From an uncultured Gammaproteobacteria bacterium (GTDB taxonomy: Bacteria > Pseudomonadota > Gammaproteobacteria > Arenicellales > JAANXG01), in contig CAMYNL010000001.1 of NCBI GenBank assembly GCA_947259705.1, forward strand, positions 146,199-210,198: a stretch of 64,000 bases of DNA, given 5' to 3'. A program made the translations under genes and the position numbers. Shown piece after piece: positions 1 through 64,000 of the stretch; within the stretch, counting starts at the first letter, position 1; every line of letters begins with the position of its first letter. A model generated the notes under the pieces. That model ran no database searches and was not told the origin of the DNA. It saw only the letters and a list, made by a program, of their open reading frames with translations.

Positions 1-2
1 GC

Positions 3-1187
3 AATCCACCGAAGGGTGCCGAGCGTTATCAAGTTGGCGGCAACGTGGCGACCACGCCGGGCAAGGTGGTCCATCGCAACCGGCTGATAGAACTCATTCA
101 GTACGAGCCGACTACGAAAACGGTACAATACGAACCGGTTCTCATCGTCCCGGCCTGGATCATGAAGTACTATATCCTCGATCTATCGGCCCACAATTCA
201 CTGGTGCGATATCTGGTTGACAACGGGCACACCGTGTTCATGGTGTCTTGGAAAAACCCCACCGCGGAAGACCGGGATCTGGGCATGGCGGATTACCTGG
301 CCCTGGGTGTGGATACAGCCCTGGCTGCCATACAACACATCGTGCCGGACGCCCGCGTGCACGCCGCCGGTTATTGTCTCGGCGGTACGCTATTAACTGT
401 CGCCGCCGCGGCCATGGCGGGCACAGGTGACGATCGACTGGCAAGCATCACCTCGTTCGCCGCACAGACTGACTTCGCGGAAGCCGGGGAACTGATGCTG
501 TTCATCGATGAGAGCCAGGTAACTTTCCTGGAAGACCTCATGTGGGAGCAGGGTTGTCTGGACGCGAAACAGATGGCGGGGGCTTTCCAAATGCTGCGAT
601 CCAACGACCTGATCTGGTCTCGCTTGGTACACGAGTACCTGATGGGTAAGCGCGGGGAAATGAGCGACCTGATGGCCTGGAATGCTGACTCGACCCGCAT
701 GCCCTACCGAATGCATTCCGAGTACCTGCGCCAGTTCTTTCTGGGGAATCAGCTCGCTGCCGGTCAGTATAAGGTTCGGGGGCGGGTCATTGCCGTCAGC
801 GACATCCGCGCCCCCATGTTCGTGGTGGCGACGGAAAGGGATCACATCGCCCCGTGGCGCTCGGTATACAAGATCCACCTGTTGGCAGACACGGAGGTGA
901 GTTTTCTGCTCACCAGCGGCGGCCACAACGTCGGCATCGTCAGCGAGCCGAATCATCACCGCGGCCGGTACTATCGGCTGACCACCCGCAGCGAAACCGA
1001 TCGCTACGTGGACCCGGATGCTTGGCTGGCCTCGCAGGAGCCCGTCACCGGCTCATGGTGGCCCACGTGGCTGGCCTGGTTGGATGAACGGTCGAGCGGC
1101 GAGACCGATGCGCGTCCGCCGGGGGCACGGGACAAGGGCTACCCCGTGCTCGGCGATGCGCCCGGCACCTACGTACTACAGAAATGA
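3..1187 (+). CDS. phaC: Poly(3-hydroxyalkanoate) synthase, class I-type, 5'-truncated by window edge
   Basis: The frame is open from the window start ([23 protein letters not shown]). It contains [12 protein letters not shown], the lipase-like box GYCLGG (catalytic Cys), DHIAPW (Asp), SGGHNVG (His), and the C-terminal GSWWP...APGTYV. Confidence 0.93.
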
Positions 1188-1190
1188 CTG

Positions 1191-1436
1191 TCAAGATAGG
1201 CGTGACCCGAAGTAGTTGAGGCAGCCGCGCAGCGACGACAGTTGAGGATAGTCGGCCTGCGGAATACTCAGGCCCAGCGCGCTTTCCAGCTTGAGCACGA
1301 AGTTCAGGAATTCAACGGAGTCAAACGGATACTGGTCGCGGAAGCTGAGACCCGGGTCGAGCGTCTCGGATTCGATCTCGGGGGCCACTTCGGTCAGCGC
1401 AGCGATCACCTGAGTGCGGATGTCAACGTCGTTCAT
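1191..1436 (-). CDS. Acyl carrier protein (phosphopantetheine-binding)
   Basis: 81 aa and acidic. FDSVEFLNF holds the attachment Ser; IPQADYPQLSSL is typical of the ACPs found beside acsA/pdhABC-type clusters. Confidence 0.8.
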   Translation of the reverse strand: MNDVDIRTQVIAALTEVAPEIESETLDPGLSFRDQYPFDSVEFLNFVLKLESALGLSIPQADYPQLSSLRGCLNYFGSRLS

Positions 1437-1660
1437 GTCGGTGCTCCATCGGGTGCAGGGGGGAGGGATCGCCTTCCGGCAAGCCGAGATCGCGGGCCTT
1501 CAGCAGGCGCCGCCTGGCCGGCTTGCGCCCCCGCGGTATACCGGTCCGCGGTATACCGGTCCCACCACCTCGTGGGCGATATTGAGGCCCCGACCCCTGG
1601 CAGGCCGTCCAGCCGCTGTCGGGCGCTTGCCCAGGAACTTTCGGACGCGGGACGACTCAT
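1433..1660 (-). pseudogene. Internally deleted acetyl-CoA synthetase relic (N-terminal ~45 and C-terminal ~20 codons joined)
   Basis: The minus-strand frames read SWASARQRLDGLPG / GRGLNIAHEVV / DRYTAG (AcsA N-terminal motif) and RRLLKARDLGLPEGD (AcsA C-terminal motif, 1512..1468). The region has frameshifts and a 15-bp duplication. Confidence 0.8.
1531..1560. repeat. Exact 15-bp tandem duplication CCGCGGTATACCGGT x2
   Basis: 1531-1545 and 1546-1560 are identical, giving DRYTA-DRYTA in the relic ORF. Each copy contains the palindrome CGGTATACCG. Confidence 0.95.
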
Positions 1661-4377
1661 GGCCGGGCAGGCGCATCCGCGTCCGAATCGGGCTCTCGGA
1701 GTGAGAGCACAACGCGTACGATACCCGGATTGTCGTCGGGACGGGTCTGATCAAAACCGAGCACGCTGCACAGCTTCAGCATGGCGCGATTATCCGCCAG
1801 CACATCTCCGTACAACTGGCCTATGCCGCGGGCCCGCGCGTAGTCGATAATGCGACGCATGAGAAACATGCCCAGCCCCAGCCCCGTCATGTCATGGTGA
1901 ATGAGGATCGCGTACTCGGCGCGGGTGTTGTCCGGATCCGCGGTGATATGGACAACACCATAGATGGGAGTCTGGCCCAGGCCGCCGCGCTCGGTCAGTA
2001 TCAGGGCCATCTCCCGGTCATAGTCAATCTGAGTGAAGCGCGCGGCGTTAACGTGGCTGAGCACCTTCATCGGGACGAAGAACCGCAAGCGGATTTCTTC
2101 CGGTGTCAGGCTTGCGAAGCTGCGCTGAATCGCGGGCTCGTCCTCGGGGACGATGGGCCGCAGGAAGAGGCTGCGGCCATCGCCGAGCGGGACGTCCTCT
2201 TCCAGTTCCTGCGGATATGGCCTGATCGCCAGGCGGCGATGGGGGTGGTCCGGTGACGGCTGGACGCGCAATCGGGCGTCCAGGGCGATGACGCCCTGGT
2301 CGTTCACCAGCAGGGGATTGACGTCCAACTCGACGATCTCGCCAACGTCCACCACCAGCTGTGACACGCGCACCAGCATCAGCGCCAGGGCCTCCAGGTC
2401 GGCCGCAGGGCGATCACGGAAGCCCTGTAGTAGTCGGTGCACACGTGTCCGCTGCATCATTGCGTGAGCCAACTGCAGGTTCAGTGGAGGGAAGCCTAGC
2501 GCTTTGTCATTGATGACCTCCACCGCGGTCCCGCCGTGTCCGAAAAGCAGCACCGGACCGAACTGGGCATCCTGGAACATCCCGAGGATGATTTCCTGGG
2601 CCCCCGGTCGACGCGCCATGGGCTGAATGGTGAAACCGTCGATGCGGGCCCCGCGGTGGATCGCCTGCACCCTTTGCAGCATTGCGGTGGCGGCGGTGCG
2701 CACCGCCTCGGCGTCTTCCAGGTCCAGCACCACTCCGCCGACGTCGCTCTTGTGGGTGATGTCGGGCGACAGGATCTTTATCGCTACCGGGAAATTGAGA
2801 GTTGCTGCGGCCTGTGCCGCTGCCTCAGGTGTTTCCGCTATGCGGGTTTCTACGCAGGGGATCCCGTAGGCCGTCAATATCGACTTGGCCTCCGGTTCGG
2901 TCAACCAGTCGCGGCCGGCGGCAAGCGCTTCCCGCGCCAAGCTCCGCGTCAGAGCCGGGTCGGGCTCGAATTCCGCGGGAATGGACGGTGGGGTTTGCAT
3001 CAGCAGTTCCTGGTTGCGGCGGTAGTTCACCATGTGGGTGAAGGCACGTACGGCCTGCTCCGGCGTTTCGTAAGTGGCAATGCCCGCCTCGGTAAACAGA
3101 CGCCGGGCCGCCGCGGCGGCCTCCTCCCCTACCCAACTGGTCAACACGGTGGCCCGTCGCCGGCCCGACGACTCGTCGACTACGGCTCGTGCCGCCTCGG
3201 TCCCGGAGGCGATCGCGGTGGGGCAATTGAGCACCAGCGTCGCATCGACCTCGGGCTCTTCGAGCAGCACCTTGAGGGCGGCGGCGTAACGGCTGCCGGG
3301 GGCATCCCCGATGATGTCCACCGGGTTGGCGCGGGACCAGGTCGGCGGCAACACCGCATCAAGGCGGGCGATGGTTTTCGGCGATAGCCGCGCCAGACGC
3401 CCCTGATGCTCGATGAGCGCGTCGGTCGCCATGACGCCGATGCCGCCCCCGTTGGACAGGATGGCCAGCCGCTCGCCCTGCGGCAATCGGCTGCGGGCCA
3501 ACGATTCCACGGCGTCGAACAGCTCGTTGAGGGAGTGCACCCGCAGCATGCCGGCCCGGCTGATGGCGGCATCGTAGACCTCGTCCAGGCCGGCGAGGGC
3601 GCCGGTGTGGGACGCGGCGGCCCGCGCGCCCTCGGTATAGCGTCCCGACTTGACCACGATGACCGGCTTGGTACGCGCGGCGGCTCGCGCCGCGGACATG
3701 AATTTACGAGCGCTGGTGATGGATTCTATATAGAGCAGGACGGCATGGGTGCTGCTGTCGTTGGCGAGGTAATCGAGCATATCGCCGAAATCGACGTCGG
3801 CCATGTTGCCCAGCGATACCAGATGGGAGAATCCGATCCCGCGGGCGCTGGCCCAGTCCAGCACCGACGTCACCACCGCGCCGGATTGCGCGACGAACGC
3901 GATCTGCCCCCGTCGCGGATGTATATGCGCGAAACTGGCGTTGAGACCGACGCCGGGCACCATTATTCCCAGGCAGTTTGGTCCGTTGATGCGCAGCAGC
4001 TTTGATTGCGCGGCATCGAGTAAGGCCTGGCGCAGCGTTTTCCCCTCGTGGTCGCCGCCTTCCGCAAAGCCCGCGCTGATCACCACGGCGGCTCGTGTGC
4101 CTCCCCGCGCCAGGTGCTGGACGATGCCGGGCACGGTCTCGGCAGGCGTGGCGATGACCGCCAGGTCCGGGGGTTCGGGCAGGTCGGCGATGTCGCGGTG
4201 CACACGTACGCCGCCAAGCGTGCGTAGACGCGGGTTGACCAAATCGACGGGTCCCCCGAATCCGCCACTGAGCAGGTTGGCGGTCAGGACGGCGCCTACC
4301 GACTGTGGTTGATCGCTAGCGCCGATCAAGGCAACCGAGCGGGGCGAGAACAGATAATGCAGGTTGCGTACGCTCAT
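1657..4377 (-). CDS. Bifunctional NDP-forming acyl-CoA ligase-like / GNAT protein lysine acetyltransferase (Pat/PatZ/YfiQ architecture)
   Basis: CoA-binding start FSPRSVALIGAS, then GPNCLG, AQSGA, SHTGALAG, NPVDIIGDA, ATP-grasp HKSDVGGV and LDVNPL. C-terminal GNAT: LRFF...TQIDYDREMAL...AEYAILI...GLGLG. Confidence 0.92.
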   Translation of the reverse strand: MSVRNLHYLFSPRSVALIGASDQPQSVGAVLTANLLSGGFGGPVDLVNPRLRTLGGVRVHRDIADLPEPPDLAVIATPAETVPGIVQHLARGGTRAAVVISAGFAEGGDHEGKTLRQALLDAAQSKLLRINGPNCLGIMVPGVGLNASFAHIHPRRGQIAFVAQSGAVVTSVLDWASARGIGFSHLVSLGNMADVDFGDMLDYLANDSSTHAVLLYIESITSARKFMSAARAAARTKPVIVVKSGRYTEGARAAASHTGALAGLDEVYDAAISRAGMLRVHSLNELFDAVESLARSRLPQGERLAILSNGGGIGVMATDALIEHQGRLARLSPKTIARLDAVLPPTWSRANPVDIIGDAPGSRYAAALKVLLEEPEVDATLVLNCPTAIASGTEAARAVVDESSGRRRATVLTSWVGEEAAAAARRLFTEAGIATYETPEQAVRAFTHMVNYRRNQELLMQTPPSIPAEFEPDPALTRSLAREALAAGRDWLTEPEAKSILTAYGIPCVETRIAETPEAAAQAAATLNFPVAIKILSPDITHKSDVGGVVLDLEDAEAVRTAATAMLQRVQAIHRGARIDGFTIQPMARRPGAQEIILGMFQDAQFGPVLLFGHGGTAVEVINDKALGFPPLNLQLAHAMMQRTRVHRLLQGFRDRPAADLEALALMLVRVSQLVVDVGEIVELDVNPLLVNDQGVIALDARLRVQPSPDHPHRRLAIRPYPQELEEDVPLGDGRSLFLRPIVPEDEPAIQRSFASLTPEEIRLRFFVPMKVLSHVNAARFTQIDYDREMALILTERGGLGQTPIYGVVHITADPDNTRAEYAILIHHDMTGLGLGMFLMRRIIDYARARGIGQLYGDVLADNRAMLKLCSVLGFDQTRPDDNPGIVRVVLSLREPDSDADAPARP

Positions 4378-4615
4378 TGCCTCATCAAGGTGTCAAAGAC
4401 CGGGTGGATCATGGTGTTATCGTGTTGCGAAATTACGCCATCAGCGCATATCGGTGTGCGAGAGCAGGCGTCGGCGCGGCGACATGCCACGCCACGGACC
4501 GATATTGCACGGACGCCGGCGGCGCGGAAACCGGGACACCCGCGCCGTCCCCCTGGCCGGGATGCGCGGACAAATGTCGGCCAAGCAAGGATCATTTCGC
4601 GACGCGTCGACGACC

Positions 4616-5446
4616 TCAGTGCGCGATCAGAACCGGGATCGGGGCGTGAGTCAATAGGTGCCGGGTTACGCCGCCGAGCACCAGTTCGCGGAAGCGGGTT
4701 TGCCCGTAGGCGCCGCTAACGATCAGATCCGCTGCGCAAATTTCCGCGAGTTCAAGCAAGGCCTCTCCGGTCGAGCCGCTGGGGTTGTCCACCAGCTTGC
4801 GGTCGCAGGCAATGCCATGGTGCAGCAGGTACTGGGTCAGGGCGTCTGCGGCGTCGCCGGCGAGTGCCTCGTGACGACGGCGGATGGAAACGGCGGTGAC
4901 TTTGTCGCTTCGTTGCAGCAATGGTAATGCGTCATGCAGGGCGCGAGTCGACTCCCGACTCTCGTTCCAGCCCAATAGAATGTTCTTAAAACTGACGTCA
5001 AACTCACCAATCTCGCGTGGCAGCACCAACACCGCGGTGCCCGACTCCAGCGCGAGCTTCTCGGCGTACCCAGCAAATACAACCTCCGCGCCCTCCATGT
5101 CCTTGGAACCGACCATGATCAGGTCAGTGTAGCGTGATCGGTGCAAGAGAATGCTCAGTGGATGACCTGTCTCGCAACGCCAGCTGGCCGCTGATCCCAG
5201 GGCACCGCTGGCCGCAGCAAACGCCTTCTCCGCGATTCCCGCCTGGTTAACGAGTTCCGCCTCACGCTCCGCTAGTATGTCCTCGGGAATCTCGAAGTCG
5301 ACGTAGGCCGGTATGTCCGGGTGGGGGATGACATACAGACCGGTCAGGGCGGCATTATGCAGCTCGGCGAGGGCGACAGCTGCCTTGATCCGCACCGCGC
5401 AGTTCGCCGATTCGTCCACGTGCACCAATATGTCCTTCAGCACCAT
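4616..5446 (-). CDS. Universal stress protein (tandem UspA domains)
   Basis: KDILVHVD, ILLGWNESRESTRALHDALP, ADLIVSGAYGQTRFRELVLGGVTRHLL...PVLIAH. Confidence 0.92.
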   Translation of the reverse strand: MVLKDILVHVDESANCAVRIKAAVALAELHNAALTGLYVIPHPDIPAYVDFEIPEDILAEREAELVNQAGIAEKAFAAASGALGSAASWRCETGHPLSILLHRSRYTDLIMVGSKDMEGAEVVFAGYAEKLALESGTAVLVLPREIGEFDVSFKNILLGWNESRESTRALHDALPLLQRSDKVTAVSIRRRHEALAGDAADALTQYLLHHGIACDRKLVDNPSGSTGEALLELAEICAADLIVSGAYGQTRFRELVLGGVTRHLLTHAPIPVLIAH

Positions 5447-5473
5447 ATTTATTCCCTCGCTGTCTACCCGGCC

Positions 5474-5514
5474 AGCATAAGAGCTCCTGGTGTCGGCACC
5501 TTGACCGGGATCAA
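5474..5514 (-). promoter_or_regulatory. FNR/Anr-type box with class II promoter geometry upstream of usp
   Basis: The minus strand has TTGATCCCGGTCAA (5514..5501), a 9/10 match to TTGAT-N4-ATCAA. A -10-like TATGCT at 5479..5474 places the box centre at about -41.5. Confidence 0.75.
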
Positions 5515-5583
5515 GACTTCACAATGAAGCGGCGCGCGTGAATCCGAAAATCCAGGCCGGAAGACTTTGTTATCATCGTTATC

Positions 5584-7740
5584 ATGGACGTTTCACATAT
5601 TCTCGAAGACCTAAACGACGCCCAGCGCGACGCGGTGGCGGCGCCACCCGGGCCGGTACTGGTGCTGGCTGGCGCCGGCAGTGGTAAGACAAGAGTGCTG
5701 ACCCACCGGGTGGCGTGGCTCGTGGAGGCCTGTCAGATTTCACCGCTGTCGATTCTTGCCGTGACTTTCACCAATAAGGCGGCGCAGGAAATGCGCGGTC
5801 GCATCGAGCAGATGCTGGGGTTCCCGGTGAACGGCATGTGGATGGGCACGTTTCACAGCACTGCCCACCGCCTGTTGCGGGCGCACTGGCAGGAGGCGGG
5901 ACTGGTTCAGAGTTTCCAGATCCTGGACAGCGACGATCAGCTGCGATTGATCCGTCGTGCGCTCAAGGAGCTGAATCTTGACGAGGGCTACTGGCCGCCG
6001 CGTCAGGTGCAATGGTACATCAACGGGCACAAGGAGGAGGGGCGGCGTCCGGGTGACGTTGCCGACAGCGCGGATTCCCAGCAGCGGGAATTACGCCGCG
6101 CATTCAGCACCTACGAGGCGCTGTGTCAGCGATTCGGATTGGTGGATTTCGCTGAACTGCTGCTGCGTGCGTACGAATTACTGTGTAATAACGAGCCGCT
6201 GAGGGACCGCTACCAAGATCGGTTTCAGCACGTGCTGGTGGACGAGTTTCAGGACACCAACGCAATTCAGTATGAATGGCTCAAACTGCTGGCCCACCGG
6301 CACCGGCGGATCTTTGTGGTTGGCGATGACGACCAGTCGATCTACGGATGGCGCGGCGCCCGAGTGGAGAATATTCTGCAGTTCGAGAAGGATTTCCCCG
6401 GCGCCATGGTGGTGCGGCTGGAGCAGAACTATAGGTCAACCGGCACCATTCTCAATGCTGCCAACGCCGTGATCGATCACAATCGCGGACGCCTGGGAAA
6501 GAACCTGTGGACTGAGGACGACGCCGGCGAACCAGTCCGGGTCTATGCGGCCTATAACGAGATTGACGAGGCGCGCTTTGTCATCGATCGGATACAAAGC
6601 TGGGTAGACGCGGGCAACCGTCGCAGCGAGGTCGCCATACTTTATCGGTCCAATGCCCAGTCACGGGTGTTCGAGGAGATTTTACTGGATGTCGGCATGC
6701 CCTACCGCGTCTACGGCGGCCTGCGGTTTTTCGAGCGCGCCGAGATCAAGGATGCGCTGGCGTATCTGCGGCTGTTGGCCAGCCGACAGGATGATCCATC
6801 CTTTGAACGCATCTGTAATGTTCCCACCCGCGGCATTGGTAACAAGACCATGGAACAGCTTCGCGATCATGCCCGCATCAACCAGGTCTCGCTGTGGGAC
6901 TCGGCACGGGCACTGATGCATGCTCACGAGCTGCCCGGGCGAGCCGTAACCGCGCTGACCGGCTTTGTGCGACTGGTCGATGGCTTGGCTGAAGAGGCCA
7001 CGGATTTGGACTTGGCAGACCAGGTCGAAGTGGTTCTGCAGCGCAGCGGGCTGCTGCAGCACTACCGCAAGGAAAAAGGTGAACGGGGAGAGGCGCGGGT
7101 CGAGAACCTCGAGGAGTTGGTCTCGGCGGCGCGGAATTTCGAGCATGACGAAGACGATGAGCTTCCTCCAATGGCGGCATTTCTGTCACATGCGGCGCTT
7201 GAGTCCGGCGAGGGACAGGCGGAGCAGTGGGAGGATTGTGTGCAGCTCATGAGCCTGCATTCGGCAAAGGGGCTGGAGTTCCCGCTGGTGTTCCTCACCG
7301 GGCTGGAGGAAGGTTTGTTTCCGCACCAGCGTTCGATGCAGGAGCCGGGGCGGCTGGAGGAGGAGCGGCGGTTATGCTACGTGGGCATGACGCGGGCGAT
7401 GCGGCAGCTCTACCTGTCCTACGCGGAGGTGCGCCGACTGCATGGCCGTGAGAGCTACACCGCCCCCTCGCGGTTTCTCGCCGAGATTCCCGACGAGCTG
7501 ATGGCGGAGGTACGAGCCGGGACCACGCTGCAGCGCACAAACTGGCGGGTTCACGAGACTCCGGCGGCCGGCGACGGAGCCGGGGTCAGCCTGGGCCGCC
7601 ATGTGCGCCACTCCGCGTTTGGCGACGGTGTGGTGCTGAATATCGAAGGCCGTGGGGATCATGCGCGTGTGCAGGTCAATTTTGACGAGGTCGGCAGCAA
7701 GTGGCTGGTGCTGGCCTACGCAAACCTGGAGGTTCTGTAA
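5584..7740 (+). CDS. uvrD: DNA helicase II
   Basis: LAGAGSGKT, TFTNKAA, VDEFQDTN, VGDDDQSIYGWRGA, LEQNYRS, HSAKGLEF, EEERRLCYVGMTRA, and C-terminal KWLVLAYANL. Confidence 0.97.
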   Translation: MDVSHILEDLNDAQRDAVAAPPGPVLVLAGAGSGKTRVLTHRVAWLVEACQISPLSILAVTFTNKAAQEMRGRIEQMLGFPVNGMWMGTFHSTAHRLLRAHWQEAGLVQSFQILDSDDQLRLIRRALKELNLDEGYWPPRQVQWYINGHKEEGRRPGDVADSADSQQRELRRAFSTYEALCQRFGLVDFAELLLRAYELLCNNEPLRDRYQDRFQHVLVDEFQDTNAIQYEWLKLLAHRHRRIFVVGDDDQSIYGWRGARVENILQFEKDFPGAMVVRLEQNYRSTGTILNAANAVIDHNRGRLGKNLWTEDDAGEPVRVYAAYNEIDEARFVIDRIQSWVDAGNRRSEVAILYRSNAQSRVFEEILLDVGMPYRVYGGLRFFERAEIKDALAYLRLLASRQDDPSFERICNVPTRGIGNKTMEQLRDHARINQVSLWDSARALMHAHELPGRAVTALTGFVRLVDGLAEEATDLDLADQVEVVLQRSGLLQHYRKEKGERGEARVENLEELVSAARNFEHDEDDELPPMAAFLSHAALESGEGQAEQWEDCVQLMSLHSAKGLEFPLVFLTGLEEGLFPHQRSMQEPGRLEEERRLCYVGMTRAMRQLYLSYAEVRRLHGRESYTAPSRFLAEIPDELMAEVRAGTTLQRTNWRVHETPAAGDGAGVSLGRHVRHSAFGDGVVLNIEGRGDHARVQVNFDEVGSKWLVLAYANLEVL

Positions 7741-7785
7741 GGGATAGTATTACAATGTTTTCGGTGCTTTTGGGGGGCATGCGCT

Positions 7786-8595
7786 ATGATTGGGAAAGAC
7801 TCGGTCTCCGCCGGCAACGGCATGTTTTCACGGGGGCACGCGATGGCTGCAGGGAACAACGAAAGCAATCATTTTAGGCAGGTATCGATTGTGGGGGTGA
7901 CGGTGTTTGTCGCCGCCACGATCGTTATTGCATTGGCGGACCTTGCATTGCAGCGAGGTCTGGAGCCAATTTGGCTGGCCGTGCAGGCCATCGTCCTGGC
8001 CGGGGTTGCCGCAGTCGCCGCGGCGCTGAGCCGGCGCCGGATCGGATCATCCGCCGCCACGGACCGGCCTCCCGCCGGCGGGGCGACCCGGGCCCGCACC
8101 GAGCTGGACCGTATCACCAGAACACTCAATGAGCATGGGATAACGGTGAAGTTACTGGAGTTAATGGCTCTGGGGGAGCGCTACGGCAACAAGCTTGCCA
8201 TCGCGGTGGCGGATGTGGACTACCTGTGCCTGATCAACGAGCGCTACGGTAATGATATGGGTGACCGTGCGTTGCGTTCCATTGCCACGGTACTTAACGA
8301 TACGATCCGCATGCCGGACCGGTTGGGACGAAATGGAGATGATCAGTTCCTTATCCTGCTGCCGGAGACGGACATACACGGCGCACGCCAGATCGGGGAA
8401 CGCCTGCGCGAGGCGATCGCCCAGGTTGAGATTGACGCCGACCAGGGTGACCTGGTCCGTCTTACCGCAAGTATTGGCGTAACGGCATACCGGCGCGGCG
8501 ATGATTTGAACAACCTGCTGTCGCGCGCCACTCGTGCCATGCGGCAGGCAAAAGTCATGGGTCGCAATCGGGTTCTCACCGATCTCGCCGCCTGA
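7786..8595 (+). CDS. Membrane-anchored GGDEF-domain protein with degenerate active site (start may be ATG 7843)
   Basis: Two hydrophobic helices followed by a GGDEF fold (INERYGNDMGDRAL, TASIGV, AKVMGRNRV). The signature reads RMPD-RLGRN-GDDQF. Confidence 0.85.
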   Translation: MIGKDSVSAGNGMFSRGHAMAAGNNESNHFRQVSIVGVTVFVAATIVIALADLALQRGLEPIWLAVQAIVLAGVAAVAAALSRRRIGSSAATDRPPAGGATRARTELDRITRTLNEHGITVKLLELMALGERYGNKLAIAVADVDYLCLINERYGNDMGDRALRSIATVLNDTIRMPDRLGRNGDDQFLILLPETDIHGARQIGERLREAIAQVEIDADQGDLVRLTASIGVTAYRRGDDLNNLLSRATRAMRQAKVMGRNRVLTDLAA

Positions 8596-8630
8596 TGGCA
8601 TGTCCCGCGAAATGCGCCGCCGATTCTCTC

Positions 8631-9170
8631 ATGACGATCGCTGACGGCGACATTCTGCACTACCTGGCCTATGGCTCCAATATGCTGCGAGAGCGCCTCG
8701 CTGAACGTGTCGGACAGGTGGGTGTCGTGGGCGGCGTTCGGCTGACGGGATACCGGCTCGGATTCAACATGCTCAGCAGGGACGGTTCCGGCAAGTGCAA
8801 CGCGTCCTTGACCGGGTCAGCACGACACAGCCTGCATGGCGTGGTCTATCGCATGACCGGGGAACAGAAACGGCTGCTCGACCATTATGAAGGTCCACGC
8901 TATGAATCGCGCTGGTTGGAGGTGGGGAAGGCCGGCGGCGCGATGAAGATCTTCACCTACGTCGGCCGCGAGGAGCATGTCGCCACCGGGCTTTCACCCT
9001 ACAGCTGGTACAAGGCATTTGTGCATGCCGGCGCCTTGCAGCATCGACTGCCGGGTCCCTATATCGCCGGGATCGCCGCCTCCCCAACCATTGCCGATCC
9101 CGATGGCGAGCGTCATCAGCGCAACGTGCAAGTACTGCGCGCGACGCAGTACGCCGACATCGTCGACTGA
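8631..9170 (+). CDS. Gamma-glutamylcyclotransferase family protein (GGCT/AIG2-like)
   Basis: YLAYGSNM, GYRLGFN, GVVY, LDHYEG, Y...V..GA.QH.LP..YI. An alternative start lies at 8595. Confidence 0.82.
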   Translation: MTIADGDILHYLAYGSNMLRERLAERVGQVGVVGGVRLTGYRLGFNMLSRDGSGKCNASLTGSARHSLHGVVYRMTGEQKRLLDHYEGPRYESRWLEVGKAGGAMKIFTYVGREEHVATGLSPYSWYKAFVHAGALQHRLPGPYIAGIAASPTIADPDGERHQRNVQVLRATQYADIVD

Positions 9171-9215
9171 CGCCCCGCTCGGTGGAACCCGCGGCGCAAC
9201 CCGGGACCGAGACAG

Positions 9216-10295
9216 ATGCAGCGTAGAGACTTCATCAAACAGATAGGTATGATCGGTGCGGCGACTGCCGGCACCTCCCTCGCCGCGCCGTCTGTCGCCA
9301 GCAGGAAAACGCGCTGGAAGATGGTGACCGCCTGGCCCAAGAACTTTCCCGGGCTGGGAACCGGCGCGGAGTTCCTGGCGTCGCTTATCGGCGACATGTC
9401 CGATGGTGAACTGACCCTGAAGGTCTATGGGGCGAACGAACTGGTACCGCCATTCGAGGCTTTCGACGCGGTATCGCGGGGGACGGCGCAGATGGGCCAC
9501 GCTTCCGCCTATTACTGGAAAGGCAAGCAGCCCGCGGCCCAGTTCTTTTCGGCCATGCCTTTCGGTTTGACTGCGCAGGAAATGAATGCGTGGCTATATC
9601 ACGGCGGGGGCATGACGCTGTGGCGGGAGATCTACGAGCCGTTCGGCTTGATCCCGGCGGCGGCAGGCAATACGGGTGTGCAGATGGCGGGCTGGTTCAA
9701 CAAGGAGGTCAACAGTGTCCGCGATCTGGAGGGCCTGAAGATGCGCATCCCGGGGCTGGGTGGGGAAGTGCTGCGACGTGCCGGTGGAGTCCCCGTGAGT
9801 CTGCCCGGCGGGGAGATCTTCACCGCCCTGCAGTCCGGAGCCATAGACGCAACTGAGTGGGTAGGGCCCTACAACGACCTGGCCTTCGGGCTGCACAAGG
9901 CAGCCAAGTATTACTACTACCCCGGATGGCATGAACCGGGCGCCGTACTGGAGACCTTCATCAATCGCGACGCCTTCGCAGCCTTACCCGGGCGCCTGCA
10001 GGCGGTGGTGATGAATGCCTGCCGGGTGGCCAACCAGGATGTGCTGTCAGACCTCACGGCGAAGAACAACGACGCCTTGCAGACCCTGGTCACGCAGCAC
10101 AAAGTGTCGCTGCGCAAACTGCCCGACGAGGTGCTGATCCAGCTGCGCGAGCTTACGCGGCAGGCCGTGGAGGAGATCGCCACCTCCAGCGAGGCCAGCC
10201 GCAAGGTGCACCATGCGCTGACAGTGTTCCGCGATAAGGTCACGAAATGGCACGACATCTCGGAGCGGGCGTATCTGAATGCCCGCGCCTTGTAG
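9216..10295 (+). CDS. dctP: TRAP transporter substrate-binding protein (DctP, TakP-like subfamily), Tat signal
   Basis: MQRRDFIK twin-arginine signal; WKMVTAWPKNFPGLG, YYWKGK, GLKMRIPGLGG, DATEWVGPYND, YYYPGWHEPG. Confidence 0.93.
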   Translation: MQRRDFIKQIGMIGAATAGTSLAAPSVASRKTRWKMVTAWPKNFPGLGTGAEFLASLIGDMSDGELTLKVYGANELVPPFEAFDAVSRGTAQMGHASAYYWKGKQPAAQFFSAMPFGLTAQEMNAWLYHGGGMTLWREIYEPFGLIPAAAGNTGVQMAGWFNKEVNSVRDLEGLKMRIPGLGGEVLRRAGGVPVSLPGGEIFTALQSGAIDATEWVGPYNDLAFGLHKAAKYYYYPGWHEPGAVLETFINRDAFAALPGRLQAVVMNACRVANQDVLSDLTAKNNDALQTLVTQHKVSLRKLPDEVLIQLRELTRQAVEEIATSSEASRKVHHALTVFRDKVTKWHDISERAYLNARAL

Positions 10296-10427
10296 CGCCG
10301 AGGCCGTACCGCCCATCCCCACCAACCCCCCAACCGTTCGTCAGCTCGGAATATTGTTTATATAAAACAATAAGATTAAGACTGCGTAGCAGCTTGACGG
10401 GGGTGGGCGCCAGCGCTGTATACTTAT

Positions 10428-10442
10428 TGCTGCAATGCAGCA
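10428..10442 (+). promoter_or_regulatory. PhaR-like operator palindrome directly downstream of a -10-like hexamer
   Basis: TGCTGCA-A-TGCAGCA is a perfect inverted repeat containing CTGC-N3-GCAG. TATACT lies at 10419-10424 and TTGACG at 10394-10399 (19-nt spacer, non-optimal). Confidence 0.55.
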
Positions 10443-10475
10443 TTTTGCTCCTCATTCAGGGTCGCCGGTGGTCTG

Positions 10476-11198
10476 ATGCTGGCGAAACGGAAATACGATA
10501 CCGCTTACCGGGAGGCCCTTAGTCTGCCCGGCGCCGGAGACGTCCGGCTGCGCCTGTTGCGCCGCCGTGATCGGAGCAAGCTCCACCAGGGCTTCCTCAG
10601 CCTGTCGGACGAAACCCGCTACCGTCGCTTTCATCATCCGAAAAAGGAATTGTCCCCGGCTGAGCTTGAGTTTTTCAGCGATCTCGACGGCTGGAACCAT
10701 CTTGCCCTCGGCGCGTTCCGCCTGCGCGGCGGAAAGGAGGCGGAACTGCTGGGGGTTGCGCGTTATTTCCGCTTGGCCCCGTCAGCCGATGTCGCCGAGG
10801 TGGCGATAACGGTGCATGACGACCTGCAGGGGAAGGGGCTGGGCAAGGCGCTGCTCGCGCGGCTTGTGATGGCTGCGGCCGAGCGTCGCATCGGCCGACT
10901 GCGGTTCTATCTTCTATACCAAAACAGGCCGGCGCGCGCATTGCTGGAACACTCGGTGTGGGAGACGACCTTCGAAAATCAGGGCACGGTAGTCGCCGCC
11001 GAACTCGAAATCCCGCCGATGATGGCCAGTACCCCCCTGCCCGCAGCCGGCCAGCTCGACGACAAACTGGAGGAACTGGTGCGAATGATTGCGCGCGGTG
11101 CGGTGGCCAGCCCGTTCTCCCTCAGCATGCTGGGTCTGCGCAGCTGGTGGCATGAAACCGAGCGCCTGCTGAGCGATCTCGCCGACTCAAGGCCATGA
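10476..11198 (+). CDS. Stand-alone GNAT N-acetyltransferase resembling the Pat GNAT domain
   Basis: LSDETRYRRF, D..NHLALGA, LGVARY, AEVAITVHDDLQGKGLGKALL (motif A), and NRPARALL. Confidence 0.87.
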   Translation: MLAKRKYDTAYREALSLPGAGDVRLRLLRRRDRSKLHQGFLSLSDETRYRRFHHPKKELSPAELEFFSDLDGWNHLALGAFRLRGGKEAELLGVARYFRLAPSADVAEVAITVHDDLQGKGLGKALLARLVMAAAERRIGRLRFYLLYQNRPARALLEHSVWETTFENQGTVVAAELEIPPMMASTPLPAAGQLDDKLEELVRMIARGAVASPFSLSMLGLRSWWHETERLLSDLADSRP

Positions 11199-11245
11199 TC
11201 CTGCGAGCAGGGTGTGCGCAAGGTTCCATGCCGCGCCGGCCGCGG

Positions 11246-12631
11246 TCAGCCGTATATCCGGGTGGGCAACCAGGTAGCCAGGACTGGAAAGCAGGCCAGG
11301 ACCAGCAACATTGCGAGCTGAATGAGCACGAATGGCACCACGCCGCGATAGATCGAACCGGTGGTCACGGATGTCGGCGCCACCCCGCGCAGGTAAAAAA
11401 GCGCGAACCCGAAAGGCGGAGTCAGAAAAGAGGTTTGCAGATTGACTGCGATCATCACGCCCAGCCACACCGGGTCAACATCCATGGTCAGCAGTACCGG
11501 GGCGACGATAGGCACCACCACGAAGGTTATCTCGATGAAATCCAGGAAAAACCCCAGCGCGAACATCATCAACATGACCACTGTTACCGCGCCGGCCGTT
11601 CCGCCGGGCAGGTCAGTCAGCAGGCGACGTACCAGATCGTCGCCGCCATAACCGCGAAATGTCAGCGAAAAAAGCGCGGCGCCGATCAGGATGGCGAACA
11701 CCATCGCCGTAATGCGCGCGCTTCGCCGCGAGACCTCGCACAAACGCGCCAGGCTCATCCGGCGCTGTGAAGCAGCGATCACCAACGCCCCCGCTGCACC
11801 GATTGCAGCGGCTTCGGTCGGGGTAGCGAGGCCGCCGAGAATCGACCCCAGTACCGCCATCATCAGCGCAAGCGGCGGCAACAGCGCCTTCACCAACGCG
11901 ATATTCGCCTGGCCACCCGGCGTCGTGGAAAGCTCGCGTCCCGCCACTGGCAAGGCCCGCGGACGCAGTGACGACCACAGTGATAGATAGGCCACGTACA
12001 TCGCCACCAGTAACAAGCCGGGAAGCAGGGCGCCGGCGAACAAGTCGCCCACCGACAGGGTGGCGGGGGCGAACTGACCAAGGTCCAGTTGCGCCTGTTG
12101 ATAGGCTGCTGAGAGTACGTCGCCCAGCAATACCAGCACTATGGATGGCGGGATGATCTGCCCCAGGGTCCCTGCGGCGCAGACGGTGCCTGTCGCCACA
12201 GCCGGGTCATAGCCCTGCCGCAGCATGGTCGGCAGCGCCAGCAGGCCCATGGTCACCACGGTCGCGCCCACGATACCCGTACTTGCCGCCAACAGGGCGC
12301 CGACCATGATCACCGATATGCCCAGCCCGCCGCGCCAGGGGCCCCAGAGCAGCGCCAGCGCGTGAAGCAGTCTCTGCGCGACCTCCGATCGCTCGAGCAC
12401 CACACCCATGAATACGAACAACGGCACCGCCAGCAACACCTCGTTCGTCATGATGCCGAACACGCGATTTGGAAATGCGGTCAGAAATGCGCTGTCGAAA
12501 CTACCCAGCACGGTGCCGACGGCGGCGAACATCAGCGCCGTACCCGCCAGCGTCAGAAAGACCGGGTATCCCGCCATCAATACCAGGCAGACGACGACGA
12601 ACAAAGCCAGTGCCGGCCACTCGGCGATCAT
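11246..12631 (-). CDS. dctM: TRAP transporter large permease
   Basis: Polytopic. LLAVPLFVFMG, AASTGIVGATVV, GTLGQIIPPS, ATPTEAA, NLQTSFLTPPFGFALFYL. Confidence 0.94.
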   Translation of the reverse strand: MIAEWPALALFVVVCLVLMAGYPVFLTLAGTALMFAAVGTVLGSFDSAFLTAFPNRVFGIMTNEVLLAVPLFVFMGVVLERSEVAQRLLHALALLWGPWRGGLGISVIMVGALLAASTGIVGATVVTMGLLALPTMLRQGYDPAVATGTVCAAGTLGQIIPPSIVLVLLGDVLSAAYQQAQLDLGQFAPATLSVGDLFAGALLPGLLLVAMYVAYLSLWSSLRPRALPVAGRELSTTPGGQANIALVKALLPPLALMMAVLGSILGGLATPTEAAAIGAAGALVIAASQRRMSLARLCEVSRRSARITAMVFAILIGAALFSLTFRGYGGDDLVRRLLTDLPGGTAGAVTVVMLMMFALGFFLDFIEITFVVVPIVAPVLLTMDVDPVWLGVMIAVNLQTSFLTPPFGFALFYLRGVAPTSVTTGSIYRGVVPFVLIQLAMLLVLACFPVLATWLPTRIYG

Positions 12632-13149
12632 CTTCGCCGCGGGTCAGAACGCCAAGTGGTCAGCGTGCGGAGGCTGCGTGCAGCCAGCGCCAGGCCCTGC
12701 AGAAAGATGAGCCCTGCCGTGAGCGGAATCAGGCTCTTGATCAGAAACAAAGCCGGCAAGCCACCGGCTGCCCGGGACCCCTCAAGCACCGACCAGGACG
12801 CCACCACATAGTCCCAACTCGCCCAGGCAAGAAATACCGACACCGGAAGAAGAAACAGCAAGGTTCCGAGCAGATCTACCCAGGCCTGCCGACGTGGCGT
12901 CCAGTCCCGGTAGAATACGTCGATGCGGACGTGACCGTCAGCACGCAGGGCATCGGCAATACTGAGCGTCACCACGCCCGCGAACAGGTAGACCACCAGT
13001 TCCTGCAGCGCAATCCAGCCGACGCCAAACAGGTACCGCAATGTCACCACCGCCACAGACACGGCCACCATACCCAGCGTAAGCCACGACGACAGCCGAC
13101 CCATCCTATCGTTCAGCCCGTCTATGGCCCGGGCCGACTTGAATATCAC
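12628..13149 (-). CDS. dctQ: TRAP transporter small permease (start taken as GTG 13149)
   Basis: Four TM segments; IDGLNDRMG, LRYLF, LQEL, DGHVRIDVFY, SW...EGS...GGLP. The upstream part of the 353-aa track ORF overlaps acuC and is not DctQ-like. Confidence 0.88.
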   Translation of the reverse strand: MIFKSARAIDGLNDRMGRLSSWLTLGMVAVSVAVVTLRYLFGVGWIALQELVVYLFAGVVTLSIADALRADGHVRIDVFYRDWTPRRQAWVDLLGTLLFLLPVSVFLAWASWDYVVASWSVLEGSRAAGGLPALFLIKSLIPLTAGLIFLQGLALAARSLRTLTTWRSDPRRR

Positions 13150-13213
13150 CCGGCGCAAAGCCGCCGCCGGATCCGACCGGTCGCCGTGAAACGGGCCGGG
13201 GCAAAGGGAAGGG

Positions 13214-14197
13214 TCATGATTCCAGCATGGCCTGCACCACTTCGTTCCAGCCCTGCGCCAGGTTGTTGCGGTTGTAGCCTCCTCCTCCCATGGCGATGAA
13301 ACGCCCATCGCAGAACTCGTCTGCGATACGACAAAGACGCCGTGCGGCATGGGCGTGCGCCGCGGGGGAGAATGCCATGTGGGTAATCGGGTCCCCCCGG
13401 ATGCTGTCGGCTCCGGCCTGCAGCAGGACAAATTCCGGACGACCGGCGCGAACAAATTCCTCCACCGTCGGCCACACGGCGTGGAACGCCCCGTCGCCTG
13501 CCCCGGGCGGAAGCGGTATGTTAAGTTTCGTGCCCACCGCCCGGCCCTTGCCGGTTTCTTCGGTATACCCGGTTCCGGGATAAAGGTAGCGCCCGTCTTC
13601 GTGGATATCGGCAATAACCACTTCGGGGTCCTCCTCGAAGGCGTAAAACACTCCGTCACCGTGGTGCGCATCGATGTCGACATAGGCAACCCGGCGGATG
13701 CCGTAGTTCTGCCGGAGGGTTTCTATCAGCACCCCGGCATCGTTGAAGACACAGAACCCCGCCGCGGTTTCGCGACGCGCATGATGCAGCCCCGCGATGG
13801 GGACGAATATACGAGGCTGTTTCCCGGACATCGCCGCCTCCAGGCCGTCGAGGTCGCTGCCGACCACGTAGGAGGATGCTTCGAACATGCCTTTGAACGC
13901 GGGGGTGTCCCCGTAATCCAGATAGCCGGCCCCCCTCCGGGATCGGTCCTTGACCTTTGCGACATATACCGGATCATGGAAACGCCTGATGGCATCCTCA
14001 TCGCAGGCGACGGGCGCTGCGACCTCCACCTGCTTGTGCAGGCCCCGCTTGACGGTCTCTGTCCAGAAAGCATGAATGCGATCGGGACCGAACGGGTGGC
14101 CTTCGCCGAAACCGTACCGCCCGAGATCTTCTCCGAAGTATATTCGCACTAACGGTTCCGTTCCGAACGCCGTCGCCGCTCCTCCCGCGGTTCGCAC
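13214..14197 (-). CDS. AcuC/histone-deacetylase family Zn-dependent deacetylase (start may be GTG 14149)
   Basis: GHPFGPDR, LDYGDTP, AGLHHA, GFCVFND, AYVDIDAHHGDG, YPGTG, QAGAD...GDP, GGGGY. Confidence 0.92.
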   Translation of the reverse strand: MRTAGGAATAFGTEPLVRIYFGEDLGRYGFGEGHPFGPDRIHAFWTETVKRGLHKQVEVAAPVACDEDAIRRFHDPVYVAKVKDRSRRGAGYLDYGDTPAFKGMFEASSYVVGSDLDGLEAAMSGKQPRIFVPIAGLHHARRETAAGFCVFNDAGVLIETLRQNYGIRRVAYVDIDAHHGDGVFYAFEEDPEVVIADIHEDGRYLYPGTGYTEETGKGRAVGTKLNIPLPPGAGDGAFHAVWPTVEEFVRAGRPEFVLLQAGADSIRGDPITHMAFSPAAHAHAARRLCRIADEFCDGRFIAMGGGGYNRNNLAQGWNEVVQAMLES

Positions 14198-14544
14198 TTC
14201 CAGGAACCCATTTTAGAGCCGCGTTCCCCTTCCAGATACCAGCGCGCACCCGGCGTGATCTCCAGTGCCGGCTCGCGCTCGTTCTTCCAGCTCACCTTGA
14301 GTTCGTTGCCCGGCTTGCAGTCTTTCTCCGCGTAGATGAAGCACCGCTCGAATCCAATCTGCGCTACCCGGTATACGCGCTGGCCGAATGGCAGATTATG
14401 ACAACCAGGGTTGTCGGCATCACTGAAAGAGAACGCCCGCCGCTGCTGCAGCAGCTTGTTGGCCGTATAGATGCGGAAATCAGCCGCCTGTACGGCGACT
14501 GAGGTGAGGGCAAGAAGCGCGACAAGCCGTGTTCTATTGGTCAC
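14149..14544 (-). CDS. Hypothetical secreted protein with four Cys
   Basis: Signal-peptide-like RTRLVALLALTSVAVQA-AD, then GCHNL...CFIY..KDC...SWKC. It fills the gap in a tightly overlapped minus-strand gene run. Confidence 0.65.
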   Translation of the reverse strand: MTNRTRLVALLALTSVAVQAADFRIYTANKLLQQRRAFSFSDADNPGCHNLPFGQRVYRVAQIGFERCFIYAEKDCKPGNELKVSWKNEREPALEITPGARWYLEGERGSKMGSWKCEPREERRRRSERNR

Positions 14545-15256
14545 CAAATATATCCTTGTAACTGCAGTAACCAGCACAGAGGCTGACCGGAATGAGCAAC
14601 AGCAGCCCCAACCCGAGGGGGATCACCGCGATAATTGCCAGCACTGCATAAACGACGCCGAACACCAGCAGCGGCAGCAGGTTCTTGAAGCAGGCGCTGA
14701 AACTGGCCTTCACCGCCGCCACCGGCGCCGCCCGCCGCAGCATCACCAGCGGAATCGCGTAGAACATGCCCATGATAACGGCCAGCTCGAGCGCCAGCAT
14801 CAACAACAGGCCCAGCAGCCACCCGGCACCTATTCCACCGCGCATGCCGGCTTCGCCCATCGGTCCGTCCTCCATCATCATGCCCCCCATCGCGCCCCCC
14901 GCCATGGTGACCATCATTACCAGCAAACCTACTATGCCCACAGCAAGCGTCAGCGCGCCCAGCGTCAGCAGGGGATTGCGTCGCGCCGGATCACGCAGGC
15001 CTTCGAACAGCATCGTTGGCTCGACCGGTCCGCCCCGGTCCGCACTATCTACCGCGAAGTAGAAACCGCCACCCAGCGCCGGAGCAATGAGCATCAGCGC
15101 CAGTTGCCCGACCAGCGGGATAATTACCAGCACGATGGCGATGACCAGCATGATGATCATCATCACCAGCCACATGGCCGGCGCCTTCATGAAAAGGCGC
15201 CAGCCGCAGGAGTACCAATTCAGCCCAGCGCTGACGTCAACTGATCGTGGATCCAT
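14534..15256 (-). CDS. BPSS1780-like integral membrane protein
   Basis: RSV..SAGLNW..GWRLF.KAP.MW, IPLVGQL, A.KASF.AC.KNLLPLLVFG, IPLGLG, Y.SYKDIF. Confidence 0.8.
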   Translation of the reverse strand: MDPRSVDVSAGLNWYSCGWRLFMKAPAMWLVMMIIMLVIAIVLVIIPLVGQLALMLIAPALGGGFYFAVDSADRGGPVEPTMLFEGLRDPARRNPLLTLGALTLAVGIVGLLVMMVTMAGGAMGGMMMEDGPMGEAGMRGGIGAGWLLGLLLMLALELAVIMGMFYAIPLVMLRRAAPVAAVKASFSACFKNLLPLLVFGVVYAVLAIIAVIPLGLGLLLLIPVSLCAGYCSYKDIFGDQ

Positions 15257-15517
15257 GGTGTCTTTCTCCGGTTAAACTGCGGGGGAAGAGTTTGTGTAAA
15301 GGTGTGATCGAGGCGCTCTGCGAACAAGGCCACGGGGCCGGCAACGCCCGCTGCGCGGCCGCCCTTCCGTAGCGCGGAATGGTGCCGATAAGCATCTTGC
15401 CGTGGAGTGCCTTGCGCGGTCGTCAATGCCGGCCAGCTTGATGCCGTGATGGGCCGCAGATGGCATCGCTCGACGAGCTTCGCTACGCGGGCGTCGAATG
15501 CCGCGCGGACCCCGACG

Positions 15518-15949
15518 TCACCAGTTTCCGATCCGCCACTTGGGAAGATTTACGTCTTCGTCGATATCGCCGCCCTCGCGCTCGAACTGGCCATCCCCGT
15601 CACGGTCCATCCAGTATTGGGCGGGGCCGCGCTTGGGCTTCATCTTGACCATGTAGAGCTGACCACGGCGCCGATACTCTGTTATCGTCTGGTCGCCTTC
15701 GACCCGCTCGATCACCTCATCGGCGGGCGGTTGCTCCTTGATTTCCGGCGCGGGCTCGGCCGCCGTCGCCTCCCGCGCCTCCGCATCCTTCTGCGCACGC
15801 GCACGTTCCTCCGGGCTTGGCAACGGCGGAGGCTTGGGGACCGCTTCCGGGTCCACCGTCTGTGCAGCGCTCCATCCCCAGGGGATCAGCAGCGATAACA
15901 CGACTGCCAGTATGGTTCTCAATTTCCTGTCTCGTGTGGTGCCCGGCAC
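15518..15949 (-). CDS. DUF2782-type exported protein
   Basis: Signal peptide, Pro-rich linker, ITEYRRRGQLYMVKMKPKRGPAQYWMDRDGDG, and C-terminal PKW...W. It is divergent from polA as in other gammaproteobacteria. Confidence 0.8.
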   Translation of the reverse strand: MPGTTRDRKLRTILAVVLSLLIPWGWSAAQTVDPEAVPKPPPLPSPEERARAQKDAEAREATAAEPAPEIKEQPPADEVIERVEGDQTITEYRRRGQLYMVKMKPKRGPAQYWMDRDGDGQFEREGGDIDEDVNLPKWRIGNW

Positions 15950-16056
15950 CGTGCATTATGTCGCCGTTCGGCGCTTCGAGTCCAATCACATGATTAAGAC
16001 AGCATTAGCGCCCGCCGGTTCTCGTTATGACCTCGGGACGATTAGAATGTCCCGCC

Positions 16057-18750
16057 ATGAACCAAGACAAAAGCCTGCTCTTGCTGGTGGACGGCTCCTC
16101 CTACCTCTACCGGGCCTTTCATGCTCTGCCCGGCCTGACAAGTTCCGGTGGTCAGCTCACCGGTGCCGTCTACGGCGTGATCAGCATGATCCGGAAGCTG
16201 CTGGCCGATCATCACCCCGCCTACGCGGCGGTGGTTTTTGACGCCAAGGGCAAGTCCTTCCGCAATGAGCTTTATCCCGAGTACAAGTCCAACCGTCCTC
16301 CCATGCCTGACGAGCTCCGCAGCCAGCTGCCTTATGTGCACGATCTGGTGCGGGCGATGGGGCTGCCGCTTCTGATCGTGGACGGCGTAGAAGCCGACGA
16401 CGTCATCGCCACCCTGGCGCACCAAGCCCGGAGCCAGGATCTATCGGCGCTGGTGTCAACCGGAGATAAGGATCTTGCCCAGATCGTGAACGACGACGTG
16501 GAGCTGGTCGATACCATGCAGGACCAGCGTTACGACCAGCAGGCGGTGGAGCGCAAGTTCGGGGTCCCTCCAAGGATGATTGTTGATTACCTCGCCTTGG
16601 TGGGGGACGTGTCCGATAACGTTCCCGGGGTGCCGAAGGTGGGCCCCAAGACCGCCGCGAAGTGGCTGCATCAGTTCGGATCGCTGGATGGGGTCATTAG
16701 GCACGCCTCCGAAATAGGTGGCAAGGCGGGCGAGAATCTGCGCGCGGCGCTGGATCAGTTACCGTTATCGCGACAACTGGTAACCGTCAAGCGCGACGTG
16801 CCCCTGCAGGTGGCGCCCACGGACCTCCGGCCCGGCGACGCCGACTCCAAGCGCCTGAAGGAGCTTTACTCTGAACTCGAGTTCAATAGCTGGTTGTCGG
16901 AACTGGGCGGAGTCGACGAAGCCGCGGCAGAAGCCGCCAAGGCCGCGTACGCCACCATCCTCGACGAGCGGACCCTGAACGTCTGGCTAGACAAGCTTCG
17001 CTCCGCCGATCTGTTCGCGTTCGACACCGAAACGACCTCGTTGGACCCGGTCGAGGCAAAGCTGGTCGGGGTCTCCTTCGCTGTGGCACCTGGCGAGGCC
17101 GCCTATGTCCCCTGCGCTCATGACTATCCGGGCGTACCGCAACAGATCACGCGAGACCTGTTGCTCGCCCGGCTCGCGCCGCTGCTTCGGGACCCATCAT
17201 GCGCCAAGGTGGGGCAGAACCTGAAATACGATCACTGCGTGTTGTCGAGCTATGGTATCGATCTGAACGGGATTCGCTTCGACACCATGCTCGAATCCTA
17301 CGTTCTGGACAGCGTCGCCAACCGCCACGACATGGATACGCTGGCCCTGAAGTACCTTGGCTACAAGACCACTACGTTCGAGGAAGTCGCTGGCAAGGGT
17401 AAGAAGCAGTTGTGCTTCAGCGAGGTAACGCTCGACCAAGCCACGCCTTACGCCGCCGAGGACGCCGATGTGACCTTGCGCCTGCACCAGGTGCTATGGC
17501 CGAAGCTTGAGCAGAAGCCGCGCTTGAAGGACCTGTTCGAGAAGGTGGAAATGCCGCTGCTCACGGTATTGTCCCGGGTGGAGCGCAACGGTGTGAAGAT
17601 TGACGCTGAAATGCTGGCCCGGCAGAGCAGTGAGTTGACCGGGCGTATCGCCGAACTCGAGGCAGACGCGTACCGGCTGGCTCAGGGTCCCTTCAACATT
17701 GCTTCGCCGAAACAGATTCAGGAAGTGTTGTATGAACGTCTTAAATTGCCGGTGCTGCGAAAGACCCCGAAAGGGCAGCCTTCCACCGCAGAAAACGTAA
17801 TGCAAGAGCTGGCGATCGATTATGACCTGCCACAACTCATCCTTAAACACCGAGCTTTGAGCAAACTGAAGTCCACCTATACGGACAAACTGCCGGACAT
17901 GGTCAATCCCCGCACGGGCCGGGTACACACTTCATATCACCAGGCGGTCGCGGCCACCGGCCGTCTGTCGTCGAGCGAGCCCAATCTGCAGAATATCCCG
18001 ATCCGCACCGCTGAAGGCCGCCGTATCCGGGAGGCCTTTGTCCCGGAGCCGGGGAACTTGCTGCTGGCGGCAGACTATTCGCAGATCGAATTGCGCATCA
18101 TGGCGCACCTGTCGGGGGACGAAGGCCTTATGCAGGCGTTCGCCGCTGGCGCGGATGTGCATCGAGCCACTGCGGCGGAAGTGTTCGGGGTCGCACCCGG
18201 ACAGGTGAGCGAGGACCAGCGACGCCACGCCAAGGCGATAAATTTCGGCCTCATATACGGCATGTCCGCTTTCGGTCTGGCGCAACAGCTGCGTATCGAT
18301 AGGGTGGCGGCGCAGCAGTACATAGACCTGTACTTTGCGCGCTATCCGGGAGTGAAGGAATTCATGGACCAGACCCGGATAAACGCGCGCGCGACAGGTT
18401 ACGTGGAGACCCTTTTCGGCCGCCGGCTTTATGTCCCGGACATCGGCTCCAGCAATCATGCGCGGCGCCAGTATGCGGAACGGACTGCCATCAACGCCCC
18501 CATGCAGGGAAGCGCCGCCGACATCATCAAAATGGCCATGCTGGTCATCGACGATTGGCTGCGGGACGAGGGCCAGGCGGTGCGTATGATCATGCAGGTC
18601 CACGACGAGCTGGTCTTCGAGCTTTCCGAGGACCGAGTCGACACCGCGAAGGGGAAGATTGTTCAGATGATGGTTTCGGTCGCCGAGCTGGCGGTACCGC
18701 TGGAGGTGGACGTCGGGGTGGGCCAGAACTGGGCCGAAGCTCACCCCTGA
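16057..18750 (+). CDS. polA: DNA polymerase I
   Basis: 5'-3' exonuclease LVDGSSYLYRAFHA and EADDVI; 3'-5' exonuclease FDTETT and YAAEDAD; polymerase ADYSQIELR, KAINFGLIYG, QVHDEL. Confidence 0.98.
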   Translation: MNQDKSLLLLVDGSSYLYRAFHALPGLTSSGGQLTGAVYGVISMIRKLLADHHPAYAAVVFDAKGKSFRNELYPEYKSNRPPMPDELRSQLPYVHDLVRAMGLPLLIVDGVEADDVIATLAHQARSQDLSALVSTGDKDLAQIVNDDVELVDTMQDQRYDQQAVERKFGVPPRMIVDYLALVGDVSDNVPGVPKVGPKTAAKWLHQFGSLDGVIRHASEIGGKAGENLRAALDQLPLSRQLVTVKRDVPLQVAPTDLRPGDADSKRLKELYSELEFNSWLSELGGVDEAAAEAAKAAYATILDERTLNVWLDKLRSADLFAFDTETTSLDPVEAKLVGVSFAVAPGEAAYVPCAHDYPGVPQQITRDLLLARLAPLLRDPSCAKVGQNLKYDHCVLSSYGIDLNGIRFDTMLESYVLDSVANRHDMDTLALKYLGYKTTTFEEVAGKGKKQLCFSEVTLDQATPYAAEDADVTLRLHQVLWPKLEQKPRLKDLFEKVEMPLLTVLSRVERNGVKIDAEMLARQSSELTGRIAELEADAYRLAQGPFNIASPKQIQEVLYERLKLPVLRKTPKGQPSTAENVMQELAIDYDLPQLILKHRALSKLKSTYTDKLPDMVNPRTGRVHTSYHQAVAATGRLSSSEPNLQNIPIRTAEGRRIREAFVPEPGNLLLAADYSQIELRIMAHLSGDEGLMQAFAAGADVHRATAAEVFGVAPGQVSEDQRRHAKAINFGLIYGMSAFGLAQQLRIDRVAAQQYIDLYFARYPGVKEFMDQTRINARATGYVETLFGRRLYVPDIGSSNHARRQYAERTAINAPMQGSAADIIKMAMLVIDDWLRDEGQAVRMIMQVHDELVFELSEDRVDTAKGKIVQMMVSVAELAVPLEVDVGVGQNWAEAHP

Positions 18751-18824
18751 TGTCGGCGCCGGGCGTGGAGGCTCGCGCCTGCACTCGGCAAGATTAAGTT
18801 TTGGTAAGCGAGGCTTGCCCGGGG

Positions 18825-18851
18825 GAACTTCGCATAGAGCGCGAAGTCTCA
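18825..18851 (+). promoter_or_regulatory. SigmaE/AlgU-type (ECF) promoter
   Basis: GAACTT (18825-18830), 16-nt spacer, TCTCA (18847-18851), matching GAACTT-N16-TCTNA. Confidence 0.72.
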
Positions 18852-18856
18852 GTGAT

Positions 18857-18983
18857 CAGGTCGATGTGGAAGAGTCGACCTCCCGCTCTCTCCTCCCTGA
18901 GCGGGAAGGGGCCGCGCAAAGCGGCACCTTATATTGTTGAGAGCCCCGGACAGACCTCCCCTTAGCGTTCCGGGGCCTTTTTT
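18857..18983 (+). ncRNA. Candidate small regulatory RNA in the polA-engB interval (Spot42/ErsA/sX13 position)
   Basis: ECF promoter, three consecutive hairpins, an AU-rich linker, and a terminal GCCCCGGA/TCCGGGGC stem plus T6. The loops are CU-rich and there is no credible ORF. Confidence 0.72.
18943..18983 (+). terminator. Intrinsic terminator of the sRNA candidate
   Basis: 8-bp stem 18943-18950/18969-18976 followed by TTTTTT (18978-18983). Confidence 0.78.
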
Positions 18984-19021
18984 GTTGTCTCGCCCCGGTG
19001 CCGCGGTCCGTAATCTTTGCC

Positions 19022-19639
19022 TCAATCCAACCATTCCGTGATGCGCCGACGCGCTTCGTCGAGACCCACGTGGGTCACCGCCGAGAACAACTGGATGGAC
19101 ACAGGAATATCAAAGCGTTTGGTAACGCCTCCCACCTCCTGCCGCACGCGCGCGCAGCGACTGCGGCTCAGCTTGTCGCACTTGGTCAGCAGAACGTGCA
19201 CCGGCATGGCTGCGGCACTACACCAGGCAAGCATCTGCATGTCCAGCGGCATCAGGGGATGCCGGGCATCCATCAGCAGAATGAGACCGCGCAGGCTGTT
19301 GCGGCTGCGCAGATAGTGCTCCAGCACCTGTTCCCAGTGACGCTTCAGTCCAGGCGGCACTTTGGCGTAACCGTATCCCGGGAGGTCTACCAGGTAGCGA
19401 GACGGCGCCAGTTCGAAAAAAATAATCTGCTGGGTTCGGCCGGGGGTCTTACTGGTCCGGGCCAGGCCTCTGCGCTGGGTGATGGCGTTGAGGGCGCTGG
19501 ATTTACCGACATTGGAGCGCCCGGAAAAAGCGACCTCCGCGGCGTCATCGGGCGGCCACTGGGCGGGATCGTGGGCGGCGACGATGAATCTCGGCGAACG
19601 GAGCAGCAGCGGGATTGTTGGCGGCTTGGTCTCGGACAA
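19022..19639 (-). CDS. engB: Ribosome biogenesis GTPase EngB/YihA
   Basis: GRSNVGKSS, SKTPGRT, DLPGYGYA, DARH, TKCDK. Confidence 0.95.
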   Translation of the reverse strand: MSETKPPTIPLLLRSPRFIVAAHDPAQWPPDDAAEVAFSGRSNVGKSSALNAITQRRGLARTSKTPGRTQQIIFFELAPSRYLVDLPGYGYAKVPPGLKRHWEQVLEHYLRSRNSLRGLILLMDARHPLMPLDMQMLAWCSAAAMPVHVLLTKCDKLSRSRCARVRQEVGGVTKRFDIPVSIQLFSAVTHVGLDEARRRITEWLD

Positions 19640-19862
19640 TGGCCTGTCTTTCGGTTCGCGGGTTGGGCGCTATTGTCGCTCAACGGGGGACGTGTTATAA
19701 AACGGCCCCTGTTTTCTAGGGTTTCTGGCGTTCGACCACCGCGTTGCGGCTAGGCGTGCGTACCGGCACCGCCAACTTCACCCCATGCTATCACGCAGGC
19801 CCCCTCATGTTGGCGCCGGCCGGGCGGGAGCAGGTCGATCAGACAACCGACTGGAGGCTTCA

Positions 19863-20480
19863 ATGCTACGAAAGATAACAACTTGGGCAGCCGCACTCAC
19901 CTGCACCGCCCTGGTCCCCACCGTGCAGGCTTCCGGCGACGCCGTGGCGGGCGAGACGGCGGCCAAGCAGATGTGTGCCGCCTGCCACGGGGCGGACGGC
20001 AACAGCCCGGCGCCGAATTTCCCGAGCCTGGCGGGACAGGTGCCCGGCTATGTCGCCGATCAACTGGCGCGCTTCAAGTCGGGCGAGCGCGAAAATGCAG
20101 TGATGGCCGGTATTGCGCAACCGTTGACACCGGAGCAGATGGCGAACCTCGATGCTTACTTCTCCAGCCAGGAGGTGAAACCCGGCGCGGTACCGGAGGA
20201 GGACAAGGAGTCCGCCGAGCGCGGGGGGTGGTTGTACCGTGGCGGGTACGCGCCCATGGACGTCGCCGCGTGCATGAGTTGCCATGGTCCGAGTGGCCAT
20301 GGTGTGCCACGCCGCTACCCGCGGGTGTCGGGACAGAAGCGTGAATACCTCGAGCAACAGCTACTGGCGTTCAAATCGGGCCAGCGGCCTAGTTATGGCA
20401 ACATCATGACCAGCATCGCGTTTCGCATGTCGGCACAGCAGATCAAGGACGTCTCCGCCTACATGCATGCGCTTCAATAG
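19863..20480 (+). CDS. Di-haem cytochrome c4
   Basis: Signal peptide, two CxxCH motifs (CAACH, CMSCH), P.LAGQ repeats, and GGAGG RBS at 19853. Divergent from engB. Confidence 0.93.
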   Translation: MLRKITTWAAALTCTALVPTVQASGDAVAGETAAKQMCAACHGADGNSPAPNFPSLAGQVPGYVADQLARFKSGERENAVMAGIAQPLTPEQMANLDAYFSSQEVKPGAVPEEDKESAERGGWLYRGGYAPMDVAACMSCHGPSGHGVPRRYPRVSGQKREYLEQQLLAFKSGQRPSYGNIMTSIAFRMSAQQIKDVSAYMHALQ

Positions 20481-20622
20481 CTGGTCGGTCGCGGTTCGGG
20501 ACGACCACTGTAACGGGTGGCCCGGCGCCGTTCTTTGTGGATTTGGCCGGCCCGCTAAAAGCCGCTTCCGGGATTGAGCGGTATACTCCTTCACCAATAT
20601 TCAGCGAGAGGTTCTGCAATCA

Positions 20623-21060
20623 ATGTGGTCCGGAAATATTCGACTTTTATTAGTGGTTACAGTGTTTGTCGCGGCACCCTTGTGGGCGGCAGAGGTCACC
20701 GTCTACAAGAGCCCCACCTGCGGGTGCTGCAAGAAATGGGTGGAGCACCTCGAGCAGAGCGGCTTCGAGGTGAAGACCTACGATGTGCGTGATGTCGTGT
20801 CCTACAAGGTTCGGATGGGCGTCCCGCGGACGCTGGGTTCCTGCCATACGGCGTTGGTGGATGGCTATGTCATTGAGGGCCACGTCCCGGCGGACGATAT
20901 CAAGCGGTTGTTGACGCAGCGCCCGCGGGTATCGGGGCTGGCGGTCCCGGGCATGCCGATAGGCTCGCCGGGCATGGAGCAGGGCAACCGTCGCGACCGT
21001 TACGATGTGCTCAGCTTCACCGCGGACGGTGTGACCGAGGTTTTCGCGACGCACCAGTAG
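20623..21060 (+). CDS. DUF411/CopG-like periplasmic metal-binding protein
   Basis: YKSPTCGCCKKW, SCHTA, IEGHVPA, GLAVPGMPIGSPGME. Confidence 0.9.
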   Translation: MWSGNIRLLLVVTVFVAAPLWAAEVTVYKSPTCGCCKKWVEHLEQSGFEVKTYDVRDVVSYKVRMGVPRTLGSCHTALVDGYVIEGHVPADDIKRLLTQRPRVSGLAVPGMPIGSPGMEQGNRRDRYDVLSFTADGVTEVFATHQ

Positions 21061-21191
21061 TTGCCCGCCGCGGGCGGTCGGTAGCGGGCGGCGGTACTCC
21101 TGGCCCGCGGGATTGGTATCGCGCCAGTACCAACTGTCCGGTCAAGACGACGCCCGTCCCGCGCTGCAGGGATCGGCTCCCCGCCCGCGGG

Positions 21192-21818
21192 TCAGCGGCC
21201 TGCCAGGATGCCACGCCGGTCTCGACTCAGCTCGCGCCACAGCCCGTCAATGTTGTCGCGAAAGATGTCATCCGCGTCGGCGGCAGCCAATTTCCAGTCT
21301 CCGTGCTGCAGCTCCCATTGGAGCTGCCCCGGGGCCCAGCCTGCGTAGCCAAGGAAAATGCGCAGAGGCATTGCCGGGGTTGCCATCAGGCGTTTGAGAA
21401 ACGCGATGTCGGCGTGAAAATAGACATCGTCGAGCACGGCTTTTCCTGCAGGCTCCAACTCACGGGCGCGATAAAGATAGGCGAAATGACCCAAGGCGAC
21501 CGGTCCTCCCACGTGGATGAGATGCTGCCTTGACGCGGCGGCGTCGAAGTCCGGAAAAAACTCCGTGGCGGTGGTGGAGGTACGGCGATTCACGATCAGG
21601 CCGTGGCTTCCCTGCACGGAATGTTCGACGAGCAGGATAACGGTCTCGGCGAAACGTGGATCCGCGATGTCCGGGCTGGCGACCAGAAACAGACCTGCGC
21701 CAAGATCGTCAGGCGACGGGCTCTGGGATAACGCGGCACCGCTGTAGAGCGATACCGTGCAAATGAAGAGTGCCCCCATGCACAGGGATCGGAGTGGTAA
21801 GGCCCGCTGTCGCACCAA
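21192..21818 (-). CDS. YqgE/AlgH family protein with N-terminal signal-like extension
   Basis: FLVASP...DPRFAETVILL, GLIVNR, GGPV, RIFLGYAGWAPGQLQWEL..GDW. Confidence 0.88.
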   Translation of the reverse strand: MVRQRALPLRSLCMGALFICTVSLYSGAALSQSPSPDDLGAGLFLVASPDIADPRFAETVILLVEHSVQGSHGLIVNRRTSTTATEFFPDFDAAASRQHLIHVGGPVALGHFAYLYRARELEPAGKAVLDDVYFHADIAFLKRLMATPAMPLRIFLGYAGWAPGQLQWELQHGDWKLAAADADDIFRDNIDGLWRELSRDRRGILAGR

Positions 21819-22106
21819 GCGCCGCTTCCCGTATCAAGAGATGGTCTTACCCTACTCCTTTCCGGGCCCGGTGAGAACCTCCATGCAGTCATGAGGCCCG
21901 TAGGAGGGCGGGGCAGCCATGACCTCCTCGCGCGGGTTTGGCGCCGGTGCCGCTCGACGGCCGGCGGTTTGCATGCCAGCGCGCCGTACTGGCGCCGATG
22001 ACCGCGTGGGTGGCGCCTGTTGAACGGCGGCATGGCGGAAACGGGTACACGTATTTTCGGGGCTTTCGCGCTATCATTACCAGTTCGCGCGAGCACCACT
22101 GAATCA

Positions 22107-22532
22107 ATGCCTCACCACACCGCCCCAGCCAGACAGTTCACGCCGCATGAATTCGGGGGCCTGGTCGACGTCGCCGTCAAGGCCGGGCAACGGCGTACCC
22201 CGGTGATCGAGACCGCGGACGACGGGGATACCAATCCATACCGCAATGCAGTAGAAGCGTTGCGAGAGGTGTTCCCGGAGGACGATGAAGCGTTTCACGG
22301 TGCCGCAACACGTTTCGTCGCGCTGATGCGGCTGTTTGCGGACGATCGTCTCGGATCCTGGGCACGGCACGACCGCAGCCATGGAGAGCACAGCAGCATA
22401 CACCCGGCCGTGATTCATGTCGCCGCGCAGATGAAATTAACGCCGAACGACAGGTTTCCCGAAAAACGCTTTCTGCTCGCGGTGGCGGAGGTCGCGGCAG
22501 CGAGCTATCCAGAGGTCAAAGGTTGGGACTGA
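22107..22532 (+). CDS. Hypothetical protein
   Basis: Globular-looking ~141-aa ORF whose stop overlaps the start of phoX. No recognised motif. Confidence 0.6.
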   Translation: MPHHTAPARQFTPHEFGGLVDVAVKAGQRRTPVIETADDGDTNPYRNAVEALREVFPEDDEAFHGAATRFVALMRLFADDRLGSWARHDRSHGEHSSIHPAVIHVAAQMKLTPNDRFPEKRFLLAVAEVAAASYPEVKGWD

Positions 22533-24421
22533 CCGCGGATCCGGACGACAGGTCGAGCAGCCCCGACGTCGCACCCTGCTTCCAGGAGGTGCTGACGCAG
22601 CGGCTGTCCCGCCGCGGTCTGCTCAAGCTGATTGCGGCCGGCGGGTTGATGGCCTGCGTGCCGAGGCAGCCGCTGCACGGTGCGGAAGCGCAGTCGCCCG
22701 CCCCCGAACTGGATTTTGCCGAGATCCCCCACGGCCGGGATGACACCGTGCACGTCCCCAGCGGGCACGAAGTCCAGGTCCTGCTGCGCTGGGGTGACCC
22801 GTTGTTCGCGGATATGCCCGATTTTGATCCGCTCGCCCAGGACGCGGCCGGACAGCGACGCCGGTTCGGGTACAACAACGATTTCGTTGCCTTCATGCCC
22901 TTCCGGGACGGTGTTGATCAAGACGCACGGGGCTTGCTGGTGGTCAATCATGAATCTACCCAGGCCCCCTTGATGTTCCCCGGCTCGCCGTCGCCGTTAC
23001 GTTTGACCAGGCCGCAGTGCGACGTAGAAATCGCCGCACATGGGGTTTCTGTTGTCGAGGTCAGGCACCGACAGGGCCAGTGGAGGGTTCAGTTGGACTC
23101 CTCGCACAATCGACGCGTCACCCCTGAGACCCCGGCGCGTCTCAGCGGGCCGGCTGCGGGGCATCCCCGACTGCGGACGTCGTACAGCAGCGACGGGGTG
23201 CGCAGTCTCGGCACCTACGGCAACTGCGCGGGCGGGGTGACGCCATGGGGCACGGTGCTGACCGCGGAAGAGAACGTCCAGTTCTACTTCACCGGCGACC
23301 CGAGGCGCGGGCCGGAGGCCGAGAATTACCGCCGCTTCGGTAGGTATGGCTGGGGGATGTTCGCATGGGGTCGACATTACCCGCGCTGGAACCTGGAGCA
23401 GGAGCCGAGGGAGCCGCTGCATACGGGGTGGATCGTAGAGATAGATCCCTATGATGCTGAGTTCGTGCCGCGCAAACGGACTGCGCTGGGCCGCTTCAAG
23501 CACGAGGGCTGCAGCGTGCATCTGAACAGCGACGGCCGCGTCGTGGCTTACATGGGGGACGACCAGCGGTTCGAGTATATCTATCGGTTCCTCAGTGCCG
23601 GCCGCTTCGACCCTCATGACCGGGCGGGAAACCTTTCCCTGCTCGATGAAGGTGAGTTATCGGTGGCGGATTTTCGCGCTGACGGAACCGTGGTCTGGCA
23701 CGCGCTGACATTCGGACATGGACCGCTGACGCCGCGAAACGGCTTTCACAGCCAGGCAGACGTGGTGCTGGATGCGCGGCGGGCGGCGGACCTGATGGGG
23801 GCAACGCGAATGGACAGACCCGAGGAAGTCGAGGTGAACCCGCTTTCCGGCGAGGTATTCGTGATGTTGACCAAGAACCAGAAACGCGCCAGCACGGACA
23901 CGGATGCGGTGAATCCCCGTGGCCCCAATCGGTTCGGCCATGTGCTGACTCTGGTGCCGCCGGGCGGTGACCACGCCATGCCGGAGTATCGCTGGGAATT
24001 GTTCCTGCTCGCGGGAGATCCGCAGCAGCGGGGTCACGGCGCCGTGTATCATCCCGATATCAGCCGCCATGGCTGGTTTCTGGCCCCGGACAACTGCGCG
24101 TTCGACCGCCACGGCCGGCTATGGATTACCACCGACGGCAACGACGCTGCCGGTATAGCCGACGGCATCTGGGCGTGCGAAACAAGCGGTGCCCGGCGCG
24201 CCCTGACGCGGCATTTTCTCCGCGCCCCGCTCGGTGCCGAGCCGAGCGGTCCCTGTTTCACGCCCGGCGACACAACCTTATTCTGCGCCATCCAGCACCC
24301 GGGAGAGGGATCGACTTTCGATCACCCCAGCACGCGGTGGCCCGATTTCGACCAGCGCATGCCGCCGCGGCCCGCGCTGGTGGCGGTGACCCGCAGCGAC
24401 GGCGGGAACATCGGGGGCTGA
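22523..24421 (+). CDS. phoX: PhoX family alkaline phosphatase (Tat-exported)
   Basis: LSRRGLLK Tat motif; FGYNND, VNHE, NCAGGVTPWGT.LTAEEN, GRFKHE, MDRPE, PDN, IQHPGE. Confidence 0.92.
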   Translation: MGLTADPDDRSSSPDVAPCFQEVLTQRLSRRGLLKLIAAGGLMACVPRQPLHGAEAQSPAPELDFAEIPHGRDDTVHVPSGHEVQVLLRWGDPLFADMPDFDPLAQDAAGQRRRFGYNNDFVAFMPFRDGVDQDARGLLVVNHESTQAPLMFPGSPSPLRLTRPQCDVEIAAHGVSVVEVRHRQGQWRVQLDSSHNRRVTPETPARLSGPAAGHPRLRTSYSSDGVRSLGTYGNCAGGVTPWGTVLTAEENVQFYFTGDPRRGPEAENYRRFGRYGWGMFAWGRHYPRWNLEQEPREPLHTGWIVEIDPYDAEFVPRKRTALGRFKHEGCSVHLNSDGRVVAYMGDDQRFEYIYRFLSAGRFDPHDRAGNLSLLDEGELSVADFRADGTVVWHALTFGHGPLTPRNGFHSQADVVLDARRAADLMGATRMDRPEEVEVNPLSGEVFVMLTKNQKRASTDTDAVNPRGPNRFGHVLTLVPPGGDHAMPEYRWELFLLAGDPQQRGHGAVYHPDISRHGWFLAPDNCAFDRHGRLWITTDGNDAAGIADGIWACETSGARRALTRHFLRAPLGAEPSGPCFTPGDTTLFCAIQHPGEGSTFDHPSTRWPDFDQRMPPRPALVAVTRSDGGNIGG

Positions 24422-25408
24422 GTGCTGAGCCCCCGCTTCTTGGCTATGGTGCTGTTCGCCGCCGGTCTGATCCTGGTAGTGGGCAGCTGTGTTCCGGTAG
24501 TAGACAGTCTTTACCGTTTCGCGACCCTGGCTCCCGTGATGACGTGGACAGTACCCACCACCACCGGGCGGGTACACGCCGAGTACCGTGTTCGCGCCGG
24601 CGAACGGCTCGCCGCAGGATTGCGCTGGCGCGACAGCAAATCACCGGAGCCCGTCCGGGACGACGTGTCGTTCACGCTGGAGATCACGGATGCCGAGGGG
24701 AGGTCCCTACAGCGTCTACGTGACGCGTGGGCCGGCCCGCGACCGTCCCGGACCACGTCCGGCGCTGGCGGCGCCGGGGCCCATGTCGGCACGGCGCGCT
24801 GGCTGCCGCCGTTCGCGGTGGCGGACGAAACCGTGCTTAACATTTACTTCGCCGCAGAGCCTGCCGACCTGGAAGCGGCCGGCACGCGCCGGCTGGAGCT
24901 GCAGTTGTTCCGCGACGTGCCGGAGTTCACCGTGTCGTTCTTCAGTGCTCTGGTGCTGTGGATACTCGGTATCCTGACGGTCCTGATCGGCGCTATCTGG
25001 TGGTTGCGCCACCTGGCCGGGGATGTCGCGGCGCCGGTGGCGGCATCCCCAGGGGATGACGAACGGCTATGGGCCATGTTCTGCCATCTCTCCGCGATGC
25101 TGGGTTATCTGTTGCCATTCGGACAGCTGATCGGTCCGAGCGTGGTCTGGATGGCGAAGCGGGACCGGTCGGGCTTCATCGATGCGCACGGGCGTGAGGC
25201 ACTGAATTTCCAGATCTCCGTCATGCTCTACGCCGTGATTGCCTTGATTGCATGTTTTGTACTCATCGGGTTCCTGTTGCTGTTTGCGCTGGTAATTTTT
25301 CATGTCTCCATGACGCTTTATGCGTCATTGCGCGCGCAGCAGGGCGACGCGGTGCATTACCCCCTGGCGCTGCGTATCCTGCCGGCACGGCATTTTACTT
25401 CAGGTTAG
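24422..25408 (+). CDS. DUF4870-type membrane domain fused to an N-terminal extracytoplasmic domain
   Basis: C-terminal [12 protein letters not shown]...[22 protein letters not shown]...YPL. The N-terminus is a TM segment plus ~140 aa soluble region plus TM. Confidence 0.75.
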
Positions 25409-26669
25409 CTAACACCTCGGCAGCGGCGGAAATGGTCTGTGAGATCTCCTCGTCGGAGTGGGCCATGGATACGAATCCCGCCTCGAAAGCCGATGGCGCC
25501 AGGTATATGCCGGCATTGAGCATGCCGTGGTAGAAGTGTTTGAACAGATCCGCATCGCAGCTCATGACCTGGGAGAAGGACGAAACGTGGTCGGCCAGGG
25601 TAAAGAACAGCCCGAACATTCCCCCCACCTGCTGGGTACACAGGGGGACGCCGGCCGATGCAGCTGCGTCGGCGAGGCCACTGGTCAACGCCTGAGTTTT
25701 TTCAGTGAGGCGCTCAAAGAATCCTTCCTGCCGCAGTAGCTGCAGCGTGGTCAGACCCGCGGCCATGGCGACCGGGTTTCCGGACAAGGTTCCGGCCTGA
25801 TAGACGGGGCCGTCAGGGGCGATGTAGTCCATGATCTCGCCGCGGCCTCCGAAGGCGCCCACCGGCATTCCGCCACCGATCACCTTGCCAAAGGCGGTCA
25901 GGTCTGGCTCGACGCCATAAAGCCCCTGGGCGCCGCTCAGACCGACACGAAAACCGGTCATCACCTCGTCAAAGATCAGCACGCTGCCGTAAACATCGCA
26001 GACCGATCGGAGGCTTTCGAGAAAGCCGGGTTCCGGCGGTACGCAGTTCATGTTTCCCGCTACGGGTTCGACAATCACCGCGGCCACCTGCTCGCCGAAC
26101 TCCTCGAACGCCGTGCGCACCTGCCCGGCGTTGTTGTACTCCAGCGTCACCGTGTGTTTCGCCAGTGACGCCGGCACACCGGGGGAAGTCGGCACGCCGA
26201 GGGTCAGCGCACCCGACCCGGCCTTCACCAGCAGGCTGTCGGCGTGACCGTGATAACAGCCCTCGAACTTGATCAGCCGGTCGCGGTCCGTGTATCCACG
26301 GGCAAGGCGAATCGCGCTCATCGTGGCCTCGGTTCCTGAGCTGACCATGCGCACCTTGTCGATGCTCGGGATGAGTTCACAGATCAGCGCCGCGATCTCG
26401 GTCTCTATCTCGGTGGGCGCGCCGAAGCTGAGCCCGTTCTCCGCCGCCGTCTGCACGGCCGATACCACCTCAGGGTGAGCGTGTCCCAACACCATCGGGC
26501 CCCAGGATCCGACGTAGTCAATGTAGCGTTTTCCGGCCACGTCCCAGATGAATGGTCCATTGGCACGGCTGATGAATACCGGTTCGCCGCCCACCGCTTT
26601 GAAGGCGCGCACGGGTGAGTTGACTCCCCCCGGGATGTATTGTTTCGCTGTGGCAAATAAAGAACTCAT
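25395..26669 (-). CDS. hemL: Glutamate-1-semialdehyde 2,1-aminomutase
   Basis: [53 protein letters not shown]. Confidence 0.97.
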
Positions 26670-26690
26670 AGCTGCAAAGATCCAAGAAAA

Positions 26691-27305
26691 TTAGTCAAAC
26701 AATGCGCTCAGCCGTCGTGCCGCGCCCCCGATATCTGCCTGACCGAACACGCCACTGATCACCGCTAGGGCGTCGGCCCCGGCTGCCAGCAAGGAACCAC
26801 CATTGTCGGCGTTGATGCCGCCGATCGCAACGATCGGCAGCGACAGCACGCCGCGCGCCTGTCGCAGCAGATTTGCTTTGGCGTGTACCGCCCCGGGTTT
26901 GACGGCGGACGGGAAGAAACTCCCGAACGCAACGTAGTCAGCCCCCCCAAGCTCGGCCGCATGCGCCAGCCGGATGTCGTTATAGCACGATACGCCGATC
27001 AGCCGGTTGCCCATCACACGACGCGCTGTCGCCAAGTCAACATCATCACGCCCCACGTGAACCCCGTCCGCGTCCACGCTCCGCGCCAACTCGACATCGT
27101 CATTGATGATCAACAAGGCGCCGAGTCTTCGGGTAAGTTCGCGTAACTGCCTGGCATGCTGCACGTAACCGGTGTCGGCACGGCGCTTGTCGCGGTACTG
27201 AACGATACCGGCGCCTCCCCTCACGGCCGCGCCAACCGACTCCAACAGCCCCGCATCGGGCGTCAACTCCGGATCAGTGATCACGTACAGGCCGCGGATG
27301 ATCAT
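26691..27305 (-). CDS. thiE: Thiamine-phosphate synthase
   Basis: GLYVITD, VQYRDK, IINDD, DGVHVG, GVSCYN, DYVAFG, AIGGI. ATGA overlap with thiD. Confidence 0.93.
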   Translation of the reverse strand: MIIRGLYVITDPELTPDAGLLESVGAAVRGGAGIVQYRDKRRADTGYVQHARQLRELTRRLGALLIINDDVELARSVDADGVHVGRDDVDLATARRVMGNRLIGVSCYNDIRLAHAAELGGADYVAFGSFFPSAVKPGAVHAKANLLRQARGVLSLPIVAIGGINADNGGSLLAAGADALAVISGVFGQADIGGAARRLSALFD

Positions 27306-28102
27306 CTGCCGTCGCGCCGATCGGGAAAGGCCTGCCCGCGACCGACCGCGTAGGCGTGACGAAGACTGTTCCAGGTGTAATCCAGCGCTGCATCCACAGC
27401 AACGGCCAGCGTGTCGCCTCTGGCGAGATACGCTGCGAGGGCCGCCCCCAGCGTGCACCCGGAGCCGTGAAAATCCGGTGCCAGTCGTGCCCATCGCGAT
27501 GCAGTCACTGTGCCATCGGGACGGTACAGGCGGTGCACCACGTCGCTGGTCGCTATGTCGTGGGTTCCGGTCACCAGCACACTGGCACGACCGCCGGCGA
27601 GCAGGCTGCGAGCGGCCTGGTCCATATCATCCGGCAGACCTGCCAATGCCAGCAACTCCGGGATATTCGGCGTCACAACGGTAGCGCGGGGCAGCAGCCA
27701 TTCGCGCAGGGCGCGCACCAGGCCGTTCTCGGCCAGCGAGGCACCCCCGCCGGCGGCCAGTACCGGGTCGACGACAAGCGGCACGGCCGATGGCAACAGC
27801 CCTACCAACTCGGCCACCGTTTCCACCACCGCCGGCGATGCGAGCATTCCGGTCTTGCAGGCGGCTATGGCCGTGTCAGCCAACAGTGCCGCAGCCTGGC
27901 GTCTCACCACCGCGGGATCGGTAACCAGGAATTCGTGTACCTTGATACTGTCTTGAATGGTGTTGGCGGTGACGACCGACAGCGGGTGGCAACCCAACGC
28001 ATGAATGGTCAAGGTGTCCGCCTGCAGTCCGGCGCCATTGGTCGGGTCGAAACCTCCAAAACACAGCACCACCGGGGGAGTATTCATGCGTGGATCGTTC
28101 AA
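27302..28102 (-). CDS. thiD: Hydroxymethylpyrimidine/phosphomethylpyrimidine kinase
   Basis: DPTNGAGLQAD, KTGML, VVDPVL, TPN..E, HGSGCTL. Confidence 0.88.
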   Translation of the reverse strand: MNDPRMNTPPVVLCFGGFDPTNGAGLQADTLTIHALGCHPLSVVTANTIQDSIKVHEFLVTDPAVVRRQAAALLADTAIAACKTGMLASPAVVETVAELVGLLPSAVPLVVDPVLAAGGGASLAENGLVRALREWLLPRATVVTPNIPELLALAGLPDDMDQAARSLLAGGRASVLVTGTHDIATSDVVHRLYRPDGTVTASRWARLAPDFHGSGCTLGAALAAYLARGDTLAVAVDAALDYTWNSLRHAYAVGRGQAFPDRRDGR

Positions 28103-28193
28103 TTCGTGATCACAGACGTCAAGGGATACCTATAATACGGACCATCAGGGCGTTGTGCCTGTTGTATCAACAACAACCTTGCGGAGTCTGCTA

Positions 28194-28364
28194 TTGGAAT
28201 TCAAGACCTATATGTGCGTTATATGCGGTTTTGTGTACGAGGAGGAGAAGGGTTTTCCTGATGGCGGGATCGCCGCCGGCACGCGCTGGGAAGACGTACC
28301 GGTGACATGGACCTGTCCGGACTGCGGCGCGGGAAAAGACGATTTCGAGATGATCGAGATCTAA
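28194..28364 (+). CDS. Rubredoxin
   Basis: CVICGFVY.E..G.P..GI..GT.WEDVP..W.CPDCG. TTG start with GGAG RBS. Confidence 0.95.
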   Translation: MEFKTYMCVICGFVYEEEKGFPDGGIAAGTRWEDVPVTWTCPDCGAGKDDFEMIEI

Positions 28365-30940
28365 CGTCCCCCGTGTGTCCTGTGGCGGCGGATACGATTT
28401 GACCGAGTAATTCCATACCGTTCGAGCTTGTAGTGCAGGGTATTGGGGCGCAGCCCGAGCAAGCGGGCCGCCTTGGCCTTGTTTCCGTCACACCGATCGA
28501 GAGTCTGCTGGATGATACCGGATTCGAACTCTGCAACCAGTTCGTCCAGAGAGCGTTCCCGGTTCACTATTTCGATGCTGTGTGTGGTGGAGAAGTCCGG
28601 GGCCTCCCGTGTCGCACCCCTGGTCTTGGTGGCAAGGAACTCGACCGTTGCGCGGCGCAGGCCGTCCAGGGTCCAGCTTGGCTCGTGCAACTTCAGCGAG
28701 CGGACCTCGGCGCGGCTCAAGCTTGTCAGTACCCCTGACTTCAGATTGAATTCCAGGGTGTAGTAATGCACCAGCAGAGGTATATCATCGCGGCGCTCGT
28801 GCAGTCTGGGAACATTGACCTCGAAGCCCTGAGTAAGGGTCTTCAGCCTTGTATCGAGAGCATCTGCTTGATCGTACCGGCAGCCAATCACGAACCGCGT
28901 CGACGGTCCGCGGCTCGCTTCGACGAGCGCGGCCAGCTTTGCCTGCGCAGCCCTATCCAGGGTTCCTGCGTCCAGAAACACCAATGTATGGTCGCTGTCG
29001 GCGCTGCAGGATTGCACCTGATCCACGGTGATTTCCTTGATGCAGCCCCGCCGATCCCCATAGCGATGCAGATAGTTCGCGGCCGCCGAAGCCAGCTCGC
29101 GGTCGTCGTAGAGCATCAGCACCGTGTCATCAAACCCGGCGTACATCTTCAAGGTTTGCAGAAAGGCGTTGAACACGGGGCTGACCCCGAGCAACGGCTG
29201 GCTGCCTTCGCGGACCAAGTAGGTGTGACGACGCAGATACATCAGAGATTCTATGCGGGTATGCATGAGCGCCTTTGACACCGGCCCGAACATCGCATCG
29301 ATAATAGCGCCGCCGGTCTGCCGGTAAGCTTGAGCAAATCGTTCGACCCCGGCACCGTAGAGCAAGCAGGCGAACGTAGACTTCAGCGTCGCCAGGTACT
29401 TTTCCAGGTCCGCTTCGTTTTCACTTACATGGCAGACCAGCAGTTCCGGTTCGCCAGCCTTGCGCAAGGCCTTCGACCGCGGACTGACGAAGGACTTCAC
29501 CACTCGGAAGTGATCGCGCAGATCCTTGAGCATAGCCTTGTCGCGACCGACGTAGGTCAGGCTCATCGCAAGGCGGGAGTCCGCAGCCTGTAGAAGCTGT
29601 TCCAGTTCCTGCGCCCCGCCGGTTCGAACCATGAACTCTTGGGAAGAACGCAGCGCCGAAGTTTCATGCTGCAGCACGTCCACCCTCTCCTGTAGCGCCT
29701 TGTTGCGTTCGGTCAGCGAATTAATTTGTCGGTTTGCGCTGCGCAGTTCGGAACGAAGGGTCACGAAGCGATCAAGAAACAGCTCCGACATCTTGCCGAA
29801 CAGCTCCTCTACGAGACGGAAATCCAGGGGCGAGTAAACCTGCTCGTTGAAGCTGTCACCGAGTAACAGCCAGCCCGAGACGCTCTCGCTGTGAGGGTAG
29901 AACGGGACGATAGCGGCGACTCCATGCGCCTTCATATGCTGATAAAGTTGCGGCTGGCTCTCGACGATTTCGTTGGCGACCAGGATGTGGTCAACCGCGC
30001 TTAGATTCTCGGGGCTCATCTGGGACATTGCCCGCGCCGTCTCGCCGGCGTAGACCACTCGGTTCGGCCCCAGCAGGGCCACTGGGCAACTCAAGGTATC
30101 GGACAATCGCTTGATGATCTGGCTGGCGGATGGAAGTTCTGCAATCTCCGAGATCAGTCGGCGGACCCGCCGGTGAAAAGCGGTCTTGCGTCGTCGCATC
30201 GGCGACCAGGGGATGAACAATTGAATATCGAAGATCCTATGTTGATAAATGGCATAGGCTGAAACCACCAGAAAAACCGTGACGGCCAACGGCAGCACCA
30301 TCGTGGCGTTGGTCCACTTGATGTCGAAACGCAGTAGACCGAACAGGGTGGTAATAAGGATGACGCTGGGCAGGGTCGCTACCAGCAGCAGCGCGTTCCT
30401 GGCCCGCTTGGCGCCGGTGTCCTGCCGCATGGCCCCATAGCTGAACAGGGTGAATATCATCAGGCTGCCGCCAATGGCGTAGAGTTCGAAGGCGACGTAT
30501 GCCGGTCCGGGGATCCGGGTCATACACTGACCGACGCGCTCGAAACCGACGATGAGGTTGGTGCCGGTGACCAATTGGATAATCAGCACCGTGGCGTAGC
30601 AATACCAGATCCAGGCCAAACGGTTGCTGGCACGTGGCCAGATGTCCTCCACCGCGACGCACAGAGCCAGATTAAGCATGATGGCGAGCGCCACGATGCC
30701 GGCGGCATAGAAGAGTCTGAACTCAAAGGTCGGCCAGTATCCCAGCGCCAGCAGATAGAAGTGGCCGATCTCAGCAATGTCCTGGATCGCCAGGGCGAAG
30801 ACTCCGCCCAGAAACAGTTGCGTTTCCTTGTTATGGGTGGGCGAATGCCTTGCGTACAGGAAGATGACGGCCTTGATCGCCAATGCCGCAAACGCCGGAG
30901 ATGAAACCGGAAACGGGTCGAATTCCATGACGACGGACAC
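28361..30940 (-). CDS. Membrane-bound regulator: 7TM sensor + GAF-like + coiled coil + degenerate receiver/AAA+ + Fis-type HTH
   Basis: About seven hydrophobic segments ending YAIYQHRIFDI; AAIVPF...GWLLLG...YSPLD (GAF-like); LLGVSP, VPRLHERRDDIPLLVHYY; C-terminal E..II..TL..CDGNKAKAARLLGL.PNTLHYKLERYG. Confidence 0.8.
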   Translation of the reverse strand: MSVVMEFDPFPVSSPAFAALAIKAVIFLYARHSPTHNKETQLFLGGVFALAIQDIAEIGHFYLLALGYWPTFEFRLFYAAGIVALAIMLNLALCVAVEDIWPRASNRLAWIWYCYATVLIIQLVTGTNLIVGFERVGQCMTRIPGPAYVAFELYAIGGSLMIFTLFSYGAMRQDTGAKRARNALLLVATLPSVILITTLFGLLRFDIKWTNATMVLPLAVTVFLVVSAYAIYQHRIFDIQLFIPWSPMRRRKTAFHRRVRRLISEIAELPSASQIIKRLSDTLSCPVALLGPNRVVYAGETARAMSQMSPENLSAVDHILVANEIVESQPQLYQHMKAHGVAAIVPFYPHSESVSGWLLLGDSFNEQVYSPLDFRLVEELFGKMSELFLDRFVTLRSELRSANRQINSLTERNKALQERVDVLQHETSALRSSQEFMVRTGGAQELEQLLQAADSRLAMSLTYVGRDKAMLKDLRDHFRVVKSFVSPRSKALRKAGEPELLVCHVSENEADLEKYLATLKSTFACLLYGAGVERFAQAYRQTGGAIIDAMFGPVSKALMHTRIESLMYLRRHTYLVREGSQPLLGVSPVFNAFLQTLKMYAGFDDTVLMLYDDRELASAAANYLHRYGDRRGCIKEITVDQVQSCSADSDHTLVFLDAGTLDRAAQAKLAALVEASRGPSTRFVIGCRYDQADALDTRLKTLTQGFEVNVPRLHERRDDIPLLVHYYTLEFNLKSGVLTSLSRAEVRSLKLHEPSWTLDGLRRATVEFLATKTRGATREAPDFSTTHSIEIVNRERSLDELVAEFESGIIQQTLDRCDGNKAKAARLLGLRPNTLHYKLERYGITRSNRIRRHRTHGGR

Positions 30941-31035
30941 CCCTTGTCAGTACCATATTTCAGCGTTCGGCGTACCGTACTCCAACCAAAGCGTGCTCCC
31001 AACGGAGCCGAGACCAGTATACGACGCATCAGACC

Positions 31036-31062
31036 AAAAAAGCGCCGTATAGGCGCTTTTTT
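31036..31062. terminator. Intrinsic terminator downstream of rpmE (symmetric, potentially bidirectional)
   Basis: AAAAAA-GCGCC-GTATA-GGCGC-TTTTTT. Confidence 0.85.
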
Positions 31063-31085
31063 GAGTCGGAAACGGGCCGGGCCGG

Positions 31086-31289
31086 CTACTTACGCTGATA
31101 TTTCTGTTTGAATCTGCCCACCCGGCCTTCGGTGTCGACGATTTTCTGCTTGCCGGTGTAAAACGGATGGCAGGCCGAACAGATTTCCACGTGCAGATCC
31201 TGGCCCAGAGTAGACCGGGCCTGGAACGTGTTACCGCAGGCGCAGGTCACGGTGATCTCGCCATACTGCGGGTGAATATCGGCTTTCAT
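31086..31289 (-). CDS. rpmE: 50S ribosomal protein L31 (Zn-binding type)
   Basis: [34 protein letters not shown]. Confidence 0.97.
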
Positions 31290-31368
31290 GTTCGATTCTC
31301 TTTAGTAACCCGTGAGCCGGGGGGGCGGTATAATAGGAAAAAGCCTCGCCCTACGCAAACATCAGGGC

Positions 31369-32631
31369 TCAGCGCTTCATCGACTGGAAGAAATCCGCGT
31401 TTGACTTGGTGGCCCGCAGCTTGTCCAGCAGGAACTCAATCGCCTCCACGTCATCCATCGGGTGCAGGAGTTTGCGCAGCAGCCAGATCTTCTGCAGTTC
31501 CGCCGGATCGGTCAGCAGCTCCTCGCGACGAGTGCCGGATTTACCAATAATAATCGCCGGATACACTCGTTTTTCGGCGATACGGCGGTCGAGGTGGATC
31601 TCCATGTTGCCGGTACCCTTGAACTCCTCATAGATCACGTCGTCCATCTTGGAACCGGTGTCAATCAAGGCCGTGGCGAGGATGGTCAGGCTGCCGCCCT
31701 CCTCGATGTTCCGTGCGGCGCCGAAGAATCGTTTCGGCCTCTGCAGCGCGTTGGCGTCAACACCGCCGGTGAGCACCTTGCCGGATGCCGGAGCGACCGT
31801 GTTATAGGCGCGCGCCAGCCGGGTAATCGAATCGAGCAGGATGACCACGTTCTTCTTGTGCTCAACCAGCCGTTTCGCTTTCTCGATGACCATCTCGGCG
31901 ACCTGCACGTGACGCGATGCCGGTTCGTCGAAGGTGGAGGAGATCACTTCTCCACGCACCGAGCGCTGCATCTCCGTCACCTCCTCCGGCCGTTCGTCGA
32001 TGAGCAGGACCATAAGCGTGCAGTCGGGTTCATTGTGGGTGATGGAGTGGGCGATCTGTTGCAGCATGACCGTCTTGCCGCTTTTCGGCGAGGAGACGAG
32101 AAGGCCGCGCTGCCCCTTGCCGATAGGGGCGACAAGATCGATGACGCGCGCCGTGAGATCTTCGGTTGACCCGTTTTCCTGCTCCAGCCGCATGCGCTCA
32201 TCCGGATGCAGCGGCGTGAGATTCTCGAACAGAATCTTGTTCTTGGCCTCGTCCGGGGACTGGAAATTGATCGTCTCGACCTTGAGAAGGGCGAAATAAC
32301 GTTCGGATTCCTTAGGCGGCCTGATAAGACCGGTCACGGTGTCGCCTGTGCGCAGGTTGAAGCGGCGTATCTGGCTGGGCGAGACATAGATATCGTCCGG
32401 ACCGGCCAGGTAGGAACTGTCCGCAGAACGGAGGAAACCGAATCCGTCCTGCAGGATTTCGACCACTCCTTCCCCGGTGATGTCTTCGCCCTTGCGGGCC
32501 TGCGCCTTCAGGATTGCGAAGATCTGGTCCTGTTTACGCATCCGGCCCAGCCCGTCGAGGTCCATGGACCGGGCAATTTGCGCAAGTTCTGTAGGGGGTT
32601 TCTTTTTCAGCTCAGCAAGGGATAGGGACAT
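31369..32631 (-). CDS. rho: Transcription termination factor Rho
   Basis: [27 protein letters not shown]...[32 protein letters not shown]. Confidence 0.98.
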
Positions 32632-32750
32632 AATTGTATGCGGAATACGGTGAATGGCGCCGTTCGGGGCGCCGGAAAAGAAGCAATAAGATTTCTTAGG
32701 TTTGGGTTGGGATTTCGAGGAAACGAAATACTCGCCTCAAAAAGATAGCA

Positions 32751-32775
32751 CGTGCTGGACCCGGGGTCCAGCACG
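32751..32775. repeat. 11-bp inverted repeat just downstream of trxA
   Basis: CGTGCTGGACC-CGG-GGTCCAGCACG. It may be an mRNA hairpin or an operator near the rho promoter. Confidence 0.55.
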
Positions 32776-32781
32776 ATTTTC

Positions 32782-33105
32782 CTAGAGATTTCCGTCGATA
32801 AACGCGGTCAATTGGGATTTGGATACGGCTCCGACCTTGGTCGCCTCGACATTCCCGTTTTTGAACAGCATCAGCGTGGGTATGCCCCGGATGCCGTACT
32901 TCGGGGGGGTGTTGGGATTGTCGTCTATATTCAACTTGGCGATGGTGAGCTTGCCTTCGTATTCTGACGCAACTTCCTCGAGCACCGGTGCAATCATTTT
33001 GCAGGGCCCGCACCATTCCGCCCAGTAATCGAGCAACACCGGATGTTCTGACTTAAGGACGTCGTCCTCAAAGCTGTCGTCGGTGACATTGACAATTTGC
33101 GACAT
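32782..33105 (-). CDS. trxA: Thioredoxin 1
   Basis: [22 protein letters not shown]. Conserved rhlB-trxA-rho synteny. Confidence 0.97.
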
Positions 33106-33234
33106 CGAAGAAGAGTGCCTCTTGATAGCGATGGAGCGGGGATTGTAACGGTTCACTTGAGGTGACGCCAATCTGCTCCCGCGGCAACTGGAGCCAACCG
33201 CTGGCGCTCAGTTTCTGTTATGCTCCACTTCATT

Positions 33235-34665
33235 ATGAGTGAAAAACACCTTACGAACCAACGTTTTACAGATTTCGACTTAGCGGATCCACTGCTCCGT
33301 GGCATCGCCGACAGCGGCTTCGAGTTCTGTACTCCCATTCAGGCCGAGGCGCTGCCGCCCCTGCTGGCCGGCCAGGACGTGGCCGGCCAGGCGAAGACCG
33401 GTACCGGCAAGACGGCAGCCTTCCTGATCGCGATCTTTTCTCACCTCGAACGCCATCCCCAGGCCGAACGCAAGCCGGATCAGCCGCGGGCGGTGGTGGT
33501 AGCCCCCACCCGGGAGCTGGCGATACAAATTCACAAGGACGCTGAGCAGATCGGACGCCATCTGCCGCACAAACTGGGCCTGGTTTATGGCGGAGTCGAC
33601 TACGACAAGCAGCGCCGAATGCTGATAGCCGGGGTGGACGTGCTGATCGGGACGCCGGGTCGCCTTATTGATTATCACAAGCAGGGGGTCTTCGGGCTGC
33701 AGGGCGTGCAGGCGATGGTGCTGGACGAGGCTGACCGGATGTTCGACCTGGGATTCATACGGGACATCCGGTTCCTGTTCCGCCGCATGCCCCCACCGGC
33801 AGAGCGCCTCAACATGCTGTTCTCCGCTACCCTGTCGCTGCGGGTCAACGAGCTCGCGTATGAGCATATGAACAACCCGCAGATAGTGAAGATAGAATCA
33901 GAACACCTGACGGTGGATCAGGTAGAAGAGTGCGTCTATTTTCCCTCGAACGAGGAAAAGATCCCCCTGTTGCTTGGCACGCTCAAGAAGATCGAATCGG
34001 CGCGCACCCTGATTTTCGTAAACACCAAATATGCGGCGGACAAGCTGGAACGTTGGCTGGTCGGAAATGACTATCAAGTGGCGGTATTGTCCGGTGACGT
34101 GCCACAGCGAAAAAGAGAGAGCCTGCTGCAGAAATTCAAGGAGGGGATAGTTCCCGTCCTCGTTGCTACTGACGTGGCGGCGCGCGGACTGCACATCCCC
34201 GATGTCGGCCACGTCATCAACTACGATCTGCCGCAGGACCCCGAGGACTACGTCCACCGGGTTGGCCGTACCGCCCGCGCCGGTGCCAGCGGCGACGCGA
34301 TCAGCTTTGCCTGCGAGACGTACGCATTCTCTCTCATGGACATCGAGGCTTATATCGGACACAAGATTCCGGTTAAGTCGATCGATCAGGAGCTGCTGAT
34401 ACGACCCGAGCCACCCGCTAAGTCCACTCAACCGCGACAGAGTGCGCGCAAGACATCGCGCAAAAGCATTAGTGAAGGAAAGCGCACGGTAACGCATAAG
34501 CAGCCGGCGCATCGCCACGCCAAGACCCCCCACAAGGAACCGGCGCGAAGCAAGCCGAAAGCGGATAAGCAGGGTGCAGCGGACGAGCCGCCGGCGAAAT
34601 CCCCCGAGACCGGGGAAGAAAAGGCGCGCCGGCGCCAGGCCCCGGAAACGCCGGCAATCGGATAG
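33235..34665 (+). CDS. rhlB: DEAD-box RNA helicase RhlB
   Basis: [45 protein letters not shown]. Divergent from trxA. Confidence 0.93.
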
Positions 34666-34691
34666 TCATCCTGCGCAGGGAAACATCCTCG

Positions 34692-35171
34692 TTGACACGG
34701 CGCGGCGGCACCGCGTGGGGGTCAGTGCTGGCGGGATGCATGGCGATGTCTGCCTGCGGCGGCGAGGCGCAAGATCCCGCCGGCCAGGTACGCGCCCTGA
34801 TTGGCGCGGCGGAGACAGCCGCCGAACAGCGCGATTATTCGACCCTGGAAGCCATGCTGGCGGATGGTTACACGGATGAGCAGGGATATGATCGACGGGG
34901 TATATCACGTCTGCTACGGCTCACCTTGATGCGAAATCGGACCTTGCACGTACTCAGTGTGGTCCGCGACCTGCACGTGGTGGACCCGGAAACCGTGCGC
35001 GCCACGGTACTGGTGGCGGTGGCGGCGCGTCCGCTCGACGCCGTGGAGCAGCTGCTCGATCTGCGCGCAGAATTACTGCACTTCGATGTCAGGTTCGTAA
35101 ACGTGGACGGCAGCAGATGGCAGGTCGATCAAGCGGCCTGGCGACCGGCGCGCGCGGCAGAGTTTCTCTAA
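34692..35171 (+). CDS. Hypothetical lipoprotein, possible NTF2-like fold
   Basis: Lipobox-like MSA-CGG; helix followed by LADGYTD..G.D and beta strands ending in WQV..A.W. Confidence 0.6.
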   Translation: MTRRGGTAWGSVLAGCMAMSACGGEAQDPAGQVRALIGAAETAAEQRDYSTLEAMLADGYTDEQGYDRRGISRLLRLTLMRNRTLHVLSVVRDLHVVDPETVRATVLVAVAARPLDAVEQLLDLRAELLHFDVRFVNVDGSRWQVDQAAWRPARAAEFL

Positions 35172-35195
35172 GCGACGAGTACCGGGAGACGAGTT

Positions 35196-35483
35196 CTAGG
35201 CTCCCGGCATGCGAATCATGGGGATGCTTTTATTCCTGTCGCCTGCAGGCGGGACGCGGCAGGCGCCGCTGGCGCAGCCAAAGCGTCTATTGACCACGAA
35301 AAACATCGGTAGCAACAGCGGGAACCCGGCCACCAGGACCCATCGCCAGCCGCCGGCAAAGCTATCGGGCGCCAGCAGCCATTCAGTGGCGTAGAGGCCG
35401 CTATAGAAAAACACCACCGCGAACAGCAGCCATACGAGGTGGCCCGTCGCCCGGTGTGCCAGGAATAGTTTCAGTCTGACCAT
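35196..35483 (-). CDS. Small two-TM hypothetical protein with CASGAC motif
   Basis: Two hydrophobic helices followed by NRRFGCASGAC. It lies directly downstream of pgi on the same strand. Confidence 0.55.
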   Translation of the reverse strand: MVRLKLFLAHRATGHLVWLLFAVVFFYSGLYATEWLLAPDSFAGGWRWVLVAGFPLLLPMFFVVNRRFGCASGACRVPPAGDRNKSIPMIRMPGA

Positions 35484-35515
35484 GCAAATCATAATGCGTC
35501 CCGGCGGGGTGGAAT

Positions 35516-37114
35516 TCAAGTCGCGACCGAGGCAGCCAGGCTGTCTATGCCGCTGGCGGCGTCCTCAAGATGGATGTGCATGATACGTCGGCCGCGCTGG
35601 CGCAATACCGACAGGTCGCCCAGCGCCTGCGCCATGATCAGTTGCTGGAAACTGTAGCCAGCCGCCGGCACTTCAGCGTCCTGCGCGGGGTCCGCGGTCA
35701 GCATCAGGAACACGCCCTGATTGACCCCGCCCTTGTGCAGTTGGCCACTGGAGTGCAGATACCGGGGACCGAGACACAGGCTGGTGGCGGCGCCGGTGCG
35801 TCGTGCCAGACCTGCGCGCAGTGCCTGCAGACGTTCAACGACCGCGGTCGACGGTGGCACGAAGGCCAGCACCGAGAGATAGTCGCCGGGCGCGACCTGC
35901 GCGCACAATTCACTGATCTGTCGGGAAGACCCGGGCCCCGACAGGTCGGTGCCCGCGTCGTGGGGGTCGAGGCCTGCGTGCAGCAGCGTTCGGGTGCGGG
36001 CTTTGCTCTCATTCACATCCGGCTCGTCGAACGGATTTACGCCTAGCGTTGCTCCCGCTGCCGCCGTGGCGATTTCCCAACGCATGAACTCGGCGCCCAG
36101 GCCGTATCGGTCGGGCAGCTGCCAGTGCAGTACCGGATGGCCTCTGGTGGCCAGCATATCGAGTTGCGTGGTCAAGCCTGGGTCGGCTCCGAGTCCGACG
36201 CCGACGAATATCCTGTCCGCACCGTATTGCTCCGGGGACAGATCCCCCTCGCCGTCGATGGGGACGATACCGCATCCACACTTGCCGGTACTCTCGGCAA
36301 CCAGCTGCTCGATCCATCCGCCCAGCGGGGCCAAGCCGGGTGTGGGGAGCAGGGTCATCTTGTTGCGGTCCTGCTTTGCCAGCTCGCCCAGCGCGATCCC
36401 GATCTCCAGCGCGTGGTCGGCGCTGGCGTCGCTCAGGTCCACGGTATCAGCGCTGTCCAGCAGCCGCTGCACGTCGACACCGATGGCAGCCGCCGGAACC
36501 AGGCCGAAATAACTGAGCGCCGAAAACCTGCCGCCGATGTCGGCCGGATTCAGGAACACGGCACGAAAGTCATGTGTGTCGCCTTGAGTTACAAGAGGGG
36601 AACCCGGGTCGGTGATGACGGCGAAATGCTTCCCGGGGGCGCCGGGACTCTGTTGCTGCACCAGCGACCTGAAATAGTCATGAAACGCCAGCGTTTCCGC
36701 GGTGGTGCCGGACTTGCTCGACACCAGGTAGACCGTATGTGCCGGCGGGCACTGCTGGGCAGCCGCCCTCACCGCGTCTGGGGCGGTGCTGTCCAGCACT
36801 GTCAGGTCCGGACAGCCGGGCGCCGCCCCGAAACATTTCGCCAGCACCTCCGGCGCCAGGCTGGAACCGCCCATGCCGAGCAGCACCACGTGGCGGAAGC
36901 CTTCTGCCCTGATTGCGCGCGCGAACGCCGTGATCTCCCCCAGGTGGGCGCGCGAAAAAGCGCTGGCATCGAGCCACCCGAGGCGGTTGCGAATCGCTTC
37001 CGCAACCTCAGCGTCCTCAGTCCATAGTCGCGGGTCGCGCTCCTTCAGTCGTGCCCGTAAGTCGCCTGTCCGGTCATGGAAGCGGGGTATGTTGCGGCTG
37101 TCGAGAATGGTCAT
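35516..37114 (-). CDS. pgi: Glucose-6-phosphate isomerase (type resembling the PGI half of Tal-Pgi fusions)
   Basis: NRLGWL, LGMGGSSLAPE, SSKSGTTAET, TDPGS, IGGRFSALS.FG, EQLVAESTGK, NPFDEPDV.ESK, GPRYLHSSGQLHKGG. AAAGGAG RBS. Confidence 0.88.
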   Translation of the reverse strand: MTILDSRNIPRFHDRTGDLRARLKERDPRLWTEDAEVAEAIRNRLGWLDASAFSRAHLGEITAFARAIRAEGFRHVVLLGMGGSSLAPEVLAKCFGAAPGCPDLTVLDSTAPDAVRAAAQQCPPAHTVYLVSSKSGTTAETLAFHDYFRSLVQQQSPGAPGKHFAVITDPGSPLVTQGDTHDFRAVFLNPADIGGRFSALSYFGLVPAAAIGVDVQRLLDSADTVDLSDASADHALEIGIALGELAKQDRNKMTLLPTPGLAPLGGWIEQLVAESTGKCGCGIVPIDGEGDLSPEQYGADRIFVGVGLGADPGLTTQLDMLATRGHPVLHWQLPDRYGLGAEFMRWEIATAAAGATLGVNPFDEPDVNESKARTRTLLHAGLDPHDAGTDLSGPGSSRQISELCAQVAPGDYLSVLAFVPPSTAVVERLQALRAGLARRTGAATSLCLGPRYLHSSGQLHKGGVNQGVFLMLTADPAQDAEVPAAGYSFQQLIMAQALGDLSVLRQRGRRIMHIHLEDAASGIDSLAASVAT

Positions 37115-37146
37115 AGGGGGTTGATCTCCTTTGTTGCTCTGCGCGT

Positions 37147-37887
37147 TCAGGTCGCCAGTTCCGCGACCGCCTCGCTCACGTCGGTGAGTATGGCGTCGAG
37201 CAATAGCCGGCCTTTCCGGGCCTCGGCCAGCGTGGCGTCGCCAATGACCCCGCTTGGTGAGTAGTTCGGATGGGTTGAATCCGAGCGTCGCAACGGTCCC
37301 GGAACCATAGCGGCGCCGTCCCAGCATACAGCCTGTTCCATGCGCACCCGGCCCGGTTCAATCGCCAGCATCATCGAGGTCTCCCGTTCGTCGGCGTGAC
37401 CGCCATGCCGTTGCTGCAGCAGGCGGCCACTGACAGCGCGACAGTGATCGCCCTGGTAGACGTTGACCAGGCTCACCCCCGGGCGGCTCGCGGTGAGCTG
37501 CTGCAGCGCCGGGATGGTGCTGATGCCGGTATTGAGCAGACAAACATTCTTCACCCCGTGACCCAGAATCTGTTCGGCGATACGAATTACGAGGTCGCTG
37601 AACAGATCTTGGGGCAGGCTGCAACTTCCCGGGTACTCGCGGAACGCCGGGTAGAAGCCGTAATTCACCGTGGGCCAGACAAGAACATTCAGACTGTAAG
37701 TGAGACGGTCTGCCAGCCATTCCGCCTGCGACTGGTCGGTGTTCATGGGTAGGTGCGGACCGTGTTCCTTGGCCCCCGCCCCGATGGGCAGCACTGCCGC
37801 GGCCCCCGTCCGGATGCGGGCTTCGACCTCGGGCCAGGTGATGTCCGCGACCCACGCCCCCCGCCGACCTGGAGGTGGTTCGGTCAT
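37147..37887 (-). CDS. Creatininase/creatinine amidohydrolase family protein
   Basis: TWPEV, LPIGA..KEHGPHLPMNTD, YPGS, GGHADERETS.ML, SPSGVIGD.TLA...KG. Confidence 0.85.
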   Translation of the reverse strand: MTEPPPGRRGAWVADITWPEVEARIRTGAAAVLPIGAGAKEHGPHLPMNTDQSQAEWLADRLTYSLNVLVWPTVNYGFYPAFREYPGSCSLPQDLFSDLVIRIAEQILGHGVKNVCLLNTGISTIPALQQLTASRPGVSLVNVYQGDHCRAVSGRLLQQRHGGHADERETSMMLAIEPGRVRMEQAVCWDGAAMVPGPLRRSDSTHPNYSPSGVIGDATLAEARKGRLLLDAILTDVSEAVAELAT

Positions 37888-38058
37888 CGTCGGCAGAAGG
37901 TGGTGTGGAGGCTTGTCGACAGCATGGACGCCATTATAAAGGTCCACGTGGAGGACGCGCTCCGGCCTCTGCAGACGCCCAAACCATGGTTATCGTGGCC
38001 AGCGCATCCGCCAACCAGTCGATGACCACGGCGTCTGCGTGCTGCTGTTCGAAATCCG

Positions 38059-38772
38059 CTAGCCAGCCGGCTGCGCGGGGATGATGCGCTCAAAGCGTGT
38101 CCTGAGATCGGGTTGGTCCACCCAGTTAAGGAGAAAGCGTTGGCGGTCACGGTCACAGGCGCGGTCCAGGCGCGCGCCGCGTTCGTGCCTGCGCACGGCA
38201 TCGAGGTCGAGCAGGTAGACTTGGTGCCGGTGAACAAGAAAATTGCTGGCCTTCATATCGCCATGGCTCAGGCCCGCCGCTCGCAGGCTGCGGAAGATCC
38301 TACCGATCTGGGCGACCGCCACTTCCACGCCCGAGTCGTTCTGACGGCCGAGAAACTCGCTTAGCGTGGTACCGATGACATATTCCGCGATGTAGTAGCT
38401 GCGGCCCTTTAGCGGCCCAAGCCGTTGTTCCGCCCAGCCGACCGGGCGGGGCGTCGCCACGCCGACCTCCAGTAGCTGCAGGGCGGCATCCCAGCAGATG
38501 CTGGCACGGCTGCGTTGGAAGCTACGTCGTGCAAAATGCCACGGGTTTTTGGTATTGAATCTCTTGACGGCCCAGCGGCGGTCACCGCTGCCCACGAGCG
38601 CCACGGTGGTGGTACGATCATGCTTGAGCACGCGAGCACTGTCCGATGCCATCCACCCGTCTGGGTCCTCGGCCAGGGCCCGCAGATTGTGACCCTCGAA
38701 CGCGCTGTCGTAGGTGAGCCGCAGGCGCCACGGTCCGAGGGTGCCGGAGGCTTGCCTGAAGTGTCGTTCCAA
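38059..38772 (-). CDS. Lipopolysaccharide kinase (Kdo/WaaP/InaA family)
   Basis: LKHD.TTTVA, VKRFN, SRA...W, GVATP.P, HGDMKASN, LLDLD. Located in the waa operon. Confidence 0.85.
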   Translation of the reverse strand: MERHFRQASGTLGPWRLRLTYDSAFEGHNLRALAEDPDGWMASDSARVLKHDRTTTVALVGSGDRRWAVKRFNTKNPWHFARRSFQRSRASICWDAALQLLEVGVATPRPVGWAEQRLGPLKGRSYYIAEYVIGTTLSEFLGRQNDSGVEVAVAQIGRIFRSLRAAGLSHGDMKASNFLVHRHQVYLLDLDAVRRHERGARLDRACDRDRQRFLLNWVDQPDLRTRFERIIPAQPAG

Positions 38773-38776
38773 TGCC

Positions 38777-40801
38777 CTAGCGGCGGCTTGAGTGCGGCAG
38801 CGAACGATCGCCGGCGGGGGCGTTCGGGGCCGCTTTGCCTCCGCGCGTCTCCCGCCGCCACAGACGTATCGCGCGGCGCTCGACGGCGCGCCAGAAATCC
38901 ACGTCCTCGGCCAGGATCTGCCGCAGGGATGCCGCCCGATAGCCGCACATGAAACGGTAGACGTCGTGTTGCGTCAGCGCTAGCGCCATGCTGGAAAAAT
39001 ACAGCGCCGCGATGTCTTTGATAAGCCACCGGCGACGGGTGGACCGACGAATCTGGGCCCGATGCAGATCCATGACCACCATTCCGCTCGTTTCCGGCTC
39101 ACCACCGTCGCCGCGGCGGGACAGCCTGAGCCACAGGTGGCAAAGATAGAGATCCCGGTGGTTGATGCCGTTGCGATGCATGGTACGGGCGATAAGCGCA
39201 ACCCTGCCGATAAGTTCACGCTTGTGGCGGACCTTGCCCGGCGGCAATTGCCCGGGAGAGCCGCAGTAATCTTCCAGACTGACGGCGTTGGTGACTTCGT
39301 CGCTGATGATGAACGATTGCCGGCGGGCGGGGCTCGCGCCATTCTGTCCGAAACCCGCGATGCCAGCGGTCTCGATGCCTAGGCGCCGGAGGTGGTGCAT
39401 GGCATGCCACTCGTTGCTGGCCCCGATCACGGGCAGACGCAGGTAGCAGAGATTCTTCACGATCTCGCCCCAGCCGACCCCCTCGTGAAGCTTGATGAAA
39501 TAGCCCCGCGCACCGAGCTTGAGGCGCATCGTGCGCCGACCGGGCGCGCGGCGGAACAGTTGCCCTTCGCTGCGCATGAGGGCGGCAAAAGAGTCTCTCC
39601 CGGTCGGCAGGGCCGCGCGCAGATCCTCGCGCAGGTACAGGAAACCGACACCTTTGCCCGCTGCGGGTGTCGGGCGAAGTTCCCCGCGCCCGATTGCCTC
39701 GATGACGTCAACGGCGGTTGCGGGCATTGCCGCCAGATCCCTGGTGGTGGCGTAGCGGCGTCCGTTCAGCCCCAGTTCGCGCCGTCGACCCGCATCCGCG
39801 AGCAGGCTTGCCAGGGCTTTGTCGAGCAGGTGCTGCGTGAAGGGGGCAGCGAGAGTTTCACCGGCGCCGGCGTCGACGACGTGGTGCGCATAACCGCAAA
39901 CATCGGTGGTCAGTACCGGCAGCCCCGCCGCGAGCGCCTCCAGTAATACGATTCCCGCCAGCTCGCGCCGGGCCGGGTGCAACAGCAGGTCGCCGGCGCG
40001 CAGCAGCTGCGCAACGTCGCCGCGGCCACCGATGAACTGGACGCGATCCGCGATCCGCAGCTGCGTGGCAAGACGCCGCAAGGGGTCGGGGTTGCCGTCA
40101 CCCGCCACCGCCAGTCTGGTGCGCGACTGCAGCGCCGGGGGCAGCGCCGCCAGTGCGCGGATGGCCCGATCCACACCCTTGGTGACGAACCCGGAGCCAA
40201 CCGTCAACAGCAGCGTGTCTCGCTCGCCCGTGCCCAGTTCCCGCCGCAGCTTCTGGCGGCCCGCCGACGACAAGGCGGTGTTGACGTGCCGCGCTTCCAT
40301 GTTCGGGGGGAGCAGGCGAAAGCGATCATCGGGGGTGCCGTAGTATTCCTGATAGTCGAGTCGCGCGCGCTCGCCCAGTACGAGCACATGGCATTCGTAG
40401 GGCCACCCGAACACGCCTGCCTCGAGCCGGGCCAGGGAACGGGCGCGGGGCGTGTAACGGTATAGATGGACGTGCCGACTCGCATGCAGGGCGAAACACT
40501 CGTCCGCCGCAAAATAGACATCGAGGCCTGGCATCTTGTTGAAACCCAAGCTGACGTCGAATGTACCCGCTGCCAGTCGTGCGGCCGCTGCGCGTGCAAA
40601 GTTCGTAGCTCGCGCATGGTTACTCAGTCCGCCGGCCGGCAGCAGTTCGAGGCTGCCGTAGGCGGGAGGGGCGCCCCGCCACTCACGGGCGAGCACCGTG
40701 ATCTGGTGACCGCGTGCGTCGGCCAGGGCGGCGATCTTCTCCATATCCCGTGACAGGCCACTGTAGGGTGACCTTTTATGCAGGCAGAATGCGATCCGCA
40801 T
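38777..40801 (-). CDS. Fused LPS core glucosyltransferase (WaaG-like GT4) and heptose kinase (WaaP-like)
   Basis: N-half: MRIAF.L....Y.GL.RD, GFNKMPGLDVYFAAD, VGSGF.TKGVDR, E.AGIVLLEA..AGLPV. C-half: RRT, YFIKLH.GVGW.EI.KNL, GA.NEW, HRDLY.CH, DLHRAQIR, KD.AALYFS. No intervening stop. Confidence 0.9.
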   Translation of the reverse strand: MRIAFCLHKRSPYSGLSRDMEKIAALADARGHQITVLAREWRGAPPAYGSLELLPAGGLSNHARATNFARAAAARLAAGTFDVSLGFNKMPGLDVYFAADECFALHASRHVHLYRYTPRARSLARLEAGVFGWPYECHVLVLGERARLDYQEYYGTPDDRFRLLPPNMEARHVNTALSSAGRQKLRRELGTGERDTLLLTVGSGFVTKGVDRAIRALAALPPALQSRTRLAVAGDGNPDPLRRLATQLRIADRVQFIGGRGDVAQLLRAGDLLLHPARRELAGIVLLEALAAGLPVLTTDVCGYAHHVVDAGAGETLAAPFTQHLLDKALASLLADAGRRRELGLNGRRYATTRDLAAMPATAVDVIEAIGRGELRPTPAAGKGVGFLYLREDLRAALPTGRDSFAALMRSEGQLFRRAPGRRTMRLKLGARGYFIKLHEGVGWGEIVKNLCYLRLPVIGASNEWHAMHHLRRLGIETAGIAGFGQNGASPARRQSFIISDEVTNAVSLEDYCGSPGQLPPGKVRHKRELIGRVALIARTMHRNGINHRDLYLCHLWLRLSRRGDGGEPETSGMVVMDLHRAQIRRSTRRRWLIKDIAALYFSSMALALTQHDVYRFMCGYRAASLRQILAEDVDFWRAVERRAIRLWRRETRGGKAAPNAPAGDRSLPHSSRR

Positions 40802-41077
40802 GGGCAACCGGTTCAGTCGATGCGCTCGGTCCGCCGCGCCGGCTCCGGTTCCCGTTTCCACGTCACCCGGCAGATAATGTCGAGTTCATAGAATCGGGAA
40901 GACCAGCCCGGCAACTGGCGAAGGCGACGGTTGTCCGTGGCACGTCCGACGGGGTATCGCGGACGGCGCGCCGCGTCAGCGACTGAAAACTCGACACCGC
41001 TCACCCGGCGCGCGCCAGCTGGCGGGTGGTATGTGATTCGGCACGGCCTGCTCCCCGGGTTTCCAGTACTGCCGCCG

Positions 41078-42121
41078 TCACGCCCCATCCGCCTCGCGCT
41101 GTACCAAAAGAGGCGCCAGTGTACTCCACACCCGCTCTGCCGACACGGTGGCGAAACACGCCGGCTGCACCGGGCCTCCGTCCCGCACCCGGCAGGTTCG
41201 GGCGAGACAGGGCGAACAGGGATAGTTCGCCTGTAGATGATGATATTGCGGTCCCCGCGTTCCGGTACGGCCTGGATCAGTGGCACCGTACAGCGATACC
41301 ACCGGGGTCCCAAGCGCCGCCGCCAGGTGTCCCAGGCCGGAATCGACCGCCACCACCGCAGCGGCATCGCGCAGCCACGCAGCGGCTTGACCGAGATTCA
41401 ACGGCGGCAGGACGCGAGCCCCGGGTGCCCCCGCGCCCAGACGTTCCGCACGTTGCCGCTCGAGCTGGCTGCCCCAGGGCAGTACAACCTCGCAGCCGGC
41501 GGCGTGTACCAGCCTGGCGAGCGCCTGCCAGTATTGTTCCGGCCACAATTTGCTTTCCCAGCTGGCCCCGTGGACGAAGGCCACATAGGGGGGATTGGAG
41601 ACGGCGCGCCGCGGCGGCAGGCGTTTCGGGTCGATGCCGTAGTCAGGGCCGCTGTCAGGCAGCCGGTACCCCAGGCACGCGGCAAACAGGCAGCGCGTCC
41701 GGTCGATAGCATGATCCCCGCGGTCAAGCTGGACGCGCTGATGGTAGGCCAGGCTGGCTGCCGGCTCCCGGGCGCTGGCATGGTCCGGACCGCAGCGTTT
41801 TCCACGCATGATGCGGCTCATCAGGGCACTTTTCATCAGTCCTTGTGCGTCCACGATCAAGTCGTACTCGGCGCTACGCAGCTCTCGCAGCGACTGCCGG
41901 ATTTCGTGCACGGTACGCCAGGCGAACTGTCGTCGCCAGCGCCGCAGGGCCACTGGAATCGTTCTTTGCACCGCCGGGTGCCAGGTCGGGATCTCGCTGA
42001 AGCGCTCTTCTACCAGCCAATCGACCCGCAGTCCCGGGCGCGCCCGCGCGGCATCGCTCAGCGCCGGAAGCGTCAACAGGATGTCGCCCAGGGAACTGGT
42101 TCTGACGATAAGCAGCCTCAC
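41078..42121 (-). CDS. waaC: Lipopolysaccharide heptosyltransferase I
   Basis: LIVRTSSLGDI..TLPALSDA, DWLVEE.F.EIP.WHPAV, DAQGLMKSA, HAIDRTR.LFA, VDSGLGHLAAA. GTGA overlap with waaF. Confidence 0.92.
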   Translation of the reverse strand: MRLLIVRTSSLGDILLTLPALSDAARARPGLRVDWLVEERFSEIPTWHPAVQRTIPVALRRWRRQFAWRTVHEIRQSLRELRSAEYDLIVDAQGLMKSALMSRIMRGKRCGPDHASAREPAASLAYHQRVQLDRGDHAIDRTRCLFAACLGYRLPDSGPDYGIDPKRLPPRRAVSNPPYVAFVHGASWESKLWPEQYWQALARLVHAAGCEVVLPWGSQLERQRAERLGAGAPGARVLPPLNLGQAAAWLRDAAAVVAVDSGLGHLAAALGTPVVSLYGATDPGRTGTRGPQYHHLQANYPCSPCLARTCRVRDGGPVQPACFATVSAERVWSTLAPLLVQREADGA

Positions 42122-43167
42122 GCCGCCGCGTCCAGTTCGGTGATGGCGGCGATGACTTGTGCCGGCGACAGCCGCCGCAGGCAGTCCAGATGGCCCAAGG
42201 GACATCGGCGTTGAAAGCAGGGGCTGCAGGGCAGGTCCAGGCGAAGGACGCGTGCCCGTTCACTGAGCGGCGGCGTGGTGCGTGGATCGGACGATCCGTA
42301 TATCGCGGCGACGGGTCTGCCCAGGGCGGCCGCCACGTGCATCAAGCCCGAGTCGTTGCTGACCACGGCCCTGCAGTGCGCCAGCAAATCAACGACCTGA
42401 TCAAGATTGGTACGACCCGCCAGGTCCACCGCCCTGCCCTGGCAGTACCGGCTGACCAGAGCCGTCGCCGTGGCGTCGTCGCGCGAGCCCAGCAGCCACA
42501 CCTGCCAGCCCTGCTGCAAGCGATCAAGGGCGACCTCGGCGAAGTATTCGGCAGGCCAACGCTTGGCGGGGCCGTACTCGGCCCCGGGGCAGATCGCCAT
42601 GGCTGGCGCTGGTCCGGGATGCAGATCGAGCGCGGACAGGCTCTTGCGCCCAGCGACCGGGTCCACCCGCAAAGCCGGCCGGGGCAGGGTGGAACTTGTC
42701 GGGGGCGGCGCGTCGGCTGGTCTTGCCAAGGCAACGAAGCGTTGCACGGTCATTACCAGAGCGTCGCGATCCAGCCGCCTAACGTCGTTGATCAGTCCCC
42801 AGCGCTGCTCGCCCAGATAACCGGTTCGCAGCGGAATACCGGCCCAGAACGGCACCAGCGCCGATTTCCAGGAGTTGGGTAGCAGTATTGCCTGGTGGTA
42901 GTTTCGCTGCGCCAGTTCCCGGCCCAGACGCCAGCGCGTCATCAGCCCGAGGCGGCCATGCCTCAACGGTGCAACAATGGCCTCGCTGACTTCCGGCATC
43001 CGTTCCAGCAACGGCACTGACCAGGCCGGGGCGAGGACGTCCAGGCGGGCTACGGGGGCGGCCTGGCGGAGGTACATGAAAAGGCTTTGCGCCATCACCA
43101 TGTCTCCCACCCACGCCGGGCCCACTACCAGAATACGCCGGCCACGCTCCGACGTCGCCGCGGTCAT
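42118..43167 (-). CDS. waaF: Lipopolysaccharide heptosyltransferase II
   Basis: ILVVGPAWVGDMVMAQSL, LPNSWKSAL, CPGAEYGPAKRWP, SNDSGLMHVAAAL, YGSS.P..TPPL. Confidence 0.95.
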   Translation of the reverse strand: MTAATSERGRRILVVGPAWVGDMVMAQSLFMYLRQAAPVARLDVLAPAWSVPLLERMPEVSEAIVAPLRHGRLGLMTRWRLGRELAQRNYHQAILLPNSWKSALVPFWAGIPLRTGYLGEQRWGLINDVRRLDRDALVMTVQRFVALARPADAPPPTSSTLPRPALRVDPVAGRKSLSALDLHPGPAPAMAICPGAEYGPAKRWPAEYFAEVALDRLQQGWQVWLLGSRDDATATALVSRYCQGRAVDLAGRTNLDQVVDLLAHCRAVVSNDSGLMHVAAALGRPVAAIYGSSDPRTTPPLSERARVLRLDLPCSPCFQRRCPLGHLDCLRRLSPAQVIAAITELDAAA

Positions 43168-43183
43168 CGTCGCGTGTAGCTTT

Positions 43184-44104
43184 TCACACCAGGGTAAGCC
43201 ATTGCTGGTGGTGGGGGTGACGCCCTTTGACGACGTCGAAATACAGGTTCTGCAGTTGTTCCGTAACCGGGCCCCGCTGCCCATGCCCGATGCACCTGCC
43301 GTCAACCTCGCGTATGGGTGTCACCTCGGCCGCGGTGCCGGTGAAAAAGGCCTCGTCAGCCACATAGACTTCGTCGCGGGTGATACGCTTTTCGACTACC
43401 TCCATCCCCAGTTCCGCAATGAGTTCAAATATGGTGTCCCGGGTGATTCCTTCCAGGGCCGATGTCAGGTCCGGCGTGAAAAGGCGGCCGTTGCGGACGA
43501 GAAAGATGTTTTCACCACTGCCTTCCGCCACATAGCCCTCCGGATCCAGCAACAGGGCCTCGTCGTAACCGCAGGACTCGGCTTCCTGCAGGGCCATGAT
43601 CGAGTTGTAGTAATGACCGGTCGCCTTGGCCTTGCACATGGTGCTGTTGACGTAATGGCGGGCGAAAGATGAAGTCTTCACCCGGATGCCCTTACTCAGG
43701 CCCTCGTCCCCCAGGTAGGCCCCCCATGCCCAGGCGGCGATGGAGACGTGCACCCGCAGGTTGTTGGCATGCAGCCCCATACCTTCCGACCCGTAGAAAC
43801 AAAGCGGGCGCAGGTACGCCTCGCTGAGCCCGTTCCTGCGCACTACCGTTTTCTGGGCGTCGTTCAAGGCTTCCTTGTCGTAGGGGATCTTCATCCCCAT
43901 GATGGTCGCCGACCTGAAGAGGCGGTCGGTATGGTCGCTAAGACGGAAGATAGCGGTGCCCTTATCCGTCTCGTAGGCGCGCACACCTTCGAACACACCC
44001 AGGCCGTAGTGCAGGGTATGGGTGAGTATATGAACCGTGGCGTCGCGCCATTGGACATATTCGCCGTCCATCCAGATAACGCCGTCGCGATCGGCAAAAG
44101 ACAT
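43184..44104 (-). CDS. ilvE: Branched-chain amino acid aminotransferase
   Basis: IWMDG, THTLHYG.GVFEG.RAY, KAKATG.Y.NS, EGSGENIF, LEGITR, TGTAAEVTP. Confidence 0.97.
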   Translation of the reverse strand: MSFADRDGVIWMDGEYVQWRDATVHILTHTLHYGLGVFEGVRAYETDKGTAIFRLSDHTDRLFRSATIMGMKIPYDKEALNDAQKTVVRRNGLSEAYLRPLCFYGSEGMGLHANNLRVHVSIAAWAWGAYLGDEGLSKGIRVKTSSFARHYVNSTMCKAKATGHYYNSIMALQEAESCGYDEALLLDPEGYVAEGSGENIFLVRNGRLFTPDLTSALEGITRDTIFELIAELGMEVVEKRITRDEVYVADEAFFTGTAAEVTPIREVDGRCIGHGQRGPVTEQLQNLYFDVVKGRHPHHQQWLTLV

Positions 44105-44170
44105 GTCTGCTCTCCTAGGGTCCCGGTTTCGAAGACTTAAGTTTAAGCGGCAAGCGTCGGGCCAGGCGCT

Positions 44171-47044
44171 TCAGCCGCTGAAAATTTGCTGCCACAGGCC
44201 GGCGACAAACTCGCGCTGCGGCGCCAGGTCCGCTGCATCGACCAAGGGGCGCTGCTCCGCCAGTTTGCAGCGGTGCTCGATCCCCAAGTAGTCGTGATAG
44301 GCCTGCCCAAGCTGGCGGGCAACGGACTCGTCCACCAGCCCCGAGTCACGCAGTGTGGCAATCAAATCAATATTGTTGCGGGGCGTGGTCAACTCAGGGT
44401 GTTCGTGTGCCCACAGGAGCACGTAATATTGGACAATGAACTCAATGTCAATGATACCCCCGCGGCCTTGCTTCAGATCGAAAAGCTGGTCCGTGGTTTG
44501 ATCGTTGGTTGATACCATCTTTTCACGCATTTCCGTCACGTCTGTTCGCAACTTCTCGGGATCTCTTCTGACCGTGAGCAGGTCCCGTCGCACCTCCTCG
44601 AAGCGGCCGCGCAGCGAATCTTGGCCAGTGACCACGCGTGCCCGCACGAGCGCCTGGTGTTCCCAGGTCCACGCCTGCTGGCGTTGATAGGTGGCGAAGG
44701 CGCTCAGCGAGGTCACCAGCGGGCCGGCACGGCCGCTGGGACGCAGCCGCATGTCGATCTCATACAAGGCCCCGGTGGGCGTGTGAGTGGTGATGACGTG
44801 CACCAGCCGCTGGGCCAGCCGGCCGTAATACTGCGGGTTGGCGACGCTGCGTTTGCCGCCGCTGGTAACGCCGCGCTCCGTTGCGCCATGGTGCAGGAAC
44901 ACGATGTCCAGATCGGAGTTATAGCCGAGTTCCAGGCTGCCCAGCTTGCCGTAGGCGACGATGCCGAACTCCGGCTGGAGACCCTCCTCTTCACTCGGGG
45001 TCCCGATTCTCGGTCGAAGATCGGCCAGGCAGACCGCCACTGCCGCTTCCAGCGAGCACTCGGCGATAATGCAAAGCCGACGTCCCACTTCTGTCCAGTC
45101 GATCAAGCCCGAGACGTCAGCGGCAGCCACCTTGAGTACCTGGGCATGGTGCACTTCGCGCAGAGCCTCCATCTGGGCCTCCAGGTCGTCCGCGCCCGCC
45201 TGATCCCGGTGCTGGGCGAATTCCTGCTCGATACGCTCCCGTGCCGTCCCTGATTCAGCGGAGATGGGATCAAGCAGTTCATCGAGCAGCAGCGGATAGC
45301 GGCTGATCCAAGAACCGATCCATGCGCTTGCTCCACACAGCTTGACCAGCTGATCAAGTGCCAGCGGGTTTTCGATCAGCAGCATCAGGTATGCGGAGCG
45401 CCGGCCGACCGAATCGACGAAACTGATCAGGCGTGTCAGCGTGGCCACTGGTTCCGCGCTGTGGACCGCGGCATGGATGAGCATGGGCATCAGCCGGTCA
45501 AAGCGTTCGCGGCCATACTTCGAATGGGCGTGGTAGCGCTTGCCGGCGCGAAGCTCTCGCAACTGCCGCCATACCTCTGCCGCATCCGTGTAGCCCAGCT
45601 CGGACAGCAGCTGCCGGGCGGCGCTGTCCGACAACCCACCACGCCATAGGTCCGCCAGCGGGGTCAGTGCATCCTCGTCGCCGGAATGCTCGCGGGCCAC
45701 GAACACGTTATTGAAATGGTGATCGATGCGGTTCATGACCTCGTGCAATGCAGTGTTCAGGCTGTCCCAGTCGGCATAGCCCGCCGCCAGGGCGAGTCGC
45801 GCTCGCGCGGTGTCGTCGCGCGGCAGTACGTGGGTCTGCTGATCGGCGAACATCTGCAGGCGGTGCTCGACGCTGCGCAGAAATCCATATCCGGCCAACA
45901 GTTCCTGTGCGGTCTCCGCGCTGATCGCTTCCCTTTCCGCCAGCCGCGGCAGGGCCTCCTGAAGACGATTGGTTTGCAGATAGTGGTCCCGTCCTCCGCG
46001 GATCAGCTGGAAACTCTGGGCGATAAACTCAACTTCCCGGATGCCTCCTCGACCGAGCTTGATATTGTCCGCCATGCCCTTGCGCCGCAGTTCACGGTCG
46101 ATCATGTCCTTCATGGAGCGGATGGCCTCGAACGCGCCATAGTCCAGGTACTTGCGGTAAACGAAGGGCCGCAGCCGTTCCAGCAGCAGGGTTCCTCCTT
46201 CCCGGTCGCCCGCCACCACCCGGGCCTTGATCAGGGCGTAACGTTCCCAGTCCCGGCCGTGAGTCTGGAAATAATGCTCGGTGGCATCATAGGACAGGGC
46301 GAGCGGCCCACTGTTGCCATTTGGGCGCAGCCGCATGTCGACCCGGAACACGAAGCCATCAGCGGTGACCTGGTCGAGCGTCTGGATCACCTGCCGACCG
46401 AGCTTGGTGAAGAACTCGTGATTACTGATGGGGCGCGCGGCGTCGGTCTGCCCGTCCTCGGCGTAGGCAAAGATGAGATCGACGTCGGATGAGAAATTGA
46501 GTTCCCGGCCGCCAAGCTTGCCCAGTCCCAGTATGGTGAGCGAAACCGCGGCGCCGGTGTGGTCGCGGGGTGTTCCGCGCTGATCGCACAGCGCCGGATA
46601 AAGATAATCGAGCGCCGCCTCCAGACTGGCGTCAGCGAGTTCCGACATGGTGGCGACCACTTCGGCGAGATCGGCCCACCCGGCGAGATCGCGCCAGGCG
46701 ATGCGCACGGCTTCCCGCACCCTGAGTTCACGCAATTGCCGCTGGAACCCGTCCTCGGATTCGGCCCCCGCCATGGTATCGGCCACGCGCCGCGCCAATG
46801 TCCCGGGCAGGTAGGGCCTTTGCAGGTCGCCGCTTTGAAGCAGGTCCAGCAGCAGCGTCGGTTTCGTCGCGCAGGTGCGGGCGACAAAGTCACTGCAGGC
46901 CCATACCCGGGCTGCCGTCTGCACCACTTCCGGTACCGCACAAAGCGCCTCGCCAACTCCGGCATGCCCAGATATGCTCTGCCAGTGCCGCTGCACCGCT
47001 GCGTCCAGTTCCTGCGGCAGGCTTTGCAGCGATCTTGAACTCAA
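44171..47044 (-). CDS. glnE: Glutamine synthetase adenylyltransferase/adenylyl-removing enzyme (start approximate, TTG 47044)
   Basis: Two nucleotidyltransferase repeats: GKLGGRELNFSSDVD...RVDMRLRP and YGKLG.LELGYNSDLD...DMRLRPSG, plus AWTWEHQAL. Confidence 0.95.
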   Translation of the reverse strand: MSSRSLQSLPQELDAAVQRHWQSISGHAGVGEALCAVPEVVQTAARVWACSDFVARTCATKPTLLLDLLQSGDLQRPYLPGTLARRVADTMAGAESEDGFQRQLRELRVREAVRIAWRDLAGWADLAEVVATMSELADASLEAALDYLYPALCDQRGTPRDHTGAAVSLTILGLGKLGGRELNFSSDVDLIFAYAEDGQTDAARPISNHEFFTKLGRQVIQTLDQVTADGFVFRVDMRLRPNGNSGPLALSYDATEHYFQTHGRDWERYALIKARVVAGDREGGTLLLERLRPFVYRKYLDYGAFEAIRSMKDMIDRELRRKGMADNIKLGRGGIREVEFIAQSFQLIRGGRDHYLQTNRLQEALPRLAEREAISAETAQELLAGYGFLRSVEHRLQMFADQQTHVLPRDDTARARLALAAGYADWDSLNTALHEVMNRIDHHFNNVFVAREHSGDEDALTPLADLWRGGLSDSAARQLLSELGYTDAAEVWRQLRELRAGKRYHAHSKYGRERFDRLMPMLIHAAVHSAEPVATLTRLISFVDSVGRRSAYLMLLIENPLALDQLVKLCGASAWIGSWISRYPLLLDELLDPISAESGTARERIEQEFAQHRDQAGADDLEAQMEALREVHHAQVLKVAAADVSGLIDWTEVGRRLCIIAECSLEAAVAVCLADLRPRIGTPSEEEGLQPEFGIVAYGKLGSLELGYNSDLDIVFLHHGATERGVTSGGKRSVANPQYYGRLAQRLVHVITTHTPTGALYEIDMRLRPSGRAGPLVTSLSAFATYQRQQAWTWEHQALVRARVVTGQDSLRGRFEEVRRDLLTVRRDPEKLRTDVTEMREKMVSTNDQTTDQLFDLKQGRGGIIDIEFIVQYYVLLWAHEHPELTTPRNNIDLIATLRDSGLVDESVARQLGQAYHDYLGIEHRCKLAEQRPLVDAADLAPQREFVAGLWQQIFSG

Positions 47045-47112
47045 GAACGCCGCGTCGGCCCGGGCGTTGGGGGTGGAGTGATGCGGTGGCAAATGGAACC
47101 TGTCGAAAATAG

Positions 47113-47766
47113 ATGGTGAGGAAAGTGAACATGATACCCCTGATTGACCAGGCTTTGGATGACTACGCGACGCGGCACTCGGAGCCCCCGTCGCAACTGC
47201 TTCGCGAACTTGAGGCATACACCAGGGTCCACTGCCAGAATCCGGAGATGGTGATCGGCAGCCTGGAGGCGGCCCTGTTGCGCATGCTGGTGAAGTTGAC
47301 CGGAGCGCGCAGGGTGTTGGAGATCGGCTTGTTCACCGGCTACTCGGCATTGAGCATCGCCGAGGTACTGCCCGCCGATGGCCACCTGGTTAGCTGTGAG
47401 CTGAGTCCCGAGCACGCCGGCATCGCCCGTACGTTCCTGGACCGCAGCCCGCATGGCGGCAAGGTCGATATCCGGCTGGGGCCGGCGCTGGCGACCCTGG
47501 AGCAGCTTGCGGGCCCGTTCGACTTCGTCTTCCTGGATGCCGACAAGGAGAACTACCTGGCTTACTACCAAGCGGTGATGCCGAAACTGCGCAGCGGCGG
47601 CCTGCTGCTGGCGGACAACGTGCTCTGGTCGGGCCGGGTTCTGCAGCCCAGGGAGGATACCGACCGCGCGGTGGCGACTTTCAACGACGCGGTGCAGCGC
47701 GACCCGCGTGCTGACAACGTGCTGCTGACAGTCAGGGACGGGGTGATGGTGGTTCGCAGGCGCTGA
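47113..47766 (+). CDS. SAM-dependent O-methyltransferase (caffeoyl-CoA OMT/family 3)
   Basis: RVLEIG.FTGYSAL, GPALATL, FDFVFLDADKENY..YY, DNVLWSG, RDG. Confidence 0.9.
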   Translation: MVRKVNMIPLIDQALDDYATRHSEPPSQLLRELEAYTRVHCQNPEMVIGSLEAALLRMLVKLTGARRVLEIGLFTGYSALSIAEVLPADGHLVSCELSPEHAGIARTFLDRSPHGGKVDIRLGPALATLEQLAGPFDFVFLDADKENYLAYYQAVMPKLRSGGLLLADNVLWSGRVLQPREDTDRAVATFNDAVQRDPRADNVLLTVRDGVMVVRRR

Positions 47767-47780
47767 TTATGGCCGGTCAC

Positions 47781-47812
47781 AAAAAAGGCCCCGCTCGGGG
47801 GAGCGGGGCCTT
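47781..47812 (-). terminator. Intrinsic terminator downstream of groEL
   Basis: The minus strand has a GGCCCCGCTC-CCCC-GAGCGGGGCC stem followed by TTTTTT. Confidence 0.88.
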
Positions 47813-47839
47813 GAGTTGGCTCAAACGAGCGAAGGGCTG

Positions 47840-49513
<1,674 letters not shown>

Positions 49514-49801
49514 TTACTCGATGACACCCATGATGTCGTCTTCACGCATGACGAGTAGTTCCTCGCCATCAACTTTGACCTCGGTGCCGGAGTACTTGCC
49601 GAAAAGCACCTTGTCTCCAGCCTTCACGTCCAGTGGACGTATTTCGCCGTTTTCCTGCACCTTGCCGTTGCCGACCGCCACAACCTCACCCTGCATGGGT
49701 TTTTCAGCCGCGGTGTCGGGAATAACAATGCCGCCCGGGCTCGTCTTTTCGTCGTCCAGGCGACGCACCAGGACCCGGTCGTGTAAGGGGCGAATTGACA
49801 T
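49514..49801 (-). CDS. groS: Co-chaperonin GroES
   Basis: [40 protein letters not shown]. Confidence 0.98.
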
Positions 49802-49858
49802 AACTTGCAACCTCCTCATCGGTTGATTGGTCTAGTTCCGAGTGCCACAGACGGGCTG

Positions 49859-49885
49859 TTAGCACTCACTCTAAGCGAGTGCTAA
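49859..49885. promoter_or_regulatory. CIRCE element (HrcA operator)
   Basis: TTAGCACTC-ACTCTAAGC-GAGTGCTAA, a perfect match to TTAGCACTC-N9-GAGTGCTAA, upstream of groES. Confidence 0.96.
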
Positions 49886-49913
49886 TAATAAGGATGGCTG
49901 GTGCAAAGTCAAG
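49885..49913 (-). promoter_or_regulatory. groESL promoter (readable as sigma70-like or sigma32-like)
   Basis: Minus-strand TTGACT-N16-TATTAT overlaps CTTGAC-N14-CCTTAT and abuts the CIRCE. Confidence 0.6.
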
Positions 49914-49918
49914 AGGGG

Positions 49919-50347
49919 TCAATCATCGACCCGGTGATACTCCCCGTCGATGGTGCGCGGCCCCCCCGGTCGATCGCCCCTGCCCCCGACCTGCCGCACT
50001 ATTCCGCGCCGCAACAGGTGATCGATGATCCGCCGCCGCAACGGTGGCGTCAGGCAGGCGAAGCCGACCGCATCGGTAAAGAACCCCGGTGTCAGCAGCA
50101 AGGCGCCGGCGACCAGCAGAAACAGGCCCTCCAGCAGCTCCACGGCCGGAAGCTCGCCTTCGTCCAGCTGCGATCGGATACGGGTCACGGTGGCGAAACC
50201 CTGGCGGCGCACCAGATAGGCCCCCAGCACGGCGGTCGCGACCACCGCGAAGATCGTCCAGCCGGCGCCGACCACCGCGCCGACCTGGATCAGCAGGTAG
50301 ATTTCCACCAGCGGGACGAGGATGAAAATCAGCAGTATGAACGGCAC
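49919..50347 (-). CDS. fxsA: FxsA family membrane protein
   Basis: FILVPLVEIYLLI.VG, G..LVRRQG, AGALLLTPGFFTDAVG, TIDGEY. Located upstream of groES. Confidence 0.93.
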   Translation of the reverse strand: MPFILLIFILVPLVEIYLLIQVGAVVGAGWTIFAVVATAVLGAYLVRRQGFATVTRIRSQLDEGELPAVELLEGLFLLVAGALLLTPGFFTDAVGFACLTPPLRRRIIDHLLRRGIVRQVGGRGDRPGGPRTIDGEYHRVDD

Positions 50348-50351
50348 GTGG

Positions 50352-51176
50352 TCAGTCCAGGGATCGCCAAAGGTGGTCCAGTCGGCGGCACAGTAACGGA
50401 ATTGCGTTGCTGAGTCGATGGTCGGCGCCGGCTACGGTCTCGCTGCAAACCACGGGTGCGCTGAGGGCGCCGGCGAGTTCCGCAGAGTCGGTCGGCGGCA
50501 GTAATTCGTCTCGTTCACCGTGCAGTATGGAGACCGGGCAGGGCAGCGAGAGAACCGCCGGCAGGCGATACTGGGCGGCGTCACGAAAGAACCTGTATCC
50601 GAGCGTGTAGTGCCCGCCTGCATACAGGTCGGGAAATGCTATGCTGTCGTGTCGGCACCAGGCGGCCAGTGCATCCGGCGGCAGGGACTCGAAATGGCGC
50701 TCGAAGAACCGCACGGCGGGTGCCAGCAGCAACAGCCCGGCAATCCGCGACGGTCTCCGGCTGGCGGCCCAGAGCGATACCAGGCCGCCGAGGCTGGAGC
50801 CGACCAATATGGCGCGTCGCCCGGCGAGCGAATCGATGACCGCCATCAAGTCGGTAACGGCGCCGGAAACGGTAAAATCGTGGAACTTGCCGTCGGATTC
50901 GACGTGCCCCCGCTGGTCGAAACGGATCCAGGAATAGTTCCGCTGCGCGGCGTGCTTTAACAGGCCGCGGGATTTCTCGCCGTCGCAATGGGAGCGAAAT
51001 CCGTGCACGAAGATGCCGACGGGGCTGCGGCCGGTGTCGAGCCGGTGCCCGCGCAGATACTGGCCGGTCTGTGGGACCTCGAGTTGAAAGCATGTCTCGC
51101 CGTCGGGCACTGGGTTGGTCGCGGGGAATGTGGCAGTTATTGATATGGGGTTGGATTGACGCCCCGGCAATTCCAT
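50352..51176 (-). CDS. Alpha/beta hydrolase (start approximate)
   Basis: FVHGFRS, RFDQRGH, nucleophile VGSSLGG, HGERDE (Asp), GADH (His). Confidence 0.82.
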   Translation of the reverse strand: MELPGRQSNPISITATFPATNPVPDGETCFQLEVPQTGQYLRGHRLDTGRSPVGIFVHGFRSHCDGEKSRGLLKHAAQRNYSWIRFDQRGHVESDGKFHDFTVSGAVTDLMAVIDSLAGRRAILVGSSLGGLVSLWAASRRPSRIAGLLLLAPAVRFFERHFESLPPDALAAWCRHDSIAFPDLYAGGHYTLGYRFFRDAAQYRLPAVLSLPCPVSILHGERDELLPPTDSAELAGALSAPVVCSETVAGADHRLSNAIPLLCRRLDHLWRSLD

Positions 51177-51202
51177 CAGAACATATCGCGGGAGGCAAAG
51201 AC

Positions 51203-51541
51203 GTGAGCGAAGAAGCTTACCAGGTCGTGTTGAGTACTTGCGGAAGCATGCCGGATGCGGAACGCATCGCGCGTGACCTGGTCGAAAAAGGAATCGCAGC
51301 CTGCGTGAACATAATCCCCGGGATGCGGTCAATCTATCGCTGGAAAGGTCAAGTCGAGGAGGCCAACGAGGTGCTCATGATGGTGAAAATTCCGGCGGAT
51401 CGTTACCGAGGAGTGGAGGACCGCATCAAGCACCTGCATGCCTACGATCTGCCAGAGGTGATCGCCCTGCCGGTCAGTCGCGGCTCCCGTAAATACCTGC
51501 GCTGGCTGGGCCCGGCATCGGAACTGGACAGCGGCGAATGA
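51203..51541 (+). CDS. cutA: Divalent-cation tolerance protein CutA
   Basis: A.RIA..LVE...AACVNI.PG.RSIYRWKG, H.YDLPE.IALP. GTG start with GGAGG RBS. Confidence 0.93.
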   Translation: MSEEAYQVVLSTCGSMPDAERIARDLVEKGIAACVNIIPGMRSIYRWKGQVEEANEVLMMVKIPADRYRGVEDRIKHLHAYDLPEVIALPVSRGSRKYLRWLGPASELDSGE

Positions 51542-53775
51542 AGCGTATTCTGCCATTCGCCGCATTGCTGCTGTGGGCCGCTGCGCTTGCCGCTCAGGAA
51601 CCGGAACTGCTGGAGCCGGAGCGCGCATTCGTGTTCTCGGTGCAGGCCGCAGGCCCGGAGCGCGTCGAGGTGACCTGGGACATCGTTCCCGACTACTACA
51701 TGTACCGGGACAAGTTCAAGGTGCGGCTGGTTTCCGGCGACGTGGAACTTGGCGAGCTGGAATTACCGCCGGGCAAGAAGAAGAAAGATCCCTTCTTCGG
51801 CGCAATGGAGGTTTACACCAAGCCGGTCACGCTGGGCGTCCCGGTGAAGCGGGCGGCGGGCGATGCCATCGATATCGTCATCGAGGCGCACGGCCAGGGT
51901 TGCAACGAGCCGGTCGGCATCTGCTATCCGCCGTTGAAGCAGACCGCAACCGTGCAACTGGCAGCGCTGCAGGAGGACGCCGCAGGCGGCACCCCGGAAC
52001 TGCCGCCGATCAGGTCGCTGAAATCACTCAAGGATTTATTGTCGGGCGGGACAGCGGAACCTGAATTCCTTCACCCGGACGAGGCGTTCCGGTTCGACCT
52101 GCAGGTCCGCGACGGAGGGATGCTCGACGCACGATTCGTCATTGAGCCGGACTACTACCTGTATCGGGACAAGGTCGCTTTCAGCAGCGAAACGCCCGGG
52201 GTCACGGTGGCCACGGTGCAGCTGCCCCCGGGCAAGGAGAAGCATGACGAGTATTTCGGCCGCATAGAGGCCTATTACCAGGGCTTTGAGGCGGATGTCC
52301 CGCTGCTACGCGATGCCGCCGGTGCGCTCAGCGCGGTGTTCAAGGTGAAGTACCAGGGCTGCGCGGAGAAGGGCATCTGTTATCCTCCGATCGAGAAACT
52401 GGTGCGTCTGGAGCTGCCGGGCGTTGCCGACGTTGCCGCGGCGACCAGCCCGCCCGTCAGTTCGCCGCCGACCGCCGTGGCCGAGGGTAGCGGCGACGGT
52501 TTCTGGAGCTATGTGCTCACCGCTTTTGTCACCGGGATCGTCCTCACGTTCACGCCATGCGTGCTGCCCATGGTGCCGATATTGAGTAGCATAATCGTCG
52601 GCCAGGGGGGCGAGGTCACCAAGTTGCGAGGCGGCAGCCTGGCGGCCTCATACGTCCTCGGTACTGCCGTAACCTACACCGTTGCCGGAGCCATAGCCGG
52701 CGCTACCGGCGAGCAGTTGCAGGCGTACTTCCAGAACATCTGGTCCATCGGCACGGTGAGCGTGATCCTGGTGCTGCTGGCATTCTCCATGTTCGGGCTG
52801 TACGAAATCCAGATGCCGGCTTTCCTGCAATCGACGCTGCAGAGCCGCAGCCAGCGCCTGGAAGGGGGGCGCCTGGGTGTCGTCTTCCTGCTCGGCATTA
52901 TCTCGGCCCTCATCGTGGGGGCGTGCGTGTCACCGTTGCTGATCGTGGCGCTTGGCGTGGCCATTGTAAAGGGCGACCCGCTGCTCGGTGCGGCCATCAT
53001 GTTTGCCATGGCTCTCGGGATGGGGGTGTTCCTGATCGCGCTCGGATTGGGCGCCGGTTACCTGCTGCCCAAGGCGGGGGAATGGATGGATAGCGTCAAG
53101 CAGGTCTTCGGCGTGTTGCTGCTGGGCGTCGCGATTTATCTTTTGGGCATCATACCCCAGGTCCCGGTGCTGTACCTGTGGTCGGCCCTTTTCATCATCT
53201 GCGCGGTGTACCTGGGTGCGCTGCAGAGCCTGCCGGAGGACGCGAACGGCTGGCGCTATCTATGGAAGGGTGCCGGAGTATTCCTGCTGGTGTGGGGGGT
53301 GCTCGCCCTGGTCGGGGGGATGGCGGGAAATCGTGATGTCCTGCGGCCGGTGGAATTTTCAGGTGCGTCGGGCCTGCTGGCCGACGCGACCGGCGGCCGG
53401 CCGGGCAGGCACGCGAGCTTCCGGCGGGTCGCATCGATCGCCGAACTCGATTCGGGCTTCGCCGATGCCCGCGCGCAAGAAAAACCGCTGCTGCTCGACT
53501 ACTACGCGGACTGGTGCATCGATTGCCTGCGCATGGAAAAAGCGACGTTCCAGCACCCAGAGGTGGCGGGGCAGCTCAACGACCGCTTCGTGCTCCTTCA
53601 GGTCGACGTGACCGATCCCGGCAATGCGTTCAGCAAGGCGGTAAAGCGACGGTTCAGCGTATTCGGTCCCCCGGCCATGTTGTTTTTCGATGGCGGCGGC
53701 GAAGAAAGGCCGGAACTGCGCCGCTACGGTTTCATGGATCCAGACGACTTCCTGCAGCACATCAGCGCGCTGTGA
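51538..53775 (+). CDS. dsbD: Protein-disulfide reductase DsbD with duplicated N-terminal domain
   Basis: Two Ig-like alpha domains (QGCNEPVGICYPP; QGCAEKGICYPP), TM domain FTPCVLPM...GACVSP, and thioredoxin domain YADWCIDC. Confidence 0.94.
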   Translation: MKRILPFAALLLWAAALAAQEPELLEPERAFVFSVQAAGPERVEVTWDIVPDYYMYRDKFKVRLVSGDVELGELELPPGKKKKDPFFGAMEVYTKPVTLGVPVKRAAGDAIDIVIEAHGQGCNEPVGICYPPLKQTATVQLAALQEDAAGGTPELPPIRSLKSLKDLLSGGTAEPEFLHPDEAFRFDLQVRDGGMLDARFVIEPDYYLYRDKVAFSSETPGVTVATVQLPPGKEKHDEYFGRIEAYYQGFEADVPLLRDAAGALSAVFKVKYQGCAEKGICYPPIEKLVRLELPGVADVAAATSPPVSSPPTAVAEGSGDGFWSYVLTAFVTGIVLTFTPCVLPMVPILSSIIVGQGGEVTKLRGGSLAASYVLGTAVTYTVAGAIAGATGEQLQAYFQNIWSIGTVSVILVLLAFSMFGLYEIQMPAFLQSTLQSRSQRLEGGRLGVVFLLGIISALIVGACVSPLLIVALGVAIVKGDPLLGAAIMFAMALGMGVFLIALGLGAGYLLPKAGEWMDSVKQVFGVLLLGVAIYLLGIIPQVPVLYLWSALFIICAVYLGALQSLPEDANGWRYLWKGAGVFLLVWGVLALVGGMAGNRDVLRPVEFSGASGLLADATGGRPGRHASFRRVASIAELDSGFADARAQEKPLLLDYYADWCIDCLRMEKATFQHPEVAGQLNDRFVLLQVDVTDPGNAFSKAVKRRFSVFGPPAMLFFDGGGEERPELRRYGFMDPDDFLQHISAL

Positions 53776-54311
53776 GCAGCGTGGGCCGGCGGACGTACGT
53801 CGTCCACGCGGCGGTCGCCGCGGTGGCGCTGGCACTGGGCGTTTGGCTGGCTCGCAGCCTGGCCCCGTTGTCGACGTCCGAACCACCGCAACAACGCGCG
53901 GCAGCGTGGCGGATGGAGGATCTCCAGGGTCGGCCGGAAACCCTTGGGGGATTGGCTGCATCGCTGCTGCTGGTCAATTTCTGGGCGACCTGGTGCGCGC
54001 CCTGCCGGGAAGAGATACCGTTGTTGGTGCGGCTGCGAGAGGAATATCGGGAGCGTGGCCTGGAAGTGGTGGGCGCAGCCATTGATGATCCGGATGCGGT
54101 ACGCCGCTACCGCGAGCAGCTGAACATCCCCTACCCCCTGCTCATAGTGCGCGGGGATGCCGCCGGATTGCTGCGCGAGTGGGGGAGCAGCAGTGGCGCG
54201 CTCCCCTTCTCGGTATTGCGGGATGGCAAGGGAAACATCATTGCCACCAAGACCGGCCCCTATTCGGAGTCAGAGCTACGGCGCCTGCTGGAACAGCACC
54301 TGGCGCTCTAA
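53772..54311 (+). CDS. TlpA-family thiol:disulfide oxidoreductase
   Basis: N-terminal [29 protein letters not shown] overlap with dsbD. Confidence 0.9.
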
Positions 54312-54445
54312 TTGTTCCGATCTGCGCTTATTCTACGCTAACATGCGCTGAAGTTCCGGGATCTCTGGACTTTCCTGCCGGGTTTCGGCAGACTACCGCT
54401 GCACCATCCAGACGATCACCCCAATCAAGAGGCCAAGCCGTCCGT

Positions 54446-54886
54446 ATGGCGACCATACTGCTCATCAACGGCCCCAATCTCAATCTTCTCGGCACCAGGG
54501 AACCGGAACATTACGGCGCCGTGACCTTGGCAGACGTGGTGCAGCAATTACGCCAGCAGGCGGCGCGGGTCGGGCACGAGTTGACCGACGTGCAAAGCAA
54601 TGCCGAGCACGAGCTGGTTGACGCCGTACAGCGGGCCGCTGCCGGCGGTGTTGCGTACATCATCATCAATCCCGCGGCATTTACCCACACCAGCGTGGCG
54701 CTGCGCGACGCGCTGGCGGCCGTGAAGATCCCTTTCATTGAAGTTCACCTGTCGAATATCCATGCGCGGGAAGGTTTCCGGCGGCGGTCGTATTTCTCTG
54801 ACATCGCGGCGGGCGTAATCAGTGGTCTTGGCGCCATCGGATACGAACTGGCAATGCACGCGGCGATCCAAACCCTGGAGCAATAG
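54446..54886 (+). CDS. aroQ: Type II 3-dehydroquinate dehydratase
   Basis: [50 protein letters not shown]. Confidence 0.96.
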
Positions 54887-54892
54887 GCGGTC

Positions 54893-55336
54893 ATGGACAT
54901 ACGAAAAATAAAGAAACTGATCGAACTACTCGAGGAGTCCAATCTGAGCGAAATGGAAATAAAGGAGGGGGAGGAGTCGATCCGCCTCAGCAGGGTGTCC
55001 TCGATGGCTGCCCCTGTGTTGCCGGCGGCCACCACGATATCGGTGGGGGAGACATCCCCGGCGCCGCCGCAGGCGCCTGACGGCGAGGACCTGTTGCCGG
55101 TCGGCCACCCGATAAAATCACCAATGGTCGGGACGTTCTACGGCGCGCCCAAGCCGGGTTCGGAACCCTTCGTGGAGGTCGGCAGCACAGTGGAAGTCGG
55201 TGATACCTTGTGTGTTATCGAGGCGATGAAGATCTTCAATCAGATCGAGACCGATGCCGCCGGCACGGTGGTGGCCGTGCTCAAGGACAACGGAAGCCCG
55301 GTCGAGTATGGTGAAGTCCTGTTCGTGATCGACTAG
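54893..55336 (+). CDS. accB: Acetyl-CoA carboxylase biotin carboxyl carrier protein
   Basis: [20 protein letters not shown], biotinylation motif EAMK. Confidence 0.96.
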
Positions 55337-55350
55337 CTGCTCTCCCCACC

Positions 55351-56691
55351 ATGTTTGACAAACTGGTGATCGCCAACCGCGGTGAAATTGCACTGCGTAT
55401 ACTGCGGGCATGCCGCGAACTCGGGGTGCGAACGGTGGCCGTGCACTCGGAGGCCGACCGCGACGCCAAGTACGTCAGGCTGGCCGATGAATCCGTATGC
55501 ATAGGGCCCGCAGCGGCGGCTGAGAGTTACCTAAATGTCCCGGCCGTGATTGCCGCCGCCGAGGTGACCGATGCGAGCGCCATCCATCCCGGTTACGGGT
55601 TCCTGGCGGAAAACGCGGATTTTGCGGAACGGGTGGAGCGAAGCGGATTCATCTTCGTGGGACCGCGGCCCGAGACAATTCGCTTGATGGGGGACAAGGT
55701 CTCAGCGATCCGGACCATGCGGGCGGCGGGCGTGCCGTGCGTGCCCGGCTCCGACGGCCCGCTAGATGACGACAGCGATCGCAGCCTGCGCATAGCCGAA
55801 AAAATCGGTTACCCCGTCATCATAAAGGCTGCAGGAGGCGGCGGTGGCAAGGGCATGCGCATCGTCCACACCGAGGCGGCGCTGCTGAACGCCATCGTCC
55901 TGACCCGTGCCGAGGCGCAAGCGGCGTTCGATAACGATGTAGTGTATATGGAGAAGTTCCTGGAACGTCCGCGCCATATCGAATTCCAGGTGCTGGCGGA
56001 CGAACATGGTGACGCCATCCACCTGGGCGATCGGGACTGCTCGATGCAGCGCCGTCACCAAAAGGTGGTGGAAGAGGCGCCGGCGCCGGGCATAACCGAC
56101 GCGCAGCGTCGCGAGCTCGGGGAGCGCTGCGCCGCGGCTTGCCGCGAGATCGGATATCGGGGTGCGGGGACCTTCGAGTTTCTCTATCAGGATGAGCGGT
56201 TTTTTTTCATCGAGATGAATACGCGGATCCAGGTGGAACATCCCGTGACCGAGTTGGTCACGGGCGTGGATCTCGTCAAGCAGCAGCTGTCCATCGCCGC
56301 CGGGTATCCACTGGGCCTCACGCAGGCGGATATAAAGCTTACCGGCAGCGCCATGGAATGCCGGATCAACGCTGAAGACCCTGACACTTTCATGCCCTCA
56401 CCAGGGCGCATAACCCAGTACCACCAGCCGGGCGGACCGGGCGTGCGAGTCGACTCGCACATCTACAGCGGCTATGTGGTGCCGCCCCATTACGACTCGA
56501 TGATTGCCAAGCTGATCACCTATGGGGGGTCCCGTGACGAAGCGATCGCAAGGATGCGCAATGCGTTGATGGAGATGGTGCTGGAAGGCATCAGGACCAA
56601 CATTCCGCTGCACCAGAAGATAATGAACGACCCCGATTTTCGCCGCGCCGATTTCTCCATCGATCACCTTGAGCAGCGGTTCACGGCCTGA
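55351..56691 (+). CDS. accC: Acetyl-CoA carboxylase biotin carboxylase
   Basis: [57 protein letters not shown]. Confidence 0.97.
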
Positions 56692-57573
56692 GTGAAGGGC
56701 GTGTCTTATCAACGACTCCGTTATCGAGCCGAGAGCGCTGTCGCCGAGCGCATCAGCGGGCTGCTCGAAAGCTGCGGCGCCATGGCAGTGACCATCGAGA
56801 ACGCCGGCGAAGACGCTTTCTACGAGGCCGCCCTTCCGCAGGCGCCGGCTTGGCAGAACCTTTTCGTCACTGGGCTGTTTACCGATAGCCATGCCGTCGC
56901 TTCGGTGGTTGACACTGTCAGGCAGGAGTTGGGACGAGAGATCGAGCACCGTATCGATGGCCTGGAAGATCGCGACTGGGAGCGTGCCTGGCTGGTCAAC
57001 TTCAGGCCGGTCGAGGTAGGAGCGGGTTTATGGGTGTGCCCCGGCCAAGAGCCGCCGCCTGATCCGCTGGCGACCAATATATTCATTGACCCCGGGCTGG
57101 CCTTCGGCTCCGGCACCCACGAGACGACCGCACTGTGTCTAAGTTGGCTTGCGCAGGCCGAGCTTGCGGGCCACCGGGTTTGTGACTACGGTTGTGGTTC
57201 CGGCATATTAGCGGTCGCCGCGCTGAAGCTGGGCGCCGGTTTCGCTTGGGGAGTCGATGTTGATCCCCTGGCGCTCACGGCCAGCACCGCCAACGCCGAA
57301 CGCAACGGCGTCGCTGCCCGTTATCGCGCCTGCCGACCCGACCAGCTGGGGCCCGATCTGCAGGCGAACCTGGTCTTGGCTAATATTCTGGCAGAGGTGA
57401 TTGTCGAACTCTCAGATCAACTGAGCGCCATGGTTACACCCGGCGGACACCTGCTCCTGACCGGCATATTGAACGCGCAGCAAGACCGGGTGGCGGCTCG
57501 ATTCAGTGGATCATTCGAACTGCAGCGCAGGTATAAAGGGGACTGGTGTCTGTTAATCGGTATCAAGCGGTAG
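56692..57573 (+). CDS. prmA: Ribosomal protein L11 methyltransferase
   Basis: DWERAW, DPGLAFGSGTHETT.LCL, DYGCGSGILA, ANILA. Follows accC. Confidence 0.93.
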   Translation: MKGVSYQRLRYRAESAVAERISGLLESCGAMAVTIENAGEDAFYEAALPQAPAWQNLFVTGLFTDSHAVASVVDTVRQELGREIEHRIDGLEDRDWERAWLVNFRPVEVGAGLWVCPGQEPPPDPLATNIFIDPGLAFGSGTHETTALCLSWLAQAELAGHRVCDYGCGSGILAVAALKLGAGFAWGVDVDPLALTASTANAERNGVAARYRACRPDQLGPDLQANLVLANILAEVIVELSDQLSAMVTPGGHLLLTGILNAQQDRVAARFSGSFELQRRYKGDWCLLIGIKR

Positions 57574-57576
57574 TAT

Positions 57577-59586
57577 ATGTATACGCAATGTCCTAAGTGC
57601 AACTCGATTTTCCGGATCACGGTGGGGCATCTCTCCGCGCGACACGGGCTGGCCCGCTGCGGTCAATGCCAGGAAGTATTCAATGCGTCCTGGAATCTGG
57701 TTGATTCGGTGCCCGCCGCGGGCGACGGTGAACAGGGACGGCCAACGCTTCCCGGCAATTCGGCCTCCGCGCCGACGCCGGTGAGTGCCGCGCACGCAGG
57801 TGCGCCCGCGGGCGGCGAGCAGGTGGAGCTGTTCGGCACAGAGACCGTGATCTCCGCCGCGCGCCCGGGACGGAAATCCCGTGTCAGAGGCGATGCTGCC
57901 CGCAGCGGGGCGGCACCTGCGGTGCCGTCCGCGATGCCGTTCTCGGTGGTCATGGACGACGATACGGAGACGCCCGATCACTCGCGTCAGGTCGACGCCG
58001 CCGCCGGTGAAGACGGCGAACAGTCCCCGCAACTCCCTTCGGATCGCACCGACTCCCCTGCCGCCACCTCGGTTGATGACAGGCCGACGGACGCAGATGG
58101 TGGCGTTCGAGCAGGGGTCGAGACGCAGCGGCCGGTGGCGAAGGACGACATGGACCTCGAGTCAATCGAACATGACGCGTCGCCGCAGGGGCCGATAACC
58201 GCCGAACCCGACGACCGGGCACCAGCCGGGGAGATAGCGCCGGCTGATGATGATCGTCTCGACACGACGGCGGGGCCGACTGAAGCGCGGGCGGGGGACG
58301 ATACATCGAAGGCCGAGGCCGACGGGGTTGGCATCGAACGGGAGGACGTCGAGTCGCCCCCGGCTGCGGACGTCGAGTGGGAAGCGCTGCCCTCAGAACA
58401 CATGCACGATGACGGGACGCAGCCCCCCCCGGATGCGGAGCCGGCGGCGGAGGATGCCGCGGAGCCGTCCCTGGCCGCGCTTTTCGCGGCGGCGGAAGAG
58501 CCGCTGCTGACCGCCGACGAGGCTCCGCCGAGCGGCGATGCCCCCGCTACGGAGCCAGCGATCCGTGATCTGTTCACCGCGAAGCACGAAACCCCCGCGC
58601 CGGAGCACGGCGGTGAATCGGATGCGGCTGAGGAGCTGTCCGAGCCGGAACAATCGCCACCGACTTCGACGGATGGCGAGGCCGCGAGCCCTGACCGGGC
58701 AGCGAGATCGTCGACGCCCTTTGACACGCCGGACGCGGAGGAAATAATCATCGAGGCGCCCCCTATGCTGTGGAACGCTTTCGACGACGATACGCCCAGC
58801 GTTCGGCACGACACCGATACAACGCGCGGGGAGCGCGGAGCCGGTTACGATGACCGCGGTGATCTGGCGGATACGGACGAATATCCGGCCGGTGCGGGCA
58901 GGCGTAGTCAAGCGGACTTCGAACCGGTCGCAGCGGCCTACACAGGCGGCGTCAGCGGGATCGGGACGCAGAGCCGCGACGGCTCGATGTCCGGACCGCC
59001 GCGTCCGAAACGGCGCTGGTGGCGCCGGAGTGAAACCCGGCAATCAAGCACACCGAGCCGGGGCACCAGGATACGCCAGTCCAAGGACATCAGGCTGGTG
59101 CACATCCCCCGGCCGCAGCCGCTGAAGACCGCAGCGTGGATTCTGGCCGCGTTCGTACTGGTGGGAGGTACCTTATGGCAGGCCAAGACTTACTACCTGG
59201 GCAGCCTGTCCCAGGTCTCGGCCTTGCGGCCCCACCTCGATTCGCTGTGCGATATTTTCTCCTGCAGCATTCCGCCCCGGCGTGCCTTCAATCTGATCGA
59301 CCTGGTTGGGACCAGTGTCAACACACATCCGGAAACACCCGGTGCACTTCGAGTTTCGGTGAACCTCGTCAACCGGGCGGACTTTGAGCAGGCGTACCCG
59401 CCGCTTGAGATTACATTGAGCGACAAGAACGGTCGTGTCGTTGGCAGACGTACATACCTTCCCGAGGAATACCTGGCCGATGGGGCAAGCCTGCTTGTTC
59501 CGAAGGTGGTCCAGGAAGTCGACCTCGATCTGGCGCAGCCATCGGAAAACGCTGTTGGCTACGAGATCCAACTGGTCGCACAGTGA
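57577..59586 (+). CDS. Zinc-ribbon (MJ0042-type) + long acidic linker + TM + DUF3426 protein
   Basis: TQCPKC...FRI...G.ARCGQC..VFNA; D/E/A/P-rich linker; TM near the C-terminus; LC...C..P, N.A.F.Q.YP.LE.TLSD..G..V.RR...P.EYL, AVGY. Lies between prmA and dusB. Confidence 0.88.
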   Translation: MYTQCPKCNSIFRITVGHLSARHGLARCGQCQEVFNASWNLVDSVPAAGDGEQGRPTLPGNSASAPTPVSAAHAGAPAGGEQVELFGTETVISAARPGRKSRVRGDAARSGAAPAVPSAMPFSVVMDDDTETPDHSRQVDAAAGEDGEQSPQLPSDRTDSPAATSVDDRPTDADGGVRAGVETQRPVAKDDMDLESIEHDASPQGPITAEPDDRAPAGEIAPADDDRLDTTAGPTEARAGDDTSKAEADGVGIEREDVESPPAADVEWEALPSEHMHDDGTQPPPDAEPAAEDAAEPSLAALFAAAEEPLLTADEAPPSGDAPATEPAIRDLFTAKHETPAPEHGGESDAAEELSEPEQSPPTSTDGEAASPDRAARSSTPFDTPDAEEIIIEAPPMLWNAFDDDTPSVRHDTDTTRGERGAGYDDRGDLADTDEYPAGAGRRSQADFEPVAAAYTGGVSGIGTQSRDGSMSGPPRPKRRWWRRSETRQSSTPSRGTRIRQSKDIRLVHIPRPQPLKTAAWILAAFVLVGGTLWQAKTYYLGSLSQVSALRPHLDSLCDIFSCSIPPRRAFNLIDLVGTSVNTHPETPGALRVSVNLVNRADFEQAYPPLEITLSDKNGRVVGRRTYLPEEYLADGASLLVPKVVQEVDLDLAQPSENAVGYEIQLVAQ

Positions 59587-59703
59587 CCTGCTCCTGCAAG
59601 GGGGCTTTCTCCTGATGTCAATATTTTTTTTGCTCCGTCGCGGGAGTATGATCTCTGGTCCGGTTGGCGTCGATAGTCAAAACTAGAAACTTCGAAACGC
59701 GGG

Positions 59704-60690
59704 ATGGAGATCGGGCCTTACCAACTTTCCAATAACGTAGTGCTAGCGCCGATGGCGGGGGTAACTGATCTGCCGTTTCGCCGTTTGTGCCGGCAATGGG
59801 GCGCCGGGCTCACGGTATCGGAGATGATATCGGCTGACGCGACGCTGCGCGATACGTCGAGAACGCGCCGCCGAATGAATCATGATTCGGAGCCGGCGCC
59901 GGTTACCGTGCAGATCGCGGGCGCGGATCCATCGATGCTGGCGGACGCGGCGCGCTACAACGTTGAATGCGGCGCGCACATCATCGACATCAACATGGGT
60001 TGCCCAGCCAAAAAAGTCTGCCGCAAGCGTGCCGGATCAGCGCTGTTGTCTGACGAGAAGCTGGTGGCCCGGATCTTTGAGGCAGTGGTTAGCGCGGTGC
60101 CGGTGCCGGTGACAATCAAGATCCGCACCGGTCCGCACCCCGGTCGGCGGAACGCCGTGGCAGTGGCCAGGTTGGCGGAGGCCGCCGGCATCCAGGCCAT
60201 CTCGGTACACGGACGAACCAGGGCGTGCGGGTTTCACGGGGCCGTTGAATACGACACCGTGCGGGAGGTGAAGCGATCCGTGGACGTCCCGGTGATTGTG
60301 AACGGTGACATTGACAGCCCGCACAAGGCGGCAGAGGCGCTGCAGTACACCGGGGCGGACGGGGTAATGATAGGGCGCGCAGCGCAAGGCCGCCCGTGGC
60401 TGCTGGGTCAGGTGGCGGCTTATCTGGAAACCGGCACCGTGCCTGCGGAGCCTGCTCGGGAGGCGCAGCGACGCGCGTTGCTGACGCATTTGGTTAACCT
60501 GTACGCTTTCTATGGTGAGCGACGAGGTGTGCGCATCGCGAGAAAACACATTCACTGGTATACGAAAACAATAAGCGAAGGGGAGAAATTGTGGCACTGC
60601 GTGAATCAAGTCGAGGATTCGAAGCAGCAGTACCGGCTGATGGCGGAGTACTTCCATCCGGCGCGACATATATATTTGCGGGCGGCATGA
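59704..60690 (+). CDS. dusB: tRNA-dihydrouridine synthase B
   Basis: LAPMAGVTD.PFR, QIAG, IDINMGCPAKKV, HGRTR, NGDI, MIGRAAQGRPW. Confidence 0.95.
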   Translation: MEIGPYQLSNNVVLAPMAGVTDLPFRRLCRQWGAGLTVSEMISADATLRDTSRTRRRMNHDSEPAPVTVQIAGADPSMLADAARYNVECGAHIIDINMGCPAKKVCRKRAGSALLSDEKLVARIFEAVVSAVPVPVTIKIRTGPHPGRRNAVAVARLAEAAGIQAISVHGRTRACGFHGAVEYDTVREVKRSVDVPVIVNGDIDSPHKAAEALQYTGADGVMIGRAAQGRPWLLGQVAAYLETGTVPAEPAREAQRRALLTHLVNLYAFYGERRGVRIARKHIHWYTKTISEGEKLWHCVNQVEDSKQQYRLMAEYFHPARHIYLRAA

Positions 60691-60929
60691 ACAGCAAGGG
60701 CGCGGATCTACTGAGTCAGTGCGTAAGCCGTTCCCTGAAACGGTATTTCAGGGACCTCAACGGAGAGGAGCCGGCCAACCTCTACAGCATGGTAATGCAC
60801 GAGATAGAAAAACCATTGCTTGAGGTGGTGATGCAGCAGGCGCAGAGCAATCAAACCCGGGCGGCCCAGATGCTGGGCATCAACCGCAACACGCTGCGCA
60901 AGAAGCTGAAACAATACCAGCTGGATTGA
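60687..60929 (+). CDS. fis: DNA-binding protein Fis
   Basis: [42 protein letters not shown] overlap with dusB. Confidence 0.95.
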
Positions 60930-60973
60930 TCGCGCCGCGCCGCGCGCTTGTCAACGCACACACACGGTGGTCT

Positions 60974-62542
60974 ATGTCTGACGTTACGCCCCTTAGGCGC
61001 GCCTTGATCAGCGTGTCCGATAAGACAGGTGTTGTCGATTTTGCCCGTACCCTGCAGAGGGCCGGGACCGAGATCCTGTCCACCGGCGGTACCGCGAACC
61101 TGCTCGCCGACAATGATATCCCGGTCAAGGAAGTCGCAGCCCATACTGGTTTCCCGGAGATGATGGATGGCCGCGTCAAGACGCTCCATCCGGTCATACA
61201 CGGCGGCATCCTGGGACGTCGCGGCCTTGACGAGGGGGTAATGCAGGAACATGGAATTGCGCCCATAGATCTGGTGGTGGTCAACCTCTATCCGTTCGAA
61301 CAGGCTGTATCGGATCCAACCTGCACGCTGAGCAAAGCGATAGAGAATATCGACATCGGCGGTCCGACCATGGTCCGTGCGGCGGCAAAGAACAGCGCCG
61401 CCGTCACCGTGGTGGTGGACAGCGAGGATTACGACACGGTGGCCGCGGAGCTGTCCGCGATGGGGGGAATAACCGCCACCACCCGATTTCGGTTGGCCGT
61501 CAAGGCGTTCGAGCACACCGCGCGTTACGAAGGCGCGATTGCCAACTATCTCGGACGCGTCAGGGATGGGGGGGAGATCACGGACTTTCCAAATACCATC
61601 AATCTGCAGTTTCATCAGGCCCAAGTGATGCGATACGGCGAGAACCCGCATCAAAAGGCCGCCTTCTATGTTGAGCGCTCACTGGAGGAACCGAGTGTGG
61701 CGACCGCGCGTCAGCTGCAAGGCAAGGAATTGTCTTTCAATAACATCGCGGACACCGATGCGGCACTCGAGTGCGTCAAGCAGTACGACGAAGCACCGGC
61801 CTGCGTCATCGTCAAGCATGCCAATCCGTGCGGTGTTGCACTCGACGACTCCCTGCCGGGCGCCTATGACCGCGCCTATGCCACTGACCCCGAGTCGGCG
61901 TTCGGGGGTGTCATCGCGGTCAACCGGGAACTCGATGAGCAGACCGCCCGGTTGATCGCGGAAAGGCAGTTCGTGGAGGTGATCGTCGCGCCCGCCGTCG
62001 GCACCGAGGCCGCTTCCATTATTGCGGCGAAGAAGAACGTACGACTGCTGGTATGCGGGTACTGGACTGCGGAACAGGCTTGGCGTCTGGATTTCAAGCG
62101 CGTGAAGGGGGGGCTGCTGGTCCAGGACGCGGATCTGGACCTTTACCGGGAGCTGAAAGTGGTAACGCGGCGGGAACCCACCGATGCGGAGAAGGAAGAC
62201 CTGCTGTTCAGCTGGCGGGTTGCGAAGTTCGTTAAGTCAAATGCCATTGTGTATGGTAAGGGGCGCATGACCATTGGTGTCGGGGCCGGGCAAATGAGTC
62301 GCGTGAACTCGGCGAGGATCGCCGGTATCAAGGCCGAGCATGCGGGACTGTCGGTGCGAGGGTCGGTCATGGCATCTGACGCATTTTTCCCCTTTCGTGA
62401 CGGCATTGATGCGGCCGCGGCGTCGGGCATCACCGCCGTGGTCCAGCCCGGCGGCTCGATACGAGACCAGGAGGTTATTGCCGCCGCCGACGAGCATGAC
62501 ATGGCAATGCTGTTTACCGGCATGCGCCATTTCCGGCACTGA
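60974..62542 (+). CDS. purH: Bifunctional AICAR transformylase/IMP cyclohydrolase
   Basis: [59 protein letters not shown]. Confidence 0.98.
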
Positions 62543-62692
62543 TAAACCAGCCGCGGGGCCGGCAGCAGCGGGCATGTCCGCGCCGGGTCGCACCCTGCCC
62601 CTGGGCGGCGCCCGCGGGTCGCGGGCGAGGCCAAGACTTTTCCCGTCGACAAAGTTAAGATTGCGCTCCCGATTGTGACAATGGGCTTTTAG

Positions 62693-64000
62693 ATGCGGGT
62701 CCTGATGATAGGTAACGGTGGGCGGGAACATGCCCTGGCCTGGAAGGTGGCGGAATCTCTCGCCGTGGACGCGGTGTTCGTGGCGCCTGGAAATGCAGGT
62801 ACTGCCTCGGAACCCAAAGTGCAGAACGTCAATATCCCCATGGACAATACCGCGGCACTGGTCAAGTTCGCACTGGACAATGCTGTCGGGCTGGTCATTG
62901 TCGGTCCCGAGGCGCCGTTGGTGGCGGGGATCGTCAATGCCTTCGACGCCGCACGGGTGCCTTGCTTCGGGCCTTCCCGGGCGGCCGCCCGTCTCGAGGG
63001 GTCAAAATCGTATGCCAAGGACTTCCTTTCCCGTTATAACATTCCCACGGCGGCGTACAGAACTTTCACCGAGGTCGACGCGGCACGGGCCTACATCGAG
63101 GAACAGGGTGCGCCCATTGTGGTCAAGGCGGATGGCCTGGCGGCAGGCAAAGGCGTGACCGTAGCCGCGACGGTGGAGGAAGCACTTGCCGCTGTCGACG
63201 CGTGCCTGGCGCAGGATCGCTTCGGAGCGGCCGGCAGCATGGTGGTGGTGGAAGAATGCCTGCTCGGCGAAGAAGTCAGCTTCATCTGCATGGTGGACGG
63301 CGAGAACATACTCCCGCTGGCAAGTTCCCAGGACCATAAGGCCCGCGACAATGGGGACCTTGGCCCCAATACGGGCGGCATGGGCGCCTACTCGCCGGCC
63401 CCCGTCGTGAATGAGGCGCTGCATGACAGGATCATGAGCGAGGTGATGGGGCCCACAGTGCGCGGCCTGGTAGCGGACGGTAACCCATATACCGGGTTTC
63501 TCTACGCCGGACTGATGATCGACGCCTCGGGCGCCCCCAGAGTGCTGGAGTTCAATTGCCGCTTCGGTGACCCGGAAACCCAACCGATACTGATGCGTTT
63601 GCGGTCCGACCTGGTGGAGATTTGCCAGGCGGCACTGGACGAGAGCTTGCACAAGATCGAGGTCGAGTGGGACTCGCAAGCGGCCCTCGGCGTGGTGATG
63701 ACCGCCGGAGGTTATCCGGGCAAGTATCGTCTAGGCGACGAAATCACCGGCCTGGAGGAGGCAGATTCTGAATCGGTGAAGGTATTTCAGGCCGGAACGC
63801 GACGCGAGAACGGCAAGACGGTCACCGCCGGCGGGCGTGTCTTGTGCGTAACTGCTCTCGGCGAAACGGTTAAGCAGGCCCAGGAGCGCGCCTACGCTGT
63901 GGTCGGGAAGATCCACTGGCAGGATGCCTATTACCGCACTGACATAGGCTACCGTGCGGTAGCGCGCGAACGGGAGCTGGGCAACGAAACTCATGCCGAA
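62693..64000 (+). CDS. purD: Phosphoribosylamine-glycine ligase, stop codon beyond window edge
   Basis: Absent from the ORF track because it has no stop in the window. It reads MRVLMIGNGGREHALAW, APGNAG, VGPEAPL, VKADGLAAGKGV, GPNTGGMGAYSP, EFNCRFGDPE, YRTDIG. Confidence 0.96.
   Translation, partial: MRVLMIGNGGREHALAWKVAESLAVDAVFVAPGNAGTASEPKVQNVNIPMDNTAALVKFALDNAVGLVIVGPEAPLVAGIVNAFDAARVPCFGPSRAAARLEGSKSYAKDFLSRYNIPTAAYRTFTEVDAARAYIEEQGAPIVVKADGLAAGKGVTVAATVEEALAAVDACLAQDRFGAAGSMVVVEECLLGEEVSFICMVDGENILPLASSQDHKARDNGDLGPNTGGMGAYSPAPVVNEALHDRIMSEVMGPTVRGLVADGNPYTGFLYAGLMIDASGAPRVLEFNCRFGDPETQPILMRLRSDLVEICQAALDESLHKIEVEWDSQAALGVVMTAGGYPGKYRLGDEITGLEEADSESVKVFQAGTRRENGKTVTAGGRVLCVTALGETVKQAQERAYAVVGKIHWQDAYYRTDIGYRAVARERELGNETHAE

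Follow-up and report, generated by a model that had tools for sequence, protein, structure and literature searches.

NtrX, and FleQ at some promoters, are members of the NtrC family that work independently of sigma54, and these proteins, like VpsR, still bind nucleotide. Elsewhere among regulators, adjacent signal synthase-receptor pairs are typified by LuxI/LuxR, and fatty-acid-responsive regulators by FadR and PsrA. Transcription regulators held in the membrane form a catalogued class, the transmembrane transcription regulators (TTRs; ToxR, CadC, TcpP, TfoS, ChiS and others), defined in the main text of a survey as proteins that combine a DNA-binding domain and at least one transmembrane (TM) segment (PMC10269533). 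The same text describes multi-pass TTRs as well as 'hybrid TTRs' made of two-component parts, and known members of the class can act while in the membrane (PMC10269533). VpsR is itself described as an NtrC-like, sigma54-independent protein without the residues needed for sigma54 work (PMC6158489). There is also a described precedent for KAS III paralogues that feed acyl-CoAs from beta-oxidation into synthesis (PMC4549310). Here we compare with these systems a regulator from an uncultured gammaproteobacterium that combines parts of several of them.

Results

The regulator is encoded on the minus strand of the window (the whole 64,000-nucleotide stretch of DNA analyzed) by an ORF at 28361..30940, which gives 859 aa from the GTG at 30940 and has its stop codon at 28361-28363. 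The initial annotation had reported a single 859-aa frame here, and we find it present without interruption and with all of the quoted motifs in place, namely YAIYQHRIFDI at 229-239, PLLGVS at 582-587, YDDRELAS at 611-618, FLDAG at 655-659 and PRLHERRDDIPLLV from 711. The database copy (P0002), 100% identical to the window ORF, is 855 aa long, which puts the start at the ATG of residue 5. With AAGGGG lying 11 nt 5' of this codon, the sequence makes ATG 30928 the likely true start, for an 855-aa product. Directly upstream lies rpmE with its own intrinsic terminator, read by eye at 31036..31062 on the minus strand as AGCGCC-TATAC-GGCGCT followed by T5 and absent from the list of the terminator consensus scan; given this terminator, the promoter of the regulator must fall within the ~95 bp between it and the start codon. 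On the other side a convergent rubredoxin gene (28155..28364, plus strand) overlaps the regulator stop codon with its 3' end by 4 bp.

The sensor half begins with a HisKA_7TM-like membrane domain (30248..30913, minus strand; aa 10-231), in which seven hydrophobic segments can be recognized, the second being below the hydropathy threshold yet present, and in which polar residues are conserved inside the TM helices (K23, N54, E57, H90, E152). The Pfam model HisKA_7TM (PF16927) covers the query over model positions 4-222 of 224 at 19.2 bits, under its cut-off of 28.6. Its score passes the cut-off in the relatives P0129 (37.5 bits) and P0167 (33.5 bits) and reaches 27.1 bits in P0183, and many homologues carry a precomputed PF16927 label. 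K/R-rich loops alternate in side such that the C-terminus is predicted to be cytoplasmic by the positive-inside rule. There follow a basic juxtamembrane helix and a small domain (29831..30247, minus strand; aa 232-370), which at 55% mean identity to the query are second only to the helix-turn-helix (HTH) in conservation. Pfam GAF gives no match in the query, and the modeled fold of this segment is best called GAF-like: Foldseek aligns it with the GAF domain of CodY (2gx5, E 6.4e-4, prob 1.0, TMt 0.54-0.56, modest scores) and with the further GAF structures 3p01, 3e98, 3k2n and 3cit. The sensor half ends in a long signaling helix or coiled coil (29624..29830, minus strand; aa 371-439), modeled by AlphaFold as a single unbroken helix of ~70 residues, which occupies the same place as the HisKA H-box helix of kinase relatives. 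AlphaFold confidence is ~90 for each half of the cytoplasmic part.

The output half opens with a pseudo-receiver (29216..29575, minus strand; aa 456-575) of CheY-like (beta/alpha)5 fold. VIA aligns 117 of its residues with the XynC REC domain at Z 12.1 and rmsd 2.8 A, nearly all of the 50 VIA rows listed are receiver domains, and the segment can be aligned to the receivers of the genome's own bEBPs. Its degeneracy, and that of the following domain, was counted over 85 aligned family members. The phospho-Asp position at the end of beta3 is Cys503 in the query, and C (61), Y (8) and A (8) are the commonest residues in this column, the six commonest of which fill 84 of the 85 rows and include no Asp. 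A 'GRDK' motif (465-468) is conserved, so that the first acidic-pocket position is Arg (R466, 81/85), next to acidic-pocket D467 (80/85) and a likewise conserved K468.

Next comes a sigma54-activator-type AAA+ domain with its lid (28571..29215, minus strand; aa 576-790). With the AAA+ and HTH domains taken together, Foldseek returns NtrX (5m7n) at E 5e-15 and then NtrC1, ZraR, NtrC4, LuxO, FleQ, VpsR and PspF, and a family profile run against the PDB finds ZraR (E 5.6e-21), NtrX (1.5e-19) and PspF (3e-12); the single query sequence matches Sigma54_activ_2 of Pfam at 15.1 bits, below the cut-off of 25. Structure and profile comparisons thereby identify the central domain as a true but degenerate sigma54-activator AAA+ homologue. 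Neither Walker A (G..G.GK), nor ESELFG, nor a GAFTGA-like G[AS][FY]TGA occurs in any of the 85 members. The query has YDDRELAS in the place of Walker A, with Ala in the Lys column, and D613 within this former P-loop is kept by 82 of the 85. Against four of the genome's own bEBPs the GAFTGA loop is a gap, the R-finger region is partly deleted and the surface loops for ring contacts are shortened. The Asp-Glu pair of Walker B was not found; the query reads FLDAG, and columns 656 and 657 of the family (D35/T17/L8 and N31/D25/G18, in a register uncertain by one residue) hold no conserved DE. The lid motif P-x-L-x-E-R-R-x-D-L-P-L-L is retained, with R716 and D719 invariant, and the alpha/beta part is the least conserved region of the protein (25% mean identity). 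The most conserved domain (70% mean identity) is the Fis-type HTH (28415..28537, minus strand; aa 802-842), which matches HTH_8 at 56.4 bits against a cut-off of 22 (E 2.4e-15). HisKA and HATPase_c have no Pfam match in the query at E <= 1, and the H-box of P0183 and P0219 is missing from the aligned place.

A search at E <= 1e-3 returned 109 homologues; ~85 of these are full-length, with identities of 28-83%, and at E <= 1e-30 there are 131 cluster representatives; the hosts are gammaproteobacterial MAGs and one named species, Sulfurifustis variabilis. The 22 population variants listed comprise 13 synonymous and 9 non-synonymous changes (pN/pS ~0.23, binomial P 7e-4), a pattern by which the gene is under purifying selection. 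Overlapping contigs assembled from two DNA runs, each of a different study, tile the gene end to end with no indel and no joint. Much of the initial annotation is thus upheld. Pfam, Foldseek and VIA bear out its parse into 7TM, GAF-like, helix, receiver-fold, AAA+-like and Fis HTH parts, and the loss of phospho-acceptor, Walker A and GAFTGA that it described extends, for Walker A and GAFTGA, to all 85 aligned members and, for the phospho-acceptor, to at least 84 of them. It had seen neither H-box nor HATPase motifs, and profile searches likewise recovered no kinase domain and only the degenerate AAA+. Its transmembrane DNA-binding regulator on one polypeptide, which it wished to see sought elsewhere in the same architecture, is supported by the full-length homologues and by the selection on the gene, and the decay or chimerism that it had named as possible refutations are themselves refuted, on the present data, by the homologues, the pN/pS ratio and the indel-free independent contigs.

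The two halves of the regulator also occur apart. The 7TM-GAF-helix sensor forms the N-terminal part of true hybrid kinases (P0183, P0219), which carry HisKA, HATPase_c and a receiver and are 25-33% identical to the sensor over aa 12-432, and likewise of ~520-aa proteins consisting of sensor and HTH (e.g. P0129) and of ~660-aa forms. The pseudo-REC/pseudo-AAA/HTH module is found behind a genuine receiver in the soluble proteins P0221 and P0222. A quick tree built on the sensor does not keep long, short and kinase forms apart but interleaves them, which points to repeated domain shuffling or output swapping, and the gap between helix and pseudo-receiver is only ~18 residues, leaving no DHp/CA remnant. 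The earlier proposal of a two-component system collapsed into one protein holds as regards the catalytic loss and the lack of a kinase domain; a single fusion of a kinase with its NtrC-like partner, in contrast, is not shown, given the interleaved tree and the reuse of the module. A PrsK/PrsR-like layout, also suggested at the time, fails: PrsK (TIGR02916) is not matched at E <= 1, and PrsR (TIGR02915) reaches 25.1 bits against a cut-off of 502.6, over aa 707-844 (lid and HTH) only. PrsK is likewise absent from the best 25 of 81 and the best 25 of 147 matches for the kinase relatives.

The neighborhood of the gene was compared across related loci, several of which come from closely related MAGs, so that the counts are not independent. 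Of 29 long-form loci, 18, some of them from a second, paralogous genomic context (L013-L018, L040), have a co-oriented gene for a FabH-like KAS III 35-509 bp upstream of the regulator, its Cys-His-Asn triad preserved; in L029 the order rho-rpmE-[FabH-like]-regulator-rubredoxin is the window's own. In P0142 and P0167 a FabH-like part and the sensor are joined in one protein. Four short forms are preceded, at a distance of 78-181 bp, by a gene for a FeeM-like N-acyl amino acid synthase, and so is one long form, at 192 bp. Furthermore, fadE/fadA/fadB are found upstream in 11 of 45 loci, divergent where they adjoin the regulator's unit, and a FadL-like gene downstream in 10 of 45. At some loci (e.g. 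L033) the FabH-like gene is separated from the regulator by hairpins, which suggests separate transcripts, and a search for a shared inverted-repeat operator gave nothing convincing. Of the 45 loci, 23 have rubredoxin downstream, in only some of them as the direct neighbor of the regulator, and the shared rubredoxin-thiD-thiE-hemL context looks like inherited gene order, not function. No dedicated synthase gene adjoins the window regulator, rpmE and its terminator being directly upstream. The window genome (98.5% complete) has no FeeM match, and its sole FabH-like match is 31% identical and sits beside a plsX-like ORF, which makes it probably the housekeeping fabH. The argument from context therefore comes from relatives that are 34-45% identical. 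That the gene 'sits alone', as had been noted, is true of this genome and its nearest relatives, but elsewhere it is paired with FabH-like or FeeM-like genes.

Discussion

We propose a model for this regulator that most reasonably fits its sequence and the genomic context of its relatives. The protein is probably a transmembrane one-component, sigma54-independent transcription regulator, with an output half taken from an NtrC-type regulator and an acyl or lipid signal as its likely stimulus. Its input half is the 7TM domain tightly coupled to the cytoplasmic GAF-like domain, and the ~70-residue helix joins this to an output module whose ancestor was a response regulator of NtrC type. The protein would remain membrane-embedded with a cytoplasmic C-terminus, bind DNA as a dimer through the HTH and act on sigma70-type promoters as activator or repressor. 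Switching may follow the logic of a histidine kinase minus the phosphorelay, in that a signal would move the 7TM/GAF unit and this movement would be relayed down the helix. The pseudo-REC and pseudo-AAA domains would form a structural or oligomerization scaffold and be dispensable, as natural short forms joining the helix straight to the HTH suggest. What the protein responds to is most likely either a molecule of fatty-acyl or lipid origin or the membrane's own lipid state, since relatives adjoin FabH-like or FeeM-like genes and lie near fadE, fadA, fadB and fadL; the window copy, lacking a partner enzyme, would be a 'solo' sensor. We also observe that D613 (82/85) and the Cys at the acceptor position (61/85) may be a sign that the 'dead' domains do something beyond this model.

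Other explanations draw on some of the same features. The natural occurrence of the output module in soluble proteins behind a true receiver would suit a latent membrane precursor, from which proteolysis near the juxtamembrane region or the helix, set off by a signal, frees pseudo-REC/pseudo-AAA/HTH as a soluble regulator, and in the paralogous context a gene for an Rce1-like CPBP intramembrane protease does lie two genes downstream (L013-L017) or directly downstream (L012). No conserved protease gene is found in the main context or the window, however, and the juxtamembrane/GAF region is among the best conserved parts, which would be expected of a segment that relays a signal but not of a linker meant to be cut. 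The short forms of helix and HTH alone retain the same design, and known transmembrane regulators are described as able to work from the membrane (PMC10269533); we therefore hold regulated proteolysis to be unlikely. It is quite improbable that the main role lies outside direct transcription control, with the dead AAA+ mixing into or sequestering genuine sigma54-activator rings or the protein merely tethering DNA. The AAA+ domain retains its fold, with high model confidence, and its lid motifs despite the lost catalytic residues, and the genome has several canonical activators of similar lid and HTH (seven further matches, four aligned) on which such a decoy could act, but the alpha/beta part is the region conserved least and the HTH the one conserved most, the ring-contact loops and R-finger region are shortened, and short forms dispense with the AAA+ domain yet keep the HTH.

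An intact receiver fold (Z 12.1) with conserved D467 and K468 might still serve an orphan kinase that phosphorylates the pseudo-receiver at a non-canonical residue, the 7TM domain being only an anchor. Against this stand the acceptor column, practically devoid of Asp, the Arg at the first acidic-pocket position, the sensor-like and not anchor-like conservation of 7TM and GAF, and the relatives in which a true receiver comes in addition to the pseudo-receiver and not in its stead, and we consider continued phospho-regulation highly improbable. Finally, missing catalytic motifs and the lack of a functional partner adjoining the gene in the window genome might suggest a chimeric assembly or a decaying, functionless fusion gene, to which we assign a negligible probability in view of full-length homologues (about 85 to >100) across independent assemblies, including the complete genome of the named species, the overlapping contigs, the pN/pS of 0.23 and the AlphaFold confidence of both cytoplasmic halves.

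The one-component transmembrane regulator, which we prefer, can be extended to a speculative and unlikely scheme. The family would then be the receptor half of undescribed lipid-signal circuits in sediment Gammaproteobacteria, in which a FabH-like or FeeM-like enzyme makes a membrane-soluble acyl signal and the adjacent 7TM-GAF regulator reads it in the membrane, passing it to transcription without phosphorelay, ATP or sigma54; receptor-only genomes would be 'solo' listeners that eavesdrop on neighbors' signals or on free fatty acids. The family is conserved yet unstudied, and it offers a clean natural case of a two-component design reduced to one protein. As the same sensor drives kinases in some proteins and an HTH in others, with or without a fossil NtrC core in between, a comparative series is at hand for asking what a dead receiver and AAA+ still contribute. 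Furthermore, the recurrent pairing with FabH-like or FeeM-like and fad genes is a testable lead to lipid sensing or signaling in sulfur-oxidizing sediment bacteria.

As regards novelty, the initial annotation's 'undescribed system' is not a new kind of system, since TTRs (PMC10269533) and the sigma54-independent NtrC-like VpsR (PMC6158489) have been described. With HTH_8 and seven predicted TM segments in one protein, the regulator falls by sequence within the definition of TTRs, with which it shares membrane segments and a DNA-binding domain on one polypeptide and no need of a separate kinase or regulator. Classic TTRs cross the membrane with one or two TM helices, sense on the periplasmic side and bear a winged-helix or AraC domain at the N-terminus, whereas the regulator would sense through a 7TM bundle and a cytoplasmic GAF-like domain and carries its DNA-binding domain as a C-terminal Fis-type HTH behind a dead receiver and AAA+. 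The main text of the TTR survey makes no mention of HTH_8 or NtrC, and its supplementary tables may include such proteins (PMC10269533). The 7TM/GAF/Fis-HTH architecture is thereby added to the transmembrane regulators, whose access to DNA from the membrane remains poorly understood.

Among the separate parts, the N-terminal seven-helix domain aligns, at a score under the Pfam cut-off, with that of HisKA_7TM kinases (PF16927) along nearly the full model length, but the regulator lacks their H-box, HisKA and HATPase_c and has a plain coiled-coil-like helix instead. Relatives in which a gene for a small-molecule acyl-transfer enzyme, FeeM-like or FabH-like, comes just before that of the sensor-regulator, with genes for fatty-acid uptake and degradation on the flanks, resemble LuxI/LuxR-type pairs and regulators of the FadR and PsrA type, and the window copy without synthase resembles a 'solo' receptor. 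These likenesses are leads only: the regulator is related to LuxR or FadR neither in sequence nor in fold, and it is an integral membrane protein. With NtrC-family bEBPs it shares the order and folds of receiver, AAA+ and Fis-HTH. Unlike NtrX, VpsR and FleQ, which are soluble, it hangs this module on a membrane sensor, and in comparison with them it has no P-loop (0/85), a deleted GAFTGA loop and a receiver without acceptor Asp.

The regulator gene and its conservation

The regulator is encoded by a single open frame of 859 codons, counted from a GTG, on the minus strand of the window (28361..30940). Its identical counterpart in the database, P0002, has 855 aa, which places the start at the ATG of residue 5 (window 30928), and the sequence AAGGGG lies 11 nt upstream of this ATG. 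On the upstream side rpmE is followed by a hairpin with a T-run (AGCGCC-TATAC-GGCGCT, 31036-31062, read by eye), and this terminator leaves the regulator with a promoter region of its own of ~95 bp. A consensus promoter/terminator scan returned no promoter for the regulator gene and missed the rpmE terminator, although the latter is plain by eye. Downstream, the convergent rubredoxin gene (28155..28364, plus strand) overlaps the regulator stop codon by 4 bp. Beyond it, the listed thiE-like ORF (267 aa, 26691-27494) shares ~190 bp with the end of the thiD-like ORF (27302-28102); the true thiE start is probably further downstream. The G+C content is even throughout the region and the regulator is present as a single copy in its genome (4.05 Mb, 98.5% complete). 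Elsewhere in the window (59704-62542) the order dusB-fis-purH is found in its canonical arrangement, with a DusB-like ORF (59704-60690) and a PurH-like ORF (from 60926) named from reading their translations, and a small Fis-like HTH protein (ending at 60929) recognised from its translation and an HTH match, which suggests that the genome also has an ordinary Fis.

The regulator belongs to a conserved family and is neither a decaying gene nor a chimera, two of the outcomes that would have undone the initial annotation. A word-index search returned 109 homologues, of which ~85 have a length of 834-880 aa and are 28-83% identical to the query. With an exhaustive search 131 cluster representatives were obtained at E ≤ 1e-30, and scanning species genomes located 45 family loci (L009-L053), almost all of them in Gammaproteobacteria MAGs (labelled Acidiferrobacterales, Arenicellales, Muproteobacteria and others). 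One homologue, P0036, lies on a 3.96-Mb contig whose source name is Sulfurifustis variabilis. Family members carry database names such as 'hypothetical' or 'helix-turn-helix domain-containing', and the family is patchy within the order of the window, being found in 12 of 19 genomes of the window's own taxonomic family and in 3 of the 131 searched from other families. By mean identity to the query the HTH is the best conserved part (70%), ahead of the juxtamembrane/GAF part (55%); the 7TM domain and the lid stand at 38%, the pseudo-receiver reaches 31%, and the lowest values belong to the helix and the alpha/beta part of the pseudo-AAA domain (24-25%). Near-identical DNA is present in sediment metagenome runs from 9 studies, and contigs from two DNA runs of different studies tile the whole gene with overlaps, with no indel or joint seen; that the regulator is an artefact has a negligible probability. 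Relatives beyond the 82% homologue P0003 are at most 56% identical and saturated for dN/dS, and a metagenome search for a close relative returned only L073, a 100% identical N-terminal fragment, so population variants were used. The 22 variants listed inside the gene, a small and non-independent sample with eight from one divergent contig, comprise 13 synonymous and 9 non-synonymous changes, giving a pN/pS of 0.23 (binomial P 7e-4, with 24.9% synonymous sites). Short contigs of two oligo-dT RNA-library runs from a sediment study also fall inside the gene (4 and 2 pieces, 93-100% likeness; 28765-28921, 29115-29626, 30078-30228 and 30356-30536), which could be expression or carried-over DNA, as such libraries can carry DNA.

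Domain architecture and lost motifs

The order of domains put forward in the initial annotation holds for each domain in turn by Pfam, folding, Foldseek, VIA and profile search. Seven hydrophobic segments form the membrane domain (aa 10-231), and K/R-rich loops on alternate sides, together with seven basic residues after TM7, place the remaining protein in the cytoplasm. The alignment to Pfam HisKA_7TM takes in positions 4-222 of the 224 in the model and scores 19.2 bits, below the cut-off of 28.6, which is passed by the homologues P0129 and P0167. When the cytoplasmic part from aa 240 to 575 was folded with the family alignment (pLDDT 89.5), a small alpha/beta domain within it resembled GAF domains by Foldseek (CodY 2gx5, E 6.4e-4, TMt 0.54-0.56, and also 3p01, 3e98, 3k2n and 3cit), a single unbroken helix was predicted for aa 371-439, and a receiver fold for aa 456-575 (VIA Z 12.1, rmsd 2.8 A, 117 residues aligned), receiver domains making up all but a few of the 50 VIA matches listed. 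The model of aa 455-859 (pLDDT 89.9, pTM 0.81) resembles whole NtrC-type regulators, with NtrX (5m7n, E 5e-15) the best Foldseek match and NtrC1, ZraR, NtrC4, LuxO, FleQ, VpsR and PspF among the others. A profile of 85 family members matched ZraR (E 5.6e-21) and NtrX (1.5e-19) among PDB sequences, showing the central domain to be a true homologue of the sigma54-interaction AAA+ domain and not a look-alike. The sole Pfam match above its cut-off is HTH_8 (56.4 bits). A homodimer prediction for two copies of aa 455-859 (alignment A2, controls not run) scored 0.01 against a mark of 0.42 and speaks neither way.

Alignment with four canonical activators from the same genome bears out the claimed loss of the phospho-Asp, Walker A and GAFTGA. 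The acidic pocket 'DDE' has become GRDK, the acceptor Asp is Cys503, Walker A (GESGTGKE) reads YDDRELAS, the block carrying ESELFGH-GAFTGA is deleted, the R-finger region is shortened and GNVREL reads WTLDGL. Several of these changes extend to the family, as Walker A, a GAFTGA-like motif and ESELFG are each found in none of the 85 aligned members, and the commonest residues in the acceptor column are Cys (61), Tyr (8) and Ala (8), with Asp not among the six commonest (84 of 85 rows). The family has kept the PLxG before the AAA+ domain, D613 at the old P-loop position (82 of 85 members), the 'GGT-L' before the old Walker B and the lid motif, in which R716 and D719 are invariant. A Pfam search of the regulator found neither HisKA nor HATPase, in agreement with the earlier view that no kinase domain is present, and with the lost motifs this means that the regulator is not a kinase, phospho-accepting regulator, ATPase or sigma54 remodeller of known kind. 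Cys503 is encoded at window 29432-29434, and C285 and C817 are likewise near invariant in the family; a thiol or redox role of the pseudo-receiver is conceivable given the rubredoxin gene conserved next door.

Exchange of output modules

P0183 and P0219 share the sensor (aa 12-432, 25-33% identity) and continue with HisKA, HATPase_c and a receiver; they are thus real hybrid kinases, their H-box lying on the helix that corresponds to the plain one of the regulator. Many proteins of ~520 aa, such as P0129, consist of sensor, helix and HTH_8 only (the short form), and forms of ~660 aa also occur. Conversely, in the soluble P0221 and P0222 (~600 aa) the same pseudo-receiver, pseudo-AAA domain and HTH come after a genuine receiver that has its Asp residues; when 400 genomes of the class were searched with P0221, receiver-domain matches and the window's own gene were obtained, and nothing else. 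In a quick tree built from residues 1-400 of 73 proteins (SH-aLRT support, midpoint root only) the long, short and kinase forms are interleaved and every kinase is nested among HTH forms; given the starred branches, the 'long' label must have changed at least 5 times and the 'short' label at least 6 times. As far as these sequences go, this argues for outputs repeatedly exchanged on a conserved sensor. A single fusion of a kinase with its partner regulator followed by decay, as originally suggested, fits neither the interleaved tree nor the distribution of modules, and the likeness to PrsK/PrsR is rejected. A genome of the window's own family encodes the sensor part (aa 12-411, 29% identity; G070:C19:19271-20440) in a 771-aa open frame, which may be another output variant, perhaps a kinase, in a near relative.

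Genomic context

Flanking ORFs of the 45 loci were compared by clustering, Pfam and NCBIfam; many of the MAGs are close kin, and the counts that follow overstate independence. The rubredoxin gene lies downstream of the regulator in 23 loci, followed by thiD-thiE-hemL where the locus reaches, and the rho-rpmE side is confined to L029 and the nearest relatives, L009-L011, surroundings that look like inherited gene order. The regulator had been said to sit alone, which is so in the genome of the window and its nearest relatives but not elsewhere: of 29 long-form loci, 18, L023 and L029 included, have a FabH-like KAS III gene on the strand of the regulator, at a distance of 35-509 bp upstream. This gene scores 235 bits to PRK09258 (cut-off 285) and keeps the Cys-His-Asn residues. 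Loci with it span a second, unrelated genomic context (L013-L018, L040), and L029 has the exact order of the window except that the FabH-like gene stands between rpmE and the regulator. Four short forms (L041, L042, L044, L047) and one long form (L026) have upstream of them a gene for a FeeM-like N-acyl amino acid synthase (PF21926, E 2.5e-32), at a distance of 78-181 bp for the short forms and of 192 bp for the long one, and in P0142 and P0167 a FabH-like part and the sensor are joined in one protein. Furthermore, 11 of the 45 loci have fadE/fadA/fadB-like genes upstream, which are divergent where they adjoin the unit of the regulator, and 10 have a gene for a FadL-like porin downstream. Two or three family members, short and long, are also found stacked in tandem around one FabH-like or FeeM-like gene (L034, 2886-10592; L037, 6747-11291; L044, 7977-11277), as if the sensors had diversified locally. 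The genome of the window has no FeeM match, and its sole FabH-like match (31% identical) is probably the housekeeping fabH, judging from the plsX-like ORF beside it; with neither partner, the regulator copy of the window is a 'solo'.

In the second context (L013-L017) a conserved 249-aa protein (cluster 40), without a match in Pfam or NCBIfam, is encoded ~100-400 bp downstream of the paralogous regulator and is followed by a gene for an Rce1-like CPBP intramembrane protease; in L012 such a protease gene lies directly downstream of the regulator. A search for exact 6-mer inverted repeats, covering 200 bp ahead of the regulator in 30 loci and 300 bp ahead of the FabH-like gene in 19, gave at best GCCGGC in 5 loci and TTCAAA-N2-TTTGAA in 4, for which we make no claim as operators, as they probably reflect near-identical MAGs or coding ends.

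A model for regulator action

We propose that the regulator would stay in the membrane and, as a dimer, bind DNA through its Fis-type HTH, and that it would need neither sigma54 nor ATP nor phosphorylation. The switch would come from the 7TM/GAF unit, whose movements would be relayed along the long helix as in a kinase. The fossil receiver and AAA+ domains may serve as a spacer or oligomerisation scaffold. The input would be a fatty-acyl or lipid-derived molecule, or the state of the membrane lipid. Taken as a whole we regard this model as reasonably probable, the part describing a membrane regulator free of ATPase and phosphorylation being much firmer than that concerning the ligand. That the FabH-like and FeeM-like genes and the regulators form a new lipid-signal synthase-receptor system, with solo receptors such as that of the window, is a more tentative reading, which we rather doubt.

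Other modes of action are conceivable. The output module could be set free by proteolysis, which we think unlikely, or the regulator could serve as a decoy for the true activators, of which the genome has at least the four canonical ones aligned here, a reading less probable still. A non-canonical phosphorylation of the regulator, in a family where Cys is the commonest residue at the acceptor position, is very improbable. The membrane-held, phosphorylation- and ATPase-free regulator remains the reading that we prefer.

Comparison with known systems

The literature searched held no paper on the architecture of the regulator; neither the combination of a 7TM and GAF sensor, a core whose receiver and AAA+ domain are both fully dead, and a Fis HTH, nor its link to FabH-like and FeeM-like genes, was found in these papers, and for HisKA_7TM the two found both concern kinases (PMC5847659 is one of them). 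Some KAS III paralogues are documented to return acyl-CoAs from beta-oxidation to synthesis (PMC4549310, in the part available). VpsR, one of the structural matches of the core, is an NtrC-like regulator that works without sigma54 (PMC6158489, available in part). Finally, transmembrane transcription regulators are an established class, for which the available part of a survey reports 50,302 proteins, 27% with at least 3 TM segments, and includes members built from two-component parts (PMC10269533); its supplementary tables may already count proteins of the kind described here.
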